In this document: positions 1 through 63,431 of the stretch, in pieces
Layout: every line of letters starts with the position of its first letter
How positions within the stretch are numbered: position 1 is the first letter of the stretch
Origin: an uncultured Clostridia bacterium
GTDB taxonomy: Bacteria; Bacillota; Clostridia; Christensenellales; CAG-917
DNA length: 63,431 nucleotides
Direction: 5' to 3'
Assembly: GCA_949283145.1 (NCBI GenBank)
Contig: CASDRL010000025.1
Location: 1-63,431 of the forward strand
Position numbers and translations under genes: made by a program
The notes under the pieces: generated by a model
Seen by the model: only the letters and a program-made list of their open reading frames with translations
The model's database searches: none
What the model was told of the DNA's origin: nothing

Positions 1-81
1 AAGTGCGGTGAGCACGCTCGCGTGCGGAGCACGAGGAATGCCGGGGTCCCCGCGGGAAAAATCTTTGATTTTTCGCGTGGG

Positions 82-135
82 GCAAAAGTCCGACCAAAAT
101 GGCGACTAAAAGCCGCCATTTTGCGTTTGGTCGGA
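82..135 (-). terminator. Putative intrinsic terminator downstream of spo0A
   Basis: Long imperfect hairpin TCCGACCAAAATGGCG...CGCCATTTTGCGTTTGGTCGGA right after the spo0A stop (140-142). It is followed on the minus strand by CTTTTG. Confidence 0.45.
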
Positions 136-139
136 AACA

Positions 140-901
140 TTACGCGCCTTCCAGCAGCATCTTGTCCGCGACAAGAGCGATGAACTCGCCGTTGGTGGGC
201 TTTTCGTTGGCGGAATAGATCTTCATGCCGAAGATGTTGTTGATGTTTTCGATCTTGCCGCGGTTCCATGCGACCTCGATGGCATGACGGATGGCGCGTT
301 CCACTTTTGAGGGAGTGGTGTTGAAGGCTGCGGCGACGGAAGGATAGAGTCGTTTTGTGATGGAGTTGATGATCTCCGGGTCGTCCACGGTGATCTTGAT
401 CGCCTCGCGCAGGAACTGGTAGCCTTTGATGTGGGCGGGGATGCCGACGGAGATGAACAGGTTTGCGATCTTCTCATCGAGAGACCGATTGCGTTTGACT
501 GCGGGGCGAGCAGGCTGCGCTGCCGGAAGAGCAGGCTCGCTCTCGCCCGAAAAGTCGTCGAGGGTGCGTAGCAGGAAATCGAAGTTGAAGGGCTTTGCGA
601 GGAAATATTTGGCGCCGTAACGCAGGGCTTTTTGCACGAAAGCGTCGGTGTTGAGCTGACTCATCATAATGACGGCGGGACGTGGCGATTTGATTGCGGC
701 GAGAACGCCGAATCCGTCGAGCTCGGGCATAACGATGTCGAGCAGCAGAAAATCGGGGTCGAACTTTTCCACGGCGGCGAGCGCTTCCACGCCGTTTTCG
801 GCAACGGCGACGACGTCATAGCCGTTCACCGAGCCGAAAAACTTTTTCAGATCGGCGACAAGGACGGCATTATCGTCGGCAATAATTACGGTTTTTTTCA
901 T
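140..901 (-). CDS. spo0A: Sporulation master response regulator Spo0A
   Basis: Receiver domain (VIIADDN, DFLLLDIVMPELDG) plus the diagnostic Spo0A C-terminal domain (GIPAHIKGYQFLREAI; ITKRLYPSVAAAFNTTPSKVERAIRHAIEVAWNRG). The ORF opens at TTG 913, but GGAGG at 907-911 favours ATG 901 (or 904). Confidence 0.95.
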   Translation of the reverse strand: MKKTVIIADDNAVLVADLKKFFGSVNGYDVVAVAENGVEALAAVEKFDPDFLLLDIVMPELDGFGVLAAIKSPRPAVIMMSQLNTDAFVQKALRYGAKYFLAKPFNFDFLLRTLDDFSGESEPALPAAQPARPAVKRNRSLDEKIANLFISVGIPAHIKGYQFLREAIKITVDDPEIINSITKRLYPSVAAAFNTTPSKVERAIRHAIEVAWNRGKIENINNIFGMKIYSANEKPTNGEFIALVADKMLLEGA

Positions 902-1379
902 CATATCCTCCAAAATTTTGTAATTTTATTCTATCACGGACAAATTTCGTATGCGGAAGGCAAAACGCGCGCCTTTTCGGCAAAAATGTCGAGTTTTGCA
1001 CATTCATGTCTATCCTTTCCGCAACGCAACGCAGACACACGACGCCGCGCGGGAAGACCGCGAGTTCTCGGCGATCCGCGCGACGTATTCCGTCGGCGAC
1101 AGAATAATACAAAACGCACGCGATGATTTCAACAATTATTTTCACACATTTTTCATTGTGCGTATATGTCGCGCTTTGCGCGCGGGCATGCAACGATATG
1201 TTGACAAACCGCGAGAAAACGGGTCAAAAAAACTGGTGAAATAAAATAGATGTCTCTGTGCGCCGCGGAAGAGGAAAAGAGAGGGGGCTCGCGTTGCGAG
1301 ACGGCGGCGGAGGAGAGCGGCTCGGAAGGGGCGGCGAAGGCAAAAAATCCTATTTATTCAAAAAAATTTGCCGGAACGG

Positions 1380-1408
1380 TTTACATATGGGCGTTGTATA
1401 AATATAAT
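1380..1408 (+). promoter_or_regulatory. Sigma-A-type promoter for the zinc-ribbon/proS unit
   Basis: TTTACA-N17-TATAAT, about 37 nt upstream of ATG 1445 with a GAGGAAG RBS. Confidence 0.55.
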
Positions 1409-1444
1409 AAATGAAAATTCCAAACATGACCGCGTGAGGAAGTA

Positions 1445-1933
1445 ATGGCAAAATATAAAAAATGCCCGCGCTGCGAGCTGAATTGGATCCCCGTCGAAGA
1501 AGAGCTTTGCGAAGTGTGCAAGGCGGAGCTTGGCAAAGCCAGCACCATCAGCCTCATTGAGGATGACGATGACGGGACGTACGAAGAAGAAAGGATCTGT
1601 CCCGTCTGCAAATCCAACTATCTTTCCGACGACGAAGACATTTGCGCGGAGTGCAGGGCGAAGCAGAAGGCGGAGAAGGCGGAGAAGTCCGAGGACGAAG
1701 ACGAGGGCTGGAAGGAGTTCGTCGAAGAGGATTCCGACACCGCTCTTGTCGGAGACGACGACTCGGAGATCTCCCTTTCCCTCTTGCAGGAAGAGGAAGA
1801 GCAGGACGCGGAGGAAGAGGAGGAGTCCTATTCCGACGAGCCCGACGATTTCGACGAATCCATAACCGATTTCGACGAAGACGATTACGACGAAGATGAA
1901 GACGAAGAGGACGGGGACGACGAGGACCTGTGA
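1445..1933 (+). CDS. Double zinc-ribbon protein with a very long polyacidic tail (unknown function)
   Basis: Two CxxC...CxxC units (CPRC..CEVC; CPVC..CAEC) followed by about 90 residues dominated by D/E. Has its own promoter and RBS. Confidence 0.75.
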   Translation: MAKYKKCPRCELNWIPVEEELCEVCKAELGKASTISLIEDDDDGTYEEERICPVCKSNYLSDDEDICAECRAKQKAEKAEKSEDEDEGWKEFVEEDSDTALVGDDDSEISLSLLQEEEEQDAEEEEESYSDEPDDFDESITDFDEDDYDEDEDEEDGDDEDL

Positions 1934-1949
1934 GCCTTCCGGAGGAGTT

Positions 1950-3386
1950 ATGCAAAAGGACGCCAAGTTCGTGAAAGAGATCGCGGACATGAAAGAAGAT
2001 TTTCCGCAGTGGTACACCGACGTCATCTTAAAAACGGAGCTGGTGGATTACGGTCCCGTCAAGGGCACGATGGTCATCCGCCCTTACGGCTACGAGATCT
2101 GGGAGCACATCCGGGATGAGCTTGACCGCCGCTTCAAGGCGACTGGGCACAAGAACGCCTATTTCCCGATGTTCATCCCCTTGAGCTATCTCATGAAGGA
2201 AGCGGAGCATGTCGAAGGGTTCGCGCCCGAGGTCGCGCTTGTTACGCATGTGGGCAATACGGAGCTTGAAGAAAAGCTCGTCGTGCGCCCGACTTCCGAG
2301 ACCATCATCTGCGACATGTACTCCAAGTGGGTGCAGAGCTACCGCGATCTGCCCCTTCTCATCAACCAGTGGGCGAACGTCGTCAGGTGGGAGAAGACCA
2401 CCCGTCCCTTCCTCAGGACGAGCGAGTTCCTCTGGCAGGAAGGGCACACCCTCCACTCCACCGAGGAAGAGGCGAGAGAGGAGACTCTCAGGATGCTCGA
2501 AGTCTACCGCGAGTTCATGCAGAACGTCCTCGCCATCGAGGTGCTCACGGGCAAAAAGACGGAGAAGGAGAAGTTCGCGGGTGCGGTGGACACCTACACT
2601 ATGGAAGCGATGATGCTGGACGGCAAGTCGCTGCAATCCGGCACATCTCATTATCTCGGCAAAAACTTTGCTTCCGCATTCGAGATCAAATATCTCGACC
2701 GTGACGGCAAACTCAAGAATCCTTATCAGACGAGCTGGGGCGTTTCCACCCGTCTCATCGGCGCGCTCATCATGGCGCACGGCGATCAGCGCGGGCTCAA
2801 ACTCCCGCCCCGCGTCGCGCCCGTGCAGACGGTGGTCATCCCCGTCGCGCAGCACAAAGAGGGCGTCATCGAGAAGGCGAGAGAGCTCGCCGACGCGCTC
2901 CGTAAGGCGGGCGTCCGCGTGGAAGTGGACGAAAGAGACCAGTCCGTCGGCTGGAAGTTCAACGAATGGGAGATGAAGGGTGCGCCCCTCCGCATCGAGA
3001 TCGGTCCCCGCGACATCGAGAACGGCGTCTGCGTCTTCTCCCGCCGCGACACGCACGAGAAGGGCACCATCGCCCTCGCCGATGTCGCCGAGAAAGTCCC
3101 CGCGCTCCTCGACGACATCCACGAGACCATGTATCGTCAGTCCGCGGATTTCCTGCATTCCCACATCGTCACCTGCCACAACATGGCAGAGTTCAACGTC
3201 GCCCTCGACAAACAATGCTTCGTCAAAGCCATGTGGTGCGGCTGCCGTGAATGTGAAGACGCCATCAAAGCCGAGACCGCAGCATCGGCGCGCGCCCTTC
3301 CCTTCGATCAAACTCCCGTCGGCGACACTTGTGTGTATTGCGGGAAACCTGCTAAGCACACCGTTGTCTTCGCCAAAAGCTACTGA
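1950..3386 (+). CDS. proS: Prolyl-tRNA synthetase, archaeal/eukaryote-like type
   Basis: FPQWYTDVILKTELVDYGPVKGTMVIRPYGYEIWE and class II motifs. C-terminal Zn-binding domain ending in ...FAKSY. GGAGGAG RBS before ATG 1950 (the ORF-track start 1896 is an over-extension). Confidence 0.95.
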   Translation: MQKDAKFVKEIADMKEDFPQWYTDVILKTELVDYGPVKGTMVIRPYGYEIWEHIRDELDRRFKATGHKNAYFPMFIPLSYLMKEAEHVEGFAPEVALVTHVGNTELEEKLVVRPTSETIICDMYSKWVQSYRDLPLLINQWANVVRWEKTTRPFLRTSEFLWQEGHTLHSTEEEAREETLRMLEVYREFMQNVLAIEVLTGKKTEKEKFAGAVDTYTMEAMMLDGKSLQSGTSHYLGKNFASAFEIKYLDRDGKLKNPYQTSWGVSTRLIGALIMAHGDQRGLKLPPRVAPVQTVVIPVAQHKEGVIEKARELADALRKAGVRVEVDERDQSVGWKFNEWEMKGAPLRIEIGPRDIENGVCVFSRRDTHEKGTIALADVAEKVPALLDDIHETMYRQSADFLHSHIVTCHNMAEFNVALDKQCFVKAMWCGCRECEDAIKAETAASARALPFDQTPVGDTCVYCGKPAKHTVVFAKSY

Positions 3387-3505
3387 GGGCACTATTCGGC
3401 GAATAACATCGTCAAAGTCCCCGTCGTGGATGCTCACGTACGTTTCTGTACGTTCCGCCTCCCGACGGGGCTTTTCCTTGTTCTTCATCCGAATATTGCC
3501 CTCAG
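3383..3505. repeat. M-family long hairpin repeat, copy M1
   Basis: About 123-nt imperfect palindrome CTGAGGGCACTATTCGG...CCGAATATTGCCCTCAG with apical ACGTAC-loop-GTACGT. Its first bases contain the proS stop codon. Confidence 0.7.
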
Positions 3506-3507
3506 TC

Positions 3508-3756
3508 CTGACGCCGCCATTTGGCGCAGAACTTTGTCAGCACCCCTTTTTCGGCTCGTTACGTACGGCATAGTACGCGCCTACGTCGCAATCCGCGCTA
3601 AACTGCAAGAAAGCCGCTCAAAAAAGCGGCTTTCCTTTTGCTTATGCACGGTTGCTCCTTTTCCCCACAAAGTGTCCTCGCTGCGCTGTGGTACTTTGTG
3701 GGGACCCCGATAGGCGGGGGTGCTTTCGCGCTCTGCATCCAAATGACGCCGCTCAG
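3508..3756. repeat. M-family copy M2, interrupted by other inserted hairpin repeats
   Basis: Matching arms CTGACGCCGCCATTTGG... (3508) and ...CCAAATGACGCCGCTCAG (3756) are separated by about 170 nt. The insert contains a K-family hairpin and a terminator-like hairpin (AAAGCCGCTCAAAAAAGCGGCTTT). Confidence 0.6.
3663..3703. repeat. K-family hairpin, copy K1
   Basis: CCCCACAAAGT-N19-ACTTTGTGGGG. A near-identical copy lies at 31525-31564 and a related one inside L copy 50507-51070. Confidence 0.6.
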
Positions 3757-3767
3757 CGAATAAGTTT

Positions 3768-3884
3768 GGAGTGGGCGAATTGCTGTGTCAAGCGCCTGCG
3801 GTCTGAACAGTCACGTACGCCCAAGTACGCTCCTGTCCATCCCGCAGGCGCTTTCCTTGCACTTCATCCGAATATTGCCCTCAG
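3768..3884. repeat. M-family copy M3 (degenerate left arm)
   Basis: The right arm GCGCTTTCCTTGCACTTCATCCGAATATTGCCCTCAG and the apical CGTAC-GCCCAA-GTACG match the family. Confidence 0.55.
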
Positions 3885-3900
3885 CTAATAAGTTCAGAGC

Positions 3901-4331
3901 GGGTGTATTAGAGCGCGATGTTTCTTTTTTCGGAGACGGGATTACGCGCCGCTCACCCAAGCGTTCACAGGCGGTGCAACCGCCTCTTGAACGCCGCGGC
4001 GCGTAAAGTGAGTGCCGAGCAACGCCGTAAACTCAAATAGGCACGGGCTTTAAGTGCGAACCGAAGGTCCAGCGATTGTTGCGCCATGCGCCAATCGCGT
4101 CGCGCCGAATTCCTCCGCCCGTGCCGGGTTTTCGGTAAGTGCAGTTCTCCGCTTGGTTATGTTGGTGCGATTACCAAAAAATTTTGGTAAGGTTCAAAAG
4201 TAAGTCCCGCATGATGCGAGGACGATACTTTTTCGGACACGGGGGAGGAAAGCCCGAAGGGAAGGAGGGGGAATTCTTACTCACCCCCGAGACGAGCAGC
4301 TTATTCGTAGCGTGTTTGAACACGACGAACA
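3901..4331 (-). ncRNA. L-element copy E (candidate mobile structured RNA)
   Basis: Homologous over its length to 9808-10247. Retains all helices with compensatory changes (GGCGTTCA/TGAACGCT middle tier, AGGCGG/CCGCCT apex). Confidence 0.5.
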
Positions 4332-4405
4332 CCTCGAGCGAGCGTTGTTCGGCGCGATCCCTTGACAAAAGAAGGCGCCTAAAAGAGCCATAAACAAATA
4401 GCACA

Positions 4406-4437
4406 GGAGCGCAAGGGTGCAACACCCTCGCAAGCCC
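4406..4437. repeat. H-family hairpin submodule (GGAGCGCAAGGGTGCAACACCCTCGCAAG)
   Basis: Copy of the GGGAGCGCGAGGGTGTAACACCCTCGCAAGGGGG unit that also occurs at 13017, 51317, 52456 and 57466. Confidence 0.6.
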
Positions 4438-4445
4438 CTCGCGTG

Positions 4446-5675
4446 TCAGGCGGCGGCGTCTGCGCCGATTTGGTTGACGGACTGATCCACCTCGCGCTCC
4501 AAAGTGAACTTCATCTCACCGGTCTCGTCCACGGTGAGGACGATGTTGCCGTTGTTGTCCGTGCGGTAGATGGTCATATCGTCTTCGATAAAGCGGTCGA
4601 GGGTGTTTTGGCGGGGGTGGGAGAAGGTGTTGCCGTCAGCATTGCAGCTTATGACGGCGTACTCGCAATTTATCGCGTCGAGGAACTCTTCCGTCGAGGA
4701 AGTCTCGCTGCCGTGATGCCCGACTTTCAGCACATCGCAGTCGAGACTGCCGCCGATGCGATCCACAAATGTCGGCTCGTTTATCTCGTTGCTGTCGCCC
4801 GTGAGGACTATGCGCACGTCGTTGTATTCCAGGATGCCGATGGGTGAGATGGCGTTCTTTTCTTCCGCGCTCGAAAGGTCGCTCTCCGCATAGTATTCCT
4901 CGGTGGGGCAGTAGAAGGTGAGCATATAGGTCGCGCCCTCATAGCTTCCGTCCGCCTGCTTTGTGCCATCCGTTATGACGATGGAGTTGGTGTCCTCGTC
5001 GGGGTCGACATTGAGTGTGACGGTGCAGTCGGGTTCCGTCAGTGCCGCGATGAAGAAGTCCGCATAACACGCGGTGCTTATGGTGTCCTCGTCCGTAAAT
5101 CTGTCAAGCTGTTCCTGTGGCAGATCTGCCTCTGCGACCTTATCGTGCGTGGCGAGGACATTGGGCATGAACACATTGTCCACCTGATACTTTTCCAGCA
5201 CTTCGTCCATGAAATAAACATGGTCGCTGTCACAGTGCGTGAGCATGAGATAGTCAAGCTGACCGTCCGTGATGTAGTTGTCCATATAAGCAAGGGTTTC
5301 GGTGCGGTATGAGGAAGAATTGTTGTAATTCGCGCAGTCGATGAGCATATCCTTGCCGTCGGGGAAGAGGATGAGGATGCTGTCGCCCTGTCCCACGTCC
5401 ATGAAATGCACTTGCAGTTCGCCGTCACCGGGTGCGAGCACGGTGGGCGGAGCGCCGCCGCCATCGTCCGGAGTAGTGCCGTCGTCGGGGGAGGTTTGTT
5501 CGCCGCGGTCGGGCAGGATCGCGCCCGCAATGTCCTCAAAGAGGTCGGGCGCGGCGAAGTATATGATCACCGCCGCGATCACCAAAACGAGCACTATGGC
5601 GACGAGTGCGATGATGAGATTTTTCATTCCCTTTTTGGATGTGTGTCGTGCTGCCATACATTCATTATACATCAT
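4446..5675 (-). CDS. Membrane-anchored metallo-beta-lactamase fold protein (ComEC C-terminal-domain-like)
   Basis: HFMDVGQGDS, LTHCDSDH and VGHHGS motifs, plus an N-terminal TM helix LIIALVAIVLVLVIAAVIIYF. The 542-aa ORF over-extends across the divergent mrnC start. The true start is one of ATG 5675/5657/5627. Confidence 0.8.
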   Translation of the reverse strand: MMYNECMAARHTSKKGMKNLIIALVAIVLVLVIAAVIIYFAAPDLFEDIAGAILPDRGEQTSPDDGTTPDDGGGAPPTVLAPGDGELQVHFMDVGQGDSILILFPDGKDMLIDCANYNNSSSYRTETLAYMDNYITDGQLDYLMLTHCDSDHVYFMDEVLEKYQVDNVFMPNVLATHDKVAEADLPQEQLDRFTDEDTISTACYADFFIAALTEPDCTVTLNVDPDEDTNSIVITDGTKQADGSYEGATYMLTFYCPTEEYYAESDLSSAEEKNAISPIGILEYNDVRIVLTGDSNEINEPTFVDRIGGSLDCDVLKVGHHGSETSSTEEFLDAINCEYAVISCNADGNTFSHPRQNTLDRFIEDDMTIYRTDNNGNIVLTVDETGEMKFTLEREVDQSVNQIGADAAA

Positions 5676-5771
5676 GATGTCCGCGCGTGCAACGGCGGAA
5701 TGTCGCGTCGTTCCGCGGGCATTGACGCGGGTTTTGTTTGCAACGGGGAGAAAGTGTGGTATAGTGTCGGT

Positions 5772-6203
5772 ATGAAAGATCTTTCCCGTGCCGGATTTTC
5801 GCTCGCGCAGCCCCTCTCGGAGGACGAGGCGGCGGCGATGCACCCCATGTCCCTTGCGTTCGTAGGGGATGCGGTGCAGTCTCTTTTCATGCGTACGGCG
5901 GTGGCTGTCGCGGACGGAGGCAAGACGGGCGCCCAGCACCGCGAGGTCACGCGCACGGTCAATGCGGTGGCGCAGGCGGCGGCGAGCGCGCGCATATCCC
6001 CCCTCTTTGACGAGAGGGAGGCGGACATCTTCCGCAGAGCGCGCAACTGTCACATCCAGACCTCGGCAAAGCATGCGGAGCGTGCGGAATACCGCCGCGC
6101 CAGCGGGCTCGAGGCGGTGCTCGGATTTCTCTTTCTCACGGGGAAGACGGAGCGGTTGAACGAATTTTTGCGCATCGCCGCAGAGGAGGACGAAGGATGC
6201 TGA
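5772..6203 (+). CDS. mrnC: Mini-ribonuclease III
   Basis: LAFVGDAVQSLFMR ... ASGLEAVLGFLFLTG. Conserved mrnC-rlmB-sigH gene order. Confidence 0.88.
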   Translation: MKDLSRAGFSLAQPLSEDEAAAMHPMSLAFVGDAVQSLFMRTAVAVADGGKTGAQHREVTRTVNAVAQAAASARISPLFDEREADIFRRARNCHIQTSAKHAERAEYRRASGLEAVLGFLFLTGKTERLNEFLRIAAEEDEGC

Positions 6204-6919
6204 TCTACGGCAGAAACCCCGTGCGCGAAGCGTTTCGCGCAGGCAAGACGGCGGAGAAGATATTTTTTGTTAAGGGCGAGCGGGACGCCCGTCTTTCCGC
6301 GCTCTTTTCCGAGGCGAAGGAGAAGGGAGTGCCCGTGGAATACGTCGAGCGCGCCGTCATGGATAAACTCACGGGCGGCGGCAACCACCAGGGCGTCGCG
6401 GCAAGGGTGACGGACTTTTCCTACTCCTCTTTGGACGACATCCTGAGCATTGCCGAGAGCAGAGGAGAGAAGCTGCTCGTCGTGCTCCTCGACGGCATCA
6501 CGGACCCGCACAACCTCGGCGCGATCGTGAGGAGCGCGGAGTGTTTCGGCGCGCACGGCATCGTCATCCCCGCCCGCAGGAGCGTGGGCGTGACGGACAC
6601 CGTGGTCAAGGTGTCGAGCGGTGCGACGGAGCATATGGCGATCGCGAAAGTCACCAATCTCAACGACGCGATAAGAGAGCTCAAAGAGCGCAATGTATGG
6701 GTTTATGCGTGCGATTTCGGCGGTGAAGCCCCGAAATGTGCGGATCTCAAAGACGACACGGCGCTCGTCGTGGGCAGCGAAGGGGCGGGAGTGCACCGTC
6801 TCACGCGGGAGCTTTGCGACGGCGTCATCACCATCCCGGAGCGGGGGAAGATCAATTCCCTCAACGCTTCCGTGGCGGCGGGAGTGGTGCTCTACGAGGC
6901 GGCGAGGCAGCGCGCATGA
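6197..6919 (+). CDS. rlmB: 23S rRNA 2'-O-methyltransferase, SpoU/TrmH family (RlmB/YacO-like)
   Basis: LDGITDPHNLGAIVRSAE, LVVGSEGAG, IPERGKINSLNASVAAGVVLYE. Confidence 0.9.
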   Translation: MLIYGRNPVREAFRAGKTAEKIFFVKGERDARLSALFSEAKEKGVPVEYVERAVMDKLTGGGNHQGVAARVTDFSYSSLDDILSIAESRGEKLLVVLLDGITDPHNLGAIVRSAECFGAHGIVIPARRSVGVTDTVVKVSSGATEHMAIAKVTNLNDAIRELKERNVWVYACDFGGEAPKCADLKDDTALVVGSEGAGVHRLTRELCDGVITIPERGKINSLNASVAAGVVLYEAARQRA

Positions 6920-7524
6920 AGGACGGAAGGATGACGGACGGCGAACTCGCGCTTGCGGCGCAGAGGGGAGACGCGGCGGCGGAGGAGAAGCTCGTGAGAC
7001 GCTTCGAGCCCCTTGCCGAGGGTGTCTCGCGCTCCTATATCCTTGCGGGCTGCGACGCGGACGACCTCAGACAGATCGCCAGGATCGCGCTGCTCGAAGC
7101 CGTGCGCACCTACGATCCCGCTCGCGGGGCGGAGTTCTCCACCTATGCGTCCGCGTGCGTCAAAAACCGTATGCGGGACGCGGCGCGGAGCGCTGCGGCG
7201 GGCAAGAACGCGCCCTTGAACACCGGAGTCAGCATAGACGACGAGAGAGCGGAGGAGGGCGGCGTCGCCTTGGGCGAGCTGGTCTCGCCGGAGCTTTCCC
7301 CCGAGCAGCAATACATCGAGAAGGAAGCGGAAGCGGCGTTTTTCGAGGCGCTGAAAGAGATCATCGGTGAGCGAGACCTCACCGTCATCAGGCTGTATCT
7401 CGCCAGCATGCCTTATAAGGAGATCTCCGAAAAGCTCGGCATCTCCGCAAAAAAGGTGGACAACACCATCTATTCCGCAAAGAAAAAGATCGCCCGTCTC
7501 ATCGCGGACATCAAAAAGGATTGA
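6916..7524 (+). CDS. sigH: RNA polymerase sigma factor SigH
   Basis: Sigma-70 regions 2 and 4 (IARIALLEAVRTYD, FSTYASACVKNRMRDA, YKEISEKLGISAKKVDNTIYSAKKKI). Position after rlmB as in Bacillus. ATG 6916 overlaps the rlmB stop. Confidence 0.85.
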   Translation: MKDGRMTDGELALAAQRGDAAAEEKLVRRFEPLAEGVSRSYILAGCDADDLRQIARIALLEAVRTYDPARGAEFSTYASACVKNRMRDAARSAAAGKNAPLNTGVSIDDERAEEGGVALGELVSPELSPEQQYIEKEAEAAFFEALKEIIGERDLTVIRLYLASMPYKEISEKLGISAKKVDNTIYSAKKKIARLIADIKKD

Positions 7525-7723
7525 GGTCTTTCCCGGGCGCACTTTCCGCCCGCGCTGCGGGAGGGCTGCCGCGCATGATAGCGCAAAAAGCGGAGCTGCA
7601 CGCTTCGGCTTCCCCGCAGCGCGCGCAGGATCGCGGCGTGCGGATGCGGTATAATGAGGGCGGTCGCGCCCGTTTTCCCCGCCGCGGAACGCGAAAATCG
7701 TGTGAAAATTTGGTTAAAAGCCT

Positions 7724-7752
7724 TTGACTTTAACTTGTTTATATATTATCAT
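7724..7752 (+). promoter_or_regulatory. Promoter of the rpsF-ssb-rpsR operon
   Basis: TTGACT-N17-TATCAT. The roughly 75-nt leader carries hairpins (CCGCCAGGGGCGG; CCCCGAAAGGGG) that may correspond to the S6:S18-binding rpsF leader (not verified). Confidence 0.5.
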
Positions 7753-7827
7753 TATCAAGCAATTCCGCCAGGGGCGGAGTTTTAATCCTTCCCCGAAAGG
7801 GGCATCAAGTCCAAAAGGAGGTAAGCT

Positions 7828-8106
7828 ATGAATAAGTACGAGATCCTGTACATTATTCGCTGCGACATCGAAGATGACCGCAAAAATCAGGTCGTCGAGA
7901 AGTACAATGCGCTCGCCGAGAAACTCGGAACTTTGGAAGCCACGGACATCTGGGGCATGAAGAAGTTCGCCTACGAGATCGACAAGCAGACGGAAGGCTA
8001 CTACGTTCTCATGAACGTGGAGTGCGACGCTGCGGCGCAGGCTGAGATCGACAGACAGATGGGCATCGATGACAATGTCGTAAGAAGAATGATCGTCAAG
8101 AAGTAA
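7828..8106 (+). CDS. rpsF: 30S ribosomal protein S6
   Basis: MNKYEILYIIR... family signature, AGGAGG RBS, rpsF-ssb-rpsR synteny. Confidence 0.97.
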   Translation: MNKYEILYIIRCDIEDDRKNQVVEKYNALAEKLGTLEATDIWGMKKFAYEIDKQTEGYYVLMNVECDAAAQAEIDRQMGIDDNVVRRMIVKK

Positions 8107-8119
8107 TAAGGAGTCAGAT

Positions 8120-8506
8120 ATGAACAAGGTGTTTTTGATTGGCAATCTCACGAGAGATCCCGAGCTGTCCACCACCTCCGGCGGAGTCAAATTCTGCCGC
8201 TTTACCCTCGCCGTTTCCAGGTCCTATTCCAAGGACGGCAAGCGTGAGACGGATTTTCTCCCCGTTGTCGTTTGGAGAGCGCAGGCGGACAATTGCGCGC
8301 GCTATCTCAAAAAGGGCAGCAAAGCCGCAGTCAGCGGCTCCGTGCAGACCCGCACCTATGACACCCAGGACGGCTCCCGCCGCTATGTGACCGAGATCGC
8401 CGCCGACGAAGTGCAGTTCCTTTCCACCCGCAGCGAAAGCGAGGATGCGAAGGATCCCGCGGATTTCGACGACCTCACTCCCATCGACGACGAGCTGCCT
8501 TTCTAA
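8120..8506 (+). CDS. ssb: Single-stranded DNA-binding protein
   Basis: OB fold MNKVFLIGNLTRDPEL...FLPVVVWRAQAENCARYLKKGS-like. Acidic C-terminal tip DDELPF. Confidence 0.97.
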   Translation: MNKVFLIGNLTRDPELSTTSGGVKFCRFTLAVSRSYSKDGKRETDFLPVVVWRAQADNCARYLKKGSKAAVSGSVQTRTYDTQDGSRRYVTEIAADEVQFLSTRSESEDAKDPADFDDLTPIDDELPF

Positions 8507-8524
8507 TTTCAAGGAGAACAGAAA

Positions 8525-8773
8525 ATGAGTGAAGAAGTAAAAGCTCCGCGCCCTCCCAAAAGAGCGCCCAAGAAAAAAGTGTGCACTTTCTGCGTCGAAC
8601 ACGCAGAGACCATCGACTATAAGGATGCAGCCAAACTCCGCCGTTTCACCACCGAAAAGGGCAAGATCCTGCCCCGCAGGATGAGCGGCGTCTGCGCCAA
8701 GCACCAGAGACTGCTTGCGACCGCCATCAAGCGGGCGAGAGTTATGGCTCTGCTCCCCTATAAAGCCGACTAA
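8525..8773 (+). CDS. rpsR: 30S ribosomal protein S18
   Basis: KKVCTFC...IDYKD...[15 protein letters not shown]...[18 protein letters not shown]. Confidence 0.97.
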
Positions 8774-8896
8774 AGCGCGCTATTTTGCGTGATACTGCGT
8801 CAAAGCCGCGTCCCCGACCGCTCACGTACGAGAAGTACGCCACGCGTCCGGGAGACGCGGCTTTTCCTTGTCTGACGCTAAAATATCGCGCTTTAG
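8770..8896. repeat. M-family copy M4
   Basis: CTAAAGCGCGCTATTTTGCG...CGCTAAAATATCGCGCTTTAG with apical CGTAC-GAGAA-GTACG. Its first bases contain the rpsR TAA stop. Confidence 0.7.
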
Positions 8897-8900
8897 CAAG

Positions 8901-9026
8901 CTGAACGCCGCCATTCGGCGCATAACTTTGTCAGCGCCCTTGTCGTGGATGCTCACGTACGTCTGTGTACGCTCCGCCTCCCGACAAGGGCGCTTTCGCG
9001 TTCTGCATCCAAATGGCGGCGTTTAG
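8901..9026. repeat. M-family copy M6
   Basis: CTGAACGCCGCCATTCGG...CCAAATGGCGGCGTTTAG, with inner stem GCGCCCTTGTCG/CGACAAGGGCGC and apical CGTAC-loop-GTACG. Confidence 0.7.
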
Positions 9027-9045
9027 TAAATTAGCGTTTGTGCGG

Positions 9046-9434
9046 GCGTGTTTGAGTACGATGGCTCTTTTTCGGAGACGGGATTACGCGCCGCTCAGCC
9101 AAACTTGCACAGCAGGCGCTTGCGCCTGCTCTTGCAAGTCGCGGCGCGCTAAATGAGTGCCGAGCGCCGACGAAACATTAAATAGGCACGGGCGTCGTGC
9201 GCGAGCGCCGAATTCCTCCGCCCGTGCCGGGTTCTCGGTGAGTTCTGTTCGCCGCTCGATTATGTTAGTGCGAGACACAAACTTTTTTCAAGAGGCGGAC
9301 GGTAAGTCCCGCATTTTAGGAGGACGATACTATAATCGGACACGGGGGAGGAAAGCCCGAAGGGAAGGAGGGAGAATTCTAACTCACCCCCGGGACGAAC
9401 AGCTTATTCGGAGCGTCCCCGAACACGACGAACA
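9046..9434 (-). ncRNA. L-element copy D (short variant)
   Basis: Reverse complement of the 9808-10247 architecture. Lacks the 42-nt inner insert. Apex AGCAGGCG/CGCCTGCT forms a perfect stem. Confidence 0.5.
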
Positions 9435-9481
9435 GACTATCCGGCGTGTATTTGAATGCGATGAACGCTTGATCGCAGAAC

Positions 9482-9515
9482 CTCAAAACGACCGGCACTC
9501 GCCGGTCGTTTTGAG
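9482..9515 (-). terminator. Terminator of the 44-codon minigene
   Basis: CTCAAAACGACCGGC-loop-GCCGGTCGTTTTGAG immediately after the stop at 9524. Confidence 0.5.
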
Positions 9516-9523
9516 TTGCAATG

Positions 9524-9658
9524 TCACTTGCAGTTTTTGCAGTTTCTGGCGTCGGAAGCGTTCTTGGAGGCTTTCGCCTGCTTGCCCGCTTTCGCCTTGG
9601 AGCTTTCGCTCGCTGCGGAAGCCTGTCTGCCGTTTGCTCCGGATTTGGTGTTTTCCAT
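9524..9658 (-). CDS. Small basic Ser/Ala/Lys-rich protein, 44 aa (possible forespore small protein)
   Basis: AAGGAG-N5-ATG. Translation MENTKSGANGRQASAASESSKAKAGKQAKASKNASDARNCKNCK. Own promoter and terminator. Below the ORF-track length cutoff. Confidence 0.55.
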   Translation of the reverse strand: MENTKSGANGRQASAASESSKAKAGKQAKASKNASDARNCKNCK

Positions 9659-9709
9659 GTTCACTCCTTTGGGGGATCGCCCCGTGTTCAGACTTTTGCC
9701 TGTCGAGGG

Positions 9710-9739
9710 TAGTATGCCGCTCCGCTCGGGGTTTTATAC
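9710..9739 (-). promoter_or_regulatory. Sigma-G/F-like promoter of the minigene
   Basis: GTATA-N18-CATACTA on the minus strand, matching the forespore sigma-G consensus GHATR-N17/18-CATXHTA. Confidence 0.4.
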
Positions 9740-9807
9740 TTCGCTCTGCGGGGGAATTGTTTTCCCACGCCACTTTTCGCCGCCAAGTGTTCATCTCGGT
9801 TCAGAGT

Positions 9808-10247
9808 GTTCGTCGTGCTCAAGCACACTCCGAACAGGCTTTTCGTCTCGCGGGTGAGTTAGAATTTCCCCCTCCTTCCCTTCGGGCTTTCCTCCCCCGT
9901 GTCCGATTAGAGTATCGTCCTCCTAAAATGCGGGACTTACCGTCCGCCTTTTGAAAAAAGTTTGTGTCTCGCACTAACATAATCGAGCGGCGAACAGTAC
10001 TCACTGAGAACCCGGCACGGGCGGAGGAATTCGGCGCGACGCGATTGGCGCGGAGCGCAGCAATCGCTGGACCTTCGGTTCGCGCACTACGCCCGTGCCT
10101 ACTTAATGTTCCGTCGGCGCTCGGCACTCACTTAGCGCGCCGCGACTTGCAAGCGTGGGCGAAAATTCGCCCACGGTGCAAGTTTGGCTGAGCGGCGCGT
10201 AATTCCGTCTCCGAAAAAAGAAACATCGCATTCGGGGGCGCTCGCCC
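9808..10247 (+). ncRNA. L-element copy A (reference copy of the candidate structured RNA)
   Basis: 5' GGGTGAGT (9852) pairs with ACTCACTT (10126). Helix GGCACGGGCG...CGCCCGTGCC encloses a C(UUCG)G hairpin. The 3' hairpin has three tiers: CGCGCCGC-GACTTGCA-CGTGGGCG/CGCCCACG-TGCAAGTT-GCGGCGCG. Hairpin-bearing direct repeats at both ends. Confidence 0.55.
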
Positions 10248-10251
10248 TTGC

Positions 10252-10406
10252 TTTAATAAAAGTGCGCCGAGTGTTGCGGGCGAAGCCGCAACGCTCGGCG
10301 CATTCTTATAAAAAACAAGGGGTCGAGGGGCATAATGCCCCTCGCGAGGTCAAGGGGCAGAGCCCCTTGCACACTCCCACCGGGATGCAGGGGCAGAGCC
10401 CCTGCC
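10252..10406. repeat. H-family hairpin cluster H2
   Basis: AT-flanked hairpin GCGCCGAGTGTTGCGG-GCGAA-GCCGCAACGCTCGGCGC (10264-10301), followed by GAGGGGCATAATGCCCCTC, AAGGGGCAGAGCCCCTT and GCAGGGGCAGAGCCCCTGC. Confidence 0.7.
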
Positions 10407-10487
10407 GGGGGCAAGGACGGCGAAAAGTTAGCAATGTGCAACTTTCCGGCGGCGTATCGTTGCCATCGCGCGCGTGTGTGCTATAAT

Positions 10488-11156
10488 ATGCGTATGGTCA
10501 ACATCGGCAACTCCTGGGACGGGCTTCTTGCGGACGTCTTTGCGTCCGAAAACTATTTGCGGCTGCGCGAATTTCTCAAAGAGGAATATCGCCGTCACAC
10601 CGTCTATCCCGATATGCACGACATTTTCAACGCGCTGCGCTACACCCCGTACGAAAAGGTGAAAGCGGTCATCCTCGGGCAGGACCCCTATCACGGGGAA
10701 GGGCAGGCGCACGGGCTTTGTTTTTCCGTAAAACCCGGCGTGCCCGCTCCGCCGTCTCTCCAAAACATTTTCAAAGAGATCCGCGACGAGACGGGCGTTG
10801 ACAACACCTCGCCATGTCTTGTGCCGTGGGCAAAGAACGGCGTGCTCCTTCTCAACACCGTGCTCACCGTACGGGCAGGGCAGCCCAATTCCCACAGCGG
10901 CAAAGGATGGGAAGAGGTCACGGACGAGATCATCCGCCGTCTCAACGCGCGCGAAGAGCCGATGGTCTTCCTGCTTTGGGGCAGGAACGCGCGCTCCAAA
11001 AAAGCGCTAATCACTTCGCCCCGACACCTCGTGCTCGAGTGCGCGCACCCATCGCCCCTCTCCGCCTACAACGGCTTCTTCGGTTGCGGGCACTTCCGCA
11101 AGACGAATGAGTTTTTGCAGAAATACGGGGTTGAACCCATAGATTGGCGCACTTAA
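10488..11156 (+). CDS. ung: Uracil-DNA glycosylase, family 1
   Basis: GQDPYHG, PPSL, LLLNTVLTVRAGQPNSH, HPSPLS. Start ATG 10488 or 10494 (the ORF-track start 10335 runs through the repeats). Confidence 0.95.
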   Translation: MRMVNIGNSWDGLLADVFASENYLRLREFLKEEYRRHTVYPDMHDIFNALRYTPYEKVKAVILGQDPYHGEGQAHGLCFSVKPGVPAPPSLQNIFKEIRDETGVDNTSPCLVPWAKNGVLLLNTVLTVRAGQPNSHSGKGWEEVTDEIIRRLNAREEPMVFLLWGRNARSKKALITSPRHLVLECAHPSPLSAYNGFFGCGHFRKTNEFLQKYGVEPIDWRT

Positions 11157-11183
11157 ACAGCGTTTTATGCAAAAGGAGTGACA

Positions 11184-11405
11184 ATGGCAGTCAACATAGA
11201 CAGGATAAACGAGCTTGCGCGCAGGGCAAAGACGGAAGGTCTCACGGAAGAGGAGAAGGCGGAGCAGGCAAAGCTCAGGCGTGAGTATGCGGACAGCGTT
11301 CTCGGCAATCTCCGGGCACAGTTGGACAATACTTATATAAAAAAAGAGAACGGGGAGATCGTCCGTCTTTCGGCGCGTTCCGAGGATGATCGGGACACGG
11401 AGTAG
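11184..11405 (+). CDS. UPF0291/DUF896 (YnzC-like) small protein
   Basis: INELARRAKTEGLTEEEKAEQAKLRREY. AAAGGAG RBS before ATG 11184. Confidence 0.8.
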   Translation: MAVNIDRINELARRAKTEGLTEEEKAEQAKLRREYADSVLGNLRAQLDNTYIKKENGEIVRLSARSEDDRDTE

Positions 11406-11509
11406 GACGGGTTCGCCGAGCCCGCAGCGGTTCGGATGAGCAAACAACAGGCGCCGCGGCGGGGGCGAAAGGAGCGCACCGCGCGGCGGGATCGGAGGAA
11501 TACGGTTTT

Positions 11510-12301
11510 ATGAGTACAGCAGGCATGACCGCTCTCGGTTTCGTGCTGGTCTTTATCGGCACGGCTGCGGGCGCGGCGGTCGTATTCGTGTTCAAGAAGG
11601 ACATTTCACCCAAGTTCAACACCCTCTTTTTGGGGTTCGCGGCGGGAATAATGATCGCGGCGTCCGTGTGGTCGCTCATCATCCCTTCCATCGACGGGGC
11701 GGAGAGCTACGGCAAACTCGCGTGGCTGCCGGCGGCGATAGGCATCGTCGCGGGCGGAGTCTTCCTCACCTTACTTGACAAGGTGGTGCCGCACATGCAC
11801 ATCGCCACCAACGAGGTGGAAGGTATGCACTCCAATGCCGCCATGTCCACCAAGATGTTCCTCGCCGTCACCATCCACAACATCCCCGAGGGGCTTGCCG
11901 CGGGCGTGGTGTTCGGCGCCGCCGCCGCGACGGGCAGCAAAGAGGCGTATTTCTCCGCGCTTGTGCTCGCTATCGGTATGGCGGTGCAGAATTTCCCGGA
12001 AGGCGCAGCCGTTGCCCTTCCTCTGCGTGCGGCGACGGGCAGCCGCGTCAAAGCCTTCCTCTATGGCGCGGGCAGCGGCATCGTCGAACCCATATTCGCC
12101 ATCTTCGGCTATTTCCTCACCTCTTACGTCGAAGCGCTTCAGCCCTGGCTCCTCGCGTTCGCGGCGGGTGCGATGCTCTTCGTCGTCGCGGAAGATCTCA
12201 TCCCCGAGGCAAAACTCGCGGAGCATCCCCACCTCGGTACCTGGGGCGTCGTGAGCGGGTTCGTGCTCATGATGATCCTCGACGTCGCCCTCGGTGCGTG
12301 A
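11510..12301 (+). CDS. ZIP-family divalent metal permease (ZupT-like)
   Basis: Polytopic membrane protein with HNIPEGLA and QNFPEG motifs. Confidence 0.88.
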   Translation: MSTAGMTALGFVLVFIGTAAGAAVVFVFKKDISPKFNTLFLGFAAGIMIAASVWSLIIPSIDGAESYGKLAWLPAAIGIVAGGVFLTLLDKVVPHMHIATNEVEGMHSNAAMSTKMFLAVTIHNIPEGLAAGVVFGAAAATGSKEAYFSALVLAIGMAVQNFPEGAAVALPLRAATGSRVKAFLYGAGSGIVEPIFAIFGYFLTSYVEALQPWLLAFAAGAMLFVVAEDLIPEAKLAEHPHLGTWGVVSGFVLMMILDVALGA

Positions 12302-12455
12302 CCCGCTCTTGCGCCTTCACGCAGAATATGTTATAATCCTTTTCGACGGCACAGTCCGTCACTCCGGGGACGGATCCTCCGCCCCCATTAAAAAGGGGAG
12401 AGGTTCGCTTTTGCGAACACGCATTGCCCGGCTCATCCCCCCAAAGGAGAAAAGT

Positions 12456-12821
12456 ATGCTCAGATCTCACGAGTCGGAAGAGATGTATCTCGAGACCATT
12501 CTCGTCATCAAAAAACGCAAGGGTACGGTGCGCTCCGTCGACATTGTCGAGGAGCTGAATTATGCCAAGTCCAGCGTTTCCCGCGGCGTCAACCTGCTCA
12601 TCGAAAAGGGGTTCATCACCATAGGCAAAGGCGGCGACATCTCTTTCACCGAAAAAGGGCTGGAAAGAGCGTCCTCAGTCTATGAGCGCCACCGCGTCAT
12701 CACCCGCGTGCTCCGTTCCCTCGGCGCCACCAAAGAAGTCGCCGAAGAAAACGCTTGCCGCATCGAACACGTCATCTCCGACGAGCTTTTCGACGTCCTC
12801 CGCGCCTACGACGAAAAGTGA
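12456..12821 (+). CDS. DtxR/MntR-family metal-dependent transcriptional regulator
   Basis: SEEMYLETILVI, VRSVDIVEELNYAKSSVSRGVNLLIEKGFI, YERHRVITRVL, ACRIEHVISDE. AAGGAG RBS. Adjacent to the ZIP permease. Confidence 0.88.
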   Translation: MLRSHESEEMYLETILVIKKRKGTVRSVDIVEELNYAKSSVSRGVNLLIEKGFITIGKGGDISFTEKGLERASSVYERHRVITRVLRSLGATKEVAEENACRIEHVISDELFDVLRAYDEK

Positions 12822-13078
12822 GCGCAGGGGCGCCGCCCCTGCACCCCGACGGGGATGTCCAAGGGACTCTGCCCCTTGACCCCGCGAGGGACATTATGCC
12901 CCTCGACCCCAGACTTTAATATAATATTGCGCCGAGCGTTGCGGCTTCGCCCGCAACACTCGGCGCACTTTTATAATAAAAAAGTACGGGGGTGTGGGGG
13001 TATAATACCCCCACAGGGAGCGCGAGGGTGTAACACCCTCGCAAGGGGGCGTGGGGAAATAATTCCCCCACGCGAAAA
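12822..13078. repeat. H-family hairpin cluster H3 with a central bidirectional-terminator-like hairpin
   Basis: Seven tandem GC hairpins. The central one, GCGCCGAGCGTTGCGG-CTTCG-CCCGCAACACTCGGCGC (12929-12966), is flanked by A/T runs and lies between convergent genes. Confidence 0.7.
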
Positions 13079-13080
13079 GA

Positions 13081-14403
13081 TCAATCCGCGAAGGCGTTTT
13101 CGACTTCGGAGCGGGAGAGGGTCTTGGTCCTAAGGAAGGCGGCGCGCAGGCGCGCGATGATGCCTGCGTGGTTTTGAACAATGGTTTTCGCGCGGGCGTA
13201 CTGTTCCTCGAGGATCTTCTCGCGCAGGCGTTCGGTGTCGTCGAGTTTTTGCTCGGAGATCTCGATGTAGTAATAGGTGTCGGTGTTGAGATATCTCCAG
13301 CCGAAGAGTCCGTTCGAGAAGGCGCTGTTGAGGAGTTTCGTTGCGGAATGGAGGTCTCCCTCAAGGTCGGTGAAAGCTCCGCCGAGCAACATTTCTTCCG
13401 CCGCCATACCGCCGAGCAACACCGCCACTTTGTCGAGCAGGGCAGAGCGGTCGTCCACGGTGATGATCAGGCTCTCATCCTCGTCCTCATCGTCGTCGTC
13501 CTCGTCCGGAGCGGAAAAGAGGGAGCGAATGGGCGCGTTGGGCGAGACTTCGGACTCGAAACGCATGGACACTTCGTCATAGGTGCGTCTCAATTCGCGC
13601 GAGACGACGAGGTGTCCGAGCATATGCGTTGCGACGAGCAGCATATCGCGGTCGGAACTTTCGCGGTTGATGTCGCAATGCAGGATCTTGTTCGCCTGTT
13701 CCAGCAATGTCTCGTCGGTGAGGGGAGTGTCCGCGAATATACTTTCCGCCACGGCTTCGTTGACCATCGTTTTGATGTCCGCGCCGTTCAGCCCGGGGAT
13801 CTGTTCCGCAATAGCGGCGCAGTCTATGCCCGTCGGGACGGGGTCGAGCTCGTCGATGTAGTGTTGCAGGATGGCGGCGCGCCCCGCTTTGTCCGGTGCG
13901 TAGAGGCAGATGTGCTTGTCCATCCTGCCGGACCGTAGCAGCGCGGGGTCGAGATCGTCCTTGTCCGAGGACGCGCCCACCACCAGTACCCCTTCACTGC
14001 CGTCCATGCCGTCGATGAGCTTGAGCAGGGCGGAGAGGTTGCGTTTGGTCAGATCCGTCCTGTAATAGCAGTCGCCTACAAAGGTGTTGAGCTCGTCGAT
14101 GAAGACGACGGACGGAGCGACCTTTTTCGCGCGGGCGAACACCGCTTTCAGTTTGCGGATGCCTTTGTGATCGCCGAGTTCCGAGCCGTCCACATAGAAG
14201 AAGGGCGCGTCAAGTTCGGTCGCCAGCACCTTGGCGAACAGCGTCTTGCCTATGCCCGGTTCGCCCGAAAGGATGAGCCCTTTCGGGAGGCGCGCGCCTC
14301 TTTCGCCGTACTCGTCGTAACGGGCGAAAATGTCGATTATTTTCGCAAGTTCCTGTTTTTCGGTATCGTAGCCCGCTATGCTGTCAAGATAAAATTTTTC
14401 CAT
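13081..14403 (-). CDS. Soluble FtsH-like AAA+ ATPase with a degenerate M41 peptidase domain (YjoB-like)
   Basis: Walker A GEPGIGKT, Walker B VVFIDE, DPALLRSGRMDK. The M41-like C-terminus has HEXXH replaced by HMLGH. No TM segments. AAGGAGG RBS. Confidence 0.85.
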   Translation of the reverse strand: MEKFYLDSIAGYDTEKQELAKIIDIFARYDEYGERGARLPKGLILSGEPGIGKTLFAKVLATELDAPFFYVDGSELGDHKGIRKLKAVFARAKKVAPSVVFIDELNTFVGDCYYRTDLTKRNLSALLKLIDGMDGSEGVLVVGASSDKDDLDPALLRSGRMDKHICLYAPDKAGRAAILQHYIDELDPVPTGIDCAAIAEQIPGLNGADIKTMVNEAVAESIFADTPLTDETLLEQANKILHCDINRESSDRDMLLVATHMLGHLVVSRELRRTYDEVSMRFESEVSPNAPIRSLFSAPDEDDDDEDEDESLIITVDDRSALLDKVAVLLGGMAAEEMLLGGAFTDLEGDLHSATKLLNSAFSNGLFGWRYLNTDTYYYIEISEQKLDDTERLREKILEEQYARAKTIVQNHAGIIARLRAAFLRTKTLSRSEVENAFAD

Positions 14404-14737
14404 AGTAGTATCCTCCTTTATTGCGTGATCTCCACCGTTTCGATGACATCACGCCGCAGGAAAGACACCGACAGTCCCGGGGCGCATTAGACAAAAATAA
14501 AAGCGAGTCCCTCCGACCCGCTTCCGACGTCCGAGTGATGAAGAAGATTTAGATTTAGTGCAAGATGTTCGTCATTTTTCTTTCTCCCGATGAGGGGACA
14601 ATAGCACAGACCCTACCCGAAACGCAAGCGAATTTGCAAAAAAATCTCGTCGACGACCGCCCCGAACAAGCGCAAAACACGGCGTCTGCCGTGTTTTGTG
14701 ACATAAAAATATTTTTTCTTGCGCGCATGAGCACAGC

Positions 14738-15173
14738 GGTCTCGTCGTGCTCAAAGACGCTCTATCAAGCTGTTCGTCTCGCGGGTGAGTTAGAATTTCC
14801 CCCTCCTTCCCTTCGGGCTTTCCTCCCCCGTGTCCGAAAAAGTTCAGTCCTCCTAAAATGCGGAACTTACTTTCCACCTCTTGAAAAAATTTGGGTCTCG
14901 CACTTACATAATCGAGCGGCGAACAGTACTCACTGAGAACCCGGCACGGGCGGAGGAATTCGGCGCGACGCGATTGGCGCGGAGCGCAGCAATCGCTGGA
15001 CCTTCGGTTCGCGCACTACGCCCGTGCCTACTTAATGTTTCGTCGGCGCTCGGCACTCACTTAGCGCGCCGCGACTTGCAAGAGCAGGCGCAAGCGCCCG
15101 CTGTGCAAGTTTGGCTGAGCGGCGCGTAATTCCGTCTCTGTAAAAGAAACGGCGCACTCGGGGACGCTCCGAA
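14738..15173 (+). ncRNA. L-element copy B
   Basis: One mismatch to copy A across about 170 nt of core, but a different apex (AGCAGGCG..CGCCCGCT). Confidence 0.5.
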
Positions 15174-15262
15174 AAAGTGATCGGCGCACTTTTATAATAA
15201 AAAAGCACGGGGTGTGGGGGAATAATTCCCCCACAGGGAGCGCAATGGTCACCCCACTTCCC
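15174..15262. repeat. H-family cluster H4 (truncated)
   Basis: Only the right half of the central hairpin (GATCGGCGCACTTTTATAAT) is present, followed by GTGGGGGAATAATTCCCCCAC. Confidence 0.55.
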
Positions 15263-15315
15263 CTCGCAAAAATAGACTTTAACGAACGTAATGCGGGGTT
15301 AAAGTGTGTGTTTTG

Positions 15316-15510
15316 TTATTTGCGGTTTTTATGGTCGCGGTAGAGGGCGTCTATGCTGCGGTCCCATGTTGCCTCTCCTTCCTTTGAAAAGAAGCAGCCG
15401 GGGACGCCGCCTTCCTTGTCGCGGTGGTACGCCACGCACTCACAGCATTTGCCGTGTCTGGGGCAGGGATATGTGCAGGGGCAAGGACGGGTATTGTCAC
15501 AGTTTGGCAT
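15316..15510 (-). CDS. Small cysteine-rich protein (DUF6485-like)
   Basis: CPCTYPCPRHGKCCECVAYH...VPGCFF...WDRS pattern as I recall it from clostridial DUF6485 proteins. AAGGAG RBS and a consensus promoter. Confidence 0.7.
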   Translation of the reverse strand: MPNCDNTRPCPCTYPCPRHGKCCECVAYHRDKEGGVPGCFFSKEGEATWDRSIDALYRDHKNRK

Positions 15511-15535
15511 AATTTTCTCCTTGGTGTTTTTCTAA

Positions 15536-15564
15536 ATTATAAGGCGACGCCGCGTAGTAGTCAA
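15536..15564 (-). promoter_or_regulatory. Promoter of the Cys-rich protein gene
   Basis: TTGACT-N17-TATAAT on the minus strand. Confidence 0.6.
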
Positions 15565-15792
15565 TCCTCTTTGCGCCGAGTGCTGGTGACACATCGTGTG
15601 TTCGGCTGTCCGTGCGCGACGGCGCCGCCGGATCGATGTCGGGCGGGCGGACCAAGGGGCGGGAAATATGGCAGGGCGGGATGACCGGCATGTCCGCGCA
15701 CACATGACAGGCGTTGACGATAAATTCCGTCTGTTCAAAAGCACCGAAAAGAATTGCTCCGAGGCCGGTTCGTATTGTTCCGGTCCGGCATA

Positions 15793-15822
15793 ACAAAAAG
15801 AGACGGGATCTCCGTCTCTTTT
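15793..15822 (-). terminator. Terminator of the tRNA operon
   Basis: AGAGACGG-loop-CCGTCTCT, followed by TTTTTG on the minus strand. Confidence 0.7.
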
Positions 15823-15826
15823 GCCG

Positions 15827-15903
15827 TGGTGGGGTTGAATAGACTCGAACTATCGACCTCACGCTTATCAGGCGTGTGCTCTAACCAACTGAGCTACAAC
15901 CCC
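15827..15903 (-). tRNA. tRNA-Ile (anticodon GAU)
   Basis: GGGGTTGTAGCTCAGTTGGTTAGAGCACACGCCTGATAAGCGTGAGGTCGATAGTTCGAGTCTATTCAACCCCACCA. Cloverleaf with encoded CCA. Confidence 0.95.
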
Positions 15904-15925
15904 TAGTTCCCCTTTCGGGGGCTTG

Positions 15926-16001
15926 TGGTGGAGATGCACGGATTCGAACCGAGGACCTCTTGAATGCAAATCAAGCGCTCTACCAACTGAGCTACACCCC
16001 C
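15926..16001 (-). tRNA. tRNA-Ala (anticodon UGC)
   Basis: GGGGGTGTAGCTCAGTTGGTAGAGCGCTTGATTTGCATTCAAGAGGTCCTCGGTTCGAATCCGTGCATCTCCACCA. G3:U70 identity pair present. Confidence 0.95.
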
Positions 16002-16018
16002 GCGGTGAATGCTTAAAA

Positions 16019-16047
16019 ATGATAGCACCCGCATAATCTTTTGTCAA
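16019..16047 (-). promoter_or_regulatory. Promoter of the tRNA-Ala/tRNA-Ile operon
   Basis: TTGACA-N17-TATCAT on the minus strand, about 18 nt upstream of tRNA-Ala. Confidence 0.6.
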
Positions 16048-16252
16048 ACGATTTTCACACATTGTCTTGTGATTCTACACCAAAGCACACAAAATCGATC
16101 ATACCATACCAAAACTCATAAGGGAAGTAAAAAGTAAGCCCGATCGCGGCGGTTTTGTTGATATTATATCATGTCGAAGCAAATGACGATGCGAGGAAAA
16201 CGCTCCGCGGAGGCGGAGCGTTTTTTTGTGGTTTTGGGGGTGGGTGTTTGGT

Positions 16253-17152
16253 TTACGCCTTCTTTTTCTTCATGCTTATGCAGGCGAAGATGAGGGCGAA
16301 GAGGGTGTGCAGCACGCCGATGGCTGCGGGGGCGAGGAGCAGGAATTTCATATCGCCGATGACGGTCTCCATGAAGTATTGCGCCAGGTCGAGCTCCAGC
16401 TCCCCTGCATAGGAGAAGAGGAAGGGCTGGAAGAGGATGCACGCGGACACCGCGAGCAGCCCGAGCGCCAGGATGAGATGGAGCAGGCGGGGATACTTCT
16501 TTGCGATGAAGCCCACGAGCGCGAGCGCTGCGGTGAGGAGCGTCCCGAGGAAGAAGATGATGGGGAGCACAGTCACGAGCCCGTCCGCGACATTCTCTTC
16601 GAAGATGGCTTTGATGTGTTCCGCGGTCATATCATCGCCCGCGATGTCCTCGAGCATGCCGACGCCGTCAAAAGCGGAGAGCGCGGAGAGGAAATCGCCC
16701 GCAGTGAGCTCCTCGGAAGAGCCCGTTTCGCCCATGATGTCGCCCATGATGTCTTCCATCGTGGCGCCGCCCTGGTCGGCAAAGAAGTGACCGAGCAGGG
16801 AACACACGAGCAGGAGTGCCGCGAAGATGAAGATCATCACGTTCCTGGGTCTGCCGGACTTCTTTTCTGAGGCAGCGGCTGCGCGCGCCTCTTTCCTTGC
16901 CGTCTTTTCGTCGGCGGGAACGGTGTTGATCGCGCCGGTGTAGACGGGGTTGGGTGTCGCCGCAGCGGGATTTTGGGGAGTGAAGGTGGGTTGCACAGCC
17001 GCAAGCGCGTCACGGTTGGGCAATTTCACCGCGATGGCGACGCCGCAGTTGGGGCACTTGATCTTGTGCTTGTAACCGTCGGGCAGATTCGCCGCATTGG
17101 CAGGAGCAGGGAAACAGATCTCGGCTCTGCAGCTCGGACATTTGGTGTACAT
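16253..17152 (-). CDS. Zinc-ribbon membrane protein (unknown function)
   Basis: N-terminal CPSC...CPNC ribbon, Pro/Ala-rich linker and four C-terminal TM helices. AAGGAG RBS before ATG 17152. Confidence 0.75.
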   Translation of the reverse strand: MYTKCPSCRAEICFPAPANAANLPDGYKHKIKCPNCGVAIAVKLPNRDALAAVQPTFTPQNPAAATPNPVYTGAINTVPADEKTARKEARAAAASEKKSGRPRNVMIFIFAALLLVCSLLGHFFADQGGATMEDIMGDIMGETGSSEELTAGDFLSALSAFDGVGMLEDIAGDDMTAEHIKAIFEENVADGLVTVLPIIFFLGTLLTAALALVGFIAKKYPRLLHLILALGLLAVSACILFQPFLFSYAGELELDLAQYFMETVIGDMKFLLLAPAAIGVLHTLFALIFACISMKKKKA

Positions 17153-17249
17153 AACGGTCTCCTTCTTTAGGATATTATACAAGGACATTATAAATGGATA
17201 TGCCTGTAAAGTCAATGGCAATCGAAATTTATTTTTTTATGCTCCCGGC

Positions 17250-17278
17250 TTGCGCGGATCGCCTGCGGATGTTATAAT
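17250..17278 (+). promoter_or_regulatory. Promoter of the B12-riboswitch unit
   Basis: TTGCGC-N17-TATAAT. Confidence 0.5.
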
Positions 17279-17282
17279 CTCA

Positions 17283-17445
17283 TTGCCTCGGGTGCGGCGA
17301 AAGCCGATGATCGGGAAGTCGGGTGAGAATCCCGCACAGCCCCCGCTACTGTAAGGTTGAAACGGATCCCGCCATTCCTGCCCCGGCAGGGAGAAGGCGC
17401 CGCGGCATATGCCGACCGAAGTCAGGAGACCGGCCCGAGAGTGAA
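17283..17445 (+). promoter_or_regulatory. Cobalamin riboswitch
   Basis: GGGAAGTCGGGTGAGAATCCCGCACAGCCCCCGCTACTGTAA (B12 box) plus the downstream AGTCAGGAGACCGGC. CCTTCC upstream of the GGGAGG RBS can sequester it. Confidence 0.85.
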
Positions 17446-17521
17446 TAAAGCAGTTGTTTCGGCGGGAGACGACGGCGTTTTTTTGCGCTTGCCTTCCGCG
17501 GAAAGAACGGGAGGTTTTTTC

Positions 17522-17980
17522 ATGAAACACACATTTGCGACAAGGCTTTGTCTCGCGGTCGCGGCGCTCCTGCTCGTCGGCGTATTTGCCCTCGCGCTTG
17601 CTGCCTGCAACGAAAAGGGCGGCAACACCGAAGAAGTGACGGTCAGTCTCATCATCGGCGACGCCGACGCGGTGAGCGTGACGACGGACGCCCCCTTTCT
17701 TTACGACCTTTTGAAAGAGTATTGCGAAGAGAACGGGCTCGCCCTCGAGGGCAGCATGAGCGCGACGGGATTCTATGCTACGCGCATAGGCGACCTCGCG
17801 GAAGACGCGGCGGCAGGGGAGTATATCATGTTCTATCACGACATCGACGACATCACCCTCTACATTCCTGACTACAACATAGAAAGGGATGGCAAGACCT
17901 TCTTCTCCTCCTCTGCCGGGGTGTCCTCCCTTCCTCTCCGCGATGGGGCGACCTATCTCGTTACGCTGATGTCATTCTGA
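17522..17980 (+). CDS. DUF4430 (transcobalamin-like) lipoprotein, probable B12-binding
   Basis: Lipobox LALAAC. Sits under B12 riboswitch control. The fold family is assigned from memory of DUF4430 proteins in B12 uptake loci. Confidence 0.6.
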   Translation: MKHTFATRLCLAVAALLLVGVFALALAACNEKGGNTEEVTVSLIIGDADAVSVTTDAPFLYDLLKEYCEENGLALEGSMSATGFYATRIGDLAEDAAAGEYIMFYHDIDDITLYIPDYNIERDGKTFFSSSAGVSSLPLRDGATYLVTLMSF

Positions 17981-18006
17981 CAATTTCGGCAGTTTATCGC
18001 ACATAA

Positions 18007-18645
18007 ATGATGTCTGAACCCCGTTTTGATGAAAGGACTGCGGTGACGGAGGAGGTGCCGGGGATGCTCCCCGAGGTCCCCCCGCCGCCGCGGGAAAAGA
18101 GGCGGATGCGCCTTGCCGCCGAGTATGTGGTGAAGGTCGCCGTGATGGCGGCGCTCCTCACCGCGCTCAAATTCGCGCTCTCTTTCATCCCGAACGTCGA
18201 GGTGGTGACTCTGCTCATCATGGTGTATGCCGCCGTGTTCGGCGCCGCGTACGTCCTGCCCGCCGTCCTCGTCTTCTGCGCGGTGGAAGTCGCCATTTAC
18301 GGCGCGGGGAGCTGGGTCATCCTCTATTTCGTCTATTGGCCAATGCTTGCGGCGGTCTCCTGTCTCGTGCTGTCAAGGAAGCGGAGCGCGGTCGTCGCCG
18401 CGGTCACGGCGGCGGTCATGTCCACGTTCTTCGGCGTGCTCTCCGCGTCCTGCGACACTCTCTATGTCGCCGTCGGGTTCCCGGGGCTCGACCTCGGAGC
18501 CTATTGGGTGGCGTACTATGTGAGGGGACTCACCTTCGACCTCATCCACATAGCGTCCAATCTCGCGGTGGTCGGGGTGCTTTTCAAGCCGCTCGCCGCG
18601 GCGGGGGAGAGGATCAAACACACTTCGCGCACCGCGCGCGGGTGA
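18007..18645 (+). CDS. ECF-transporter S-component-like membrane protein (possible cobalamin-specific, CbrT-like)
   Basis: About 6 TM helices and a small size. Immediately downstream of the riboswitch-controlled lipoprotein. Confidence 0.5.
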   Translation: MMSEPRFDERTAVTEEVPGMLPEVPPPPREKRRMRLAAEYVVKVAVMAALLTALKFALSFIPNVEVVTLLIMVYAAVFGAAYVLPAVLVFCAVEVAIYGAGSWVILYFVYWPMLAAVSCLVLSRKRSAVVAAVTAAVMSTFFGVLSASCDTLYVAVGFPGLDLGAYWVAYYVRGLTFDLIHIASNLAVVGVLFKPLAAAGERIKHTSRTARG

Positions 18646-18773
18646 CGCCGCGATTTCGACATCCGCGGGCGAAAAGTGTCGCTTTCTTGCAAGTTTTGGG
18701 CGTTTAGGACTGCTTTTGTCGGGGCGCTCCGAAGGGGCTCCGCGCGGTGCTATATTTATGCGCGGAGGCAGTT

Positions 18774-19094
18774 ATGGCAAATGTCAGACATCCCGATTGT
18801 ATCATCAGAGATCTCGCCAAAGAAGCGAAAAACAGACTGCGCGCGGGCGCCTATGACAGAGAACTCGCGCGTTCCGTGCCGCAAGGGGTCAGTCTATCTC
18901 AGCGCAGGATGTACATAAGGCTGAAAGAGCTGCTCGACAGAGGTGAAGAGGTGGTCAATCCCGTCCGTCAGCTTGCGGACGCGGAAGAGCTCGCGCGGCT
19001 CTCTTACGACGAGAGACAGCGCTATGTCCTGCGGCTCGCCGCCGATTACACCGCGATGAAGAGGGAGCTTGATTGTCGTCTTGCGGCGAAGTGA
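18774..19094 (+). CDS. Hypothetical helical protein
   Basis: GGAGG-N5-ATG 18774. No recognisable motifs. Confidence 0.6.
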   Translation: MANVRHPDCIIRDLAKEAKNRLRAGAYDRELARSVPQGVSLSQRRMYIRLKELLDRGEEVVNPVRQLADAEELARLSYDERQRYVLRLAADYTAMKRELDCRLAAK

Positions 19095-19437
19095 TCTTCT
19101 CCTGCCGCGATTTCAGAGCGCGTTTTCTTCGTCCGAAAAGGGCGGGGAATTTTTTTTGCAGCGCGGCAAGCGCGGCGCGGAGCGCTCTTCCTCCCGCTGC
19201 GACGGCGACGAGATATGCCGCGGCGCAATAAATGGTGAGCTGCCCCTGCGCGCCCGTCTCGGCGGAGAGGAGAAAGAGAAGGGCTATGCCCGCCGTTGCG
19301 ATGAAGTCTGCCGCGATGCGTGTGACGGGGCGGACATTCCCTTTATAGAGCAGAGTGAGAGGGGAGGCGGCGGCGCCGAAAGCCGCGGCTACGGCAGCCG
19401 CGGCAAGCTGAGCTTCCCATAAGACGCCCGCCGTCAT
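18955..19437 (-). CDS. yabQ: Spore cortex protein YabQ-like
   Basis: Follows yabP with a 4-nt overlap. Hydrophobic N-terminal 95 residues. The low-complexity basic tail overlaps the convergent ORF, so the true 3' end is uncertain. Confidence 0.6.
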   Translation of the reverse strand: MTAGVLWEAQLAAAAVAAAFGAAASPLTLLYKGNVRPVTRIAADFIATAGIALLFLLSAETGAQGQLTIYCAAAYLVAVAAGGRALRAALAALQKKFPALFGRRKRALKSRQEKITSPQDDNQAPSSSRCNRRRAAGHSAVSRRKRAARALPRPQADGRD

Positions 19438-19718
19438 TTGAAGATGCGTTTCAAAAACGACGACGGATCGGGCGCGGTCGAGTAGCGCATGGATGTGACG
19501 TAGCCCGCCGCGGAAAAACGTCCGGAGTCGAGATCCAGCCCCCTCACCGTCAGGTCGTGCCCGGTCACGGAGAGAGTCTCGCCGTCAAGCTCGATGACGA
19601 TGAGTTTGTCCGTAAACGTCGGGACGGCTTTGACGCCCGTGACGGTGAGCAGGCGGTGTTCGGCAAGCTGCAGCGAATGGGGTTTTGATGCGGATCCGGT
19701 CACTTTTTCCTCGGGCAT
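19434..19718 (-). CDS. yabP: Sporulation protein YabP
   Basis: HRLLTVTGVKAVPTFTDKLIVIELDGETLSVTGHDLTVRGLDLDSGRFSAAGYVTSMRY matches the YabP family pattern. Confidence 0.85.
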   Translation of the reverse strand: MPEEKVTGSASKPHSLQLAEHRLLTVTGVKAVPTFTDKLIVIELDGETLSVTGHDLTVRGLDLDSGRFSAAGYVTSMRYSTAPDPSSFLKRIFK

Positions 19719-19870
19719 GGTCTCTCCTTATTGCGGCTGTCGGCTAAATGTTATGCAGCGCCGCCCCGAGATATGCGTCCGAGACCTGCTTTTGTTTGGA
19801 TTGACAAGAGACATCAAAAATAATACAATGGTTTGACAATACTTTCCGCGCGCGGATGCACGCACAGGGA

Positions 19871-21139
19871 ATGCAGGTGAAAAAGAACAATAATGCGCCG
19901 AGGACCTACCGTCTCGACGTCTCCGCACAGTTTTATCCCATCATCTCCACCAAGCGTGCGCAGAGCCTTTTCAGACTTTCCGCGGTGATGGAAAAAGAGG
20001 TGGACGCCGAGACCCTGCGCCGCGCCGCCGAGGATGTCCTTCTGCGCTTCCCAACCTTCAAGGTGCGCCTGCGCCGCGGCTATGCGTGGTACTATTTTGA
20101 GGAAAACGACGCCCCCGTGAAGGTGTTCCCGTCCACGGGCAGGCTGCTTGCCCCCATAGACCCCAAGGAGACGGACGGTTATCTCTTCCGGATAAGCAAG
20201 GCGGGGCGGGTCATCGAGTTCGACGTCTTCCACGCCGTGTGCGACGGCATGGCGGCGCTGGAGTTCCTGAAAGCGCTCGTGTGGAGATATGCGGTGCTCT
20301 CGGGCGCGCCCGTAGAGGGGCACGACGGCGTCATCGACATCACCGAGCCCCCGAAGGAAGAGGAGGCGGAGGACGCCTTCTACCGCTACTACCGTCCCAT
20401 CCGTTTCGGCGACATCGATCTGAAAGGACTGATGGGGGATATGCCTCTGCTTCTCCCCGGCACCATCGCCGAGGAAGGATATGCGGGCAGCTACCGCGCG
20501 GCGGACGCGGCGCTCGTTGCGGAAAGAGCAAAGGAAGAGGGCGCGTCATTCACCTCTCTTCTATGCGGCGCGCTGGCTTATTCCATCGAGAAGCTGTCGG
20601 GCGGCAGGCGCTCGGTGGTCATCATGGTGCCCGTCAACCTCAGAGGGATGTTCCCCTCCGAGACATTGCGCAACTTCGTCAACTTCGTGAGGCTGGAGTT
20701 CAAGCCCCGTGAGTGCCGCGAGGTCGCGGACTATGTCCGTTCCGCGGCGAAACAGCTCAAAGAGAAGGCGACCAAAGAGGAAATGGAGAAGTTCTTTGCC
20801 ACCACCGTGCGCACGGAAAAGTCTCTCATCCTCCGCATCGCGCCGCTTTGGCTCAAGATCCTCGGCGCGAGGATAGGGCGCTTCTTTTTGAAATCCCGCC
20901 AAACGCTCATTTTCAGCAATGTGGGCAGAGTGCGGATGCCGGAAGGCTGCGGGCTGGAGCGCGTGCTCTTCAATCTCAACGTCTCAAAGCGCGCCAAAGT
21001 CAACGTCGGCGTCGTGACGACGGGAGGGGAGACCACGATCGCGTTCACCCGCTCCATCTGCGAGACGGAGCTGGAGCACGAGTTCTGCAAGACTCTGTCG
21101 GCTCTCGGTGTCCCGATGCGCCAGGTGAGCTTAGACTGA
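19871..21139 (+). CDS. Condensation/acyltransferase-superfamily protein (HxxxDG)
   Basis: FHAVCDGMAA catalytic-type motif. About 420 aa, stand-alone. Start is 19871 or 19856. Confidence 0.6.
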   Translation: MQVKKNNNAPRTYRLDVSAQFYPIISTKRAQSLFRLSAVMEKEVDAETLRRAAEDVLLRFPTFKVRLRRGYAWYYFEENDAPVKVFPSTGRLLAPIDPKETDGYLFRISKAGRVIEFDVFHAVCDGMAALEFLKALVWRYAVLSGAPVEGHDGVIDITEPPKEEEAEDAFYRYYRPIRFGDIDLKGLMGDMPLLLPGTIAEEGYAGSYRAADAALVAERAKEEGASFTSLLCGALAYSIEKLSGGRRSVVIMVPVNLRGMFPSETLRNFVNFVRLEFKPRECREVADYVRSAAKQLKEKATKEEMEKFFATTVRTEKSLILRIAPLWLKILGARIGRFFLKSRQTLIFSNVGRVRMPEGCGLERVLFNLNVSKRAKVNVGVVTTGGETTIAFTRSICETELEHEFCKTLSALGVPMRQVSLD

Positions 21140-21187
21140 CCGAACAGGCACTTAAACAGACAAAAACAACGGATAAACGTGACAAAT

Positions 21188-22969
21188 ATGAAAAAACTCA
21201 ATTCCGATCAACTTCGCAAAGCCTATCTCGACTTCTTCCGTGAGAGGGGGCACGCGGTCATCCCAACCGCTTCTCTCGTCCCGGAGAACGATCCCACCGT
21301 GCTCTTCACCACGGCGGGGATGCATCCCCTTGTCCCGTACCTTCTCGGCGAGAAACACCCCGCGGGCAAGCGGCTCACGGACGTGCAGATCTGCGTGAGG
21401 ACGGGGGACATCGACGAGGTGGGCGACGCGTCTCACTGCACCTTCTTCGAGATGCTGGGCAACTGGTCTCTCGGCGACTATTTCAAGCGCGAGTCCATCT
21501 CCTGGAGCTTCGAGTTTCTGACCGAGGTGCTGGGCATCCCCAAGGAGAGGCTTGCGGTCAGCGTGTTCGGCGGGGACGAGGACTGCCCCCGCGACGACGA
21601 GAGCGCGGAGATCTGGAAGAGTCTGGGGCTGCCCGCGGAGAACGTCTTTTTCCTGCCCAAGAAGAACAACTGGTGGGGACCTGCCGGTCAGACGGGGCCT
21701 TGCGGACCGGACACCGAGATATTCCTGGACACGGGCAAGCCGAAGTGCGGGGAGGATTGCACTCCCGCGTGCGACTGCGGCAAGTATCTCGAGATCTGGA
21801 ACAACGTCTTCATGCAGTATTACAAGGATGCGGAGGGCAGGCTCTCGCCCATGGAACACCGCAACGTGGACACGGGCATGGGGCTTGAGCGCACCCTCGT
21901 CACCCTGAACGGTTACGCTTCCGTCTATGAGACGGACGTCTTCGATTTTGCGATAAAGAGGCTGGAGGAACTCTCCGGCAAAAAGCACGGCGAAGAGGAG
22001 GAGAGCACCGTCGCGATGCGCATCATCGCCGATCACACGAGGACGGCGATCTTCCTCATCGGCGACGTCAAACCCGTCTCCCCCTCCAATGTGGATCAGG
22101 GCTACGTGCTGCGCCGTCTCATCCGCCGCGCCATGCGCTACTGCCGCGTGTTGGGCGTGGAGTTCGAAGCCATCGGCGAGCTCGCGATGATGTTCGTGGA
22201 CAAGTACGGCGCGGTCTATCCCAACCTCGAAGAGGGCAGAGCCCGCATCGCCGAGGAGCTCGAGACCGAGAAGAACAAGTTCGCAAAGACCATAGAGCAG
22301 GGGCTCAAAGAGTTTGACAAGATCCTCACCCACATTCCCGTGGGCACCTTCCCGGGCAAGACGGCGTTCCGTCTCTACGACACTTTCGGCTTCCCCATCG
22401 AAATGACGGAGGAGCTGGCGAAGGAGCGCGGCTACGTCCTCGACCGCGCGGGTTACGAAAAGGCGTTCAAGGAGCATCAGGAGAAGTCCAAGGCGGGCGC
22501 GGAGCAGAAATTCAAGGGCGGTCTCGCCGACGGCGGCGAGCAGACCGCAAGGCTGCACAGCGCGACGCATCTTCTCAATTATGCCCTGAAAAAGGTGCTG
22601 GGCGACGAGAGCATCTCTCAGCGCGGCAGCAACATCACTCCCGAGAGACTGCGCTTTGACTTCAACTTCCCCCGTCCGCTCACTCCGGAGGAGATCAAGG
22701 CAGTCGAGGACGTCGTCAACGGCGAGATCGCGTCCGCGTCCCCCGTCGTGTGCGAGGAGATGACGGTAGATGAGGCAAAGGCGCAGGGCGCCGTGGGCGT
22801 CTTCGGCGACCGCTACGGCGATGTCGTCAAGGTGTACACCATCGGGCACAGCAAGGAGATCTGCGGCGGTCCGCATGCGGCGAACACCGCCGAACTCGGC
22901 AAGTTCCGCATCGTGAAGGAGCAGAGCTCCTCCGCGGGCGTGAGAAGGATAAAGGCGGTGCTGGAATGA
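21188..22969 (+). CDS. alaS: Alanyl-tRNA synthetase, short form lacking the C-Ala domain
   Basis: [44 protein letters not shown], editing-domain HSATHLL and CGGPH. Ends at ...[10 protein letters not shown], 593 aa. Confidence 0.9.
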
Positions 22970-23778
22970 TCCTCGTCGACTCGCACGTCCACACCCGGTT
23001 TTCCTCGGACGGCAAGGATCCCGTCCGCGACATCGTCGCCGAGGCGAAGGCGAAGGGGCTTTACTATCTCGCCACCACCGATCACCTCGACTACGACCTG
23101 AAGTTCGGGCACAATCGTTCCCCCATCCCGTGGAAGCACATCGACCTCGATGCCTACAAGGCGGAGTGGGAGGAGAGCGCGGCAGCCCTCGAAAGGGAAG
23201 GTTCGCCCCTCAAGTTCCGCTTCGGCATAGAGGCGGGGTTCTCCCCCGAGCCTCAGGTGATAGAGCGATATCAGGAGCTGTTCGAGCGTATGCGCTTCGA
23301 CGTCGTCGTCAACTCCGTGCACTTCGTCAACGGCTGGGACGTCTATTTCCCCAACGCCTTCTTCTTCAAGTCCAGACGGCGGATGTACGGCGACTATCTC
23401 GACCTCGTTTTGAAAAGCCTCGATGCCCCATACGAGTATGACATCGTCGCCCATATCGGCTACGTCACCCGCAACGCGCCGTATAAAAAGAAGGTGCTGG
23501 AATATGCCGACTTCCCGGAGAAGTTCGACGCCATCCTGCACGGCATCATCGAACGCGGCAAAGCCCTCGAAGTCAACACCCACACCTCTCTCTTCCCCAC
23601 CGAGGAGATCCTCCGCAAATATTACGACTACGGCGGCAGAAAGCTCTCCTTCGGCTCGGACTCCCACCACGCGGAGCTTTGTAAGGACTACGAAAAGACC
23701 TGCGCTATGTTGAGGGGGATAGGGTTCACTCATTTCTCGGTGTTTAACGCACATCGAGAAGAACTCATCCCGATCTAA
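22966..23778 (+). CDS. PHP-domain phosphoesterase (HisJ-family histidinol-phosphatase-like)
   Basis: [24 protein letters not shown] and SVHF motifs. Start overlaps the alaS stop. Confidence 0.75.
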
Positions 23779-23781
23779 GTT

Positions 23782-23906
23782 CCGAGGGCGCTATTTGGCG
23801 AATAACTGCGTCAAAGCCCTCCCGCCCTGCGAGTTACGTACGCATCAGTACGCGCCTCTTGTGCGGGAGGGCTTTTCCTTGTTCTTCATCCAAATATCGC
23901 CCTCGG
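23782..23906. repeat. M-family copy M5 (followed by end fragments to about 23985)
   Basis: CCGAGGGCGCTATTTGG...CCAAATATCGCCCTCGG with inner stem AAAGCCCTCCCGC/GCGGGAGGGCTTT and apical CGTAC-GCATCA-GTACG. Confidence 0.7.
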
Positions 23907-24004
23907 GCTTTGAAAGAGGCTGCCAAATGACGCCGTCGGGCTTTGAACAACTGATTTATCCAAATATCTCCCTCGGATTTCAATAGGATGGTTCTCAGAC
24001 AACG

Positions 24005-24036
24005 AAAAAGCGCGGGGTGTTTTGCTCCGCGCTTTT
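24005..24036. terminator. Bidirectional intrinsic terminator
   Basis: AAAAAGCGCGG-loop-CCGCGCTTTTT between convergent genes. Confidence 0.7.
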
Positions 24037-24189
24037 TATGCTTTGTGTTCGTGCTTTTCTGTGTTCTAACGCATTGTTTTGCGTGATTTCGCATGCGTTC
24101 CGTCTGCTGACGGCGATCTTGCGTGACCGTCTGCGTTGTCGGCGGCATACGATGACCCGAGAAATTGCCATTTTCCGCGTTCTGACGGG

Positions 24190-24882
24190 CTATTTCACCA
24201 TTTCGATGAGGCGCAGGGCGCGCTTCAAGGCGAGCTTGCTGTTCACTTTGAACTGGAAGGGGACTTCGGCATACACCTTCTTGTGTCCCGTTGCGGTGTG
24301 GGGCATCTTGCCGTCGTTGAACTCGGGCGCGTCGGGGTCGAGGGGAAGGTTGATCCTGAGCGAGCCGCCGATGATGGTGATCTTCGCCACGATGTCGCTG
24401 TTCCTGCGGTAGGTGTCGCATTGGCGGGAGATGCGGCTCTTGATCTTGGGCGTGCCCTTGGGAGTGGTGGTGAGCGCCTCTTTCAGCACGGCGTAACGCT
24501 CCTTCACGATCTCGTCCGAAAGGGCGTATTTCTCCGCAAAACTCAGGCTCTTCCTTGCCGCCTTTCTCTTCATCACGTCCTCGACGTCCACGGTCTTGCC
24601 GAGCGCGATGAGGGTGTCCGCTCCTGCCGTGTCCTCAGCCGCTTCCTCGGCGGCATCCGCGACGGCGGCGTCCGCCTCGGCGAGAGCGGCGCTTTGTTCG
24701 GCGGCTTTCTCCGCCTCCACCATCCTGATGTAGGCGTTGGCGCAGGGCGCGTCCTCGGATTTGTTGCAATAGGGGCAATAGATATAGCTGCCGCAGAGGT
24801 CGCGGGACGCTTCTTCCGACCCGAGCCACTTTTCGACGTCGAGCTTTTGCTGCAACTCGCGGGTGTATCTCTCTTCTGCCAT
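24190..24882 (-). CDS. Hypothetical protein with an N-terminal Cys cluster and an acidic Ala-rich linker
   Basis: CGSYIYCPYC...PC motif. ACAGGAG RBS before ATG 24882. No family recognised. Confidence 0.6.
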   Translation of the reverse strand: MAEERYTRELQQKLDVEKWLGSEEASRDLCGSYIYCPYCNKSEDAPCANAYIRMVEAEKAAEQSAALAEADAAVADAAEEAAEDTAGADTLIALGKTVDVEDVMKRKAARKSLSFAEKYALSDEIVKERYAVLKEALTTTPKGTPKIKSRISRQCDTYRRNSDIVAKITIIGGSLRINLPLDPDAPEFNDGKMPHTATGHKKVYAEVPFQFKVNSKLALKRALRLIEMVK

Positions 24883-25120
24883 GACCAAAAACTCCTGTTT
24901 TCCGCATTCTGTCCGCGCGGATCCTAAAGAGGATAGCGCAAACGGGAGAGCGATGTCAAACAAAACGCATAGGCATATCCATTCATTTTTGATAATATTC
25001 CCGCCGCGAAGCGGCGCACGGTGATGAACACGCGCGGATCGCGACGCGGGCAAGGGACACGACTGCGGGTCAGTGATCGACCGGCTTTGCGGGGAGTATG
25101 CTTTTCTTTGTCGCCGGGAA

Positions 25121-25148
25121 TCAAAAACACTCGCGTCTGCGAGTGTTT
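25121..25148 (-). terminator. Intrinsic terminator (minus strand)
   Basis: AAACACTCGC-loop-GCGAGTGTTT, followed by TTTTTGA on the minus strand. Confidence 0.6.
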
Positions 25149-25390
25149 CTGTCCTCTGCCGGAGTATTATAAGGGCTTAAGAAATCAGCATAGAATGGGG
25201 AAGTTCGCTTTTGGGCTTGCACTGTGGGCAGAGGAGGTGCAAGTTATGTGGGGAAGAGATCGCTCTCTTTGTCTATAATGTAAAACGGCATTATTAAATA
25301 AAAATAAAATAAAAATTTTTCTCGGGAAAAATTTTATAAATTTGAAATTTAGCCCCAAAAATCCTACTAAACAGTAGACATCGAAACTTT

Positions 25391-25425
25391 CATTAACATT
25401 AAACGCCTTACATTAACATTAAACG
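25391..25425. repeat. Tandem direct repeat CATTAACATTAAACG x2 (20-bp period) in an AT-rich island
   Basis: Exact 15-mers at 25391-25405 and 25411-25425, within 25271-25430 (AT-rich in a GC-rich genome). Confidence 0.8.
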
Positions 25426-25580
25426 ACCGTGAAAAAACGGGCATTTTAACGCCCTTTGACGGCTCGCGCGACAGGTGTTTCGTGAACATACTTTTTGTTT
25501 CTCGATGTCGTTTGTTTCTGCCGGGAAACGGATGAGGCGGTCCGGGGTCAAAGACGGGGAAAGGCGGGTGCGCCGTAAAG

Positions 25581-25609
25581 TAAAAACGGAAGGGCATTCT
25601 CCCTTCCGT
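25581..25609 (-). terminator. Terminator of the two-component operon
   Basis: ACGGAAGGG-loop-CCCTTCCGT + TTTTTA on the minus strand, about 35 nt after the kinase stop. Confidence 0.7.
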
Positions 25610-25642
25610 ATGCGGTGAAGATGTCAGGGGATGAGGGGAGGT

Positions 25643-26965
25643 TCAGTCCTCATCGGGAGGCGGGAGGAGACAGTCGTCCCCGTCGGCGGAAGTGATGTCG
25701 GCGGAGTCGCTGACCGCCGTCGATCCGTTCTGTTCCGTCTTTCGCGCGGAGTTTTTTGCCAGGGGAAGAGTGACTTCAAACACAGTCCCTTTGCCTTCCA
25801 TGCCGCGGCAGACGATGTTCCCGCCGTGTGCGGTCACGGTCGCCTTGACGATGGCGAGCCCCAGCCCGAAGCTGTTGCCGTCCGGGTTGCTCCTTGCGCC
25901 GTCCGAGCGGTAGAAGCGGTCGAAGACGTGTTTCGCATCTTCCTCGGACACGGCGGCGCCGGTGTTCATGACGCAAAGCCGCGCCCGCCTGCTGTCGGCG
26001 GTGAGTTTGAGCCCGACCCTGCCGTGTTCGTTGCAATACTTGGTGGCGTTATCGAGGAGACTTGCGATCATGCGTTCGAGCGCGTCGCGGTCGCCCATCA
26101 CATGGATGCCGGGCGCGATGTGCGTGATGAGACGCAGCCCCTTCTCGAAGCACAGCGCGTCAAAGCCGAGGCAGGCGCCTTCCGTCACTTCGCTCAGGTC
26201 CACATCCACGGGGTTCAAGGGCGCGTTCTCGATCTTAGACAGCTGCAGCATGCTGACGATGAGCCCGTTCATGCGCTTGATCTGCGCCTCTATGGCGTCC
26301 ATCCACTTGGCGTTTTCCTCAATGGTGGACTGCGGCTCCGATTTCATCACCGCGAGGTTGGTGGCAATGACTGTGAGGGGAGTCTTCAATTCGTGCGAAG
26401 CGTTTGCGATGAGGTCGCGCTGCTTTTGCATGGAATCCGCCACCGGCGCGAGCGCGTAGGATGAATAGAGATAGAAGAAGAGCACCGCAACGATGAGCGA
26501 CGTGACGTAGATGAGCACGACGAGGGATGCCACGGTGACCAGATTCTGTCTGTCTGAGGTGCGGTCGATGACCGCATAGATGACGGTGCCGTCGGGCGCG
26601 CTCTGCGACTGCACGCGGAAATAGAACCCGTTGCATTTGAATTTGCCGTCGCGCTTGACCGTCGCGGCGTGCATGATCGCGTCGCGGTTCTCTCCGTATG
26701 CCGTGAGCCTGTCCTCGTATGCGGGAACAACGCCGATCTTTCCTTCGGGCGTTGTGAAGATGAGGAAACAGGGTCTGCCCATATCGTCCGCGATCTCATC
26801 GGACGGGCGGTCGAGCATGGTTTCAAGCACGGTGCCGGACGTCAGCTCGGAGGAGAGGAATATCGCGGTGCAGAGGATGCCGCAGAGCAACAGAAGAAGG
26901 ATGCCCGAGAGCAGCCCCATCGAGGCGGTGAAGCGTATGCGGAGTTGTCTGAGCGAGGCTTCCAT
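25643..26965 (-). CDS. Sensor histidine kinase
   Basis: Two TM helices, H-box ANASHELKTPLTVI, N/G boxes (NATKY, GLGLAIV). AAAGGA RBS before ATG 26965. Confidence 0.92.
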   Translation of the reverse strand: MEASLRQLRIRFTASMGLLSGILLLLLCGILCTAIFLSSELTSGTVLETMLDRPSDEIADDMGRPCFLIFTTPEGKIGVVPAYEDRLTAYGENRDAIMHAATVKRDGKFKCNGFYFRVQSQSAPDGTVIYAVIDRTSDRQNLVTVASLVVLIYVTSLIVAVLFFYLYSSYALAPVADSMQKQRDLIANASHELKTPLTVIATNLAVMKSEPQSTIEENAKWMDAIEAQIKRMNGLIVSMLQLSKIENAPLNPVDVDLSEVTEGACLGFDALCFEKGLRLITHIAPGIHVMGDRDALERMIASLLDNATKYCNEHGRVGLKLTADSRRARLCVMNTGAAVSEEDAKHVFDRFYRSDGARSNPDGNSFGLGLAIVKATVTAHGGNIVCRGMEGKGTVFEVTLPLAKNSARKTEQNGSTAVSDSADITSADGDDCLLPPPDED

Positions 26966-27073
26966 GCGATATCCTTTGTTCATCGCGCGTTTTTGTGCGA
27001 TGAAGTGCGTTTTTGTGCAAATTGTGTCTTCCGCGAGGGAAGGAAACGCCGCGCATATGCGCGGCGTGCAAGG

Positions 27074-27757
27074 TCAGTTTTTCTTGCGGGGAACGAAACG
27101 GTATCCCACTCCGCGCACAGCCTCTATCGTGAATGACGCATCGAGGTGATTGAGCTTTTTGCGGATGAAAGAGATGTACACTTCGAGGTTGTTGGACTCG
27201 AAATCGCTGTCCAGCCCCCACGCCTTTAAGATGAGGTCCTCTTTGCCGGCGACGAAGTTGGGATATTCGAACATATATCTCAGCAGTTCGAATTCCTTTG
27301 CCGTGAGCCCGATCTCTCCCTTGGGGGTGGAGAGGGTGTAGGAGGTGAGGTCGAGAGTCGCCTCGGCATATTCCAGCTTGTTGTCCGTCACGAGTTTGCC
27401 GCGTCTGCGGAGCAATGCGCGGATGCGGGCGGCAAGTTCGTCAAAAGAGAAGGGTTTTGCGACGTAATCGTCGGCGCCGCGGTCCAGCCCCGCGATCTTG
27501 TCCTGCTCGTCGCCGAGTGCGGTGAGCATGAGGATGGGGGTCTCCACTTTCTTGCGGCGAAGTTCGGAAAGCACTTCGAAGCCGTTCATTTTGGGCATGA
27601 TCACATCCAGCATGATGAGGTCGTAGAGCCCCGAGAGCGAGAAGCTGAGCCCGTCCACGCCGTCATAAACGCAGTCAACGTCATAGCCGTCTTTGGTCAG
27701 CATTTTGGCGATGGCACGGGAAAGATCCTTTTCGTCCTCGACCAACAAAATTCTCAT
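27074..27757 (-). CDS. OmpR-family response regulator
   Basis: MRILLVEDE...DLIMLDVIMP...K receiver domain plus a winged-helix C-terminus (LTAKEFELLRYM, VRGVGYRF). Confidence 0.95.
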   Translation of the reverse strand: MRILLVEDEKDLSRAIAKMLTKDGYDVDCVYDGVDGLSFSLSGLYDLIMLDVIMPKMNGFEVLSELRRKKVETPILMLTALGDEQDKIAGLDRGADDYVAKPFSFDELAARIRALLRRRGKLVTDNKLEYAEATLDLTSYTLSTPKGEIGLTAKEFELLRYMFEYPNFVAGKEDLILKAWGLDSDFESNNLEVYISFIRKKLNHLDASFTIEAVRGVGYRFVPRKKN

Positions 27758-27871
27758 AAGGTAATCTCTCCTGGACAGCAATGTCTTTATTTTGCTGTTA
27801 AATTATTTTCTTATTATATTAAAGAAGCATTAAACCGAAAAATCGGGCGGTTTTTCGCTTCTTCTGCGGGC

Positions 27872-28681
27872 TTAGGCGTACATTTTCCCGAGTATGAACG
27901 ACACCAGCCGCTGCGGCAGCAGCCGTGCAAGATGCACAAGCAGAACATATTTCCACCCTCCCACACGGCTCACGGGCGGGTGCTTCATAAGAGCGGAGCG
28001 CACGATGATCTTTGCGATGACGACGGGGGACATCCCGTTCTTTTCGTCGCGCTCCATCACTGCGACCGACCGCGCGACCCTGTCGCCGTAGGCGGGATCG
28101 TCTGCGGAGTTCTTCTCGCGCGAAGCGGTGAAATCCGTCTTTACATCACCGGGCAGCACCGCGGTGACTTTGATGCCGAAGGGAGCAAGTTCGTTGCGCA
28201 GAGCCGCCGAAAGAGAGGATACCGCAGCTTTCGTCGCCGAATAGAAGGATTGGAAGGGGATGGCGAGTTCCGCCGCGACGGAACTCACGTTAACGATGAC
28301 TCCGCCGCCCTGCGCCCGCATGACGGGGACGACCTCGCGGATGACGTTCAGCACGCCGAAAAAGTTGAGCTCGAAGATCTTGCGCACCGCGGCGTCGTCC
28401 GTGCTTTCCGCAGCGCCCGAGATGCCCATGCCCGCATTGTTGACGAGGATGTCTATCCTGCCGTATTTTTCCGTGATCTTTTCAACGGCGTTTTTCACTG
28501 CGGCGCGGTCGGTCACATCCGTCGGGATGCAGTCGAACTCTTCCGTTGTCCTGCGCGCAAGACAGATCACTTTGGCGCCGCGGGCTTTGAAAAGCTCCGC
28601 CGCGGCTTTGCCGATGCCTGCCGTAGCGCCCGTGACGACTACGATTTTATCCTTTGCTTTGTCGGGCATAAAGATCCGCAT
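27872..28681 (-). CDS. Short-chain dehydrogenase/reductase
   Basis: TGATAGIG, NNAG, YSATK. Start ATG 28681 or 28669 (the ORF-track start 28945 is an over-extension). Confidence 0.9.
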   Translation of the reverse strand: MRIFMPDKAKDKIVVVTGATAGIGKAAAELFKARGAKVICLARRTTEEFDCIPTDVTDRAAVKNAVEKITEKYGRIDILVNNAGMGISGAAESTDDAAVRKIFELNFFGVLNVIREVVPVMRAQGGGVIVNVSSVAAELAIPFQSFYSATKAAVSSLSAALRNELAPFGIKVTAVLPGDVKTDFTASREKNSADDPAYGDRVARSVAVMERDEKNGMSPVVIAKIIVRSALMKHPPVSRVGGWKYVLLVHLARLLPQRLVSFILGKMYA

Positions 28682-28836
28682 CCTCACGCATCCTGGATTT
28701 TCGCACAAGATTATACAACTTTTTTTTGATATAATCAAGGCGAAGAGGGGGTTAAATGCAAGGTTGTATAAAAAAACCGAAATATTAGGCAAATGCAAAG
28801 TTTTATTAAATTGCGTGTGAAAAACCCAACACTCAT

Positions 28837-28865
28837 TTGACCTGTGTACGATTATGGAATATGAT
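28837..28865 (+). promoter_or_regulatory. Promoter of rocD-bioY
   Basis: TTGACC-N17-TATGAT. Confidence 0.5.
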
Positions 28866-28980
28866 GTTAGCGTAAACACGGCGTTCAAGCCGCGTGACCG
28901 CATGCACAGGGGAACCGCAACGGGCGGTTTTTCGTATGTAAGCAAAGGAGACCGTTACGGAAAAGGCTAAAGAGGGCAGT

Positions 28981-30168
28981 TTGTCCGCAAGCATCATAGC
29001 AGACACCGAAAGATATTGTGCGCATAATTACGCACCCAAACCCGTCGTGATCGCATGGGCGGAGGGCGCGCACGTCGTCGATGCCGACGGCAGGGAGTAT
29101 TTTGACATGCTCTCCGCTTACAGTGCGCTCAATTTCGGGCACCGTCATCCCGAGATCGTCGCTGCGGCAAAAGAACAGCTCGACCGCGTGACCCTGACTT
29201 CGCGCGCATTCCACAACGATCTTTTGGGCGAGTTTTGCGGGAAGCTTGCAGCCCTCACGGGCAAGGAGATGGTCCTCCCCATGAACACGGGTGCGGAAGC
29301 GGTGGAGACCGCCATCAAAACCGCGCGCAGATGGGGAGCGATGGTGAAGGGCGTGCCGGACGGCAGGCAGCGCATCGCCTGCTGCGGCGGCAACTTTCAC
29401 GGCAGGACGGTCACCATCATAAGCATGAGCACCGACGAAACGGCGAGGAAGGGGTTCGCGCCCTTCACCGAAGGTTTCGACATCATACCCTACGGCGACG
29501 CCGAGGCGCTCGAGCGCGCCGTCACCCCCGACACCGTCGCGTTCCTTGTCGAGCCCATACAGGGAGAGGCGGGGGTCATCGTGCCTCCGGATGGCTATCT
29601 CTCCGCCGTGCGCGAGATCTGCACCCGCCGCGGCATTCTGATGATCGCAGACGAAGTGCAGACGGGGTTTGCAAGGACGGGCGATATGTTCGCCTGCGAT
29701 CACGAGGGCGTGATCCCGGACATCTACATCCTCGGCAAGGCTTTGGGCGGCGGGATAATGCCCGTCAGCGCGGTCGCCGCGGACCGCGGCATCCTCGGCG
29801 TGTACGAGCCCGGTTCCCACGGTTCCACATTCGGCGGCAATCCGCTCGCCTGCGCCGTCGCTTTGAAGGCGATGGGGATCGTCGTGCGCGACGGCTATCC
29901 CGAGATGGCGCGCCGCAAGGGAGAGAAACTGCGCGCCGCCATTGCCGGCATCCGCAACGACGAGATCGTCGATGTGCGCGGACGCGGCCTCATGATCGGC
30001 GTGGAATTCTCTGTGCCCGCCGCGCCGTATGTGGCAAAACTCATCGAAAACGGCGTCCTTGCAAAAGAGACGCACGAGCGCACCATACGTTTCGCACCGC
30101 CCGTCAACATCCCGGATGAGGAGCTCGACGAGGCGATCGGACACATCGTAAAGGCGTTGACGAAATGA
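28981..30168 (+). CDS. rocD: Ornithine aminotransferase
   Basis: Class III PLP aminotransferase with OAT-type N-terminus (ERYCAHNYAPKPVVIAWAEGAHVVDADGREYFDMLSAYSALNFGHRHP) and ADEVQTGFARTG. TTG start. Confidence 0.88.
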   Translation: MSASIIADTERYCAHNYAPKPVVIAWAEGAHVVDADGREYFDMLSAYSALNFGHRHPEIVAAAKEQLDRVTLTSRAFHNDLLGEFCGKLAALTGKEMVLPMNTGAEAVETAIKTARRWGAMVKGVPDGRQRIACCGGNFHGRTVTIISMSTDETARKGFAPFTEGFDIIPYGDAEALERAVTPDTVAFLVEPIQGEAGVIVPPDGYLSAVREICTRRGILMIADEVQTGFARTGDMFACDHEGVIPDIYILGKALGGGIMPVSAVAADRGILGVYEPGSHGSTFGGNPLACAVALKAMGIVVRDGYPEMARRKGEKLRAAIAGIRNDEIVDVRGRGLMIGVEFSVPAAPYVAKLIENGVLAKETHERTIRFAPPVNIPDEELDEAIGHIVKALTK

Positions 30169-30758
30169 AGCGCAAAAAAGCAGCGAGAACGGCAGAACGG
30201 ACAAAACAGCTGGTTTATGTTGCATTATTCGCAGCATTAACTGCGATTTTGTCGCAAATCAGCATCCCGCTGCCGTCCGGCGTACCGCTCACGCTGCAAA
30301 CTTTCGCAGTTGCCGCGGCGGGGTTTTTCCTCGGCGGGAAGAAGGGGACGGCTGCCACTGCGGTCTGGATCGCGCTCGGCGCGTGCGGCGTGCCGGTGTT
30401 CGCTTCTTTCACCGGAGGCGCGTACAAACTCGTGAGCTTGACGGGCGGGTTCATTTGGGGATTCCTTCCCCTTGCCGCGCTGTGCGGCATGGCTGCGGAG
30501 GCGCCCGGGAGAGGACGCGCGGCATTGCTTGCGGCGGCGGGGCTGGCGCTTTGTCACATGATCGGAGTGGGGCAGTACGCGCTGGTGACGGGCAATCCGC
30601 TCGGTGCGTCCGCTCTCGCGGTATCGGTGCCGTACATCGCAAAAGACATTCTTTCCGTGCTGCTTGCGGCAATGCTCGTCCGCGCAGTCACGGCAAGAGC
30701 GCGTCTCAGCCATCCTTCATTCGGGACGGCATTCGGAAGATCGAAACACTTAAGCTGA
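30165..30758 (+). CDS. bioY: BioY-family biotin transporter S component
   Basis: ISIPLPSGVPLTLQTFAV...GGFIWGF pattern. Confidence 0.88.
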   Translation: MKRKKAARTAERTKQLVYVALFAALTAILSQISIPLPSGVPLTLQTFAVAAAGFFLGGKKGTAATAVWIALGACGVPVFASFTGGAYKLVSLTGGFIWGFLPLAALCGMAAEAPGRGRAALLAAAGLALCHMIGVGQYALVTGNPLGASALAVSVPYIAKDILSVLLAAMLVRAVTARARLSHPSFGTAFGRSKHLS

Positions 30759-30776
30759 ACGGAGGGCTTTTGAAAT

Positions 30777-31370
30777 ATGACCAAGAAAACAAACAAGACG
30801 GATCTGCGCATACAACGCACGCAAAAGGCGATCGTGGACGCTTTCTACGAGCTTCTGGACGAGAAATCGTTCGGTTCCATCACCGTCATCGACATATGCG
30901 ACCGCGCGCTCATCAACCGCGGCACATTCTACACCCACTTCGAGGATAAGTATCAGCTCCTCGACAAGTGCATCAGCGATGTCATGTACGGGCTGCACGA
31001 GCAGGTCAAACAGGCGCACGGCGAAAACGATCTCATCACCTACTACAACGAGGTCATGGCGCTCGGCATCAACTATCTCGCTCAGCACCGCAGACGCCTG
31101 CGCACCATCATCCTCAAAGCGGACAGCGCGCTCGTCTTCGACAAAGTGCACGAGATCCTCACCCACAACATCGTCAACCGCCTGAGCAAAGCCAAGCCCA
31201 AGGCGGGCATGGGCAAAGTGCCCGCGGATATCCTCGCGGAGTTCTTCGCCGGCGGCATCATCTCCCTCATCAAGTGGTGGCTGCTCGAAGAACCCAATTA
31301 TACCGAGGAAGACCTCAAACAGCAGCTCAGTACTCTTGCGGAGATCACGCTCTGCGAATATTGCGCCTGA
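30777..31370 (+). CDS. TetR/AcrR-family transcriptional regulator
   Basis: RIQRTQKAIVDAFYELLDEKSFGSITVIDICDRALINRGTFYTHF. Confidence 0.9.
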   Translation: MTKKTNKTDLRIQRTQKAIVDAFYELLDEKSFGSITVIDICDRALINRGTFYTHFEDKYQLLDKCISDVMYGLHEQVKQAHGENDLITYYNEVMALGINYLAQHRRRLRTIILKADSALVFDKVHEILTHNIVNRLSKAKPKAGMGKVPADILAEFFAGGIISLIKWWLLEEPNYTEEDLKQQLSTLAEITLCEYCA

Positions 31371-31452
31371 CGGCGCGCGTTTTTTGGCGCACAACTTTGT
31401 CAGCACCCTTGTCGTGGATGCTCACGTACGTTTATGTACGCTCCGGCGTCAC
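31367..31452. repeat. M-family copy M7 (left half only)
   Basis: CTGACGGCGCGCG...AACTTTGTCAGCACCCTTGTCG + TGGATGCTCACGTACGTTTATGTACGCTCC. Its first bases contain the TetR TGA stop. Confidence 0.6.
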
Positions 31453-31524
31453 AGCGGATGATAATTAACAGGCACCGCCGCATTTGTGGCGGTGCCTTGT
31501 TTTTCATATCCGCTGTTCCTTATA

Positions 31525-31564
31525 CCCCACAAAGTGTCCTCGCTGCACTGCGGTACTTTGCGGG
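31525..31564. repeat. K-family hairpin, copy K2
   Basis: CCCCACAAAGTGTCCTCGCTGCACTGCGGTACTTTGCGGG, near-identical to 3663-3703. Confidence 0.6.
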
Positions 31565-31685
31565 AACCCCCGTATTCGCATCGTGAAAATGCGGAGATGT
31601 TCGCTTTGTTCCTCGTTCCCACGGAACTATCGCGAAGCTCACTCATTTTCACTCCGCGCGATTTGCCCCCTAACATTCCATGCTT

Positions 31686-31846
31686 TTTTATTATAAAAGT
31701 GCGCCGAGTGTTGCGGGCGGAGCCGTAACACTCGGCGTAATATTATATAAAAGTGTGGGGTCGAGGGGCATATGCCCCTCGCGGGGTCAAGGGGCGGCGC
31801 CCCTCGGAAACTCCCGCATGAGAGCAGGGGCGGCGCCCCTGCCGGG
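31686..31846. repeat. H-family hairpin cluster H5
   Basis: Central hairpin 31701-31737 flanked by A/T runs, then GAGGGGCATATGCCCCTC, AAGGGGCGGCGCCCCT and GCAGGGGCGGCGCCCCTGC. Lies between convergent genes. Confidence 0.7.
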
Positions 31847-32014
31847 TCAAAGATCGTCGACATCCTGTTCCGGAAGGTCGAGGGGGTTGTCGGGCACACC
31901 CGTCCATGAACCGTTGGGGTCTTTCAGCGCCTCCCACACTTCTTTCGGGCTCTGTCCGCCGCTTGCAAGCGTCGGACGTTTGACTTGTTTTGCATTCTTT
32001 TTCTTCTTGTTCAT
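31847..32014 (-). CDS. Small hypothetical protein, 55 aa
   Basis: AAAGGAGG-N5-ATG 32014. Translation MNKKKKNAKQVKRPTLASGGQSPKEVWEALKDPNGSWTGVPDNPLDLPEQDVDDL. Below the ORF-track cutoff. Frame cross-checked against ORF 31639..31899. Confidence 0.55.
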   Translation of the reverse strand: MNKKKKNAKQVKRPTLASGGQSPKEVWEALKDPNGSWTGVPDNPLDLPEQDVDDL

Positions 32015-32156
32015 AACACCTCCTTTCTTTTAGTTTTATTAAAATTAAAAATTTTAAAAGACGAGAAACAGAATTATCAAGAACTGATACAGTCGATTGA
32101 TATTATATTGGCGGCTGTAAAGCAAAAGTATGGTTGAAGTGCAAAGGAGAAGGCAA

Positions 32157-32741
32157 ATGACCTGTTTGGAACAAGCAAAGAAAGGGTACAAAGGAATGAC
32201 GGATATTTTGCGCGAAGTGTGCGATGTGTTGCGCGAATTCGAGCGCACCATCGGCGCATCGCTCGAGGCCAAAGATCTTTTGCAGACGTTTGATGCCGTT
32301 CTGCAATACGGGTTGGTCAGAAATGCGATATGTGACGGAAAGCTCGCGCCGGAAGAAGAGGAGATCATCGAAAAGATAGCAGAGTACGGCAGCCTGGCAG
32401 ACCTTGTCAATATCAAGTTCAATATGGGGCCCGATAAGTTCGTTCTGAAAAGGCTCACGACCATGGACGCGCGCGGCAGAGACTTGGTGTTGCAAATAAT
32501 CGAAGAGGACGTGAAAAGATATGCTTTGAGCATCGCTACGATAATGGGAGTGCTAGCCGCGGCACTCGGCAGAGATCTGGTCTCCGAGATGTATAACCCT
32601 TATTCAGCTATCATCGCCGCCGTTTATAATGCGGACGGGAATGTGGATCAAAGAGAAGTTGATCAAATATCCAACGATTGGATGCAATTCAACTTCTTTC
32701 TTAAAGTCGACAGGGAAACAATGGCGAACAAAAACAGATAA
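32157..32741 (+). CDS. Hypothetical protein with TerB-like repeats
   Basis: DGKLAPEEEEIIEKIA and ADGNVDQREVDQI resemble TerB-fold motifs. AAGGAG RBS before ATG 32157. Markedly lower GC than its neighbours. Confidence 0.6.
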   Translation: MTCLEQAKKGYKGMTDILREVCDVLREFERTIGASLEAKDLLQTFDAVLQYGLVRNAICDGKLAPEEEEIIEKIAEYGSLADLVNIKFNMGPDKFVLKRLTTMDARGRDLVLQIIEEDVKRYALSIATIMGVLAAALGRDLVSEMYNPYSAIIAAVYNADGNVDQREVDQISNDWMQFNFFLKVDRETMANKNR

Positions 32742-32769
32742 AGCAAAACATATCGATCGAGAACAACAC

Positions 32770-32796
32770 AAAACGCGGCGTTTATGCCGCGTTTTT
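32770..32796. terminator. Bidirectional intrinsic terminator
   Basis: AAAACGCGGC-loop-GCCGCGTTTTT between the convergent TerB-like gene and aroQ. Confidence 0.7.
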
Positions 32797-32819
32797 CGTG
32801 TCGTAAAACCGATGTTCGG

Positions 32820-33254
32820 TTATTTGCCGTATTTTTCGGCGAGGTAGACGAGAGCCTCGGAGTAGCCTGCGAAGCCTTTGCCGCAGATGATCTTCTCGGC
32901 GTAGAGAGAGACAAAGGAGCGGCGGCGGAACTCTTCGCGGGAGTTGATGTCGGTGAGGTGCACTTCGACGGTGGGGAGCCCCACGGCTTTCAGGGCGTCG
33001 AGGATGGCGACGGAAGTGTGGGTGTAGGCGGCGGCGTTCAGGACGATGGCGTCGGCGGTGCCGTAGGCGCGCTGGATCTCCGTGACGATGTCCCCTTCGC
33101 TGTTGGACTGAAAGAAGGTGACTTCGACGCCGAGGTCTGCGGCGGCGCGTTCGATGCTGCCGACGAGAGCGGCGTAATCCGCTTTGCCGTAGAGGTCGGG
33201 CTCGCGGATGCCGAGCATGTTGATGTTAGGACCGTTGATGACCGAAATTTTCAT
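32820..33254 (-). CDS. aroQ: 3-dehydroquinate dehydratase, type II
   Basis: MKISVINGPNINMLGIREPDLYG...HTSVAILDAL...VEVHLTDINSREEFR. Confidence 0.95.
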   Translation of the reverse strand: MKISVINGPNINMLGIREPDLYGKADYAALVGSIERAAADLGVEVTFFQSNSEGDIVTEIQRAYGTADAIVLNAAAYTHTSVAILDALKAVGLPTVEVHLTDINSREEFRRRSFVSLYAEKIICGKGFAGYSEALVYLAEKYGK

Positions 33255-34497
33255 AGAACTTCTCCAGTATGGTTCCCGCGCACGCGGCGGGAGTGTCGTC
33301 GTTTGCGGCTTCGGCGTCGGCAAACGCTTTGTAGACGGGCATTCTCACCCGCTGCATTTTTATGAGGGTATCGAGGTCGCGGGAGAGGGGACGTCCCGCG
33401 GTGTCGAGCTTTTCCGTGTCGCGGAGGAGCAGGACGACGAATCCGTTGCCCGCGAGCGCGGCGCGGTTTTCCGGGAACATGGGCGCGCCTCCGCCCGTCG
33501 CGATGACAACGCCCGTCTCCCTCGCGCATTCGGATACGGTGAGGCGTTCCTCGCGGCGGAAATTCTCTTCGCCGCCTTCTGCAAACAGCTCGGGGACGGT
33601 CTTGCCAGTGCGGCGTTCCGTCTCCGCGTCCGTGTCGATGAGGGGGCGTCCGAGTCTTTCGGCGAGGATGGTGCCGACGGTGGTCTTGCCGGAGGAAGGC
33701 ATGCCGATGAGGACGATGTTTGTCAGGTCTTTCAGAAGAGAGCTCCATGCGCACAGGATCTCTCTGCCGTCCGGGCTGTCAGGCGAGGGCTCCGAATAAC
33801 CGTCTCCGCGGAAGATGATGCTTGCGGCTTTTGCTTGTGCCGCGAGCATGAGCAGTCCGCTGCCTGCCGGGACGCCGAGGGACAGAGCCTGCTGCACGAA
33901 GCGGGTGCGCAGAGGATTGAACACGGCGTCGAACACGCCTTTGAGCCGCGGAAAGACGGAGAGGTCGACGGGAGATGCGTCGGCGTGCGGGAACATGCCG
34001 ACGGGGGTGGTGTTGATGACTATCTCCGTCCCGGTGAGCTCGGAGACGTTGGAGTAGTTGAATTCGCCGCGTCGCGAAACGACGGTGACGGAGGCGGCGC
34101 CTTCGCGTCTTGCGAGGGCGCGCGCGGTGTGCGACGTCCCGCCGCTGCCCAGGATGACGACGTGCCGTCCCGCAAGAGAGATGCCCGCGTGGGCGAGGGC
34201 GAAGTGCATCCCGAAAAGGTCGGTGTTGTAGCCCGTGAGTTTCCCGCCGCGGTTGACGACGGTGTTGACCGCCCCGCATTCCTCGGCGGAGGGGTGCAGT
34301 TCGTCAAGAAACGGGATGACCGCGAGCTTGTGGGGGATGGTGACGTTCACGCCTTCGAATGCGCGCTCGCGGAAGAAGGCGGGGAGAGCCTCGGCGGTGA
34401 CGGGGCGCAGCTCATAATCCGCCGTGCCGTATGCCGCGTGCAGGCGGGGGGAGAAGCTGTGCCCGAGAGGATCGCCGATGAGCCCGAACCGCATCAT
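33226..34497 (-). CDS. aroE: Fused shikimate dehydrogenase / shikimate kinase
   Basis: N-terminal AroE (GDPLGHSFSPRLH, NVTIPHK, GYNTD, LGSGGTS) fused to C-terminal AroK (IGMPSSGKTTVG, IATGGG). Confidence 0.92.
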   Translation of the reverse strand: MMRFGLIGDPLGHSFSPRLHAAYGTADYELRPVTAEALPAFFRERAFEGVNVTIPHKLAVIPFLDELHPSAEECGAVNTVVNRGGKLTGYNTDLFGMHFALAHAGISLAGRHVVILGSGGTSHTARALARREGAASVTVVSRRGEFNYSNVSELTGTEIVINTTPVGMFPHADASPVDLSVFPRLKGVFDAVFNPLRTRFVQQALSLGVPAGSGLLMLAAQAKAASIIFRGDGYSEPSPDSPDGREILCAWSSLLKDLTNIVLIGMPSSGKTTVGTILAERLGRPLIDTDAETERRTGKTVPELFAEGGEENFRREERLTVSECARETGVVIATGGGAPMFPENRAALAGNGFVVLLLRDTEKLDTAGRPLSRDLDTLIKMQRVRMPVYKAFADAEAANDDTPAACAGTILEKFYENFGHQRS

Positions 34498-35639
34498 TGA
34501 GCCACCTCGTGATAGCTGCCGAGGAAGACGAACTGTTCCGTCCCCTGGTCAAGCTCTGCGATGAGGGAGAGGGTGTCGGAGTTTTCGATCTGTCCCTCGA
34601 AGTCGAAATAGAACATGAACTCGAAGTCCGTGCCGGGCAGGGGACGGGATTCCAGCTTGGTGAGGTTGAGGCCCAAGGTGGAGAACTTGTTGAGCACGCG
34701 GTTGAGTGACCCCGATTCGTGAGGGAGCGTCATCATGATGCTGATGTGATCCGCGGGGGCGAAGATCTCCAGCCGCTTGCTTATGCAGATGAAGCGGGTG
34801 TAGTTGGAGTCGTTGTCCTGGACGTTGCTGTCCACGATGCCGAGCCCGTAGAGTTCCGCGCAGTTGCGGGAGGAGATGCAGGCGATATCCGTGCGGTCGG
34901 AATTGGCGACGCTTTCGGCGGCGACTGCGGTGTTGGGACATGCCGTGATCTTTGCTGCGGGGAAGTTCTTGGCAAGATACGCGGAGCACTGACCTATGGC
35001 TTGCTCGTGGGAGAAGATCTCCTTGATGTCGCCGCGTTTGATTCCCTTTTTTGCGAGCAGGTGATGGCTGACTTTCAGCTTGATGCTGCGCACGATGTAG
35101 AAATTGTGCTTTTTCATAAGGTCGTACACCGCGTTGACGCTGCCCACCGCGCTGTTCTCGATGGGCAGGACGCCGTAGTCGCACAGCCCCTTTTCCACAG
35201 CCTGGAACACACCTTCGAAATTGCGGAAGAATGTGATGTCAGCGATCTCGAACAGTTTGTCCGCGGCGATGGAAGAGTAGCTCCCGTCCACGCCCTGGCA
35301 GGCGACGGACGCGGAGACTGGGAAATAGCGCTTGCCTTCCATAAGCACCCGTCTCAGCTCGTCGGAGAGGGGTGTGACCGGCGCGACAAGACGGCGCTGG
35401 TAGGCGCGGGCTGTCTCCATAATTGTCTCAAACACGCGTTTAAGATATATTTTTTGCTCGTCATCTGCCTGTTTTGTCACTTTCGCGATGACTTTCTTTT
35501 CGCGCGCGGGGTCAAAGACGGGGGCGTGAGTTTTCGCCTTTTCTTCGCCTATCCTGCGCACCGTGTCCTGTCTTTCAAGGTAGAGCGCGGCGATCTTATC
35601 GTCGATCTCGTCGATCCTGTTCCGAAGTTCTTCGATCAT
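34494..35639 (-). CDS. pheA: Bifunctional chorismate mutase / prephenate dehydratase
   Basis: N-terminal CM (LRNRIDEIDDKIAALYLERQ), then PDT and ACT domains (TRFICIS, ESRP). Confidence 0.92.
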   Translation of the reverse strand: MIEELRNRIDEIDDKIAALYLERQDTVRRIGEEKAKTHAPVFDPAREKKVIAKVTKQADDEQKIYLKRVFETIMETARAYQRRLVAPVTPLSDELRRVLMEGKRYFPVSASVACQGVDGSYSSIAADKLFEIADITFFRNFEGVFQAVEKGLCDYGVLPIENSAVGSVNAVYDLMKKHNFYIVRSIKLKVSHHLLAKKGIKRGDIKEIFSHEQAIGQCSAYLAKNFPAAKITACPNTAVAAESVANSDRTDIACISSRNCAELYGLGIVDSNVQDNDSNYTRFICISKRLEIFAPADHISIMMTLPHESGSLNRVLNKFSTLGLNLTKLESRPLPGTDFEFMFYFDFEGQIENSDTLSLIAELDQGTEQFVFLGSYHEVAQ

Positions 35640-35647
35640 ATTTCACC

Positions 35648-36745
35648 TCAAATTTTGTTTTCCGTTTCGTGTTCGGCAAGGAGCACCGCGTCGAGAAGAG
35701 CGAGCGCCGCCGCGGCTTCCACTGCCGCCACCGCTCTCGGCACCACCGTCGCATCGTGTCTGCCTTTGACGGAGATCTCCGTCTCCGTCATGGTCTCAAG
35801 ATCCACCGTCCGCTGCGGGAGGGAGATGGAGGGGGTGGGGCGGAATGCCGCCCGGAAGGTCACGGGCATCCCGTTGGAGATGCCGCCGTTGATGCCGCCG
35901 GAGTGGTTGGTGAGGGTGATCACCTTCCCATCTCTCACCACGAAGGGGTCGTTCGACTCGCTGCCGCGCATCCCCGCGATGTCAAAGCCTGCGCCGAATT
36001 CCACGCCTTTGACGGCGGGCACGGCATATACCGCCGCGGAGATCTTGCTCTCCAGCCCTTCGAAGAGCGCGTCGCCGAGCCCTGCCGGGACGCCGAACGC
36101 GACGCATTCCACCACGCCGCCCGCGCTGTCCCCCCTTTCCTGCGCCGCTTTCACCGCAGCCGCCGCTTCCTCGACGTTGGAGAGCATGGGGAGGGGGCGC
36201 TCCAGGCAGGCAGCGATGTCCTCGTATGTGAGCTCGCCGTCCGCGTAACTTCTGCCTTTCACTCCGCCGAGCTCGCCGATGTAAGCCGCGACGCGGATGC
36301 CGCGCCTTTCGAGGAGCGCTTCCGCCACGCCGCCCATTGCGACGAGGGGAGCGGTCATCCTGCCCGAGAATCTGCCGCCGCCCGACTGCGCCGCCGCCGC
36401 GCCGTCCTTCACCCACGCACAGTAGTCCGCGTGAGAGGGGCGGGGAGTGCGGGCATAAGAGTAGTCCGAGGGGCGGATGTTGCCGTTGCGGATGCGGACT
36501 GTGAGCGCGCCGTCAATGCGCATCCTGCCGTCCCCGAGGTCGGTGCAGCCCTCCCACATCGCCTCGTCGTCCTCGCGGCGGGGAGTGGAGAAGAGATACT
36601 TCCCGCTCTTTCTGCGTGCGGCGAGCGCGGCGACTTTTGCGACATCGAATGTCTCGCCCACGGGCAAACCCGCGAGGGTCGCGCCTATCTCGGCGGAATG
36701 TGACTCGCCGAATATGTCGATGTCAAGGATGTCAAACGGTCTCAT
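35648..36745 (-). CDS. aroC: Chorismate synthase
   Basis: FGESHS, RPSHAD, GRHD signature segments. Confidence 0.93.
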   Translation of the reverse strand: MRPFDILDIDIFGESHSAEIGATLAGLPVGETFDVAKVAALAARRKSGKYLFSTPRREDDEAMWEGCTDLGDGRMRIDGALTVRIRNGNIRPSDYSYARTPRPSHADYCAWVKDGAAAAQSGGGRFSGRMTAPLVAMGGVAEALLERRGIRVAAYIGELGGVKGRSYADGELTYEDIAACLERPLPMLSNVEEAAAAVKAAQERGDSAGGVVECVAFGVPAGLGDALFEGLESKISAAVYAVPAVKGVEFGAGFDIAGMRGSESNDPFVVRDGKVITLTNHSGGINGGISNGMPVTFRAAFRPTPSISLPQRTVDLETMTETEISVKGRHDATVVPRAVAAVEAAAALALLDAVLLAEHETENKI

Positions 36746-38018
36746 GCGTTTTGCCTCCGATGAGTTCGAGATCGCGGAAGAATGTGGGATAGGATTTCGC
36801 CGCCGCTTCCGCGTCCGTCACCTCTCCGCCCGCAAGCAGTCCCGCCACGGCGGCGGACATCACCATGCGGTGATCTCCGAAGCCGCTTGCCGCGAATTTC
36901 TTTATTTTGCCACCGCGGATGAGCAGGAAGTTGCCGCGGATCTCGGCGTCGATGCCCATTGCGGACAGGTTGTGCACGATGGCGGCGAGCCTGTCGCTCT
37001 CTTTGTCGCGGAGGCGCGCAACCCCCGTCATCACGCTCTCACCCTCCGCCGCAGCCATTAGCACGGAGAGCACGGGGGCGAGGTCCGGGATGTCGTCCAC
37101 ATCCGCGCTCACGGCGCGGAGAGGCGCCGCTTTCACACGGCAGCGGTCTTTTCCCGGGAAAGAGACTTCCGCGCCCATTTCTGTAAGAATGTCGGCGATC
37201 CTTTTGTCACGCTGTGCGCTGCCGGGGTCGAGCCCCGTCACCGTCACGTCGCCCGCGAGTGCGCCCGCCGCCAGCATGAACGCCGCGGACGACCAGTCGC
37301 CTTCCGCGCGCACCGTGCCGGGGGAGTGCAGCCTGCCCGCAGGGATGAGATAGCCCTCCGCGGTCTTTTTGACGCGCTTGCCGAAGAGGGCGAGGGCGTC
37401 GAGGGTCATCTGCGTATATCCTTCCGAGACGGCGTTTCCCGTCGTTTTCAGCACGCATTCGCTGCCGAGCGAGGCGAGCGCGAAGAGCATCCCGCTGACA
37501 TATTGTGAGCTCACCGACGCGTCCACCGCGAATTCTCCGCCCGCAAGTTTCCCGCCCGTGGTGAGAGGGAGAGAGGGCGCCGACGCGCCGTCCGTGTCGG
37601 GATGGGTTGCGGGAGAGGAAACGCTCGCTCCGCCGCGCGTGAGGGCGTCCGCGAGGGTGCCGAGCGGACGGAAGGGCAGTCTGCCTTCCCCTGTGAAAGT
37701 CGCGTCCGCGCCCAGCGCGCAGGCGACGGGCAGCAGGAAGCGCAGGGTGGAGCCGCTCTCGCCCGCGTTCAGCACCGCGCCCTTTTTGACTTTGCTTATC
37801 GGCGTCACCTCGAAGCCGTCCTCGGTGCGCGCGATCGTTGCCCCCAGCGCCGCGAGGCACTCCGCCGTTCTCTCGATGTCGCGGGAGAGGGCGGGGCAGA
37901 TAACCTTTGAGGGCGCGTCCGCAAGCGCCGCCGCGATGAGCAGCCTGTGCGCGTGGGACTTGGAGGGAACGGCTTCGACCGTGCCCGAGACGCGGGAGGG
38001 GAACACCGTCATTTTCAT
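36732..38018 (-). CDS. aroA: 3-phosphoshikimate 1-carboxyvinyltransferase (EPSP synthase)
   Basis: VPSKSHAHRLLIAAALA, LNAGESGSTLRFL, DHRMVMSAAVAGL. Confidence 0.93.
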   Translation of the reverse strand: MKMTVFPSRVSGTVEAVPSKSHAHRLLIAAALADAPSKVICPALSRDIERTAECLAALGATIARTEDGFEVTPISKVKKGAVLNAGESGSTLRFLLPVACALGADATFTGEGRLPFRPLGTLADALTRGGASVSSPATHPDTDGASAPSLPLTTGGKLAGGEFAVDASVSSQYVSGMLFALASLGSECVLKTTGNAVSEGYTQMTLDALALFGKRVKKTAEGYLIPAGRLHSPGTVRAEGDWSSAAFMLAAGALAGDVTVTGLDPGSAQRDKRIADILTEMGAEVSFPGKDRCRVKAAPLRAVSADVDDIPDLAPVLSVLMAAAEGESVMTGVARLRDKESDRLAAIVHNLSAMGIDAEIRGNFLLIRGGKIKKFAASGFGDHRMVMSAAVAGLLAGGEVTDAEAAAKSYPTFFRDLELIGGKTHETV

Positions 38019-39040
38019 AAGAGGAACTCCTCCAACTCGCCGAGGGTCATGGGCATCACCTCGCAGCGTCCTATGCCGCGTATGACTACGGCGTTTACCT
38101 TGCCCGCCGCGATCTTTTTATCGTGGGCGATGTGCTCCGCCACCGCGCGGATGGAGTAGGGGCACTCCGGGAATCCGTACTTTTGCAGGAGGGAGGAGAG
38201 GGCGATGTAGTCCTCTTTGGGCATGATGCCCGCGCTCACGCACGCGCGCGCCATCACTTTAATGCCCATTGCCACGCACACGCCGTGCGGGAAGCCGAGC
38301 GCGCTCTCCGTCTCGATGGCGTGCCCGACGGTGTGCCCGAGGTTGAGCAGCCGCCTGAGTCCCCTCTCGTTCTCGTCCTCTTCGACGATGCGGCGCTTGT
38401 AGTCGATGCAGAGGTCGACCAGGCGTTCGAGGTCGTTTTCCGCGCCCGCCTGCATGATGTCATATATCTCCCCGCCCGCGAGCACGGCATATTTCACCGC
38501 CTCGCCGAGCCCGCATTTCCACTCCGCCTTGGGGAGGGTGGAGAGCAGATCGAGGTCGCACACCACCGCCTTCGGGGGATAGATCCTGCCCGCGAGGTTC
38601 TTGCCCGCTTTGAGGTCGACCGCGGTCTTGCCGCCCACGGAAGAGTCGATGGCGGCGAGCAGAGTGGTGGGCACCTGCACATAGTCTATCCCGCGCATAT
38701 ACGTGCCCGCGACGAATCCCGCAAGGTCCCCCACGACGCCGCCGCCGAGCGCGACGATCACGCCGTCGCGCGGCATGTCGTCCGCGGCGAGCTGCTCGAG
38801 GAGCTCTCCCGCAAGCGTCCAGTTTTTGCTCTGTTCGCCGTGCGGGATGACGATGCGTTTTGTGCCATCCGGGAGGACGGCGAGCAGCTTTTCAAGGTGC
38901 AGAGGAGCGACATTGTCGTCGGTGATCACAGTGACTTTCCGTCCCGCCGTGATGCCCGCTGCGGACGCGGTCTCGCCGATGACGCCGTGCCCCGTGATGA
39001 CGGGATAGCTCCCCGTGGATGTGCGGATGAAGGTCTTCAT
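38015..39040 (-). CDS. aroB: 3-dehydroquinate synthase
   Basis: GGGVVGDLAGFVAGTYMRGIDYVQVPTTLLAAIDSSVGGKTAV, LNLGHTVGHAIE. AGGAGG RBS before ATG 39040. Confidence 0.93.
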   Translation of the reverse strand: MKTFIRTSTGSYPVITGHGVIGETASAAGITAGRKVTVITDDNVAPLHLEKLLAVLPDGTKRIVIPHGEQSKNWTLAGELLEQLAADDMPRDGVIVALGGGVVGDLAGFVAGTYMRGIDYVQVPTTLLAAIDSSVGGKTAVDLKAGKNLAGRIYPPKAVVCDLDLLSTLPKAEWKCGLGEAVKYAVLAGGEIYDIMQAGAENDLERLVDLCIDYKRRIVEEDENERGLRRLLNLGHTVGHAIETESALGFPHGVCVAMGIKVMARACVSAGIMPKEDYIALSSLLQKYGFPECPYSIRAVAEHIAHDKKIAAGKVNAVVIRGIGRCEVMPMTLGELEEFLL

Positions 39041-39108
39041 GGTGCCTCCTGCGTTTGCGTTCTCATTTTGTTCCTCGTTTGTATTTTGACAAAACAGAGG
39101 GTTTATCG

Positions 39109-39996
39109 TCACATTTCCGGGAGCTCATCCCCGCTCAATGCGTTTTGCAGTTTCTTTTGCCTGTCCTTCTCCACCGCGAGTTTGGTGCGGTTGCCTGCGT
39201 CAAGCAGCGAGAAGAGCCGCTCGTCGTCGCCGCTGTCGAGAGCGTCGGCGTATTCCGTCATGCGCGCCGCCATCTCTCTCACTTCGCGGGAGAGGTTGTC
39301 CGCGTTATCGCGCATGAGTTCCGTCCACATCTTCGCGTTCATGCGGGCGACCCTGGTCATGTCGCGGAAGCTGCCCGCCGAATAGCCGTAATGACGGTCG
39401 GCGGAAGCGGAGCGGACATAGGCGGAGGAGACGATGTGCGCCAGCTGCGAGGTATAGGCGATCATCTCATCGTGGGTCTCCGCGTCCGTGATGACCACAC
39501 CTTCCGCACCCACGGAGACATAGAGGCGTTTGAGGTCGGCGAGCGCTTCCAGCGTCGCGGCGACGGGGACGAGCAGTACGCTCGCGCCGTCATAAAGCCC
39601 CGCGGTGGAGTGCGCCACTCCGCTGAACTCTCTGCCCGCCATCGGGTGACCGCCGATGAAATTGACGTCGGGACGGGTGGGGGCAAGGCGTTTCATAAGC
39701 GCGACGACGGGGCGCTTCACGCCCGCGATGTCGGTGACCGTCGCGCCGTTTTTCAAGAGGGGAAGGAAGCGCGCGAGGATGCTCTCCGCGGCGGAGGGCA
39801 CCACCGCGAGGACGAGAATGTCCAGCTCTTTCGCGTTTTCGTCCGTCAGCTCCTCGTGATAGGCGCGGAGCAGGGAGCCTTTGAGCATCGCTTCGCGGTC
39901 GGTGTCGAGGGCGAAGACGGTGTGTTCCGTCCTTGCCGCGAGCGCCCGTCCGAGCGAACCGCCCATGAGACCGAGACCGACAATGCCTATCTTCAT
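39109..39996 (-). CDS. tyrA: Prephenate dehydrogenase
   Basis: MKIGIVGLGLMGGSLG Rossmann fold, GGHPMAG. Confidence 0.9.
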   Translation of the reverse strand: MKIGIVGLGLMGGSLGRALAARTEHTVFALDTDREAMLKGSLLRAYHEELTDENAKELDILVLAVVPSAAESILARFLPLLKNGATVTDIAGVKRPVVALMKRLAPTRPDVNFIGGHPMAGREFSGVAHSTAGLYDGASVLLVPVAATLEALADLKRLYVSVGAEGVVITDAETHDEMIAYTSQLAHIVSSAYVRSASADRHYGYSAGSFRDMTRVARMNAKMWTELMRDNADNLSREVREMAARMTEYADALDSGDDERLFSLLDAGNRTKLAVEKDRQKKLQNALSGDELPEM

Positions 39997-41009
39997 TTGT
40001 CGCGCTCCTTTCCGCACACGGTGAGCAGGACGTCGATGCGTCTGACGAGGTCGTCGAACTGCTCGGGACGGAGAGACTGCGCGCCGTCGGAGAGGGCGTG
40101 CAGCGGGTCGTTGTGCACCTCGATCTCCAGCCCGTCCGCGCCCGCGCCCACGGAGGCGAGGGAGAGGGGCAGCACGAGTTTCGCGCGTCCCGATGCGTGG
40201 CTGGGGTCCACGAGGATGGGCAGGTGGGTGAGCTCACGCAGCACGGGTATTGCAGAAAGATCGAGGGTGTTGCGGGTGTACGGCTCGAAGGTGCGGATGC
40301 CGCGCTCGCAGAGGATGATGTCCGTGTTGCCCTCGGACATGATGTATTCCGCGCTCATCAGCCATTCCTCGATGGTCGCCGCCATGCCGCGTTTCAGAAG
40401 GATGGGCTTGTGTGTCTTGCCCAGCTCTTTCAGAAGCTCGAAGTTCTGCATGTTCCTCGCGCCCACCTGGATGAGGTCGACGTCCTCGAAGAGGGGGAGA
40501 TGGCGGATGTCGAGGATCTCGGTGCAGACGGGCATCCCCGTCTCCTTTTTGGCGAGGGAGAGCAGTTTCATCCCTTCCGCGCGGAGACCTTGGAAGGCGT
40601 AGGGGGAAGTGCGGGGCTTGAACGCGCCGCCGCGGAGCACTGTCGCGCCCGCCGCCTTCACCGCCTTGGCGACGGCGACGATCTGATCCTCGCTCTCGAC
40701 GGAACAGGGGCCGGCTATTAGCTGGAAATGTCCTCCGCCGAAGAGGTGCCCGCCCACGTCCACAATGGTGTCCTCGGGGTGGAACTTGCGGTTGGCGTTC
40801 TTGAAGGGCTCCTGGATGCGCTTGACGCTCTCCACGATGTCGAGGGAACGGATGAGATCCTCGTCCACGACGGAAGTGTCGCCGATGAGTCCCATCACGG
40901 TGGAATTGTCGCCCTTGCTCATATGGATGTCCAGCCCCAGTCCCTTTATCCACTTGACGAGGTTGTCCATCTGTTTTTTGTCCGGGTTGTTTTTGATGAC
41001 GATGATCAT
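39993..41009 (-). CDS. aroF: 3-deoxy-7-phosphoheptulonate (DAHP) synthase, class I-beta with an N-terminal regulatory domain
   Basis: IAGPCSVES, LRGGAFKPRTSPYAFQGL, DPSH. The N-terminal 70 residues are ferredoxin-like/ACT-like. Confidence 0.93.
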   Translation of the reverse strand: MIIVIKNNPDKKQMDNLVKWIKGLGLDIHMSKGDNSTVMGLIGDTSVVDEDLIRSLDIVESVKRIQEPFKNANRKFHPEDTIVDVGGHLFGGGHFQLIAGPCSVESEDQIVAVAKAVKAAGATVLRGGAFKPRTSPYAFQGLRAEGMKLLSLAKKETGMPVCTEILDIRHLPLFEDVDLIQVGARNMQNFELLKELGKTHKPILLKRGMAATIEEWLMSAEYIMSEGNTDIILCERGIRTFEPYTRNTLDLSAIPVLRELTHLPILVDPSHASGRAKLVLPLSLASVGAGADGLEIEVHNDPLHALSDGAQSLRPEQFDDLVRRIDVLLTVCGKERDK

Positions 41010-41040
41010 TTGGATGTCTTCTCCTGTTCCGCGTGCCGCT

Positions 41041-41071
41041 CAAACAAAAAGACCGCCGGTATGGCGGTCTT
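41041..41071 (-). terminator. Attenuator terminator in the aro leader
   Basis: AAGACCGCC-AUACC-GGCGGUCUU + UUUGUUUG on the minus strand, 32 nt upstream of the aroF ATG. Confidence 0.7.
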
Positions 41072-41094
41072 GATCGTCGGGTGTCCGAAAAATC

Positions 41095-41181
41095 TTATCC
41101 GCGCATACCGAAAGAGGGGCTCTCAAAATAAAAGCCCTTAAAGTAGAAGTATGCGTAGCTGTTTGTGCGGACGTTTTTCAT
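41095..41181 (-). CDS. Aromatic-rich leader peptide of the aro supraoperon (28 aa)
   Basis: MKNVRTNSYAYFYFKGFYFESPSFGMRG: 4 Tyr + 5 Phe. Its last codons (GGUAUGCGCGGA UAA) form the 5' half of an 11-bp antiterminator with CCGCCAUACCG of the terminator. Frame cross-checked against ORF 41178..41507. Confidence 0.6.
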   Translation of the reverse strand: MKNVRTNSYAYFYFKGFYFESPSFGMRG

Positions 41182-41195
41182 AGTTCTTCACCGAT

Positions 41196-41224
41196 AATAT
41201 AAAACTCATCGCCGGCGTTGTCAA
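41196..41224 (-). promoter_or_regulatory. Promoter of the aro supraoperon
   Basis: TTGACA-N17-TATATT on the minus strand. The predicted TSS is only about 8 nt before the leader ATG. Confidence 0.55.
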
Positions 41225-41254
41225 CTTGTTTGGGCAACTTGTGCCGCACATAAT

Positions 41255-42754
41255 TTACTTTTTTCCGTCCTCTTTCGCGATCTCGACGGGCAGGGGATCC
41301 TCCGCGACGGAGAGATTGAGCACGCTGATGGCGTCCGAGATGCTCTTTTCCATCGCGAGCCTGCCGTAGGCGTCCACTTCGCGCTTGTTCTTTTCGCCGT
41401 GAGTGAGACATCCCGCGCCGCCGATGCAGCCGTCCACGCACGCCATGCCTTCGATGAAATTGGCGTCCAGCACCCCTTTGGACTTTTTGAGCAGCGCCGT
41501 CCTGCACGCCTCGATGCCGTCGCAGGTGACGGGTTTATATTCAAAGTCCGTCTCGCCCTGTTCCTTGATAGCCTGCGCCACCGCGTCCGTGATGCCGCCG
41601 CTCCGCGCGAAGATCCTGCCGAAATAGGACGCATTGTCGAGCGCGCTCTCCGAGAGGTGCTCGAGGTCGATGTCGCGGGAATCGAAGAGGGCTTGCAGCT
41701 CCTCGAATGTGATGACGGAGTCGATGTACGGGCGCACTTCGGGCTTCTGGAACTCCATCTTCTTCGCTGTGCAGGGTCCGATGAACACCACGCGGCAGGG
41801 AGAGGAAGTGCTCTTGATATATTTAGCGATCGTCGCCGCGGGAGAGAGATTCGCCGAAATGTGCGGCGCGATGTCGGGGAACTGTTTCTTGATGTAATCC
41901 ACGAACGCGGGGCAGCATGAAGAGGTGAGAAAACCCTTCTCTTTGAGCTCTTCCGCTTCTTTGTATGCCACCATGTCCGCGCCGAGAGCCGCTTCCACCA
42001 CATTGAAGAAGCCGAGCTTGCGGATGCCCGTCACCACCTGCCCGAGTTTTGCATAGGTGAACTGGCTGGAGACCGAGGGCGCGACGACGGCGTACATCTT
42101 GTAGTCGGAATTGTCATTGCTCTTTTTGATCATGTCAATGACGTCGAGGATGTAGCTCTTGTCGATGATGGCGCCGAAGGGACATTGATATACGCACGCG
42201 CCGCACGCGATGCACTTGTCGTTGTCAATGCTCGCCGCCTTGTTCTCGTTCATGGAGATGGCTTTGATCTTGCACGCGTATTCGCAGGGGCGGCGGCGGG
42301 AGACGATGGCGGTGTAGGGGCACACCTTGGCGCATTGTCCGCACTCCACGCACAGGTTCTTGTCGATGTGCGCCTTCTGCTGATGGTCGAAGGAGATCGC
42401 GTTGCGCCTGCAAACGTCTTCGCAGCGGTGCGCGAGACAGCCGCGGCAGGCGTTGGTCACTTCATAGCCGCCGGCAGGGCAGTCGTCGCACGCGATGTCG
42501 ATGACCTCGATGACGTTGGGGTTGCTGCGGTCGCCGCCCATTGCGAGCCTGACGCGCTCCGCGATGATGGCGCGCTCTTTATAGACGCAGCAGCGCATGG
42601 TCGGCACATTGCCGGGGATGATGACCTTGGGGATGTCCGTGATGCGTTCCAGCAGATCCCCTCTCCATGCGCCGCGCGCGACTTCGCGCAGCACCTTGTA
42701 CTGCAAATATTGGACCTTGGTGTCGAATGTTCTGCGTTTTTTGATGTCGTCCAT
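41255..42754 (-). CDS. hydA: [FeFe] hydrogenase, catalytic type (HydA-like) with N-terminal Fe-S domains
   Basis: H-cluster motifs FLTSSCCPAF, IGPCTAKKME, EGMACVDGCIGG, plus two ferredoxin-type CxxCxxCxxxCP motifs. AAGGAAG RBS before ATG 42754. Confidence 0.85.
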   Translation of the reverse strand: MDDIKKRRTFDTKVQYLQYKVLREVARGAWRGDLLERITDIPKVIIPGNVPTMRCCVYKERAIIAERVRLAMGGDRSNPNVIEVIDIACDDCPAGGYEVTNACRGCLAHRCEDVCRRNAISFDHQQKAHIDKNLCVECGQCAKVCPYTAIVSRRRPCEYACKIKAISMNENKAASIDNDKCIACGACVYQCPFGAIIDKSYILDVIDMIKKSNDNSDYKMYAVVAPSVSSQFTYAKLGQVVTGIRKLGFFNVVEAALGADMVAYKEAEELKEKGFLTSSCCPAFVDYIKKQFPDIAPHISANLSPAATIAKYIKSTSSPCRVVFIGPCTAKKMEFQKPEVRPYIDSVITFEELQALFDSRDIDLEHLSESALDNASYFGRIFARSGGITDAVAQAIKEQGETDFEYKPVTCDGIEACRTALLKKSKGVLDANFIEGMACVDGCIGGAGCLTHGEKNKREVDAYGRLAMEKSISDAISVLNLSVAEDPLPVEIAKEDGKK

Positions 42755-42907
42755 AGTTCGGGCTTTCTTCCTTAGATCGAGTCTTTTGCGCCGCAAACGG
42801 CGGTTTATCGGTGGGATCTTGTTGTTAAAGATCCGTTTAGGTCAATTTGTCGTCTTGTTCTGCCGCGCTTTTTGCCGCGCCGCTTTCCGTGCGGGCGCTT
42901 TTTGCGG

Positions 42908-44071
42908 TCAGTCGTAGTTGAGTTCCACCTGCTTTCCCGCCAGGCGCAGGTTCGCCGCGATGCTTTCCACCAGTTTCAGCTTCATCGTCGTGTCGATGGG
43001 CAGCCCCTGATGCGCCGCGTTGATGCTCTGTCCCACAAAGAAGGTGACGTGCGTGGCGTACTCGAAGAGCATGTTGGCGAGCAGAGAGGCGCCGTCCTTC
43101 TTCTCCGAGTGCTTGGGGGTGAGGTCGGAGGTGGACAGCCAGCGCTCGCTGAGTTCCAGCAATTTGCGCAGGGTCAGCACCCCTTCCGTCGTGAGGTCGA
43201 TGCCCTTGATGTATCCGATGGGCGGGACGTCCTTGTCGGGGAAGTCGAAGGACGCGGACACCTTTTCGCCGAGGTGTCGTGCCACGATCTGCGAGCTCGT
43301 GCCGCCGCACACCACCTTTTTCCCCTCGCCGCCGAGAAAACGGGAGATGTAGAAGTCGTCCTGATCCTTTTCCACGGGGGGACCCACCATGATGCGGACG
43401 GGGCAGTATTCGCGGGCTCTCACCACCGCCACCGTGGTGTCGTCGCCGGGCTTGCCCATATAAAGGTCGTTGCACGCGCCCGCGAGCATGCACGCCACGC
43501 CGCGTGCGGACATCCCCTTTCTGAAGCTTTTGTCCAGATATTCTTTGACGTCCTTTCTCAGCCACCCGAAGTTGAGCAGCATCCCGATGCCGGCGTGTAT
43601 GACGCCGTCGGACATCAGCACTATGTAGTCGTCGGGTTTGAGTTCCAGCCGGGTGCCGTACACTTTCTTGCCCAGGATGTCGCGCTCGACGCGCTCGAAG
43701 TCCAGGCATTTGCCGTCGCGGATGAGGATGGCTTCCGGGTTGTCGAACTCGAAGAGCCAGCCCTTGCCGTCCTCGCCGAGATGCACCACCGAGAAGGTCG
43801 CATACGCCACGCCGCGCACCTTGCATACGGGCAGCGTCTGCACCACCGTCTCCACGCACTCGTCCATGCTCATCTCGTTGGAGACCATCGTGCACAGGAT
43901 CTTGGAAGTCAGCGTCGCGAGGATGTTCGCCTTGACGCCGCTTCCCAGCCCGTCGGCAAGCACCAGAGTGGTGTGCGCCCCGTCCGAGATGCACTCCACC
44001 TTGTCGCCGCACAGTTCCTCCCCCTTCTTGTTGAGAGAGGTGTAGCCTTGTTCGAGAAAGAGCTTGTCCAT
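42908..44071 (-). CDS. SpoIIE/PP2C-family serine phosphatase
   Basis: CGDKVEC...LADGLGSGVKANILA...MSDGVIHAG...GDDTTVAVV. Start overlaps the hydS stop by 1 nt. Confidence 0.85.
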   Translation of the reverse strand: MDKLFLEQGYTSLNKKGEELCGDKVECISDGAHTTLVLADGLGSGVKANILATLTSKILCTMVSNEMSMDECVETVVQTLPVCKVRGVAYATFSVVHLGEDGKGWLFEFDNPEAILIRDGKCLDFERVERDILGKKVYGTRLELKPDDYIVLMSDGVIHAGIGMLLNFGWLRKDVKEYLDKSFRKGMSARGVACMLAGACNDLYMGKPGDDTTVAVVRAREYCPVRIMVGPPVEKDQDDFYISRFLGGEGKKVVCGGTSSQIVARHLGEKVSASFDFPDKDVPPIGYIKGIDLTTEGVLTLRKLLELSERWLSTSDLTPKHSEKKDGASLLANMLFEYATHVTFFVGQSINAAHQGLPIDTTMKLKLVESIAANLRLAGKQVELNYD

Positions 44072-45777
44072 CAGTTGTCCTCGTCCTCGCTGCGGGGTGC
44101 GAGCGTCTCTTTGAGCTTGCTCAGAGCCACCTTGGTCTCCGCGGTCGTTTCGCCGAGGAGGGAAGCGATCTCCTGCGCGACGCGCATCTGTTTTTTGATG
44201 ACTTCATCCGTGGTGGCGAGCGTTTTCAGCTTGACGGCGTTGAGTTTCTCGTCGTATTCCACGCTCTCCGTGATGTCCTTCATGACGCCGAAGAGCACCT
44301 TGTGCTCCTGCAGCAGGACGATAGAGAGCTCGATATACTTTTTCGTCCTGTTCACATACACCCGCTTTTTGCTGACATTCCTGCCCTTGGTCGCCGCGGC
44401 GATGAACTCCTCGGCGTCGAAGCATTCGAAGGCGAGCATGCCCTTGACGTCGTGCTCGGTGATGCCCAGCAGCTTCATCGCGCGGGCGTTGATGTCCATG
44501 ATCCTGAAATCGTCGGACATCAGGACGATGCCGTTCGGAGTGTTCTGGATGATCTCGTTGCTCATGGACTCGGCGCGGCTGCGCATGTAGGGCAGACACA
44601 TCTCGATGTCGGCATAGCCGTTGAGCACCGCGATCGCCTTTTCGCGGCAGGTGGAGTAGCCGCACGCTCCGCAGTTGAGTTCGTCCTCGGGGGAATTCTT
44701 CCCCGTCTTGGCGAGCACCGCGCGGATGTCGTTTTCGCTCGGGACAAAGTCGTCGAGGATGATGCGGGGGTGCTTTTCGGTCAGATCCGCGCCTTCCGCG
44801 TCCGTCCTGACGGGAGCCTCACCTTTTGCGGCATACTTGCGCACGTTCTCGTTGCTCTTGATGGAGCCGCCTTTCGCGGGCAGACTGCACGGGCCGCCTA
44901 TGCAGGCGTGCTCGCAGCAGTTGAGTTCGAGAAAGAGCCCGGAGAGCGTGCCGATCTCGCGGAGCACTTCCGAGCAGCGATCAACGCCGTCAACGGCAAC
45001 GTATTCGTAGCCTTCGGGCAGGGTGTCGAAACTCTTGATGATGCCGCGCGGAATGGGATAATATCTCGCTTTGAGGCTGCCGCCGTCAGCGGCTTGTTTC
45101 GCCTCTGTTTCGCTCAATCTGATGTTTTTCTGTTCAAAAACGGCGCTCAACTCCTCGAATGTGAGGACACCGTCGATGATCCCGCTTTCCGCCGCTTCGC
45201 GTTTTTTGGCGATGCACGGTCCGATGAACACGATCGCCGTTTCGGGATCGCGGCGCTTTATCATACGCGCGTGCGCCACCATGGGAGAGGGGACGGGCGC
45301 GAGATACCGCAATGCTTCGGGATAGTAGATCTGGATCATGCGGTTGACTGCGGGACATGCCGAGGTGATGAAGTTTTTGAACTCACCCGTCGAGAGCAGT
45401 TTCGCATATTCTTCCGTGACCGCTTTTGCGCCTATCGCGGTCTCTTCGACGGCGGCAAAGCCGAGGGAGAGGAGCGCCTCTTTCATGACCTCGAAGTCCT
45501 GAGTGTCAAAGGAAGAGACGAATGAGGGTGCGAGGCTTGCGGTCACTTTGCGGCCGCTTGCGAGCAGAGCCAGGACGTCTTCCGTTTCGCTGTGCACCTG
45601 CTTGGCGTTCTGCGGGCAGACCAGAGTGCATCTGCCGCAGAGGATGCACCTCTGCTCGATGATCTTAGCCTGATGGTTTTCGTAACGGATCGCTTTTACG
45701 GGACACTCGCGGAGGCATTTGAAGCAGTCTTTGCACTTCGCGTTTTTGAAATCCAGATAGGGCGTTGCGGTTGCCAT
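44071..45777 (-). CDS. hydS: Sensory-type [FeFe] hydrogenase with C-terminal PAS domain (HydS-like)
   Basis: 2x[4Fe-4S] N-terminus. H-domain motifs ITSACPAV (relay Cys replaced by Ala), IGPCIAKKRE, LNCCEHACIGGPC. Extra CGACGYSTC cluster, then a PAS-like domain and a coiled coil. Confidence 0.82.
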   Translation of the reverse strand: MATATPYLDFKNAKCKDCFKCLRECPVKAIRYENHQAKIIEQRCILCGRCTLVCPQNAKQVHSETEDVLALLASGRKVTASLAPSFVSSFDTQDFEVMKEALLSLGFAAVEETAIGAKAVTEEYAKLLSTGEFKNFITSACPAVNRMIQIYYPEALRYLAPVPSPMVAHARMIKRRDPETAIVFIGPCIAKKREAAESGIIDGVLTFEELSAVFEQKNIRLSETEAKQAADGGSLKARYYPIPRGIIKSFDTLPEGYEYVAVDGVDRCSEVLREIGTLSGLFLELNCCEHACIGGPCSLPAKGGSIKSNENVRKYAAKGEAPVRTDAEGADLTEKHPRIILDDFVPSENDIRAVLAKTGKNSPEDELNCGACGYSTCREKAIAVLNGYADIEMCLPYMRSRAESMSNEIIQNTPNGIVLMSDDFRIMDINARAMKLLGITEHDVKGMLAFECFDAEEFIAAATKGRNVSKKRVYVNRTKKYIELSIVLLQEHKVLFGVMKDITESVEYDEKLNAVKLKTLATTDEVIKKQMRVAQEIASLLGETTAETKVALSKLKETLAPRSEDEDN

Positions 45778-45903
45778 TATCCCTTTCTCTCCTTAAACGG
45801 GATGAGCCGCCGATCGGGTCGGCGACTGCGAGGTCTTGACGGAGCGCCGAGGGGGCGTCCGAAAGAGGGCAGTCCCCGGCGGGAAATCCCGCCGGGGGCA
45901 CGG

Positions 45904-46152
45904 TCACTCTGCTTTTTTCTGTATGACGTCCGTGAAGAGATCCAGGACGTTTTCGGGCTTGACGGCGTAGTAGTCGCCGTCCACCGTCACGCTCACGCCG
46001 TCCTCTCCGCACTTGCCCATGCAGAAGGTGCCGCTGAGCTCGACTTTGCCCTCGAGGTCGTGTTTGTTGATGAGATACTGCAGCTCTTCCACCACCTGGC
46101 GGGAGCCCTTGAGGTGACAGGAACTGCCGATGCAAACCGTGACTTTGACCAT
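45904..46152 (-). CDS. Thioredoxin-like [2Fe-2S] ferredoxin
   Basis: VCIGSSCHLKGS...FCMGKCGEDGVSVTVDG pattern. Confidence 0.75.
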   Translation of the reverse strand: MVKVTVCIGSSCHLKGSRQVVEELQYLINKHDLEGKVELSGTFCMGKCGEDGVSVTVDGDYYAVKPENVLDLFTDVIQKKAE

Positions 46153-46171
46153 AATTTCTCCCTTATTCCGC

Positions 46172-46924
46172 CTATTGGTAGTCCACCACGTCCACCCAAT
46201 GGAGCAGGAATTCTCTCTCTTCGGGTTTGCCCTTGACCAGCTGGGACGCCGCGACGATGGGGATCCACTTCTGCACGTACTGTTTGGCGGTGTCGCTCTT
46301 CATGCAGAAGAGGTTCATATATTTGTCCGCAAGTTCCGGCTTGCCGTCCAGCGTGAAGAGGAGGAAGGTGCGCGCCACATCCGCGGACGCGTTGCCCTGC
46401 GTGGCATGAGACCAGTCGATGACATAGGGCTTGCCGTCCTCGTCCGAGATGATGATGTTGCTGGGGTTGTAGTCGCCGTGGCACACCTTGGTGTGTTTGG
46501 GCATGGACTCGAGACGGGTGTGCAGATCATAGCGGATGGTGGCATTGAGGTCTGCCTGCGAGATCTTGCGGTTCATCTTGTCCTTGAGCTTGTTGAGCAG
46601 GGGAGCGCGTTTGGAGTGGATCTCCATCTGCAGGTCGACGAAGAGGTTGAGATATTCATCCGTCTTGTCGGGGTTCTCCTGCATGAGCTGCGCGAGGGTC
46701 TTGCCCTTGATGTAGTCCATGACGATCGCCCATCTGCCGTTTACCTTGGTGACTTCGAGCAGCTTGGGAATGTTCAGCCCGGTCTCTTCGACGCGCGCTT
46801 GATTGAGGGCTTCGTTCAGGATGTCGGCCTTAGAATAGTGCTCGTCAAAGACCTTGATGACCTTGTCGCCGTCGCGGTAGACGGTCTTTGTGGTGCGAAC
46901 GGCTATGACCTTATCGGTGTTCAT
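46172..46924 (-). CDS. APH/choline-kinase-fold protein kinase-like protein
   Basis: Catalytic loop HGDYNPSNIII and DWS(H) metal-binding segment. Tightly packed between adhE and the ferredoxin. Confidence 0.7.
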   Translation of the reverse strand: MNTDKVIAVRTTKTVYRDGDKVIKVFDEHYSKADILNEALNQARVEETGLNIPKLLEVTKVNGRWAIVMDYIKGKTLAQLMQENPDKTDEYLNLFVDLQMEIHSKRAPLLNKLKDKMNRKISQADLNATIRYDLHTRLESMPKHTKVCHGDYNPSNIIISDEDGKPYVIDWSHATQGNASADVARTFLLFTLDGKPELADKYMNLFCMKSDTAKQYVQKWIPIVAASQLVKGKPEEREFLLHWVDVVDYQ

Positions 46925-46933
46925 ATTCCCTCC

Positions 46934-49546
46934 TTATTTGGTGCCGTAATAGGCGTTGAGATACATTTGTTTGATCTCGCTCATGAGCGGATAGCGGGGG
47001 TTGGCGCCGGTGCACTGGTCGTCGAACGCCTGCTCCACCATCTCATCCAGCCTGTCGAGGAAGTTCTGCTCGTCGATGCCGTACTCGCGGATGGTCTTCT
47101 TGATGCCGACCTTCTCCTTGAGCTCGTCGAGCGCCTTGATGAGGTTCTCCACCTTTTCCGCGTCGTTCTTGCCTTTGATGCCGAGCGCCTCGGCGACTTC
47201 CGCATAACGGGCGCGGGTGTGAGGATGATCGTACTGCGGGAAGGTGCCCATCTTTGCGGGGACTTCCGCCGCGTTGAAGCGGATGACTTCGTCGATCATG
47301 AGCGCGTTCGCCACGCCGTGGGGCAGGTGGTGGAAGGCGCCGAGCTTGTGAGCCATGGAGTGGCACACGCCGAGGAAGGCATTTGCGAACGCCATGCCCG
47401 CCATGGTGGCGGCGTTTGCCATCTTCTCGCGCGCTTCGGGGTCGTTGGGACCGTTGTCGTAGGCGCGGGGCAGATATTTGAAGATCATCTGCAGGCTGCG
47501 GATGGCGAGCCCGTCGGTGTAATCCGTTGCCATCATGGAGGCGATGGCTTCGAGGTCGTGCGTGACGGCGTCGATGCCGCTTGCGGAGGTCAGTCCCTTG
47601 GGCGCGTTCATCATCATGTCCGCGTCCACGATCGCCATATCGGGCATGAGCTCATAGTCCGCGAGGGGATACTTGACGCCCGTCTTCTCGTCGGTGATGA
47701 CGGCGAAGGGGGTCACCTCGCTGCCCGTGCCGGCGGAGGTGGGCACTGCGATGAAGTACGCCTTCTCGCCCATCTTGGGGAAGGTGTAGACGCGCTTGCG
47801 GATGTCCATGAAACGCATGGCAAGATCCATAAAGTCGACTTCGGGATGTTCGTAGAGCACCCACATGATCTTGCCGGCGTCCATTGCGGAGCCGCCGCCC
47901 ACCGCGATGATGCAGTCGGGCTCGAAAGCGCGCATCGCCGCCGTCCCTTCCTTGGCGCAGGCGAGAGTGGGATCGGGCGCGACGTTGAAGAAGGTGGTGT
48001 GCGCGATGCCCATCTCGTCGAGCTTGTCGGTGATGGTCTTCGTATATCCATTATGATACAAAAAACTGTCCGTGACAATAAAAGCTTTCTTTTTTCCCAT
48101 GACATTTTTCAATTCGTCAAGGGCAACGGGGAGGCACCCCTTCTTGATGTACACCTTTTCGGGTGCTCTGAACCACAGCATATTTTCTCTCCTTTCCGCG
48201 ACGGTCTTGATGTTGACAAGGTGTTTGACGCCCACGTTTTCGCTGACGCTGTTGCCGCCCCAGCTGCCGCACCCGAGGGTGAGGGAGGGGGTGAGTTTGA
48301 AGTTGTAGATGTCGCCGATGCCGCCCTGAGAAGAGGGGGAATTGAGCAGCACGCGGCAGGTCTTCATGCGGTGGGTGTATTCCTCGATCTTGTCCTTGCC
48401 GGTCATGACATCGATGTAGAGAGAGGAGGTGTGACCGTAGCCGCCGTCCGCGATGAGGTGCTCAGCCTTGTCGAGAGCGTCCTCGAAATCCTTCGCGCGG
48501 TACATGGCGAGGACGGGGGAGAGTTTCTCGTGAGCGAACTCTTCGGAGATGTCCACGCTGGTCACTTCGCCGATGATGATCTTGGTGTCTTCGGGGACGG
48601 TAACGCCCGCGAGAGCGGCGATCTTAGCAGCCTTCTGACCAACGATCTTCGCATTGAGAGCGCCGTTGATGATGATGGTCTTGCGCACTTTTTCCGTCTC
48701 TTCGGGGTTCAGGAAATAGCACCCGCGCGCCTTGAACTCCTTCTTCACCTTGTCGTACACTTTGTCAAGGACGATGACGGACTGCTCCGACGCGCAGATC
48801 ATGCCGTTGTCAAAGGTCTTGGAGTGGATGATGCTGTTGACGGCAAGCAGGATGTCCGCGCTCTCGTCGATGATGGCGGGAGTGTTGCCCGCGCCGACGC
48901 CCACTGCGGGTTTGCCGGAGGAATATGCCGCCTTCACCATGCCGGGACCGCCCGTCGCCAGAATGATGTCCGCCTCCTTCATGAGGGTGTTGGTCATCTC
49001 GAGGGAGGGGATGTCGATCCATCCGATGATGCCTTCGGGCGCGCCCGCTTTGACAGCCGCTTCCAGCACGATCCTGGCAGCCTCGATGGTGCTCTTTTTC
49101 GCTCTGGGGTGGGGGCTGATGATGATGCCGTTGCGCGTCTTCAAGGCGATGAGCGTCTTGAAGATGGCGGTGGAAGTGGGGTTGGTGGTCGGGATGACCG
49201 CGCCCACGACGCCCACGGGCTCGGCGATCTTCTTGATGCCGAACGCCTTGTCCTCTTCGATGACGCCGCAGGTCTTGGTGTGACGGTAGGCGTTGTAGAT
49301 ATACTCGGAGGCGTAGTGGTTTTTGATCACCTTGTCCTCGACGACGCCCATGCCCGTCTCCTCGACAGCCATCTTGGCAAGCGGGATGCGCTGCTTGTTG
49401 GCAGCCATCGCGGCGGCGAAGAAGATCGCGTCCACCTGCTCCTGCGTGTAGTCGGCGAATTTCTTCTGCGCCTCACGCACGCGGGCTATGGTCTCTTCCA
49501 GCTTTTCGACGTTGTCCACGACTTGATACTGTTTGGTCTCTTCCAT
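46934..49546 (-). CDS. adhE: Bifunctional acetaldehyde-CoA/alcohol dehydrogenase
   Basis: 870 aa. N-terminal ALDH and C-terminal Fe-ADH domains, with the typical AdhE N-terminus and GGGSAMD. Confidence 0.97.
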   Translation of the reverse strand: MEETKQYQVVDNVEKLEETIARVREAQKKFADYTQEQVDAIFFAAAMAANKQRIPLAKMAVEETGMGVVEDKVIKNHYASEYIYNAYRHTKTCGVIEEDKAFGIKKIAEPVGVVGAVIPTTNPTSTAIFKTLIALKTRNGIIISPHPRAKKSTIEAARIVLEAAVKAGAPEGIIGWIDIPSLEMTNTLMKEADIILATGGPGMVKAAYSSGKPAVGVGAGNTPAIIDESADILLAVNSIIHSKTFDNGMICASEQSVIVLDKVYDKVKKEFKARGCYFLNPEETEKVRKTIIINGALNAKIVGQKAAKIAALAGVTVPEDTKIIIGEVTSVDISEEFAHEKLSPVLAMYRAKDFEDALDKAEHLIADGGYGHTSSLYIDVMTGKDKIEEYTHRMKTCRVLLNSPSSQGGIGDIYNFKLTPSLTLGCGSWGGNSVSENVGVKHLVNIKTVAERRENMLWFRAPEKVYIKKGCLPVALDELKNVMGKKKAFIVTDSFLYHNGYTKTITDKLDEMGIAHTTFFNVAPDPTLACAKEGTAAMRAFEPDCIIAVGGGSAMDAGKIMWVLYEHPEVDFMDLAMRFMDIRKRVYTFPKMGEKAYFIAVPTSAGTGSEVTPFAVITDEKTGVKYPLADYELMPDMAIVDADMMMNAPKGLTSASGIDAVTHDLEAIASMMATDYTDGLAIRSLQMIFKYLPRAYDNGPNDPEAREKMANAATMAGMAFANAFLGVCHSMAHKLGAFHHLPHGVANALMIDEVIRFNAAEVPAKMGTFPQYDHPHTRARYAEVAEALGIKGKNDAEKVENLIKALDELKEKVGIKKTIREYGIDEQNFLDRLDEMVEQAFDDQCTGANPRYPLMSEIKQMYLNAYYGTK

Positions 49547-49559
49547 ATCGGTCTCCTGT

Positions 49560-50216
49560 TCAGTTGTTTTCTTCTTTTTTGAGTATTTCTTTGAGTTTGG
49601 CGGAAAGCAACGCTAGCGATGCCGCCATGTTCTCGTTTTTTACCGCTACCGTGTCCGGCAGATTGAGAGTGACGGGGCTGAAATTCCAGATCGCCCTCAC
49701 TCCCGCGCGCACCAGGGTGTCCGCCGCTTCCTGCGCCTTTGCGGCGGGCAGGGTGAGCACCCCCAGCTTGATCTTCAGCTTCTCCACCGCCGACGCCAGC
49801 TTGTCGTAGGAGAAGATCTTCTTGCCGTGCACCTCCGTCCCGATGAGGGCAGGGTCCACGTCAAAGCCCGCAACGATGTTCAAGCCGTACTTCTCAAAGC
49901 CGGAGTAGCCAAGCAGCGCCTGTCCGAGCTTTCCCGCGCCCACCAGCACCGCGTCCTTCTCGTTGTCGTAGCCCATAAAGCTCTCGATGTCGCGGATGAG
50001 GTCGGGGATGTAATATCCCACCTTGGGCTTGCCCTCGCTCACCACCGCCATCGAAAGGTCCTTCTTCACGACGGCGGGATTCTCCTGCATCGCTTCCGCC
50101 AGCCCCACCGAGGAGATATACTCCGCGCCGTCCGCCTCTCTCTTTTTGAGATATCTGAGGTAGCCCGGCATCCTCTGCAAAGTGGCAAGTGATATTGTTT
50201 TGTCGCTTTCAGCCAT
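49560..50216 (-). CDS. rex: Redox-sensing repressor Rex
   Basis: LQRMPGYLRYL winged helix plus Rossmann fold LVGAGKLGQALL. Sits 13 nt upstream of adhE. Confidence 0.93.
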   Translation of the reverse strand: MAESDKTISLATLQRMPGYLRYLKKREADGAEYISSVGLAEAMQENPAVVKKDLSMAVVSEGKPKVGYYIPDLIRDIESFMGYDNEKDAVLVGAGKLGQALLGYSGFEKYGLNIVAGFDVDPALIGTEVHGKKIFSYDKLASAVEKLKIKLGVLTLPAAKAQEAADTLVRAGVRAIWNFSPVTLNLPDTVAVKNENMAASLALLSAKLKEILKKEENN

Positions 50217-50365
50217 AGTTCCCCGTCCCGCGGCATCGCCGCATTCATACGTGTCAATCGTTACGATGAGTATCGTTACTTCGCGTGTCGATTAGGATTA
50301 TAGAGATGCGGGACGGCTTTGTCAACCGAAATGCTATAACAAATGAAGAAATCTTTTCCCTATTT

Positions 50366-50489
50366 CTGACGGCGCTATTTCGCGAATTGCTTTGTCAGAG
50401 CGCTTGTTCCGGCTGCTCACGTACGTTTATGTACGCTCCGCCTCCCGACAAGGGCGCTTTCGCGTTCTGCATCCAAATGACGCCGTCAG
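50366..50489. repeat. M-family copy M8
   Basis: CTGACGGCGCTATTTCG...CCAAATGACGCCGTCAG with the canonical core TGCTCACGTACGTTTATGTACGCTCCGCCTCC. Confidence 0.7.
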
Positions 50490-50506
50490 GCGAACGGGCA
50501 GTTTAG

Positions 50507-51070
50507 GCGAGCGTGCTTGAGCACGACGATTCTCATTCGGAGACGGAATAACGAAAACTCAGAGCGTGACGTCGCTTGATACGACGTTATCTTTTTCGGA
50601 GTGGAGCCGCTCACCAAGCGCTCACAGGGCGGAGCCCTCTTGAGCGCCGCGGCGACCGGGTGAGTGCCGAGGGCTGGATGGTAGTGCGTCGGCAATGCGC
50701 CATTCGGGGTCCCCGCCAAAAGTATTTTCGGTGGGGTTTTCTATCGCGAAGCGGGCGCATTGCAAGCGGCATAACATGGCGGCGCCGCGGAGGCGCCGTC
50801 CTCGGACGCCCTAATGCCCGAGCGCCGAAGGTGCCCCCTAAAACCGTGGGGCCCCGCAGGGGGGAATGGTTTTTGGGGGAACCTGCAGGAGGGGGCTCAA
50901 CAACACTTCAATGTCAGAGGACGGCAGCCCGTTTCAAACACGGGGGAGGAAAGCCCGAATGGGGCTCCCCGCAAAATGCATGCATTTTGTGGGGTCCCCG
51001 GGTTGGAGGGGGAATTCTAACTCCCCCCGAGACGAACAGCTTATTCGAAGCGTCCCCGAACACGACGCTC
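50507..51070 (-). ncRNA. L-element copy F (long, divergent variant)
   Basis: Shares the 5' module (GGGGGAGTTAGAATTCCCCCTCC...TTCGGGCTTTCCTCCCCCGTG), the 3' module (CTCGGCACTCACCC...GGCGCTCA-apex-TGAGCGCT...) and the terminal hairpin repeats. The central domain is replaced and expanded. Confidence 0.45.
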
Positions 51071-51316
51071 ACTCCGAGCGAGTATTATTTGGTGCCCCGC
51101 CGAGTTCTCGGCGGGGAAAACAGTCCGCCGAACAAGGTTCGGCGGGTCATAAAGCAATTAAGGCGCGGGGCGGGGAACCGCTCCGCGCGTGTGTTTATTA
51201 TGTAGTTTTCCGTCGTTGTCAAGGGCGCGAAAATTTTAGCGGGCTTTGCCCGCGAAATTTTTCGGCGCAATTCCTTGACAAAACGAGTGTTGGAACGAGT
51301 TACAAACAAATAGTAT

Positions 51317-51372
51317 GGGAGCGCGAGGGTGTAACACCCTCGCAAGGGGGCGTGGGGAATAATTCCCCCACA
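51317..51372. repeat. H-family submodules H6
   Basis: GGGAGCGCGAGGGTGTAACACCCTCGCAAGGGGG + GTGGGGAATAATTCCCCCAC. Confidence 0.65.
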
Positions 51373-51380
51373 GCCCTCCA

Positions 51381-52295
51381 TCATTCCGCAAGTTTTTGCA
51401 GGAGGGCGGCGGTGGAGAGTTCGCCCGCGCGGTTGAAGCGTCCGACGCGCATCAGGGTGGTTGGGTCGCCGCGGCGGAGGGTGGTGGTGTGTTCGCTGCA
51501 AGTGAGGAAGAGTTTCACGCCGAGGGCGCGGAGCACGGCGTACGCTTCGTCGGAGTAGGCGCCGAAGGGGAAGGCGTAGGAGAGGGGGAGAGTGCCCGTC
51601 GCGCGGAGGACGGCGTCCTGCATCCTGCCCGCGTCGGCGAGGAGGGCTTTGCGGTAGTCAAGTTTACTTTCCCCTTTCATCCGCCGCACGCCGAAGCGGG
51701 GTTCGTAGCGGTGCATGTTGTAGGAGTGGCTGCCCAGTTCAACATGTCCGCTCGCGGCGAGTTCCCCCATCTGCGCCCAGGTGAGGTGAGAGTAGTTGGG
51801 GTTGGAGTGGTCGCCGGAGTCCGTCGAGAACGCCGAGAACGCGCCCACGGGATAAAACGCCGCCTTCGCGCCGTACTTTTCGAGCAGCGGGAGACCGTAG
51901 TACATGTTGTTGTATCTCCCGTCGTCAAAGGTGAGGAGTAGGGGCTTTTGGGGCAGATCCCCCTCGCCGCACACGAAGGCGACGATCTCGGACGGGAACA
52001 CCGTCTCATATCCCGCCGCTTCGTACGCCGCAAGATCGCTCTCGAATTGCGCCGGCGAGACGGTGTATGTCCCCTTGGAGCTTTTCAGGATGTTGTGGTA
52101 CATCACGACGGCGAGTTCTCTCGTCTCGCCCTCGCTTTGCCCGCGCGTGACTTCCGCGGCGACCCGGGCGCTCTCTGCCGTGTTCTCGCCCCCAAAGATA
52201 GGAAACGCGCGTACGCACGCGAGCGTGAACACGGCGGCGCACAACGCAATTACCGCGCCCGCCCAAACTCCGAAAAACTTAACTTTTTCTCTCAT
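51381..52295 (-). CDS. Polysaccharide deacetylase family protein (PgdA/CDA1-like)
   Basis: N-terminal TM helix, LLLTFDDG, HSYNMH. Only the last 304 codons of the 728-aa ORF are credible (ATG 52295). Confidence 0.85.
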   Translation of the reverse strand: MREKVKFFGVWAGAVIALCAAVFTLACVRAFPIFGGENTAESARVAAEVTRGQSEGETRELAVVMYHNILKSSKGTYTVSPAQFESDLAAYEAAGYETVFPSEIVAFVCGEGDLPQKPLLLTFDDGRYNNMYYGLPLLEKYGAKAAFYPVGAFSAFSTDSGDHSNPNYSHLTWAQMGELAASGHVELGSHSYNMHRYEPRFGVRRMKGESKLDYRKALLADAGRMQDAVLRATGTLPLSYAFPFGAYSDEAYAVLRALGVKLFLTCSEHTTTLRRGDPTTLMRVGRFNRAGELSTAALLQKLAE

Positions 52296-52325
52296 GCCCT
52301 TAGTATGGCCGCTGCCGCCGTTATT

Positions 52326-52508
52326 ATTTGCAGGGGCGCCGCCCCTGCACCCCGGGGCGGGGATGTCATCCCCGCACCCCTTATTTTTATATAATATTGC
52401 GCCGAGTGTTGCGGGCAAAGCCGCAACACTCGGCGCACTTTTTATAAAAAAGTATGGGAGCGCGAGGGTGTAACACCCTCGCAAGGGGGAAAATAATTCC
52501 CCCGCAGG
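52326..52508. repeat. H-family hairpin cluster H7
   Basis: GCAGGGGCGCCGCCCCTGC, GGGGATGTCATCCCC, central hairpin 52399-52436 and the GGGAGCGCGAGGG...CCCTCGC unit. Confidence 0.7.
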
Positions 52509-52637
52509 GTGTAAAAAACTTGTCAATGACATTTTTGTGAAGAAATCGGGGAAAATAAAAGACAATTTGCTGTTAGGTTGAAGTTGCGGTCGGATCGGCT
52601 TGCGGCAGCGAGCAGCGAGGACCGGGAGGAAAAAGAA

Positions 52638-53522
52638 ATGAAGAAATTTTGGACGATAGCCATTTGTGCAATGCTGCTCGGCGCGGTCGCATTTGCGGCG
52701 GTCGGGTGCAACAAGGGTGCGGCTGACACCATCAACGTGTTCTCGCGCGAGGACGGCTCGGGCACGCGCTCCGCGTTCACCGAACTCACGGGCGTGCTCG
52801 TCGAAGGCGAGGACGGCACCGAGACGGACATGACCTTCTCGGGCGCGAGCGTTCAGAACTCCACCAACGCCATCATGACCGCGGTCGCGCAGGACAAAAA
52901 TGCGATCGGGTATGTTTCGTTCGGCTCTCTGAACGACACCGTCAAGGCGGTCGCCGTGAACGGCGTCACCCCTTCCGTCGACACCATCAAGGACAAGAGC
53001 TACGAGTTGCAGCGTCCCTTCAACATCGCTTACAAGCAGTCTAACATCGCCAGCAAGCCCTTGGCTGCCGACTTCCTCGGTTTCCTCGGCTCTGCCGAAG
53101 CGCAGGAGGTCATCGCCGCGGAGAAGTATATCGCCACCGACGACAATGCTCCCGCCTATGTGAAAGGCTCCGACCTCACGGGCAGCATCACCATCGGAGG
53201 TTCCTCTTCCGTGAGCCCGCTCATGGAGAAGCTCATTGAGAAGTATTGCGCGCTTTCCGGCGTCGCCAAGAACAGCATCGAGCTGCAGACCATCGACTCC
53301 ACCGCCGGTATGAACGGCGCCATAAGCGGCACCTTCGACATCGGCATGGCGTCCAGGGATGTCAAGGACTCTGAGCTTTCGCAGGGCATCACCGCAGAGG
53401 TGCTCGCCTATGACGGCATCGCGGTCATCGTCCACAACGACAACGCTGTCGAGGACCTTTCCATGGAGCAGATCCGTCAGATCTTCACCGGCGCGGTGCG
53501 CGAGTGGTCCGCCCTTGCATAA
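52638..53522 (+). CDS. pstS: Phosphate ABC transporter substrate-binding lipoprotein
   Basis: Lipobox AAVGC, SREDGSGTR, GGSSSV. GGGAGG RBS before ATG 52638. Confidence 0.92.
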   Translation: MKKFWTIAICAMLLGAVAFAAVGCNKGAADTINVFSREDGSGTRSAFTELTGVLVEGEDGTETDMTFSGASVQNSTNAIMTAVAQDKNAIGYVSFGSLNDTVKAVAVNGVTPSVDTIKDKSYELQRPFNIAYKQSNIASKPLAADFLGFLGSAEAQEVIAAEKYIATDDNAPAYVKGSDLTGSITIGGSSSVSPLMEKLIEKYCALSGVAKNSIELQTIDSTAGMNGAISGTFDIGMASRDVKDSELSQGITAEVLAYDGIAVIVHNDNAVEDLSMEQIRQIFTGAVREWSALA

Positions 53523-53630
53523 TTGACAAACGCAGGGTTTAAGCATCGCAAAAACCCATAAAAACACCGTATTTTGTCGAAACCGCGGGAGATCGCTTTT
53601 TCTCCCGCGGCGACGGCACGAAAGAGAGAG

Positions 53631-54497
53631 ATGACATTTTCGGCTTTCAAAGAGACCGCGATGAAGGTCGTGTTCGCCGTCACGGCGGCGGTCTTCATCC
53701 TGTGCGTCATCGTGATCTGCGTCTTCATCTTCGCAAGGTCTGTCCCCGCGATAGGGGAGATCGGGTTGTTTGAATTTTTGTTCTCCACCGAGTGGGCACC
53801 GAACAACACCCCGGCGAGCTACGGCATAGGCACGATGATCGTAGGCACGTGTTTCGTCACGGCGGGCGCGCTCGTCATAGGAGTCCCCGTCGGGCTGCTC
53901 ATGGCGGCGTTCATGGCAAGATATTGCCCCAAGCCCCTTTACAAGGTGATGAAGCCCATGACCAACATCCTTGCGGGCATCCCGTCCATCGTGTACGGCT
54001 ATTTCGGCATGATGGTCATCGCGCCCCTCATCCGCGACAATTTAGGCGGCACGGGATACAGCATCCTCACCGCGTCCATAGTGCTGGGCATCATGATCCT
54101 GCCCACCGTCATCGGCGTGTCGGAGTCCGCGCTGCGCGCGCTGCCCAACACCTATTACGAGGGTGCTCTCGCGCTCGGCGCCACGCATGAACGCGCCGTG
54201 TTCATGACGGAGTTCCCCGCAGCCAGGTCCGGCATCCTGACTTCCGTGGTGCTGGGGCTGGGGAGAGTGGTCGGCGAGACGATGGCTGTGGTCATGATCG
54301 TCGGCAACAGCACCGCGCTCCCCGACAGTCTGCTCGACGGCGTGCGCACCATGACTTCGCACATAGTGCTCGAGCTCGGTTACGCAACGGACCTTCACCG
54401 CGGCGCGCTCATCGCGACTGCGGCGGTGCTCTTCGTCTTCATCCTGTTCATAAATCTGCTCATCGCGGCGATCCGCAGGAAAGGGAGGGCAAAATGA
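53631..54497 (+). CDS. pstC: Phosphate ABC transporter permease PstC
   Basis: Permease with EAA-type loop (SESALRALPNTYYEGALALGAT). Start is 53631 or TTG 53574. Confidence 0.9.
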   Translation: MTFSAFKETAMKVVFAVTAAVFILCVIVICVFIFARSVPAIGEIGLFEFLFSTEWAPNNTPASYGIGTMIVGTCFVTAGALVIGVPVGLLMAAFMARYCPKPLYKVMKPMTNILAGIPSIVYGYFGMMVIAPLIRDNLGGTGYSILTASIVLGIMILPTVIGVSESALRALPNTYYEGALALGATHERAVFMTEFPAARSGILTSVVLGLGRVVGETMAVVMIVGNSTALPDSLLDGVRTMTSHIVLELGYATDLHRGALIATAAVLFVFILFINLLIAAIRRKGRAK

Positions 54498-55429
54498 AAA
54501 GTGCGGCGGCTCTCCTCAAACAAAAATTCGCCCCTCTGCCTTCCTGCGATCTGAAGGGCAGACCCTTTGTCAACAAGCCCTCCCTCGGGAAAAAACTCGC
54601 GGAATACAAGCGGCATCCTTTTTCTCTCGTCATGATGGTGCTGGTCATCCTGTCCGCTCTCGCCACGGCGGCGGTCGTGCTGTGGATCGTCATCCACGTC
54701 ATCATGCAGGGCGCGCCCAACCTCAAAGCGTCGCTTTTCGAGCTTGAGTATGACAGCGAGAACCTGTCGCTCATGCCTGCGTTTTTCAACACTCTCATCA
54801 TCGCGGGGATGTCCCTGCTCATTGCAGTGCCCGTCGGCGTCGCGGCGGCGATATTCCTCACGGAATACACCTCCTCCGCCAACAAATTCGTTGCCGTTGT
54901 CAGGATGGCGGCGGAGACCCTTGCGGGCATCCCGTCCATCGTGTACGGCATCTTCGGGATGATCCTTTTTGTGGAGATGCTTTTCAAAGGGTTCAGCCTC
55001 ATCGCGGGCATACTCACGATGGCGATCATGATCCTCCCCCTCGTCATGCGCACGACGGAAGAGGCATTGCGCGCCGTGCCCGATTCCTTCCGGGAGGGGT
55101 CGTTCGCGCTCGGCGCGGGCAAGTTGCGCACGATCTTCCGCGTAGTGCTGCCCTCCGCCGTGCCCGGCATCATCGCGGGCGTCATCCTCGCGCTCGGCAG
55201 AGTGGTGGGGGAGACCGCGGCGCTCATCTACACTTCGGGCACGGTGAAAGCGGTGCCGGACAGCCTGTTCGGCAGCGGCGAGACGCTCGCCATCCATATG
55301 TACACTCTGTCAAGCGAAGGGCTGCACGTCGACGAAGCGTGGGCGACAGCCATCGTACTCATACTCCTCGTGCTCGTCATCAACGGCGCGGCGGAGTTCA
55401 TTTCGAACAAGTTCAGAAAGAGGTATTGA
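54494..55429 (+). CDS. pstA: Phosphate ABC transporter permease PstA
   Basis: [23 protein letters not shown]. Overlaps the pstC stop. Confidence 0.92.
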
Positions 55430-56232
55430 TGATAAGACCGGAACTCAGACAAAACGTTTACATCAGAGGGGATGCGGCGACGCCCAAATTCCGCGTGCGG
55501 GATCTCGACCTATTTTACGGCACTTTTCAGGCGTTGAAGAGTGTGGATATGGACATCGACGCGAACGAGATCACCGCGCTCATCGGTCCTTCCGGCTGCG
55601 GGAAGTCCACATTCCTCAAGACTCTCGACCGCATGAACGACATCATCCCCGGCTGCCGCGTCTCGGGCAAGGTGGAGCTGGACGGCGCGGACATCTATGC
55701 CGGCGGGATGGACGTCAATCTCCTGCGCAAGCGCGTGGGGATGGTGTTCCAAAAGCCCAACCCCTTCCCCGCAAGTGTCTACGACAACATCGCCTACGGC
55801 CCGAAGACCCACGGCGTGAGGAAAAAGTCGGAGCTGGACGACATTGTCGAGAGCTCCCTTCGCAGGGCAGCCATATGGGATGAACTCAAGGACCGCCTGA
55901 AAAAGAGCGCGCTCGGGCTCTCCGGCGGGCAGCAGCAGAGGCTGTGCATAGCCCGCGCTCTTGCGGTAAAGCCCGACGTCCTTTTGATGGACGAACCCAC
56001 CTCCGCGCTCGATCCCATCTCCACGGGCAAGATCGAGGAGCTCGCTCAGGAACTCAAAAAGGACTACACCATTGTCATCGTCACCCACAACATGCAGCAG
56101 GCGGCGAGGATCTCGGACAAAACGGGCTTCTTCCTCCTCGGCGAGCTCATCGAGTTCGGCGGCACGGACGAGGTGTTCGACTCTCCGCGCGACAAGCGCA
56201 CGGAGGACTACATCACGGGGAGGTTCGGCTGA
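55429..56232 (+). CDS. pstB: Phosphate ABC transporter ATPase PstB
   Basis: [41 protein letters not shown] overlap with pstA. Confidence 0.95.
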
Positions 56233-56861
56233 TGCGCAAACAGTTTGACGAACAGCTTCTGCAAGTCAGAGGCATGTTGAAGGAAATGTGCGAGGTGGAC
56301 GCCGAGGCGATGCGTCTCATCGAGAGGGCATTGGCGTCCCGCGAGGATGTCTCCGCTCCCGTCCGCGTCTGCGAGAGAGCGGCGGACGAAAAGGAGCGCG
56401 AGATAGAAAGGCTGTGTATGCGCATAATAGTGCGCCAACAGCCCGTAGCCCACGACCTCGCCCTCGTCACCTCCGCGGTCAAGATGGTCACGGACCTCGA
56501 GCGCATCACCGATCAGGCGGCGGACATCGCCGACATCCTGAAAGGCGCCGTTTCATGCGCCGTCCCCAAAAGCCTCGGCGCCATGATGGCATCCGCCCGC
56601 GAAATGGTGGAAAGGTGCGCCGCAGCCCTCGACACCTTCTCTCTCGACGAAGCCCGCGCGATCCGCCGCGCCGACGACATCGTGGACGGGCTCTTTGCCG
56701 CCGTCAAACGCGAACTCGTGGGCATGGTGGACGAGAAAGACGAGGACGGTGAGTGCGCGATGGATATGCTCATGACAGCAAAATACCTCGAGCGCGTCGG
56801 CGACCACGCCGTCAATGTCGCGGAGTGGATCGTCTTCGCCGCCCGCGCCAAGAATGAATAA
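56232..56861 (+). CDS. phoU: Phosphate signalling regulator PhoU
   Basis: Two PhoU repeats (DLERITDQAADIA; YLERVGDHAVNVAEW). Overlaps the pstB stop. Confidence 0.92.
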   Translation: MRKQFDEQLLQVRGMLKEMCEVDAEAMRLIERALASREDVSAPVRVCERAADEKEREIERLCMRIIVRQQPVAHDLALVTSAVKMVTDLERITDQAADIADILKGAVSCAVPKSLGAMMASAREMVERCAAALDTFSLDEARAIRRADDIVDGLFAAVKRELVGMVDEKDEDGECAMDMLMTAKYLERVGDHAVNVAEWIVFAARAKNE

Positions 56862-56964
56862 GACCTTATCGTAAACGGCAGTGTGATCACACTGCGCGGT
56901 GTTTATCTCTCTTTTTCGGCACAGTGAACAGCCAATTCGGCTGTTCACTGTGCTTTTAAGACAT

Positions 56965-57385
56965 GCATCGTGTTCAAGCACGCCCCCGAATAGGCTTCTC
57001 GTCTCGAGGGTGAGTTAGAATCCCCCCCTCCTTCCCTTCGGGCTTTCCTCCCCCGTGTCCGATTGGAGTATTGTCCTCCTAAAATGCGGGATACACTTTC
57101 CGCCTCTTGAAAAAAGTTTGTGTCTCGCACTTACATAATCGAGCGGCGAACAGTACCCACTGAGAACCCGGCACGGGCGGAGGAATTCGGCGCTCGCGCA
57201 CGACGCCCGTGCCTACTTAATGTTTCGTCGGCGCTCGGCACTCACTTAGCGCGCCGCGACTTGCAAGAGCGAGCGCAAGCGCCCGCTGTGCAAGTTTGGC
57301 TGAGCGGCGCGTGGTTCCATCTTCGAAAGAGAGCCGTCGTGCTCCAAGACGCTTCGAACAGGTGCTCGTCGTGCTTTAGGGACAC
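56965..57385 (+). ncRNA. L-element copy C (short variant)
   Basis: Same architecture as copy A but without the 42-nt inner insert. The 3' end re-initiates a truncated second unit. Confidence 0.5.
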
Positions 57386-57520
57386 ACGCTAGTGCTTTAT
57401 ATAAAATTGCGCCGAAGGTTGCGGCTTTGCCCGCAACCTTCGGCGCATTCTTATTATAAAAATATGGGAGCGCGAGGGTGTAACACCCTCGCAAGGGGCG
57501 TGGGGGGGATCCCCCACAGG
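57386..57520. repeat. H-family hairpin cluster H8
   Basis: Central hairpin GCGCCGAAGGTTGCGG-CTTTG-CCCGCAACCTTCGGCGC (57409-57446) with compensatory changes relative to the other copies, followed by the GGGAGCGCGAGGG unit and GTGGGGGGGATCCCCCAC. Confidence 0.7.
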
Positions 57521-57523
57521 GGA

Positions 57524-58774
57524 TCAGCCTCCGAGACCTACTGTGGTATTGTCGCGGGTGCGGCAGGCGAGTTCGGGGACGGGGTTGGGCGCGGTCTCGA
57601 AGCGGAAGTCCTCGCCGTGGGCGGAGAGGTAGCGTTCGATGACGGCGTGGGCGGGCTCATCCGAGGCTTTGCCGTTGACGCGCTTGTTGTGAGTGAAGAA
57701 GACGTCGTCCTTTTTGAGGGAAGCGACGTCGACATAATCCTCCTTTTTTGAGGTCATGCGCACGGTGTCGCCGAGCACGCCGCGGATATATCCGATGTTG
57801 TCTTTGCCGAAGGTGAGGGGCTCGGGGAAGGCGGTGTGCGGGAAGACGGAATGATAGTCACGTTTCTCGTACTTTTCCAAGAGTTCCGCCGCCTTGTGCA
57901 GGTGCGCGAGCTCCTGCTCGAGCAGGGCTTCCCAGATCTTTTTGATGCGGGGGTCGGTCTCGTCGAGGGCGCAGCTATAGTAGAGATAGCACTCCGCGTA
58001 CTCGTGTTCGATGAGCCCCGCGAGCCAAGTGCAGTCCGTGTCCATCAGACAGCCGTATTGCGTGACGTGCTGTTCCTCTATCATGGCGATCTCGAGGAAG
58101 AGGCGCTTGCCCTCCTCGGTGGGATAGGTGTTGCCCACGTTCATATAGAAGTTCATGGTCTGCTGTTCGGCGGCGGTGATGATGGCAGCGTTGAGACGGG
58201 TGACGGGGTCGGAGCGCTTGAAATCGCAGGCGCGGCGCACATCGTCGGCAGGGTAGCGGTGCTCCGCAATGGTGGGACGTCCCGGGGTGATCTCCGTGCG
58301 CTTGCCGACAAGGCGTGACGCGTCGACGTTCATGTCGTGCATGAGCATATTTGAAAAACGGTAGAGATGGTCGAAGTCCTCAAGGAGAGCGAAATCCAGC
58401 GTCATCTTGACATACGGGTCCTTCTCCCGCCGCGCGAGATTTGCGGTGAGCTCCACCGCGAGCTGTTCATAGCCGATGGTGGTCTCCAGGATGCTCTCGT
58501 CCACGGGTTTCAGAGCGGCGAGCTTCTTTTGCTGCTGCTGTTCCACACGGCGCACGAGCGCGATCTCCCGCCGCAAGTCCCCGATGTTGCAATGCCGCGA
58601 GAATTGATGCGAAAACCAGTTCGCTTCAAACTCCGTGCCATTCATCAGGATGATGCGGAGTTTGGTGTACGGGTCGGCGGAATTTTTGTCGTAGGGCTTG
58701 ACAAAGAGTTCCTTCCAGCTCTCGAAGCCCTCTTCCACGGGCTTGACTTTTTGCTTGAACGGATCGAATGACAT
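57524..58774 (-). CDS. Ferritin-like / di-iron-carboxylate-like protein (unknown function)
   Basis: ExxH-type helices (EDFDHLYRF, EEQHVTQYG, EHEYAECYLYY, EQELAHLHKA). AAGGAG RBS before ATG 58774. Confidence 0.6.
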   Translation of the reverse strand: MSFDPFKQKVKPVEEGFESWKELFVKPYDKNSADPYTKLRIILMNGTEFEANWFSHQFSRHCNIGDLRREIALVRRVEQQQQKKLAALKPVDESILETTIGYEQLAVELTANLARREKDPYVKMTLDFALLEDFDHLYRFSNMLMHDMNVDASRLVGKRTEITPGRPTIAEHRYPADDVRRACDFKRSDPVTRLNAAIITAAEQQTMNFYMNVGNTYPTEEGKRLFLEIAMIEEQHVTQYGCLMDTDCTWLAGLIEHEYAECYLYYSCALDETDPRIKKIWEALLEQELAHLHKAAELLEKYEKRDYHSVFPHTAFPEPLTFGKDNIGYIRGVLGDTVRMTSKKEDYVDVASLKKDDVFFTHNKRVNGKASDEPAHAVIERYLSAHGEDFRFETAPNPVPELACRTRDNTTVGLGG

Positions 58775-58873
58775 AAGCGTAGTCTCCTTTACGAAAAATG
58801 CGGGGAACACGTCCCCGCATTAGTCTGCCCGAAAGCCCCGCCTATTATTCCGCCCCCGCGGCGGCAAAATGCG

Positions 58874-61339
58874 TCACTCGGCGGAGCGATACAGCAAACT
58901 GCCTGTTCGCAGCAACTCGGCGGCAGCAGAAGGATCGGAGAACATCTCTTGTGTCAGTTCGATTTCCGTATCATCAGTAGACCAGCCTTCCGTCACCTCG
59001 AATTTAGCCGAGGTCAGGCTGTCGCACCCTAAGAATGCGTGGTTGCCTATGTATGTCACACTGTCGGGGATGGAGACGGAAGTCAAACTCGTGCATTGAT
59101 AGAAAGCATAATGCCCTATGCTTGTCACGCTGTCAGGAATAGTGACGGAGACCAAATTGCTGCAAGAACGGAAGGCAAAAGAGCCTATGCTTGTCACGCC
59201 GGCCGGGATGGTGACGGAGGTGATGTCCGTCTGATAAGCAAATGCATTAGAAGGAATTGCAGTCACGCCGTAGGAGACGGTGATCGCTCCTTCCATTTTA
59301 TTTCCGCTTATATACAACGTCCGTCCGCTTGACATCACGCTGCCATGCCAGTCCTTTTCAAGCCAACTCGTCATATCACCGGTGTAGTAGATTGAGGTCA
59401 GATTACTGCAGCCGTCGAAGGCACCCAACCTTATGCTCGTCACGCTGTCCGGGATGGTGATCGAGGTCAAACCGGTGCAATCCGCAAAGGCACCATTCCC
59501 TATGCTCGTCACGCCGTCCGGGATGGTGACAGAGGTCAAATTGCTGCAATCCGCGAAAGCATAAGTTCCAATGCTCTCCACGCCGTTTCCGGTGGAGACC
59601 GAGGTCAAGCGGATACAATTACGGAAGGCGGAATTTCCAATGTTTGCAGTGCCGGGGATACTCACATTTTCAAGTGAAGCGCACCCATTGAACGCATGAT
59701 CCTTTATGCTTGATACGCTATCCGGAATCGTGAGGTCGGTGACGGGCTCGCCGTCAATGAACAGGCTGCCGCCGTAATAACACGGGTTGCTGTCGGAGGA
59801 ACCGAAATCTATGTTAAGCCAAGAGTTTATATCGGTGATGTGAACCTCTTTGATGGCTTTGTCGAACTGGAACGCATAATCACCGATTGTGGTAACTTTG
59901 CTTCCGATAGTGACAGGGTTTAGAGAATAGCAACAAATGAATGCACCTAGTCCAACGGTCTCCGCATCCGCGGCGATGGTCGCGGTGCTGATTGTGCTGA
60001 ATGCGAATAGTCCTTGCCCTACCTCGGTCACACCCTCCGGAATGACGAGGTCGGTGACGACTTCGCCTCCCACGACCAGGTCATGCTGCGGAAGAATTGG
60101 AGGCTTCATGGTGTTAAATCCCGTGATTTCGACGTTCAGCCAATCTTCCAATGTATCCACGCAAAAACGGGTGAGGTCAGGACACTCCTCTATTGCCCCG
60201 ACATGCAGCGTCTGGAGCGTGTTCGGGAGAGTGAGGGAGCATAGTGCCGTGCAGCCCGACAAAGCACCGTCCGCAAGTTCCGTCCCCGCGGTGAGGACGA
60301 GGTTTTCAAGCTTGCTTTGCGGGATGCTGTCTATCGCGCAGAGGGGCAAGGTGGCACTCGTGATGTCGGACGCGCCGTCGAAGGCGGTGCTCGCGATGTT
60401 TGCCGTGCCGTTTTGCTCGATGCTGTTCGGGATGGTCACCGCCTTAAGAGATGTACAGCCGGAGAAAGCGTTTTCCCCTATGCGCTCCACGCCCTCCGCG
60501 ATGGTGACGGAGATGATGCCGGTGTTGTTTTGAAAGGCTCCGTCCGCGATCTCGGTGACGGGTTTGCCGAGGTATGCCGAGGGAATGACCACCGTTTGCA
60601 TGTCGCCCGCAACACCCGTGACGGAGAGACTTCCGTCGGAGAGAGGCTCATAGCTGAGAGTGCTTGTCGTGAGCGCGGGCGTCAGATCCACGCGGGTAAA
60701 GGTGCCGTCCGAGAACTCTATCACAAGGAAAGTGCCGTCCACGCGGATCCCGGTGATGCCGAGGCCGGGCTTGCCTTGTTCGCCTTGTTCACCTTGCTCA
60801 CCCTTGTCGCCTTGGTCTCCTTTGTCGCCCTGAGGACCTTGCTCGCCCGTGACGACGCCGAGGTTCTGCGTCCTGCCGTCGGAGTAGGAGAGGATGAGTT
60901 CACCCTTATCGTTGATCTCGGCACCCGTGACACTCACGCCCTGTATGCCTTGTTCGCCCTTGTCGCCTTGGTCTCCCTTGTCTCCTTGGGGGCCTTGCGC
61001 GCCTGTGACGACGCCGAGGTTTTGCGTACTGCCGTCGGAGAAGGAGAGGATGAGTTCGCCCTTTTCGTTGATCTCGGCACCGGTGACGCTCACGCCCTGT
61101 TCGCCCTGTATGCCTTGCTCACCCTGTTCACCCTGTTCGCCCTGCGGGCCTTGCGCGCCCGTGATCACGCCGAGGTTCTGTGCCGAACCGTCCGAGTAGA
61201 TGAGGACAAGCTCGCCCGCATCGTTGATGATGGCGTTCGTCACCGTGGGGGTCTGCTCTTGGTTGCACGCGGCGAGCAGACACGCTCCGAGAGCGAGGAT
61301 GCACACCAATGCCATAACAAACAAAACTTTTTTCTTCAT
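58874..61339 (-). CDS. Surface lipoprotein with collagen-like GXY repeats and BspA-type leucine-rich repeats
   Basis: Lipobox LLAAC. Three modules of (INxxGELxLxYSDGxxQNLGVVTG + (GXY)7-11). Then about 20 LRR_5-like units (IPDSVTSIGxxAFxxCxxLTSVTI). Confidence 0.85.
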   Translation of the reverse strand: MKKKVLFVMALVCILALGACLLAACNQEQTPTVTNAIINDAGELVLIYSDGSAQNLGVITGAQGPQGEQGEQGEQGIQGEQGVSVTGAEINEKGELILSFSDGSTQNLGVVTGAQGPQGDKGDQGDKGEQGIQGVSVTGAEINDKGELILSYSDGRTQNLGVVTGEQGPQGDKGDQGDKGEQGEQGEQGKPGLGITGIRVDGTFLVIEFSDGTFTRVDLTPALTTSTLSYEPLSDGSLSVTGVAGDMQTVVIPSAYLGKPVTEIADGAFQNNTGIISVTIAEGVERIGENAFSGCTSLKAVTIPNSIEQNGTANIASTAFDGASDITSATLPLCAIDSIPQSKLENLVLTAGTELADGALSGCTALCSLTLPNTLQTLHVGAIEECPDLTRFCVDTLEDWLNVEITGFNTMKPPILPQHDLVVGGEVVTDLVIPEGVTEVGQGLFAFSTISTATIAADAETVGLGAFICCYSLNPVTIGSKVTTIGDYAFQFDKAIKEVHITDINSWLNIDFGSSDSNPCYYGGSLFIDGEPVTDLTIPDSVSSIKDHAFNGCASLENVSIPGTANIGNSAFRNCIRLTSVSTGNGVESIGTYAFADCSNLTSVTIPDGVTSIGNGAFADCTGLTSITIPDSVTSIRLGAFDGCSNLTSIYYTGDMTSWLEKDWHGSVMSSGRTLYISGNKMEGAITVSYGVTAIPSNAFAYQTDITSVTIPAGVTSIGSFAFRSCSNLVSVTIPDSVTSIGHYAFYQCTSLTSVSIPDSVTYIGNHAFLGCDSLTSAKFEVTEGWSTDDTEIELTQEMFSDPSAAAELLRTGSLLYRSAE

Positions 61340-61475
61340 ACCCGACTCCGTTTGCGCGCGGATGCGCGTCATCATCAGAGCATTATATCACGGATGTGTA
61401 TCAATAATTGATTTTAAGAAAAAAAATGACGAACCGGGCATGATTTTTTTTGGCGGGGGAACCGTGTCATCCGCG

Positions 61476-61533
61476 GGAAAGCGCCGTGGAGAATTGCTCC
61501 GAGGCGGGTTTTGTGTCGTTTCGGGTCGGCATG
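61476..61533. repeat. S-family short repeat, copy S2
   Basis: GGAAAGCGCCGTGGAGAATTGCTCCGAGGCGGGTTTTGTGTCGTTTCGGGTCGGCAT. Related copies at 61663-61720 and 15737-15790. Confidence 0.55.
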
Positions 61534-61662
61534 CCGGAGCGGGCTGAGGCGGACTTGGTTCGGCTATGCCGAACAGGTCACACCTCAGAGCAAGAGATTT
61601 TCGGATGATGTTGCACGGGCGGAACGCAGGCAATAGTATACATATTGGCAAGCCTCAGCCGC

Positions 61663-61720
61663 GGAAAAGCACCGAGAAGAATTGCTTCTTGGCGGGTTTG
61701 TATCGTTTCGGGTCGGCATC
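61663..61720. repeat. S-family short repeat, copy S3
   Basis: GGAAAAGCACCGAGAAGAATTGCTTCTTGGCGGGTTTGTATCGTTTCGGGTCGGCAT. Confidence 0.55.
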
Positions 61721-61733
61721 CCGCGCCGGCATA

Positions 61734-61771
61734 ATAAAAAAAGGCGCCCTGCCGGGGGGGGCAGGAGCGCC
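61734..61771 (-). terminator. Terminator of the downstream HxxxDG gene
   Basis: GGCGCTCCTGCC-CCCCCC-GGCAGGGCGCC + TTTTTTTATT on the minus strand. Confidence 0.7.
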
Positions 61772-61796
61772 TTCCAAAAGGGGGGGTGGATAAAGC

Positions 61797-63113
61797 TTAT
61801 TTATCCGCCGGAGCGGCGTCGAGTTTGGAGCGGTTGAGCTCCACAAACGCGTTCATATTGGCGATGATCATGTCGAAGAAACGCTCCACGATCTTCTCGT
61901 CCTCGTCGTTGCCGCGGATGGCGATGGTCATGGTGATGTCGCCGAGCAGGGAGGTGAGCGCAAGCTGCATATAGGGCTTGTATTTCACCGCGCCCGTCAT
62001 GAAGCCGTCCACGATGTTGGCGTCGCCCATTTTGAGCGCGCGGTCGTCCATCACGCCGATGTTGGACATGCCGATGAGGGGGTTGAGATAGCCTATCTTG
62101 ATGGCTTGCTCGCTGATGATGTAGGGGAAGATGGAGTACGCCAGCTTGAGAAGGGGCAGGCTGTAAAGCCCCATATACGGGTCGTCCTTGCTCTTCCTCA
62201 CGGAGCGCAGCACCTCGATGAGGGTGTCGTTGATGGTCTCGCCCTTCCTCTCGGTGGAGCATTGCATGAAACCGGTGTGGTTTGTCAGTCCCGTATGCAC
62301 GCCTCCGTCCACGATGTGGCGGCGGAGATCCACCATGCAGGGGATGGTGAGGCGCTCGTCGTCGCGGAACATCCCGATCTCGTAAAGAGAGCGCACGTAG
62401 AACGCGAGCATGAGGTCGTTGACGGTGACGCCGAGGGCTTTGCCTATCTTCCTGAAATCGGAGAAGAGCTTGGTGCCCACCTTACGCCTGCAGATGCGGG
62501 TGACGTCGGCGGGAGAGCTCGGCGTGAGCGGGAAGTAGTGCTCGTCTTTGACCTGGCTGATGTTCTTGTAAAGCCCTTTTGCCACCTCTTCCTCTTCGGG
62601 GGTAAGCTTGGAGTAGACCTCGTCATAGCTGCGGCTGCCCGTCTTGATGTCGAGGTTGCGCTCGCCGTCCAGGAGCTTGTTGTAGTTTTCGGCGAGTTTC
62701 TTCATAAAATATTTGAAGTCGCCGCCGTCCATGCACATATGATTGACGATCATGCACAGCACGGACTTTCCGTCCTTGTTGAACACCGCCATCTTATATT
62801 GCACGTTGCTCTCCACGGGGATGCTCTGGCAGATGAACGCGTTGACGTCCGCCTCGATGTCCGTGCTGTCGCGGACGGTGAGGATGTCGTTCACCGTGTA
62901 GTCTTCCACCTTCCAATAGGGGTCGATGACGTCGCTCTTGAAAGAGGAGTGCAGCACCGGCACTTTTTCGGTGGTGAAGACGAGCACGCGCTTCAAGGTG
63001 GGGATGTCGATCAGCCCGTCGTAATATTGCACGCAGTGCACCATTCTGTCATAGAAATTGCGGAAGAGATATTGCATCTTGTCCCACATTTCCGCTTTCA
63101 ATGTAGTTGCCAT
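61797..63113 (-). CDS. Condensation/acyltransferase-superfamily protein (HxxxDG), second paralogue
   Basis: NHMCMDGGD motif, 438 aa. Confidence 0.6.
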   Translation of the reverse strand: MATTLKAEMWDKMQYLFRNFYDRMVHCVQYYDGLIDIPTLKRVLVFTTEKVPVLHSSFKSDVIDPYWKVEDYTVNDILTVRDSTDIEADVNAFICQSIPVESNVQYKMAVFNKDGKSVLCMIVNHMCMDGGDFKYFMKKLAENYNKLLDGERNLDIKTGSRSYDEVYSKLTPEEEEVAKGLYKNISQVKDEHYFPLTPSSPADVTRICRRKVGTKLFSDFRKIGKALGVTVNDLMLAFYVRSLYEIGMFRDDERLTIPCMVDLRRHIVDGGVHTGLTNHTGFMQCSTERKGETINDTLIEVLRSVRKSKDDPYMGLYSLPLLKLAYSIFPYIISEQAIKIGYLNPLIGMSNIGVMDDRALKMGDANIVDGFMTGAVKYKPYMQLALTSLLGDITMTIAIRGNDEDEKIVERFFDMIIANMNAFVELNRSKLDAAPADK

Positions 63114-63176
63114 AATATACCTTTATCAACCGTTTTCGGCACGATAAACGCCGTGTTTTGTGCTAGACGCTGCCGG

Positions 63177-63431
63177 TCAGTCCTTCCAGGAGGTGTAGTA
63201 GGACTCGTCCTCTTCGGTGTATTTCGCGGCGATGCGCTTCTTTTCTTTCTTGTCCTTTTTGCTGTTGCGGGTCGCGATGAGCACGATGGCTTCCGCGATC
63301 GCCGCCACCACGCCGCCCAGGCACAGCAGCCAGCCCGGATGCCAGAACCCGGAGGGAACGACGATGCCAACGATGACATACACCATCACGCACACGATCT
63401 CGATGACGATGGGCAGCTCTATCCAGCGGAA
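63177..63431 (-). CDS. Small membrane protein, probably 5'-truncated by the window edge
   Basis: Two hydrophobic helices followed by a KKDKKEKK tail. The frame stays open to position 63431. Confidence 0.4.
   Translation of the reverse strand, partial: FRWIELPIVIEIVCVMVYVIVGIVVPSGFWHPGWLLCLGGVVAAIAEAIVLIATRNSKKDKKEKKRIAAKYTEEDESYYTSWKD

Follow-up and report, generated by a model that had tools for sequence, protein, structure and literature searches.

Repeat copies in the window and their relatives

The DNA analysed here (the window, 63,431 nucleotides at its full length) is ordinary chromosome, carrying genes for ProRS, AlaRS, UDG, Fe-hydrogenase, AdhE and Rex, the rpsF-ssb-rpsR genes, a shikimate operon, pst-phoU and a BspA-type surface protein. 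The window holds no mobile-element genes, and Pfam searches of 30 of its ORFs returned housekeeping genes only. Between these genes lie six copies of a repeat of 300–500 nt, here called L, whose core of ~290–390 nt is bracketed by variable numbers of short direct hairpin units. The copies were recovered by repeat finding, pairwise alignment and a five-copy profile, and an invariant 20-mer, TCGGGCTTTCCTCCCCCGTG, occurs six times in the window (with up to 3 mismatches) compared with no occurrence in 100 shuffles. All of these methods agreed with a sequence-only reading of the window, which had placed six copies at nearby positions; nhmmer and junction comparisons widened the limits of the copies beyond those it had given.

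Copy A (3856–4373, minus strand), delimited by nhmmer and alignments, lies between the convergent ProRS and metallo-beta-lactamase genes. It has the GGCGTTCA/TGAACGCT version of the 3′ hairpin described below and contains a 42-nt optional insert. Copy B (about 9030–9476, minus strand; nhmmer) is without this insert and sits between the 3′ ends of rpsR and a 44-aa ORF. Copy C (about 9800–10253, plus strand; nhmmer and alignment), the copy singled out in the sequence-only reading, has directly before it, at 9774–9799, the left half of a small palindromic repeat of another type. Copy D (about 14716–15179, plus strand; nhmmer and alignment) has its 3′ end fused to half of a hairpin of the H repeat family. 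Copy E (50461–51106, minus strand), pieced together from split nhmmer matches and alignment, belongs to a divergent subfamily with inserts; a palindrome is nested in its 5′ loop and its middle domain differs. This subtype recurs in four of the sampled loci (L061, L014, L069 and L169). Copy F (56934–57411, plus strand; nhmmer) is without the optional insert and is followed by an H hairpin. The earlier proposal that every plus-oriented copy has an H hairpin on its 3′ side was right for C and F and only half right for D, where half a hairpin remains; in the larger sample H was found within 160 nt downstream of 5/63 copies.

In species-representative genomes the 20-mer was present at a minimum of 70 loci, and among the matches listed all came from seven MAGs: Candidatus Limadaptatus stercoravium, Ca. 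L. stercorigallinarum, HGM11451 and four BRZ_* bins of “uncultured Clostridia”. The genus Candidatus Limadaptatus is placed at NCBI within Clostridia, Eubacteriales incertae sedis, and the publications that name it concern taxonomy or surveys. A degenerate 28-base pattern matched 90 metagenome stretches, human gut being the source of most. Using nhmmer, we counted 149 copies longer than 200 nt across 1.15 Mb (the window plus sampled loci). There are dozens of L copies per small genome, and each of ten syntenic 16–20 kb loci around rpsR held several copies or fragments (roughly 3 to 6). The rpsR allele itself was present on roughly 670 contig blocks. Copies were often seen at contig ends in fragmented assembly. 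Searches of viral-contig, phage and plasmid collections showed L to be absent from them.

A scan of the whole window with Rfam 15 at gathering thresholds gave no family for L, the only matches being a cobalamin riboswitch and two tRNAs. Relaxed searches with copy C, copy E and two other subfamilies returned chance-level matches only, and the HEARO model (RF02033) did not match L. Both the Rfam scan and the count of copies had been suggested with the original observation, and the former bore out its view that L lies outside the curated RNA families. Some likeness to RNase P in GAGAACCCGGC and ACGGGCGGAGGAA was treated as chance, since no RNase P model matches. A protein-coding reading was rejected, by eye only, given frequent 1-nt indels and no shared ORF.

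The element strand keeps a multi-helix fold

The fold was assessed in an alignment of 50 copies (A1) using a model of 58 nested pairs. In this model 94.7% of cells were paired, compared with 38–53% in slid controls. Changes on both sides were seen for 18 pairs (2–5 in slid controls) and in 142 cells (2–20 in slid controls), with the covariation coming largely from a few old haplotypes common to many copies, so that independent events are fewer than the cell counts suggest. The covariation score was 0.152 vs 0.082 in shuffles and was reached by 0/500 shuffles. Compensatory changes have preserved a multi-helix fold on the element strand, and the covariation reported from the six window copies persisted once further copies were added. 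G.U accounted for 216/2526 cells and three G.U pairs were invariant; as these would be A.C mismatches on the opposite strand, the structure belongs to the element strand, as had been claimed. The fold energy of copy C gave z = −5.0 on the element strand and z = −2.5 on the opposite strand.

At least seven helices are conserved in L. The core is without overall dyad symmetry, its long-range helices span more than 100 nt, and whole helices or hairpins are swapped for other sequences that still pair. Tetraloops of the UNCG (UUCG or UACG) and GNRA (GCAA) types are present, GCAA-type loops capping several hairpins. The change from UUCG to UACG in one subfamily and the GCAA-type loops would fit RNA better than DNA. 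Selection appears to act on the fold in one strand, most likely at the RNA level.

The most constant part of the core (positions are those of copy C, plus strand) is a near-invariant block, CCCCCTCCTTCCCTTCGGGCTTTCCTCCCCCGTG (9868–9901), which corresponds to invariant A1 columns and has two CCUCC motifs and a UUCG loop (UACG in the variant subfamily). Helix Y pairs UUCCUCC and CCCGUG (9889–9901) with CACGGG, a bulged C and GGAGGAA (10016–10029). Over the 50 copies this pairing (UUCCUCCCCCGUG with CACGGG(C)GGAGGAA) was 99.2% paired with five pairs changed on both sides, and it can be extended to UUCCUCC-CCCGUG(CCG) with (CGG)CACGGG-C-GGAGGAA. Helix H4 (9929–9973) pairs UGCGGGA (9929–9935) with UCUCGCA (9967–9973) and closes a variable A/U-rich hairpin; one of its pairs is GC in 34 copies and AU in 16, and one G.U is invariant. 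A 4-bp helix takes the forms GCGC/GCGC, GCAA/UUGC and GGGC/GCCC.

Two of the helices proposed in the sequence-only reading fared less well across the family. The 10-bp helix GGCACGGGCG/CGCCCGTGCC was 75% paired family-wide; in a variant subfamily GUCGCUCGUG/CACGAGCGAC takes its place entirely. It is absent in the short subfamily, crosses the 4-bp helix, and overlaps and competes with the better-conserved helix Y (CCUCC/GGAGG), whose 3′ strand shares positions with its 5′ strand (10014–10023). The 5′ helix GGGTGAGT/ACTCACTT holds in the six window copies; over 50 copies it was 57% paired, the level of shuffled and slid controls, and two subfamilies are without one of its strands.

The optional 42-nt insert (10038–10079) is a branched hairpin with a UUCG loop, found in copies A, C and D and in neither B nor F; locus L040 has its own, differently sequenced version. 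The 3′ three-tier hairpin (10136–10199) consists of CGCGCCGC, GACUUGCA, the apex, UGCAAGUU, a UGGCUGA bulge and GCGGCGCG, and its predicted behavior was confirmed. Its middle tier was 100% paired, with three covarying pairs (AU in 22 copies and GC in 13, UA in 22 and GC in 13, and UA in 18 and GC in 17) that form two haplotypes; its closing G.U was invariant and its apex covaried. The short subfamily (15/50 copies) is without this hairpin and has GCCGCCCUGCGGC instead. Subfamilies of L mix modules: the leader has two forms, most helices come in two to three versions, the 42-nt branched insert is optional, and there are a short form and an E-type form with a different middle domain. In addition, the segment GUGCCG has two possible CGGCAC partners and both alternatives co-vary with it, which suggests that L may take up alternative conformations.

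Position, ends and turnover of the copies

L copies accumulate at the 3′ ends of genes and avoid promoter regions. Of 149 copies, 148 were free of overlap with predicted genes and one overlapped, so the intergenic location first described in the window applies to the wider sample. Convergent spacers held 41 copies and divergent spacers four. The gene upstream of a copy was co-oriented with it in 86 cases vs 42, and the gene downstream was opposed in 83 vs 21. As the downstream gene is usually in the opposite orientation, we rejected the reading of L as a 5′ leader or riboswitch of that gene. A terminator-like hairpin was found within 120 nt upstream in 29/109 copies and downstream in 14. A consensus scan upstream of L copies showed no convincing conserved promoter and, together with the position of those 29/109 copies just 3′ of a terminator-like hairpin, this suggests that transcription may be weak. 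A TTGACA... promoter seen upstream of some copies was found by eye to be the 3′ arm of the terminator hairpin of a neighboring M repeat.

A protein gene belonging to L lies neither inside nor next to any copy, and none had been seen in the original observation. Clustering of ORFs around 70 and then 160 loci gave no recurrent neighbor gene beyond housekeeping paralogues, the clusters found in several contexts being ABC ATPases, a P-type ATPase, a histidine kinase, SpoIIE, GlmS, IspDF and similar proteins. A tblastn search of the window and 160 loci (~1.15 Mb) with an approximate IS200 TnpA query gave no match. By this query and the ORF clustering, the suggested check for a linked tnpA, tnpB or iscB gene detected none in this ~1.15 Mb. 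As no transposase, recombinase or reverse transcriptase was identified, mobility of L is inferred from presence and absence only.

Hairpin-bearing direct units are present at both ends of the element, as first noted. In copy C the 5′ terminal hairpin unit, u1 (9811–9843, plus strand), is CGTCGTGCTCAAGCACACTCCGAACAGGCTTTT, and the 3′ terminal units (10205–10253, plus strand) are u2, CCGTCTCCGAAAAAA, and then a degenerate u1-like hairpin. Unit u1 (~32 nt, consensus CGTCGTGCTCAAAGACGCTCGCTCAAAGTGTG) forms a small hairpin; u2 is ~26 nt in length (consensus CGTTAGACCGTCTCCGAAAGAGTGTA), and the leader of L resembles it. Between one and three tandem u2+u1 units often lie 3′ of the core in other genomes. 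Of 248 u1/u2 matches in 1.15 Mb only ~27 were away from an L core, many of those being chance-like, and the units are therefore regarded as part of L. The ends of the element are not sharp, consisting of variable numbers of degenerate 26–32 nt direct units. The sequence TTTTCGCCGCCAAGCGTTCATCTCGG, which precedes many copies in the species group of the window, was considered as a well-defined 5′ terminus and rejected: it forms the left arm of a separate small palindromic repeat, which is also present without L.

Three to four junctions could be resolved, and these showed no common flanking motif and no target-site duplication. Their left flanks were unlike each other (TTGTG, GTTCT and CCACT) and their 3′ ends varied. 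At a single locus, L172, a possible 7–8 nt repeat (CGCGCTCA) was seen at both junctions and is not generalised. The clean pair was L082, which is filled, and L053, which reads GTTTGTG-TTTTTTTTC-AGCC; their flanks are 92–97% identical and there is no target duplication. Inverted terminal repeats are absent, the ends being direct, and this together with the lack of duplication in L082/L053 argued against a classical MITE. A further candidate pair, L054 and L001, was dropped because both loci are in the same MAG, making them paralogous repeat contexts and not alleles.

L copies are gained, lost, inverted or swapped for other modules at orthologous sites of close relatives, with such differences seen between strains that are 95–97% identical. 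The site of copy A was filled in 10/10 syntenic loci and in L066, and its retention in every genome examined could mean a host function rather than selfish spread. Copy B was absent in L161 and L162 (~97% identical to the window), where ~250 nt of other repeats took its place. The site of copy C was filled in L161, L162, L169 and L172, empty in L033 and L163–L168, held the small palindromic repeat only in L171 and fell at a synteny break in L170; in L162, at least, the ortholog of copy C is missing exactly the 42-nt insert. In L033 both copies C and D were missing at the orthologous sites, the D site having just a short terminal u1+u2 pair with the core gone. Where the window has 52 nt, locus L027 contains 1.6 kb of repeats, an L copy among them. 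At the site 3′ of the gene for an Fe-dependent repressor, L was in plus orientation in three loci, in minus orientation in two, and absent from four loci and the window. Tandem copies were present, sometimes of different subfamilies, as were truncated and nested copies and small palindromes nested in loops, and the neighboring repeat families M, H, D9, K and Q interchange with L. Most of the strain differences were replacements of one repeat module by another and not clean insertions, so that recombination fits them as well as, or better than, transposition.

Possible nature of the element

L is a non-coding, lineage-specific, strand-specifically folded repeat. It is a real and previously undescribed structured element, because it is confined to a small group of gut Clostridia, has a complex strand-specific fold, turns over between strains and has no gene of its own. 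Our preferred reading, to which we give an even chance, is that L is the largest among the modules that make up a mosaic intergenic repeat system of Candidatus Limadaptatus-like gut Clostridia, and that it is structured and non-autonomous. L would be unable to move alone; it may be copied by an enzyme whose gene lies elsewhere in the genome, or recombination or gene conversion via short flanking repeats may do this. For the module swaps, recombination among the many flanking repeats is at least as good an explanation as transposition. L probably acts as RNA, with the fold working at that level and not as DNA. A transcript could arise by read-through from the co-oriented upstream gene or start at a weak promoter belonging to L. 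That CCUCC/GGAGG is so strictly conserved may mean that a conserved partner binds it, be it a protein or the ribosome/Shine-Dalgarno (SD) system, and this putative partner would be needed for persistence of the element or for a host function.

We consider it rather unlikely that L is instead a host-owned multigene family of structured small or large RNAs (for example a sponge or decoy based on CCUCC/GGAGG) that has spread by duplication, is kept by selection for a cellular function and is mobile only incidentally. Such a family would account for blocks that are invariant across species with proteins 10–30% different, for the A-site copy kept in 11/11 syntenic genomes, for the maintenance of the fold by compensatory changes and for the pairing together of anti-SD-like and SD-like motifs of the element. 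It accords poorly with dozens of copies per small genome, with fast gain, loss and inversion at the strain level, with the existence of tandem, truncated and nested copies, with the lack of a conserved promoter in the consensus scan and with the lack of a fixed gene neighborhood. The distribution of L resembles that of the REP/BIME repeats of enterobacteria, associated with RAYT transposases. Those repeats are likewise extragenic and numerous, are concentrated where genes end and between convergent genes, combine several short motifs into mosaics, vary from strain to strain and contain no gene. L could be pictured as a repeat working at the level of DNA or ssDNA, with hairpins as binding, recombination or terminator/insulator sites and RNA as a by-product, and the mosaic association with several other palindromic repeat families and the swapping of modules between strains are consistent with this. 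However, REPs are palindromes of 20–40 nt, whereas L has an asymmetric core of 290–390 nt with long-range helices and no overall dyad symmetry. Its strand-specific fold with invariant G.U pairs, UNCG and GNRA tetraloops and helices spanning more than 100 nt would be unexpected for duplex DNA, the opposite strand folds much worse (z of −2.5 vs −5.0), and a RAYT-like Y1 gene was not found in the sampled DNA; we regard this explanation as improbable.

The sequence-only reading had favored an IS200/IS605-type origin, with L as a PATE moved as ssDNA by TnpA encoded elsewhere and its core as an omega-type scaffold for TnpB or IscB. PATEs encoding omega RNAs that are used in trans are documented (Meers et al., preprint, doi 10.1101/2023.03.14.532601). 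HEARO RNA (RF02033, now the IscB omega RNA) and PATEs resemble L in being multi-copy, structured and supported by covariation, with many copies that have no adjacent ORF; L shares with them similar hairpin units on the same strand at both ends and the absence of inverted terminal repeats, and target duplication was not seen in its clean case. The link is a legitimate analogy, but it is not supported here, since it fails on flanking motif and sharp ends and no matching enzyme was detected in the sampled DNA. No IS200-type TnpA match (with the approximate query) and no TnpB or IscB were detected in ~1.15 Mb, nor was a recurrent ORF of TnpB/IscB size found. HEARO and all other Rfam models were negative, the resolved junctions have no common flanking motif, and the fuzzy ends with variable numbers of tandem units are unlike a fixed scaffold-guide junction. 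Typical omega RNA scaffolds are also smaller than the 290–390 nt core. We hold this origin to be very unlikely. As a retro-mobile element, L would be a ribozyme-based, ORF-less, reduced intron-like RNA that inserts beside terminator hairpins and is copied through RNA. The complex, conserved and strand-specific structure, the bias to a co-oriented upstream gene (86 vs 42), the position of around a quarter of copies directly 3′ of a terminator-like hairpin and the lack of target duplication could each be explained in this way. We give it almost no credence: models of group I and group II introns and of all ribozymes were negative even with E relaxed to 10, inspection by eye showed no hairpin resembling domain V, copies are intergenic, and clustering of ORFs in the sampled flanks gave no recurrent one, a class that would include a reverse transcriptase. 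Group II introns are, moreover, longer than L.

Other known repeats and RNAs share parts of this description. The bcr1 and larger bcr elements of the Bacillus cereus group, ERIC/IRU and Correia elements are mostly 100–160 nt in length, with inverted ends and target duplications. Like L they are lineage-restricted intergenic repeats with a predicted conserved RNA fold and are strain-variable; L differs in being 2–3 times larger, in having no inverted ends and no duplication at the one clean junction, and in its at least seven conserved helices. ROOL, GOLLD, OLE and raiA RNAs are, like L, hundreds of nucleotides long with many helices and found in Bacillota. Most of them, however, exist as one or a few gene copies, frequently within prophages or close to tRNAs, whereas L does not match their Rfam models, has dozens of copies per genome and turns over rapidly.

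The possibility that L is a new functional class of large RNA, with its protein encoded in trans, is one that we view as distinctly unlikely. In that case L might serve a nuclease or recombinase as its guide or scaffold, or be a ribozyme; RNA and protein together would promote the copying of L into terminator-proximal sites, and the bistable core, in which GUGCCG has two CGGCAC partners, could be a conformational switch. HEARO offers a precedent: it too was described as a structured RNA in many copies before its function was known, and later proved to guide IscB nucleases. L would amount to a previously undescribed family of large structured RNA-like elements, with more than 100 copies sampled from bacteria living in human and chicken guts. 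Should L prove to be no more than a selfish or structural repeat, it still breaks assemblies and marks hypervariable intergenic cassettes between strains that are 95–97% identical, and its copies make up a natural data set on how a complex fold is maintained in a proliferating repeat.

The optional insert and other sequences within L

The intergenic L repeat at 9800-10253 (copy C) carries an optional insert of 42 nt at 10038-10079. The orthologous copy in strain L162 (approximately 98% identical) precisely lacks these 42 nt, so that the insert acts as a small indel module in its own right. Strain L161 showed a similar gap, at coarser than single-base resolution. In locus L040, the version of the insert has a different inner hairpin, with a UUCG cap.

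A small palindrome, GGGGACCCCACAAAATGCATGCATTTTGCGGGGAGCCCC, was seen nested inside certain loops of L copies from several genomes: at ~50950-51000 of the window (copy E), in L067, L010, L061 and L014, and, within the bulge of the 3' hairpin, in L009, L011 and L018. A promoter-like sequence, TTGAAA-18-TAACAT, lies at 9951-9980 (+) in copy C and at 9291-9262 (-) in copy B, running in the sense orientation of both; it was not conserved in other L subfamilies.

Repeat families bordering L

Directly 3' of L there is often an M repeat, as at copies A, B and E and at several loci of other genomes. The M repeat, which occurs in the window at 3386-3581, 8889-9034, 31374-31491 and 50369-50498, is an imperfect long hairpin of ~120 nt, with arms ACGCCGCCATTTGGATGCAG... 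/ ...GACAAAGTT..AATGGCGGCGT. At copies C and F, as well as in three of the loci syntenic with the window around rpsR (L163, L165 and L172), the L 3' end abuts an H repeat; overall, only 5/63 L copies have H within 160 nt downstream. The H repeat (10254-10315, 12916-12981, 31688-31760, 52384-52448 and 57403-57472) is a near-perfect, AT-flanked palindrome, GCGCCGAG.GTTGCGG...CCGCAAC.CTCGGCGC, and resembles a bidirectional terminator.

Many L copies are preceded by the left half of Q, a small palindromic repeat (TTTTCGCCGCCAAGCGTTCATCTCGGC...GCGATGAAGCGGCGAC; window 9774-9799) found in 18 distinct contexts across loci; at the position orthologous to copy C, L171 has the whole Q palindrome, alone. 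The K repeat (…GCGCCGAAAAATTTCGCGGGCAA.GCCCGCTAAAATTTTCGCGCCCTTGACAACGACGG…; window ~51110-51260, L161 4960-5220) lies upstream of copy E in the window, and in two other strains a K repeat occupies the place of copy B.

Gene content around L sites

Comparison of L163-L172 with window 12800-14400 and 8773-9529 showed that gene content next to L sites differs between strains. An FtsH-like AAA/M41 gene (13081-14403) is present in some and absent from others, and L164-L166 carry an inserted acyltransferase gene that separates rpsR from a Lys/Ser-rich 44-aa ORF (MENTKSGANGRQ...NCKNCK; 9529-9663, minus strand). This ORF has both an SD sequence and a terminator. Of the 10 syntenic rpsR loci, 8 have it as a called gene; it had no Pfam match. 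Between spo0A and the ProRS operon, most syntenic loci (L163-L168, L171) have L matches, which are split, and E-type-like where both parts are present; unlike these, the window had no L match in this interval (913-1445).

Elsewhere, the window contains a cobalamin riboswitch (17273-17452, plus strand, 97 bits), two tRNA genes (15830-16001, minus strand) and a gene for an 833-aa BspA-type leucine-rich-repeat protein (58874-61375, minus strand). This protein includes a collagen-like stretch, and its gene contains tandem repeats of 69 nt and 156 nt.

Follow-up and report, generated by a model that had tools for sequence, protein, structure and literature searches.

A predicted Tyr/Phe leader-peptide attenuator ahead of the aro operon of an uncultured Clostridia bacterium, with counterparts in related genomes

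The eight-gene aro operon of an uncultured Clostridia bacterium is preceded by an element that is very probably a classical ribosome-mediated transcription attenuator governed by a leader peptide. We made this assignment purely by computation on a stretch of 63,431 nucleotides, called the window throughout. A promoter, a short open reading frame (ORF) dense in Tyr and Phe codons, three mutually exclusive helices of calculated energy and an intrinsic terminator lie directly upstream of aroF, and this architecture is conserved in related genomes. The coordinates of all features are collected in Table 1.

Table 1. Features of the aro leader and operon in the window.
Feature	Positions	Strand	Details
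Upstream hydrogenase-like gene	41255-42796		co-directional with aroF
Sigma-70-type promoter	41196-41224	minus	TTGACA 41224-41219, 17-nt spacer, TATATT 41201-41196
GGUGA, Shine-Dalgarno-like	41188-41192	minus	7 nt ahead of the leader ATG
Transcription start, predicted	about 41189-41188	minus
Leader peptide ORF	41095-41181	minus	ATG 41181, TAA 41095; 28 codons + UAA; MKNVRTNSYAYFYFKGFYFESPSFGMRG
Regulatory codon run	41125-41157	minus	codons 9-19, Y-A-Y-F-Y-F-K-G-F-Y-F
Region 1, anti-antiterminator core	41148-41155	minus	CGCAUACU, inside codons 9-12
Internal hairpin	41117-41137	minus	codons 16-22; GGGCUUUUA-UUU-UGAGAGCCC
Region 2, antiterminator 5' strand	41099-41110	minus	CGGUAUGCGCGG
Intrinsic terminator (regions 3:4)	41041-41071	minus	AAGACCGCC-AUACC-GGCGGUCUU (41071-41049; 9-bp stem, 5-nt loop), then UUUGUUUG (41048-41041)
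Region 3	41057-41067	minus	CCGCCAUACCG; inner terminator 5' arm, loop, first base of 3' arm
aroF Shine-Dalgarno, AGGAG	41025-41021	minus
aroF	39993-41009	minus	DAHP synthase type I-beta, N-terminal ferredoxin-like regulatory domain; PF00793 3e-76, PF18152 3e-21
tyrA	39109-40017	minus	Pfam scan
aroB	38015-39112	minus	Pfam scan
aroA	36732-38018	minus	Pfam scan
aroC	35648-36745	minus	Pfam scan
pheA	34494-35639	minus	chorismate mutase + prephenate dehydratase + ACT; Pfam scan
aroE/aroK fusion	33226-34497	minus	Pfam scan
aroQ	32820 to about 33250	minus	Pfam scan
Terminator-like hairpin after aroQ	32795-32770	minus	terminator scan

The leader ORF and the operon behind it

A sequence-only reading of this DNA had proposed a TTGACA-N17-TATATT promoter followed by a 28-codon ORF with nine Tyr or Phe residues. 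Both were recovered on the minus strand. The promoter matches the consensus at 11 of 12 positions, and the ORF carries Tyr at codons 9, 11, 13 and 18 and Phe at codons 12, 14, 17, 19 and 24. All of these except Phe24 fall within codons 9-19, which hold four Tyr codons (three UAC, one UAU) and four Phe codons (three UUU, one UUC). The GGUGA element ahead of the ATG is presumably complementary to the 3' end of the 16S rRNA (…UCACCUCCU). What lies between the promoter and the first biosynthetic gene is, then, a short ORF with a Shine-Dalgarno (SD) element and a start codon, and its codon cluster specifies the operon's own amino acids. When the 245-nt intergenic region was shuffled 5000 times with its dinucleotides preserved, a run of six aromatic codons in eight within an ATG ORF arose once. 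The two strands of the 63-kb window hold 963 small ATG ORFs, of which the leader ORF alone reached at least five aromatic codons in eight.

The genes downstream are arranged as aroF-tyrA-aroB-aroA-aroC-pheA-aroE/K-aroQ, with neighbours that overlap or lie at most 8 nt apart, and together they comprise the whole shikimate pathway and both the Tyr and the Phe branches. Pfam scans found no trp genes in the eight-gene operon. Having tyrA and pheA but no trp, the operon matches a leader that is rich in Tyr and Phe and devoid of Trp, in agreement with the earlier claim that the leader is tuned to the two products of its own operon.

The same reading had cautioned that the 5' untranslated region (UTR) would be only about 8 nt long. 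This caveat stands, the predicted 5' UTR being 7-8 nt (GAAGAACU, taking the start at the seventh base past the -10 box), and it is softened by the closest relatives, in which the SD also lies right at the predicted start. With the usual spacing of the start from the -10 box, the SD (41192-41188) would be cut off from the mRNA; it coincides with the predicted 5' end or lies slightly ahead of it, and part of it may be absent from the transcript. The 14 nt between the end of the -10 box and the ATG is the shortest such distance in the 53 loci with a good promoter among the matches listed, in which it is mostly 19-35 nt and, in the closest relatives (L001-L007), 17-20 nt. In these seven the SD begins exactly at the predicted transcription start, and L002 has the same GGTGA positioned 20 nt from its -10 box. 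Judged from these sequences, a compact promoter-SD-ATG layout seems typical of the window's clade, with the window as its extreme. The SD would be retained in the mRNA if transcription began 2-3 nt farther upstream, or in transcripts reading through from the hydrogenase-like gene. In the Corynebacterium glutamicum ilvB attenuator, the leader peptide is reported to be made without a ribosome-binding site (Morbach et al. 2000, as cited in PMC4046766).

Alternative helices and the predicted switch

The intrinsic terminator that had been placed ahead of aroF is present and lies downstream of the leader ORF. Its GC-rich 9-bp stem has a calculated energy of -15.9 kcal/mol, and it ends 31 nt before the aroF ATG (41009). 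Region 2, which spans the last base of codon 24 to the second base of codon 28, can pair with region 1 or with region 3, one at a time. The antiterminator helix proposed earlier was confirmed as the 2:3 helix, in which CGGUAUGCGCGG (41110-41099) and CCGCCAUACCG (41067-41057) form 11 canonical pairs with C41103 bulged. As an intramolecular helix it is equal in energy to the terminator (-15.9 kcal/mol), and shuffling of the upstream segment gives the duplex a z of -4.75. The window's antiterminator strand also pairs better with its own terminator arm than with the arms of all 62 other loci among the matches listed. This strand had been described as running directly into UAA; it does lie at the end of the ORF, and it stops 1 nt ahead of UAA, because the last codon is GGA and its A intervenes. 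The 2:3 helix excludes the terminator, and its 5' strand is placed where a ribosome at the stop codon would mask it.

A further strand, region 1, was overlooked in the sequence-only reading. In the unconstrained minimum free energy (MFE) fold, CGCAUACU (41155-41148) pairs with GGUAUGCG (41109-41102) in a 1:2 helix that overlaps the regulatory codons. The 1:2 duplex has an energy of -14.3 kcal/mol (z = -2.2), of which the 8-bp core has -7.8 kcal/mol, and an upstream extension of region 1, UCCGC (41171-41167), is able to pair with GCGGA. Region 1 completes a trp-style four-region attenuator with 1:2, 2:3 and 3:4 helices. The leader as a whole has a folding z of -4.5. Its internal hairpin, found in both the MFE and the centroid folds, may act as an RNA polymerase pause hairpin.

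Constrained folds were computed with a 28-nt ribosome footprint masked at successive leader codons. Without a ribosome, the lowest-energy fold combined the 1:2 helix with the terminator. With Tyr9, Tyr11, Tyr13 or Phe14 in the A site, it contained the 2:3 antiterminator and no terminator, and with Phe24 or the stop codon there, it contained the terminator. The folds thus reproduce the switch between stalling and reaching the stop codon that had been put forward for this leader. Phe12 and the second cluster, made up of Phe17, Tyr18 and Phe19, did not yield the antiterminator in the equilibrium fold. The terminator was the lowest-energy outcome at each of these four codons, and at the second cluster region 1 was re-exposed behind the ribosome. 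On steric grounds, a stall at the second cluster might nonetheless give read-through, if the 1:2 helix is unable to close tightly round the ribosome.

These parts suggest the following mechanism. Transcription would start from the promoter, and translation of the 28-codon leader would begin immediately. Given ample charged tRNA-Tyr and tRNA-Phe, the ribosome would reach UAA and cover region 2; region 3 would then pair with region 4, the terminator would form and RNA polymerase would halt before aroF. Scarcity of either charged tRNA would make the ribosome stall within codons 9-19, on region 1, and leave region 2 free to pair with region 3 once this has been transcribed, in which case no terminator would form and the operon would be read through. 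In the event of no translation, region 1 would pair with region 2 and the terminator would form. We infer that the leader is translated, that ribosomes stall in vivo at its Tyr/Phe codons and that the operon responds to Phe/Tyr, with the direction of the response as above and its size likewise a matter of prediction. The signal would be the charging of tRNA-Tyr, tRNA-Phe or both; dual sensing cannot be assumed, because the C. glutamicum aroR attenuator responded to Phe and not to Tyr (PMC11802643).

Leaders in related genomes and competing explanations

The window was compared with its relatives through an AroF protein scan of one genome per species. More than 600 loci matched, of which 80 were listed, at 63-74% AroF identity. 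Nearly all are metagenome-assembled genomes (MAGs) of Clostridia, with Oscillospiraceae, Acutalibacteraceae, Christensenellaceae, Lachnospiraceae, Anaerovoracaceae and Eubacteriaceae represented, together with the cultured Angelakisella massiliensis. Upstream regions were tested for the 77 listed loci with enough upstream sequence and for the window itself, 78 in all. An ATG small ORF with at least five Tyr/Phe codons in eight was found in 59 of the 78 regions, among the matches listed, compared to 46 of 1560 shuffles (3%) and none of 78 reverse complements. Examples are MKKVFNYYFYNFYFFRPY, MKLNGFYFYGYYFFEPIS and MKRNIFAAEYFYFYFINKS. The sequence-only reading had called this design uncommon in Firmicutes. 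It is not rare in this lineage, being the majority state among these regions, and other leader-peptide attenuators of Firmicutes have been published. The loci without a leader include, among the matches listed, those labelled Treponema, Spirochaetia and Bacteroidaceae.

The frame of the aromatic run was also informative. In 67 loci among the matches listed, a Tyr/Phe triplet run was present in any frame, and in 59 of these an SD and ATG preceded it in frame before any stop, as against a single locus for each of the other two frames. This bias argues strongly that the leader is translated rather than being an RNA-only motif. Among the matches listed, the leaders have a median length of 26 codons (range 14-47), the terminator follows the leader stop at a median of 37 nt and precedes aroF by a median of 34 nt, and a promoter matching at least 10 of 12 consensus positions stands directly upstream of the leader in 53 of 63 loci. 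The leaders typically carry 5-8 Tyr/Phe codons per 8-codon stretch, and the residue composition of 63 of them (the window and 62 listed loci) is 18.7% F, 16.3% Y and 0.2% W.

Since the leader lengths and helix sequences are too divergent for a reliable alignment, the helices were assessed by duplex energies at each locus, with shuffle and cross-locus controls. The segment after the aromatic run paired with its own terminator 5' arm at a mean z of -1.9 against shuffles (n = 62, among the matches listed), and in 44% of the loci listed the own arm was within the best 10% of partners. Different sequences here maintain the same pairing across loci, which is covariation in a broad sense. The 1:2 helix, usually abutting the first aromatic codons, had a mean z of -1.15 among the matches listed. 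In some relatives, the antiterminator z is weak or positive and in some the strand begins more than 12 nt past the stop, which indicates that the exact geometry is not uniform across the family. A pattern of hairpins kept while the ORF or its aromatic codons are lost would have spoken against a leader peptide, and the opposite was found: the hairpin sequences differ in relatives, yet the SD+ATG Tyr/Phe ORF, the terminator and the complementary antiterminator are all kept. At closer range, three contigs of the same species carry three leader SNPs relative to the window. The first changes Phe codon 24 from UUC to UUU, which is synonymous and converts a 2:3 pair to a G-U wobble, the second changes Asn7 to Ser outside the aromatic run, and the third, an A to G change in the terminator loop, again converts a 2:3 pair to a G-U wobble; the pair is kept in both cases.

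A conserved aromatic peptide could also serve as a sensor in its own right. Nascent TnaC stalls the ribosome with tryptophan, and an aromatic-rich peptide in the ribosomal tunnel might similarly sense free Phe, Tyr or another small molecule rather than charged tRNA. The Tyr/Phe richness of the peptide is indeed conserved, and the downstream RNA switch would work alike whatever causes the stall. Arrest peptides, however, usually depend on exactly defined, conserved residues set at a constant distance from where the ribosome stalls, and outside the Tyr/Phe run these leaders share no conserved length, stop spacing or motif. The peptide motifs that do recur coincide with RNA strands: FAAEY with the strand UUUGCAGCUGAAUA of helix 1:2, and the C-terminal LCC with the UGCUGCA strand of helix 2:3. 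The polarity would also be wrong, as stalling at an abundant amino acid would turn a biosynthetic operon on. We therefore consider arrest of this kind very unlikely.

An equally improbable explanation is that the ORF is untranslated and that a TRAP-like protein or a riboswitch-like fold reads the UAY/UUY triplets and selects the terminator or antiterminator. The very short predicted 5' UTR of the window puts some doubt on translation, and would favour such a reader. An RNA-only motif, however, needs no stop-free triplet run in frame with an SD and ATG, which is the arrangement that the frame comparison above revealed. T-box leaders have a specifier loop and a T-box sequence and extend over about 200-300 nt, for which this leader, at ~150 nt, is too short. 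At gathering score, Rfam 15 placed no family, T-box or other, on the leader in the whole window or on 20 related leaders. A permissive scan of 40500-41800 found no T-box even at E-values up to 10 and no riboswitch. It returned only sub-threshold matches to the generic terminator part of Phe_leader (RF01859, 20.4 bits against a gathering threshold of 55) and Trp_leader (RF00513, 19.2 against 41), confined to the terminator hairpin, and membership in these two families was rejected on those scores. The general expectation does favour a protein or T-box, as aromatic genes in Firmicutes are often under TRAP or T-boxes (PMC2494555).

Least likely of all is coincidence, in which the hairpin is the terminator of the co-directional hydrogenase-like gene, for which no other terminator was found before aroF, or terminates partially and constitutively, with the ORF there by chance: a strong promoter and the ORF intervene between that gene and the hairpin, the unit of ORF and terminator is kept even though in about 19 of 55 loci among the matches listed (by a crude ORF call) the gene upstream is encoded on the other strand, and the shuffle, reverse-complement and frame controls exclude chance. 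A plain terminator of the hydrogenase-like gene was rejected on the intervening promoter and the varying orientation of upstream neighbours.

Known leader attenuators and the place of this family

The leader-peptide attenuator favoured here shares with E. coli pheL-pheA and trpL-trpEDCBA the four-region scheme of 1:2, 2:3 and 3:4 helices, with regulatory codons in or beside region 1, the stop codon beside region 2 and an intrinsic terminator that precedes the structural genes. It differs from them in that the leader would read two amino acids and the operon encodes the shikimate pathway with both terminal branches. The nearest functional parallel is C. glutamicum aroR, a Phe-Tyr-Phe leader that attenuates aroF and was first predicted in PMC4046766. 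According to the account in PMC11802643 of Neshat et al. (2014), aroR allows read-through under Phe limitation and Tyr supply is without effect. Both leader peptides lie directly upstream of a DAHP synthase gene, have Phe/Tyr regulatory residues and belong to ribosome-mediated systems. In contrast to the window, aroR is actinobacterial, precedes a different operon and has three regulatory codons instead of 8-9. The comparison with aroR covers gene context and amino-acid specificity; independent origins of the two seem likely.

The motif uORFC-13-1 (Brewer et al. 2021, PMC8632094), predicted computationally in a Firmicutes-related lineage and exclusively ahead of aroF, is an upstream ORF with a promoter, a ribosome-binding site, Phe codons and an intrinsic terminator next to it. 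It resembles the window in this combination of uORF, promoter, ribosome-binding site and terminator. Its 24 representatives come only from Acholeplasma and unassigned environmental sequences (PMC8632094). It also differs from our leader in being described as a U-run that codes for one Phe or more, a description in which Tyr/Phe alternation does not figure. Regular leader-peptide attenuation in place of T-boxes is also represented in Firmicutes: bacilli have a His leader peptide for hisS/hisZ (PMC2965389), and ilvBNC of Staphylococcus aureus has a Leu-rich attenuator peptide (PMC5794164). Both differ from the window in amino acid, operon and taxon (Bacilli). We found no description of a Tyr/Phe aroF leader in Clostridia in the literature, our coverage of which was incomplete, such that absence is not proof. 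The window element belongs to a known kind of attenuator and probably represents a new, widespread family within it.

We tentatively go one step further and suggest, as something that may hold but could equally prove too broad, that in Clostridia of the gut and rumen (Oscillospirales, Christensenellales, Lachnospirales and others) transcription of the shikimate/Phe/Tyr operon is controlled mainly by a large and so far undescribed family of dual Tyr/Phe attenuators. On this proposal, the Tyr:Phe codon ratio of the leader would track the terminal-branch gene that follows aroF, and translation in the window's clade would be near-leaderless, with the SD at the extreme 5' end or missing.

The principles of attenuation are unchanged by these results, and the mechanism would not surprise a specialist. 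What makes the family worth recording is how broad and clear the comparative signal is, along with its dual specificity for Tyr and Phe and the ease with which it can be tested. T-boxes and TRAP are usually assumed in gut and rumen Clostridia, and the aroF leaders go unannotated. A simple rule for annotating MAGs is to look upstream of aroF for a small ORF that has an SD, an ATG and a Tyr/Phe run and is followed by a terminator. The relatives offer dozens of natural variants in leader length, Tyr:Phe ratio, stop position and 5' UTR length for the study of how two amino acids are read. Together, these leaders provide a testable control mechanism of aromatic amino acid synthesis for the Clostridia of gut and rumen, a large group that is mostly uncultured.

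Tyrosine codons in the leader and the gene after aroF

The leaders of the related aroF loci, the best 80 of more than 600 matches to the AroF protein, were compared by the gene that follows aroF. Where tyrA directly follows, tyrosine makes up a mean share of 0.48 of the leader's aromatic codons (n=45 among the 80 listed loci). The mean share is 0.28 where aroB or pheA follows (n=8 among the same loci; Mann-Whitney p = 2.6e-5, uncorrected for phylogeny, with some loci close kin). The tyrosine share of the leader aromatic codons tracks operon content. Near-pure tyrosine leaders were also observed at several loci that have no recognisable gene after aroF, such as L035 (GYYYYYVL) and L018 (RYAYYYVLY).

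Loci lacking the leader

Both the leader ORF and the terminator are absent at aroF in L032, L043, L049, L057 and L072, whose AroF proteins are 63-68% identical to that of the window. The contigs carrying these five loci are labelled as Treponema, Spirochaetales/Spirochaetia or Bacteroidaceae. Either the leader was left behind when this type of aroF gene passed from one phylum to another, or these bins carry wrong labels.

Start-site spacing and a hairpin within the leader

In the window's closest relatives (L001-L007), the Shine-Dalgarno element of the leader ORF starts essentially at the predicted transcription start, and 17-20 nt separate the -10 box from the ATG, compared to ~30 nt in most of the remaining loci. 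The window, whose -10 box and Shine-Dalgarno element lie within 41188-41201, is the extreme case, with 14 nt. RNA folds placed a 9-bp hairpin, GGGCUUUUA-UUU-UGAGAGCCC, inside the leader ORF, and the second Phe-Tyr-Phe cluster of the leader lies in and around its loop. This hairpin may be a transcriptional pause site.

Neighbouring genes and other RNA elements

The aro promoter is directly preceded by a three-gene minus-strand cluster (41255-45777) that looks like a sensory-hydrogenase signalling module. Adjacent tRNA-Ile and tRNA-Ala genes are characteristic of rRNA operon spacers; the window carries such a pair but gave no rRNA hit. A cobalamin riboswitch was also found.

Features located in the window
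Feature	Position	Strand	Basis
tRNA-Ile(GAT) and tRNA-Ala(TGC), adjacent	15827-16001	-	
Cobalamin riboswitch	17273-17452	+	97 bits (gathering score 31.5)
Leader hairpin	41117-41137	-	RNA folds
Second hydrogenase-like protein, ferredoxin domains	41255-42796	-	domain scan
SpoIIE/PP2C-type phosphatase	42908-44071	-	domain scan
[FeFe]-hydrogenase-like protein with PAS domain	44071-45777	-	domain scan
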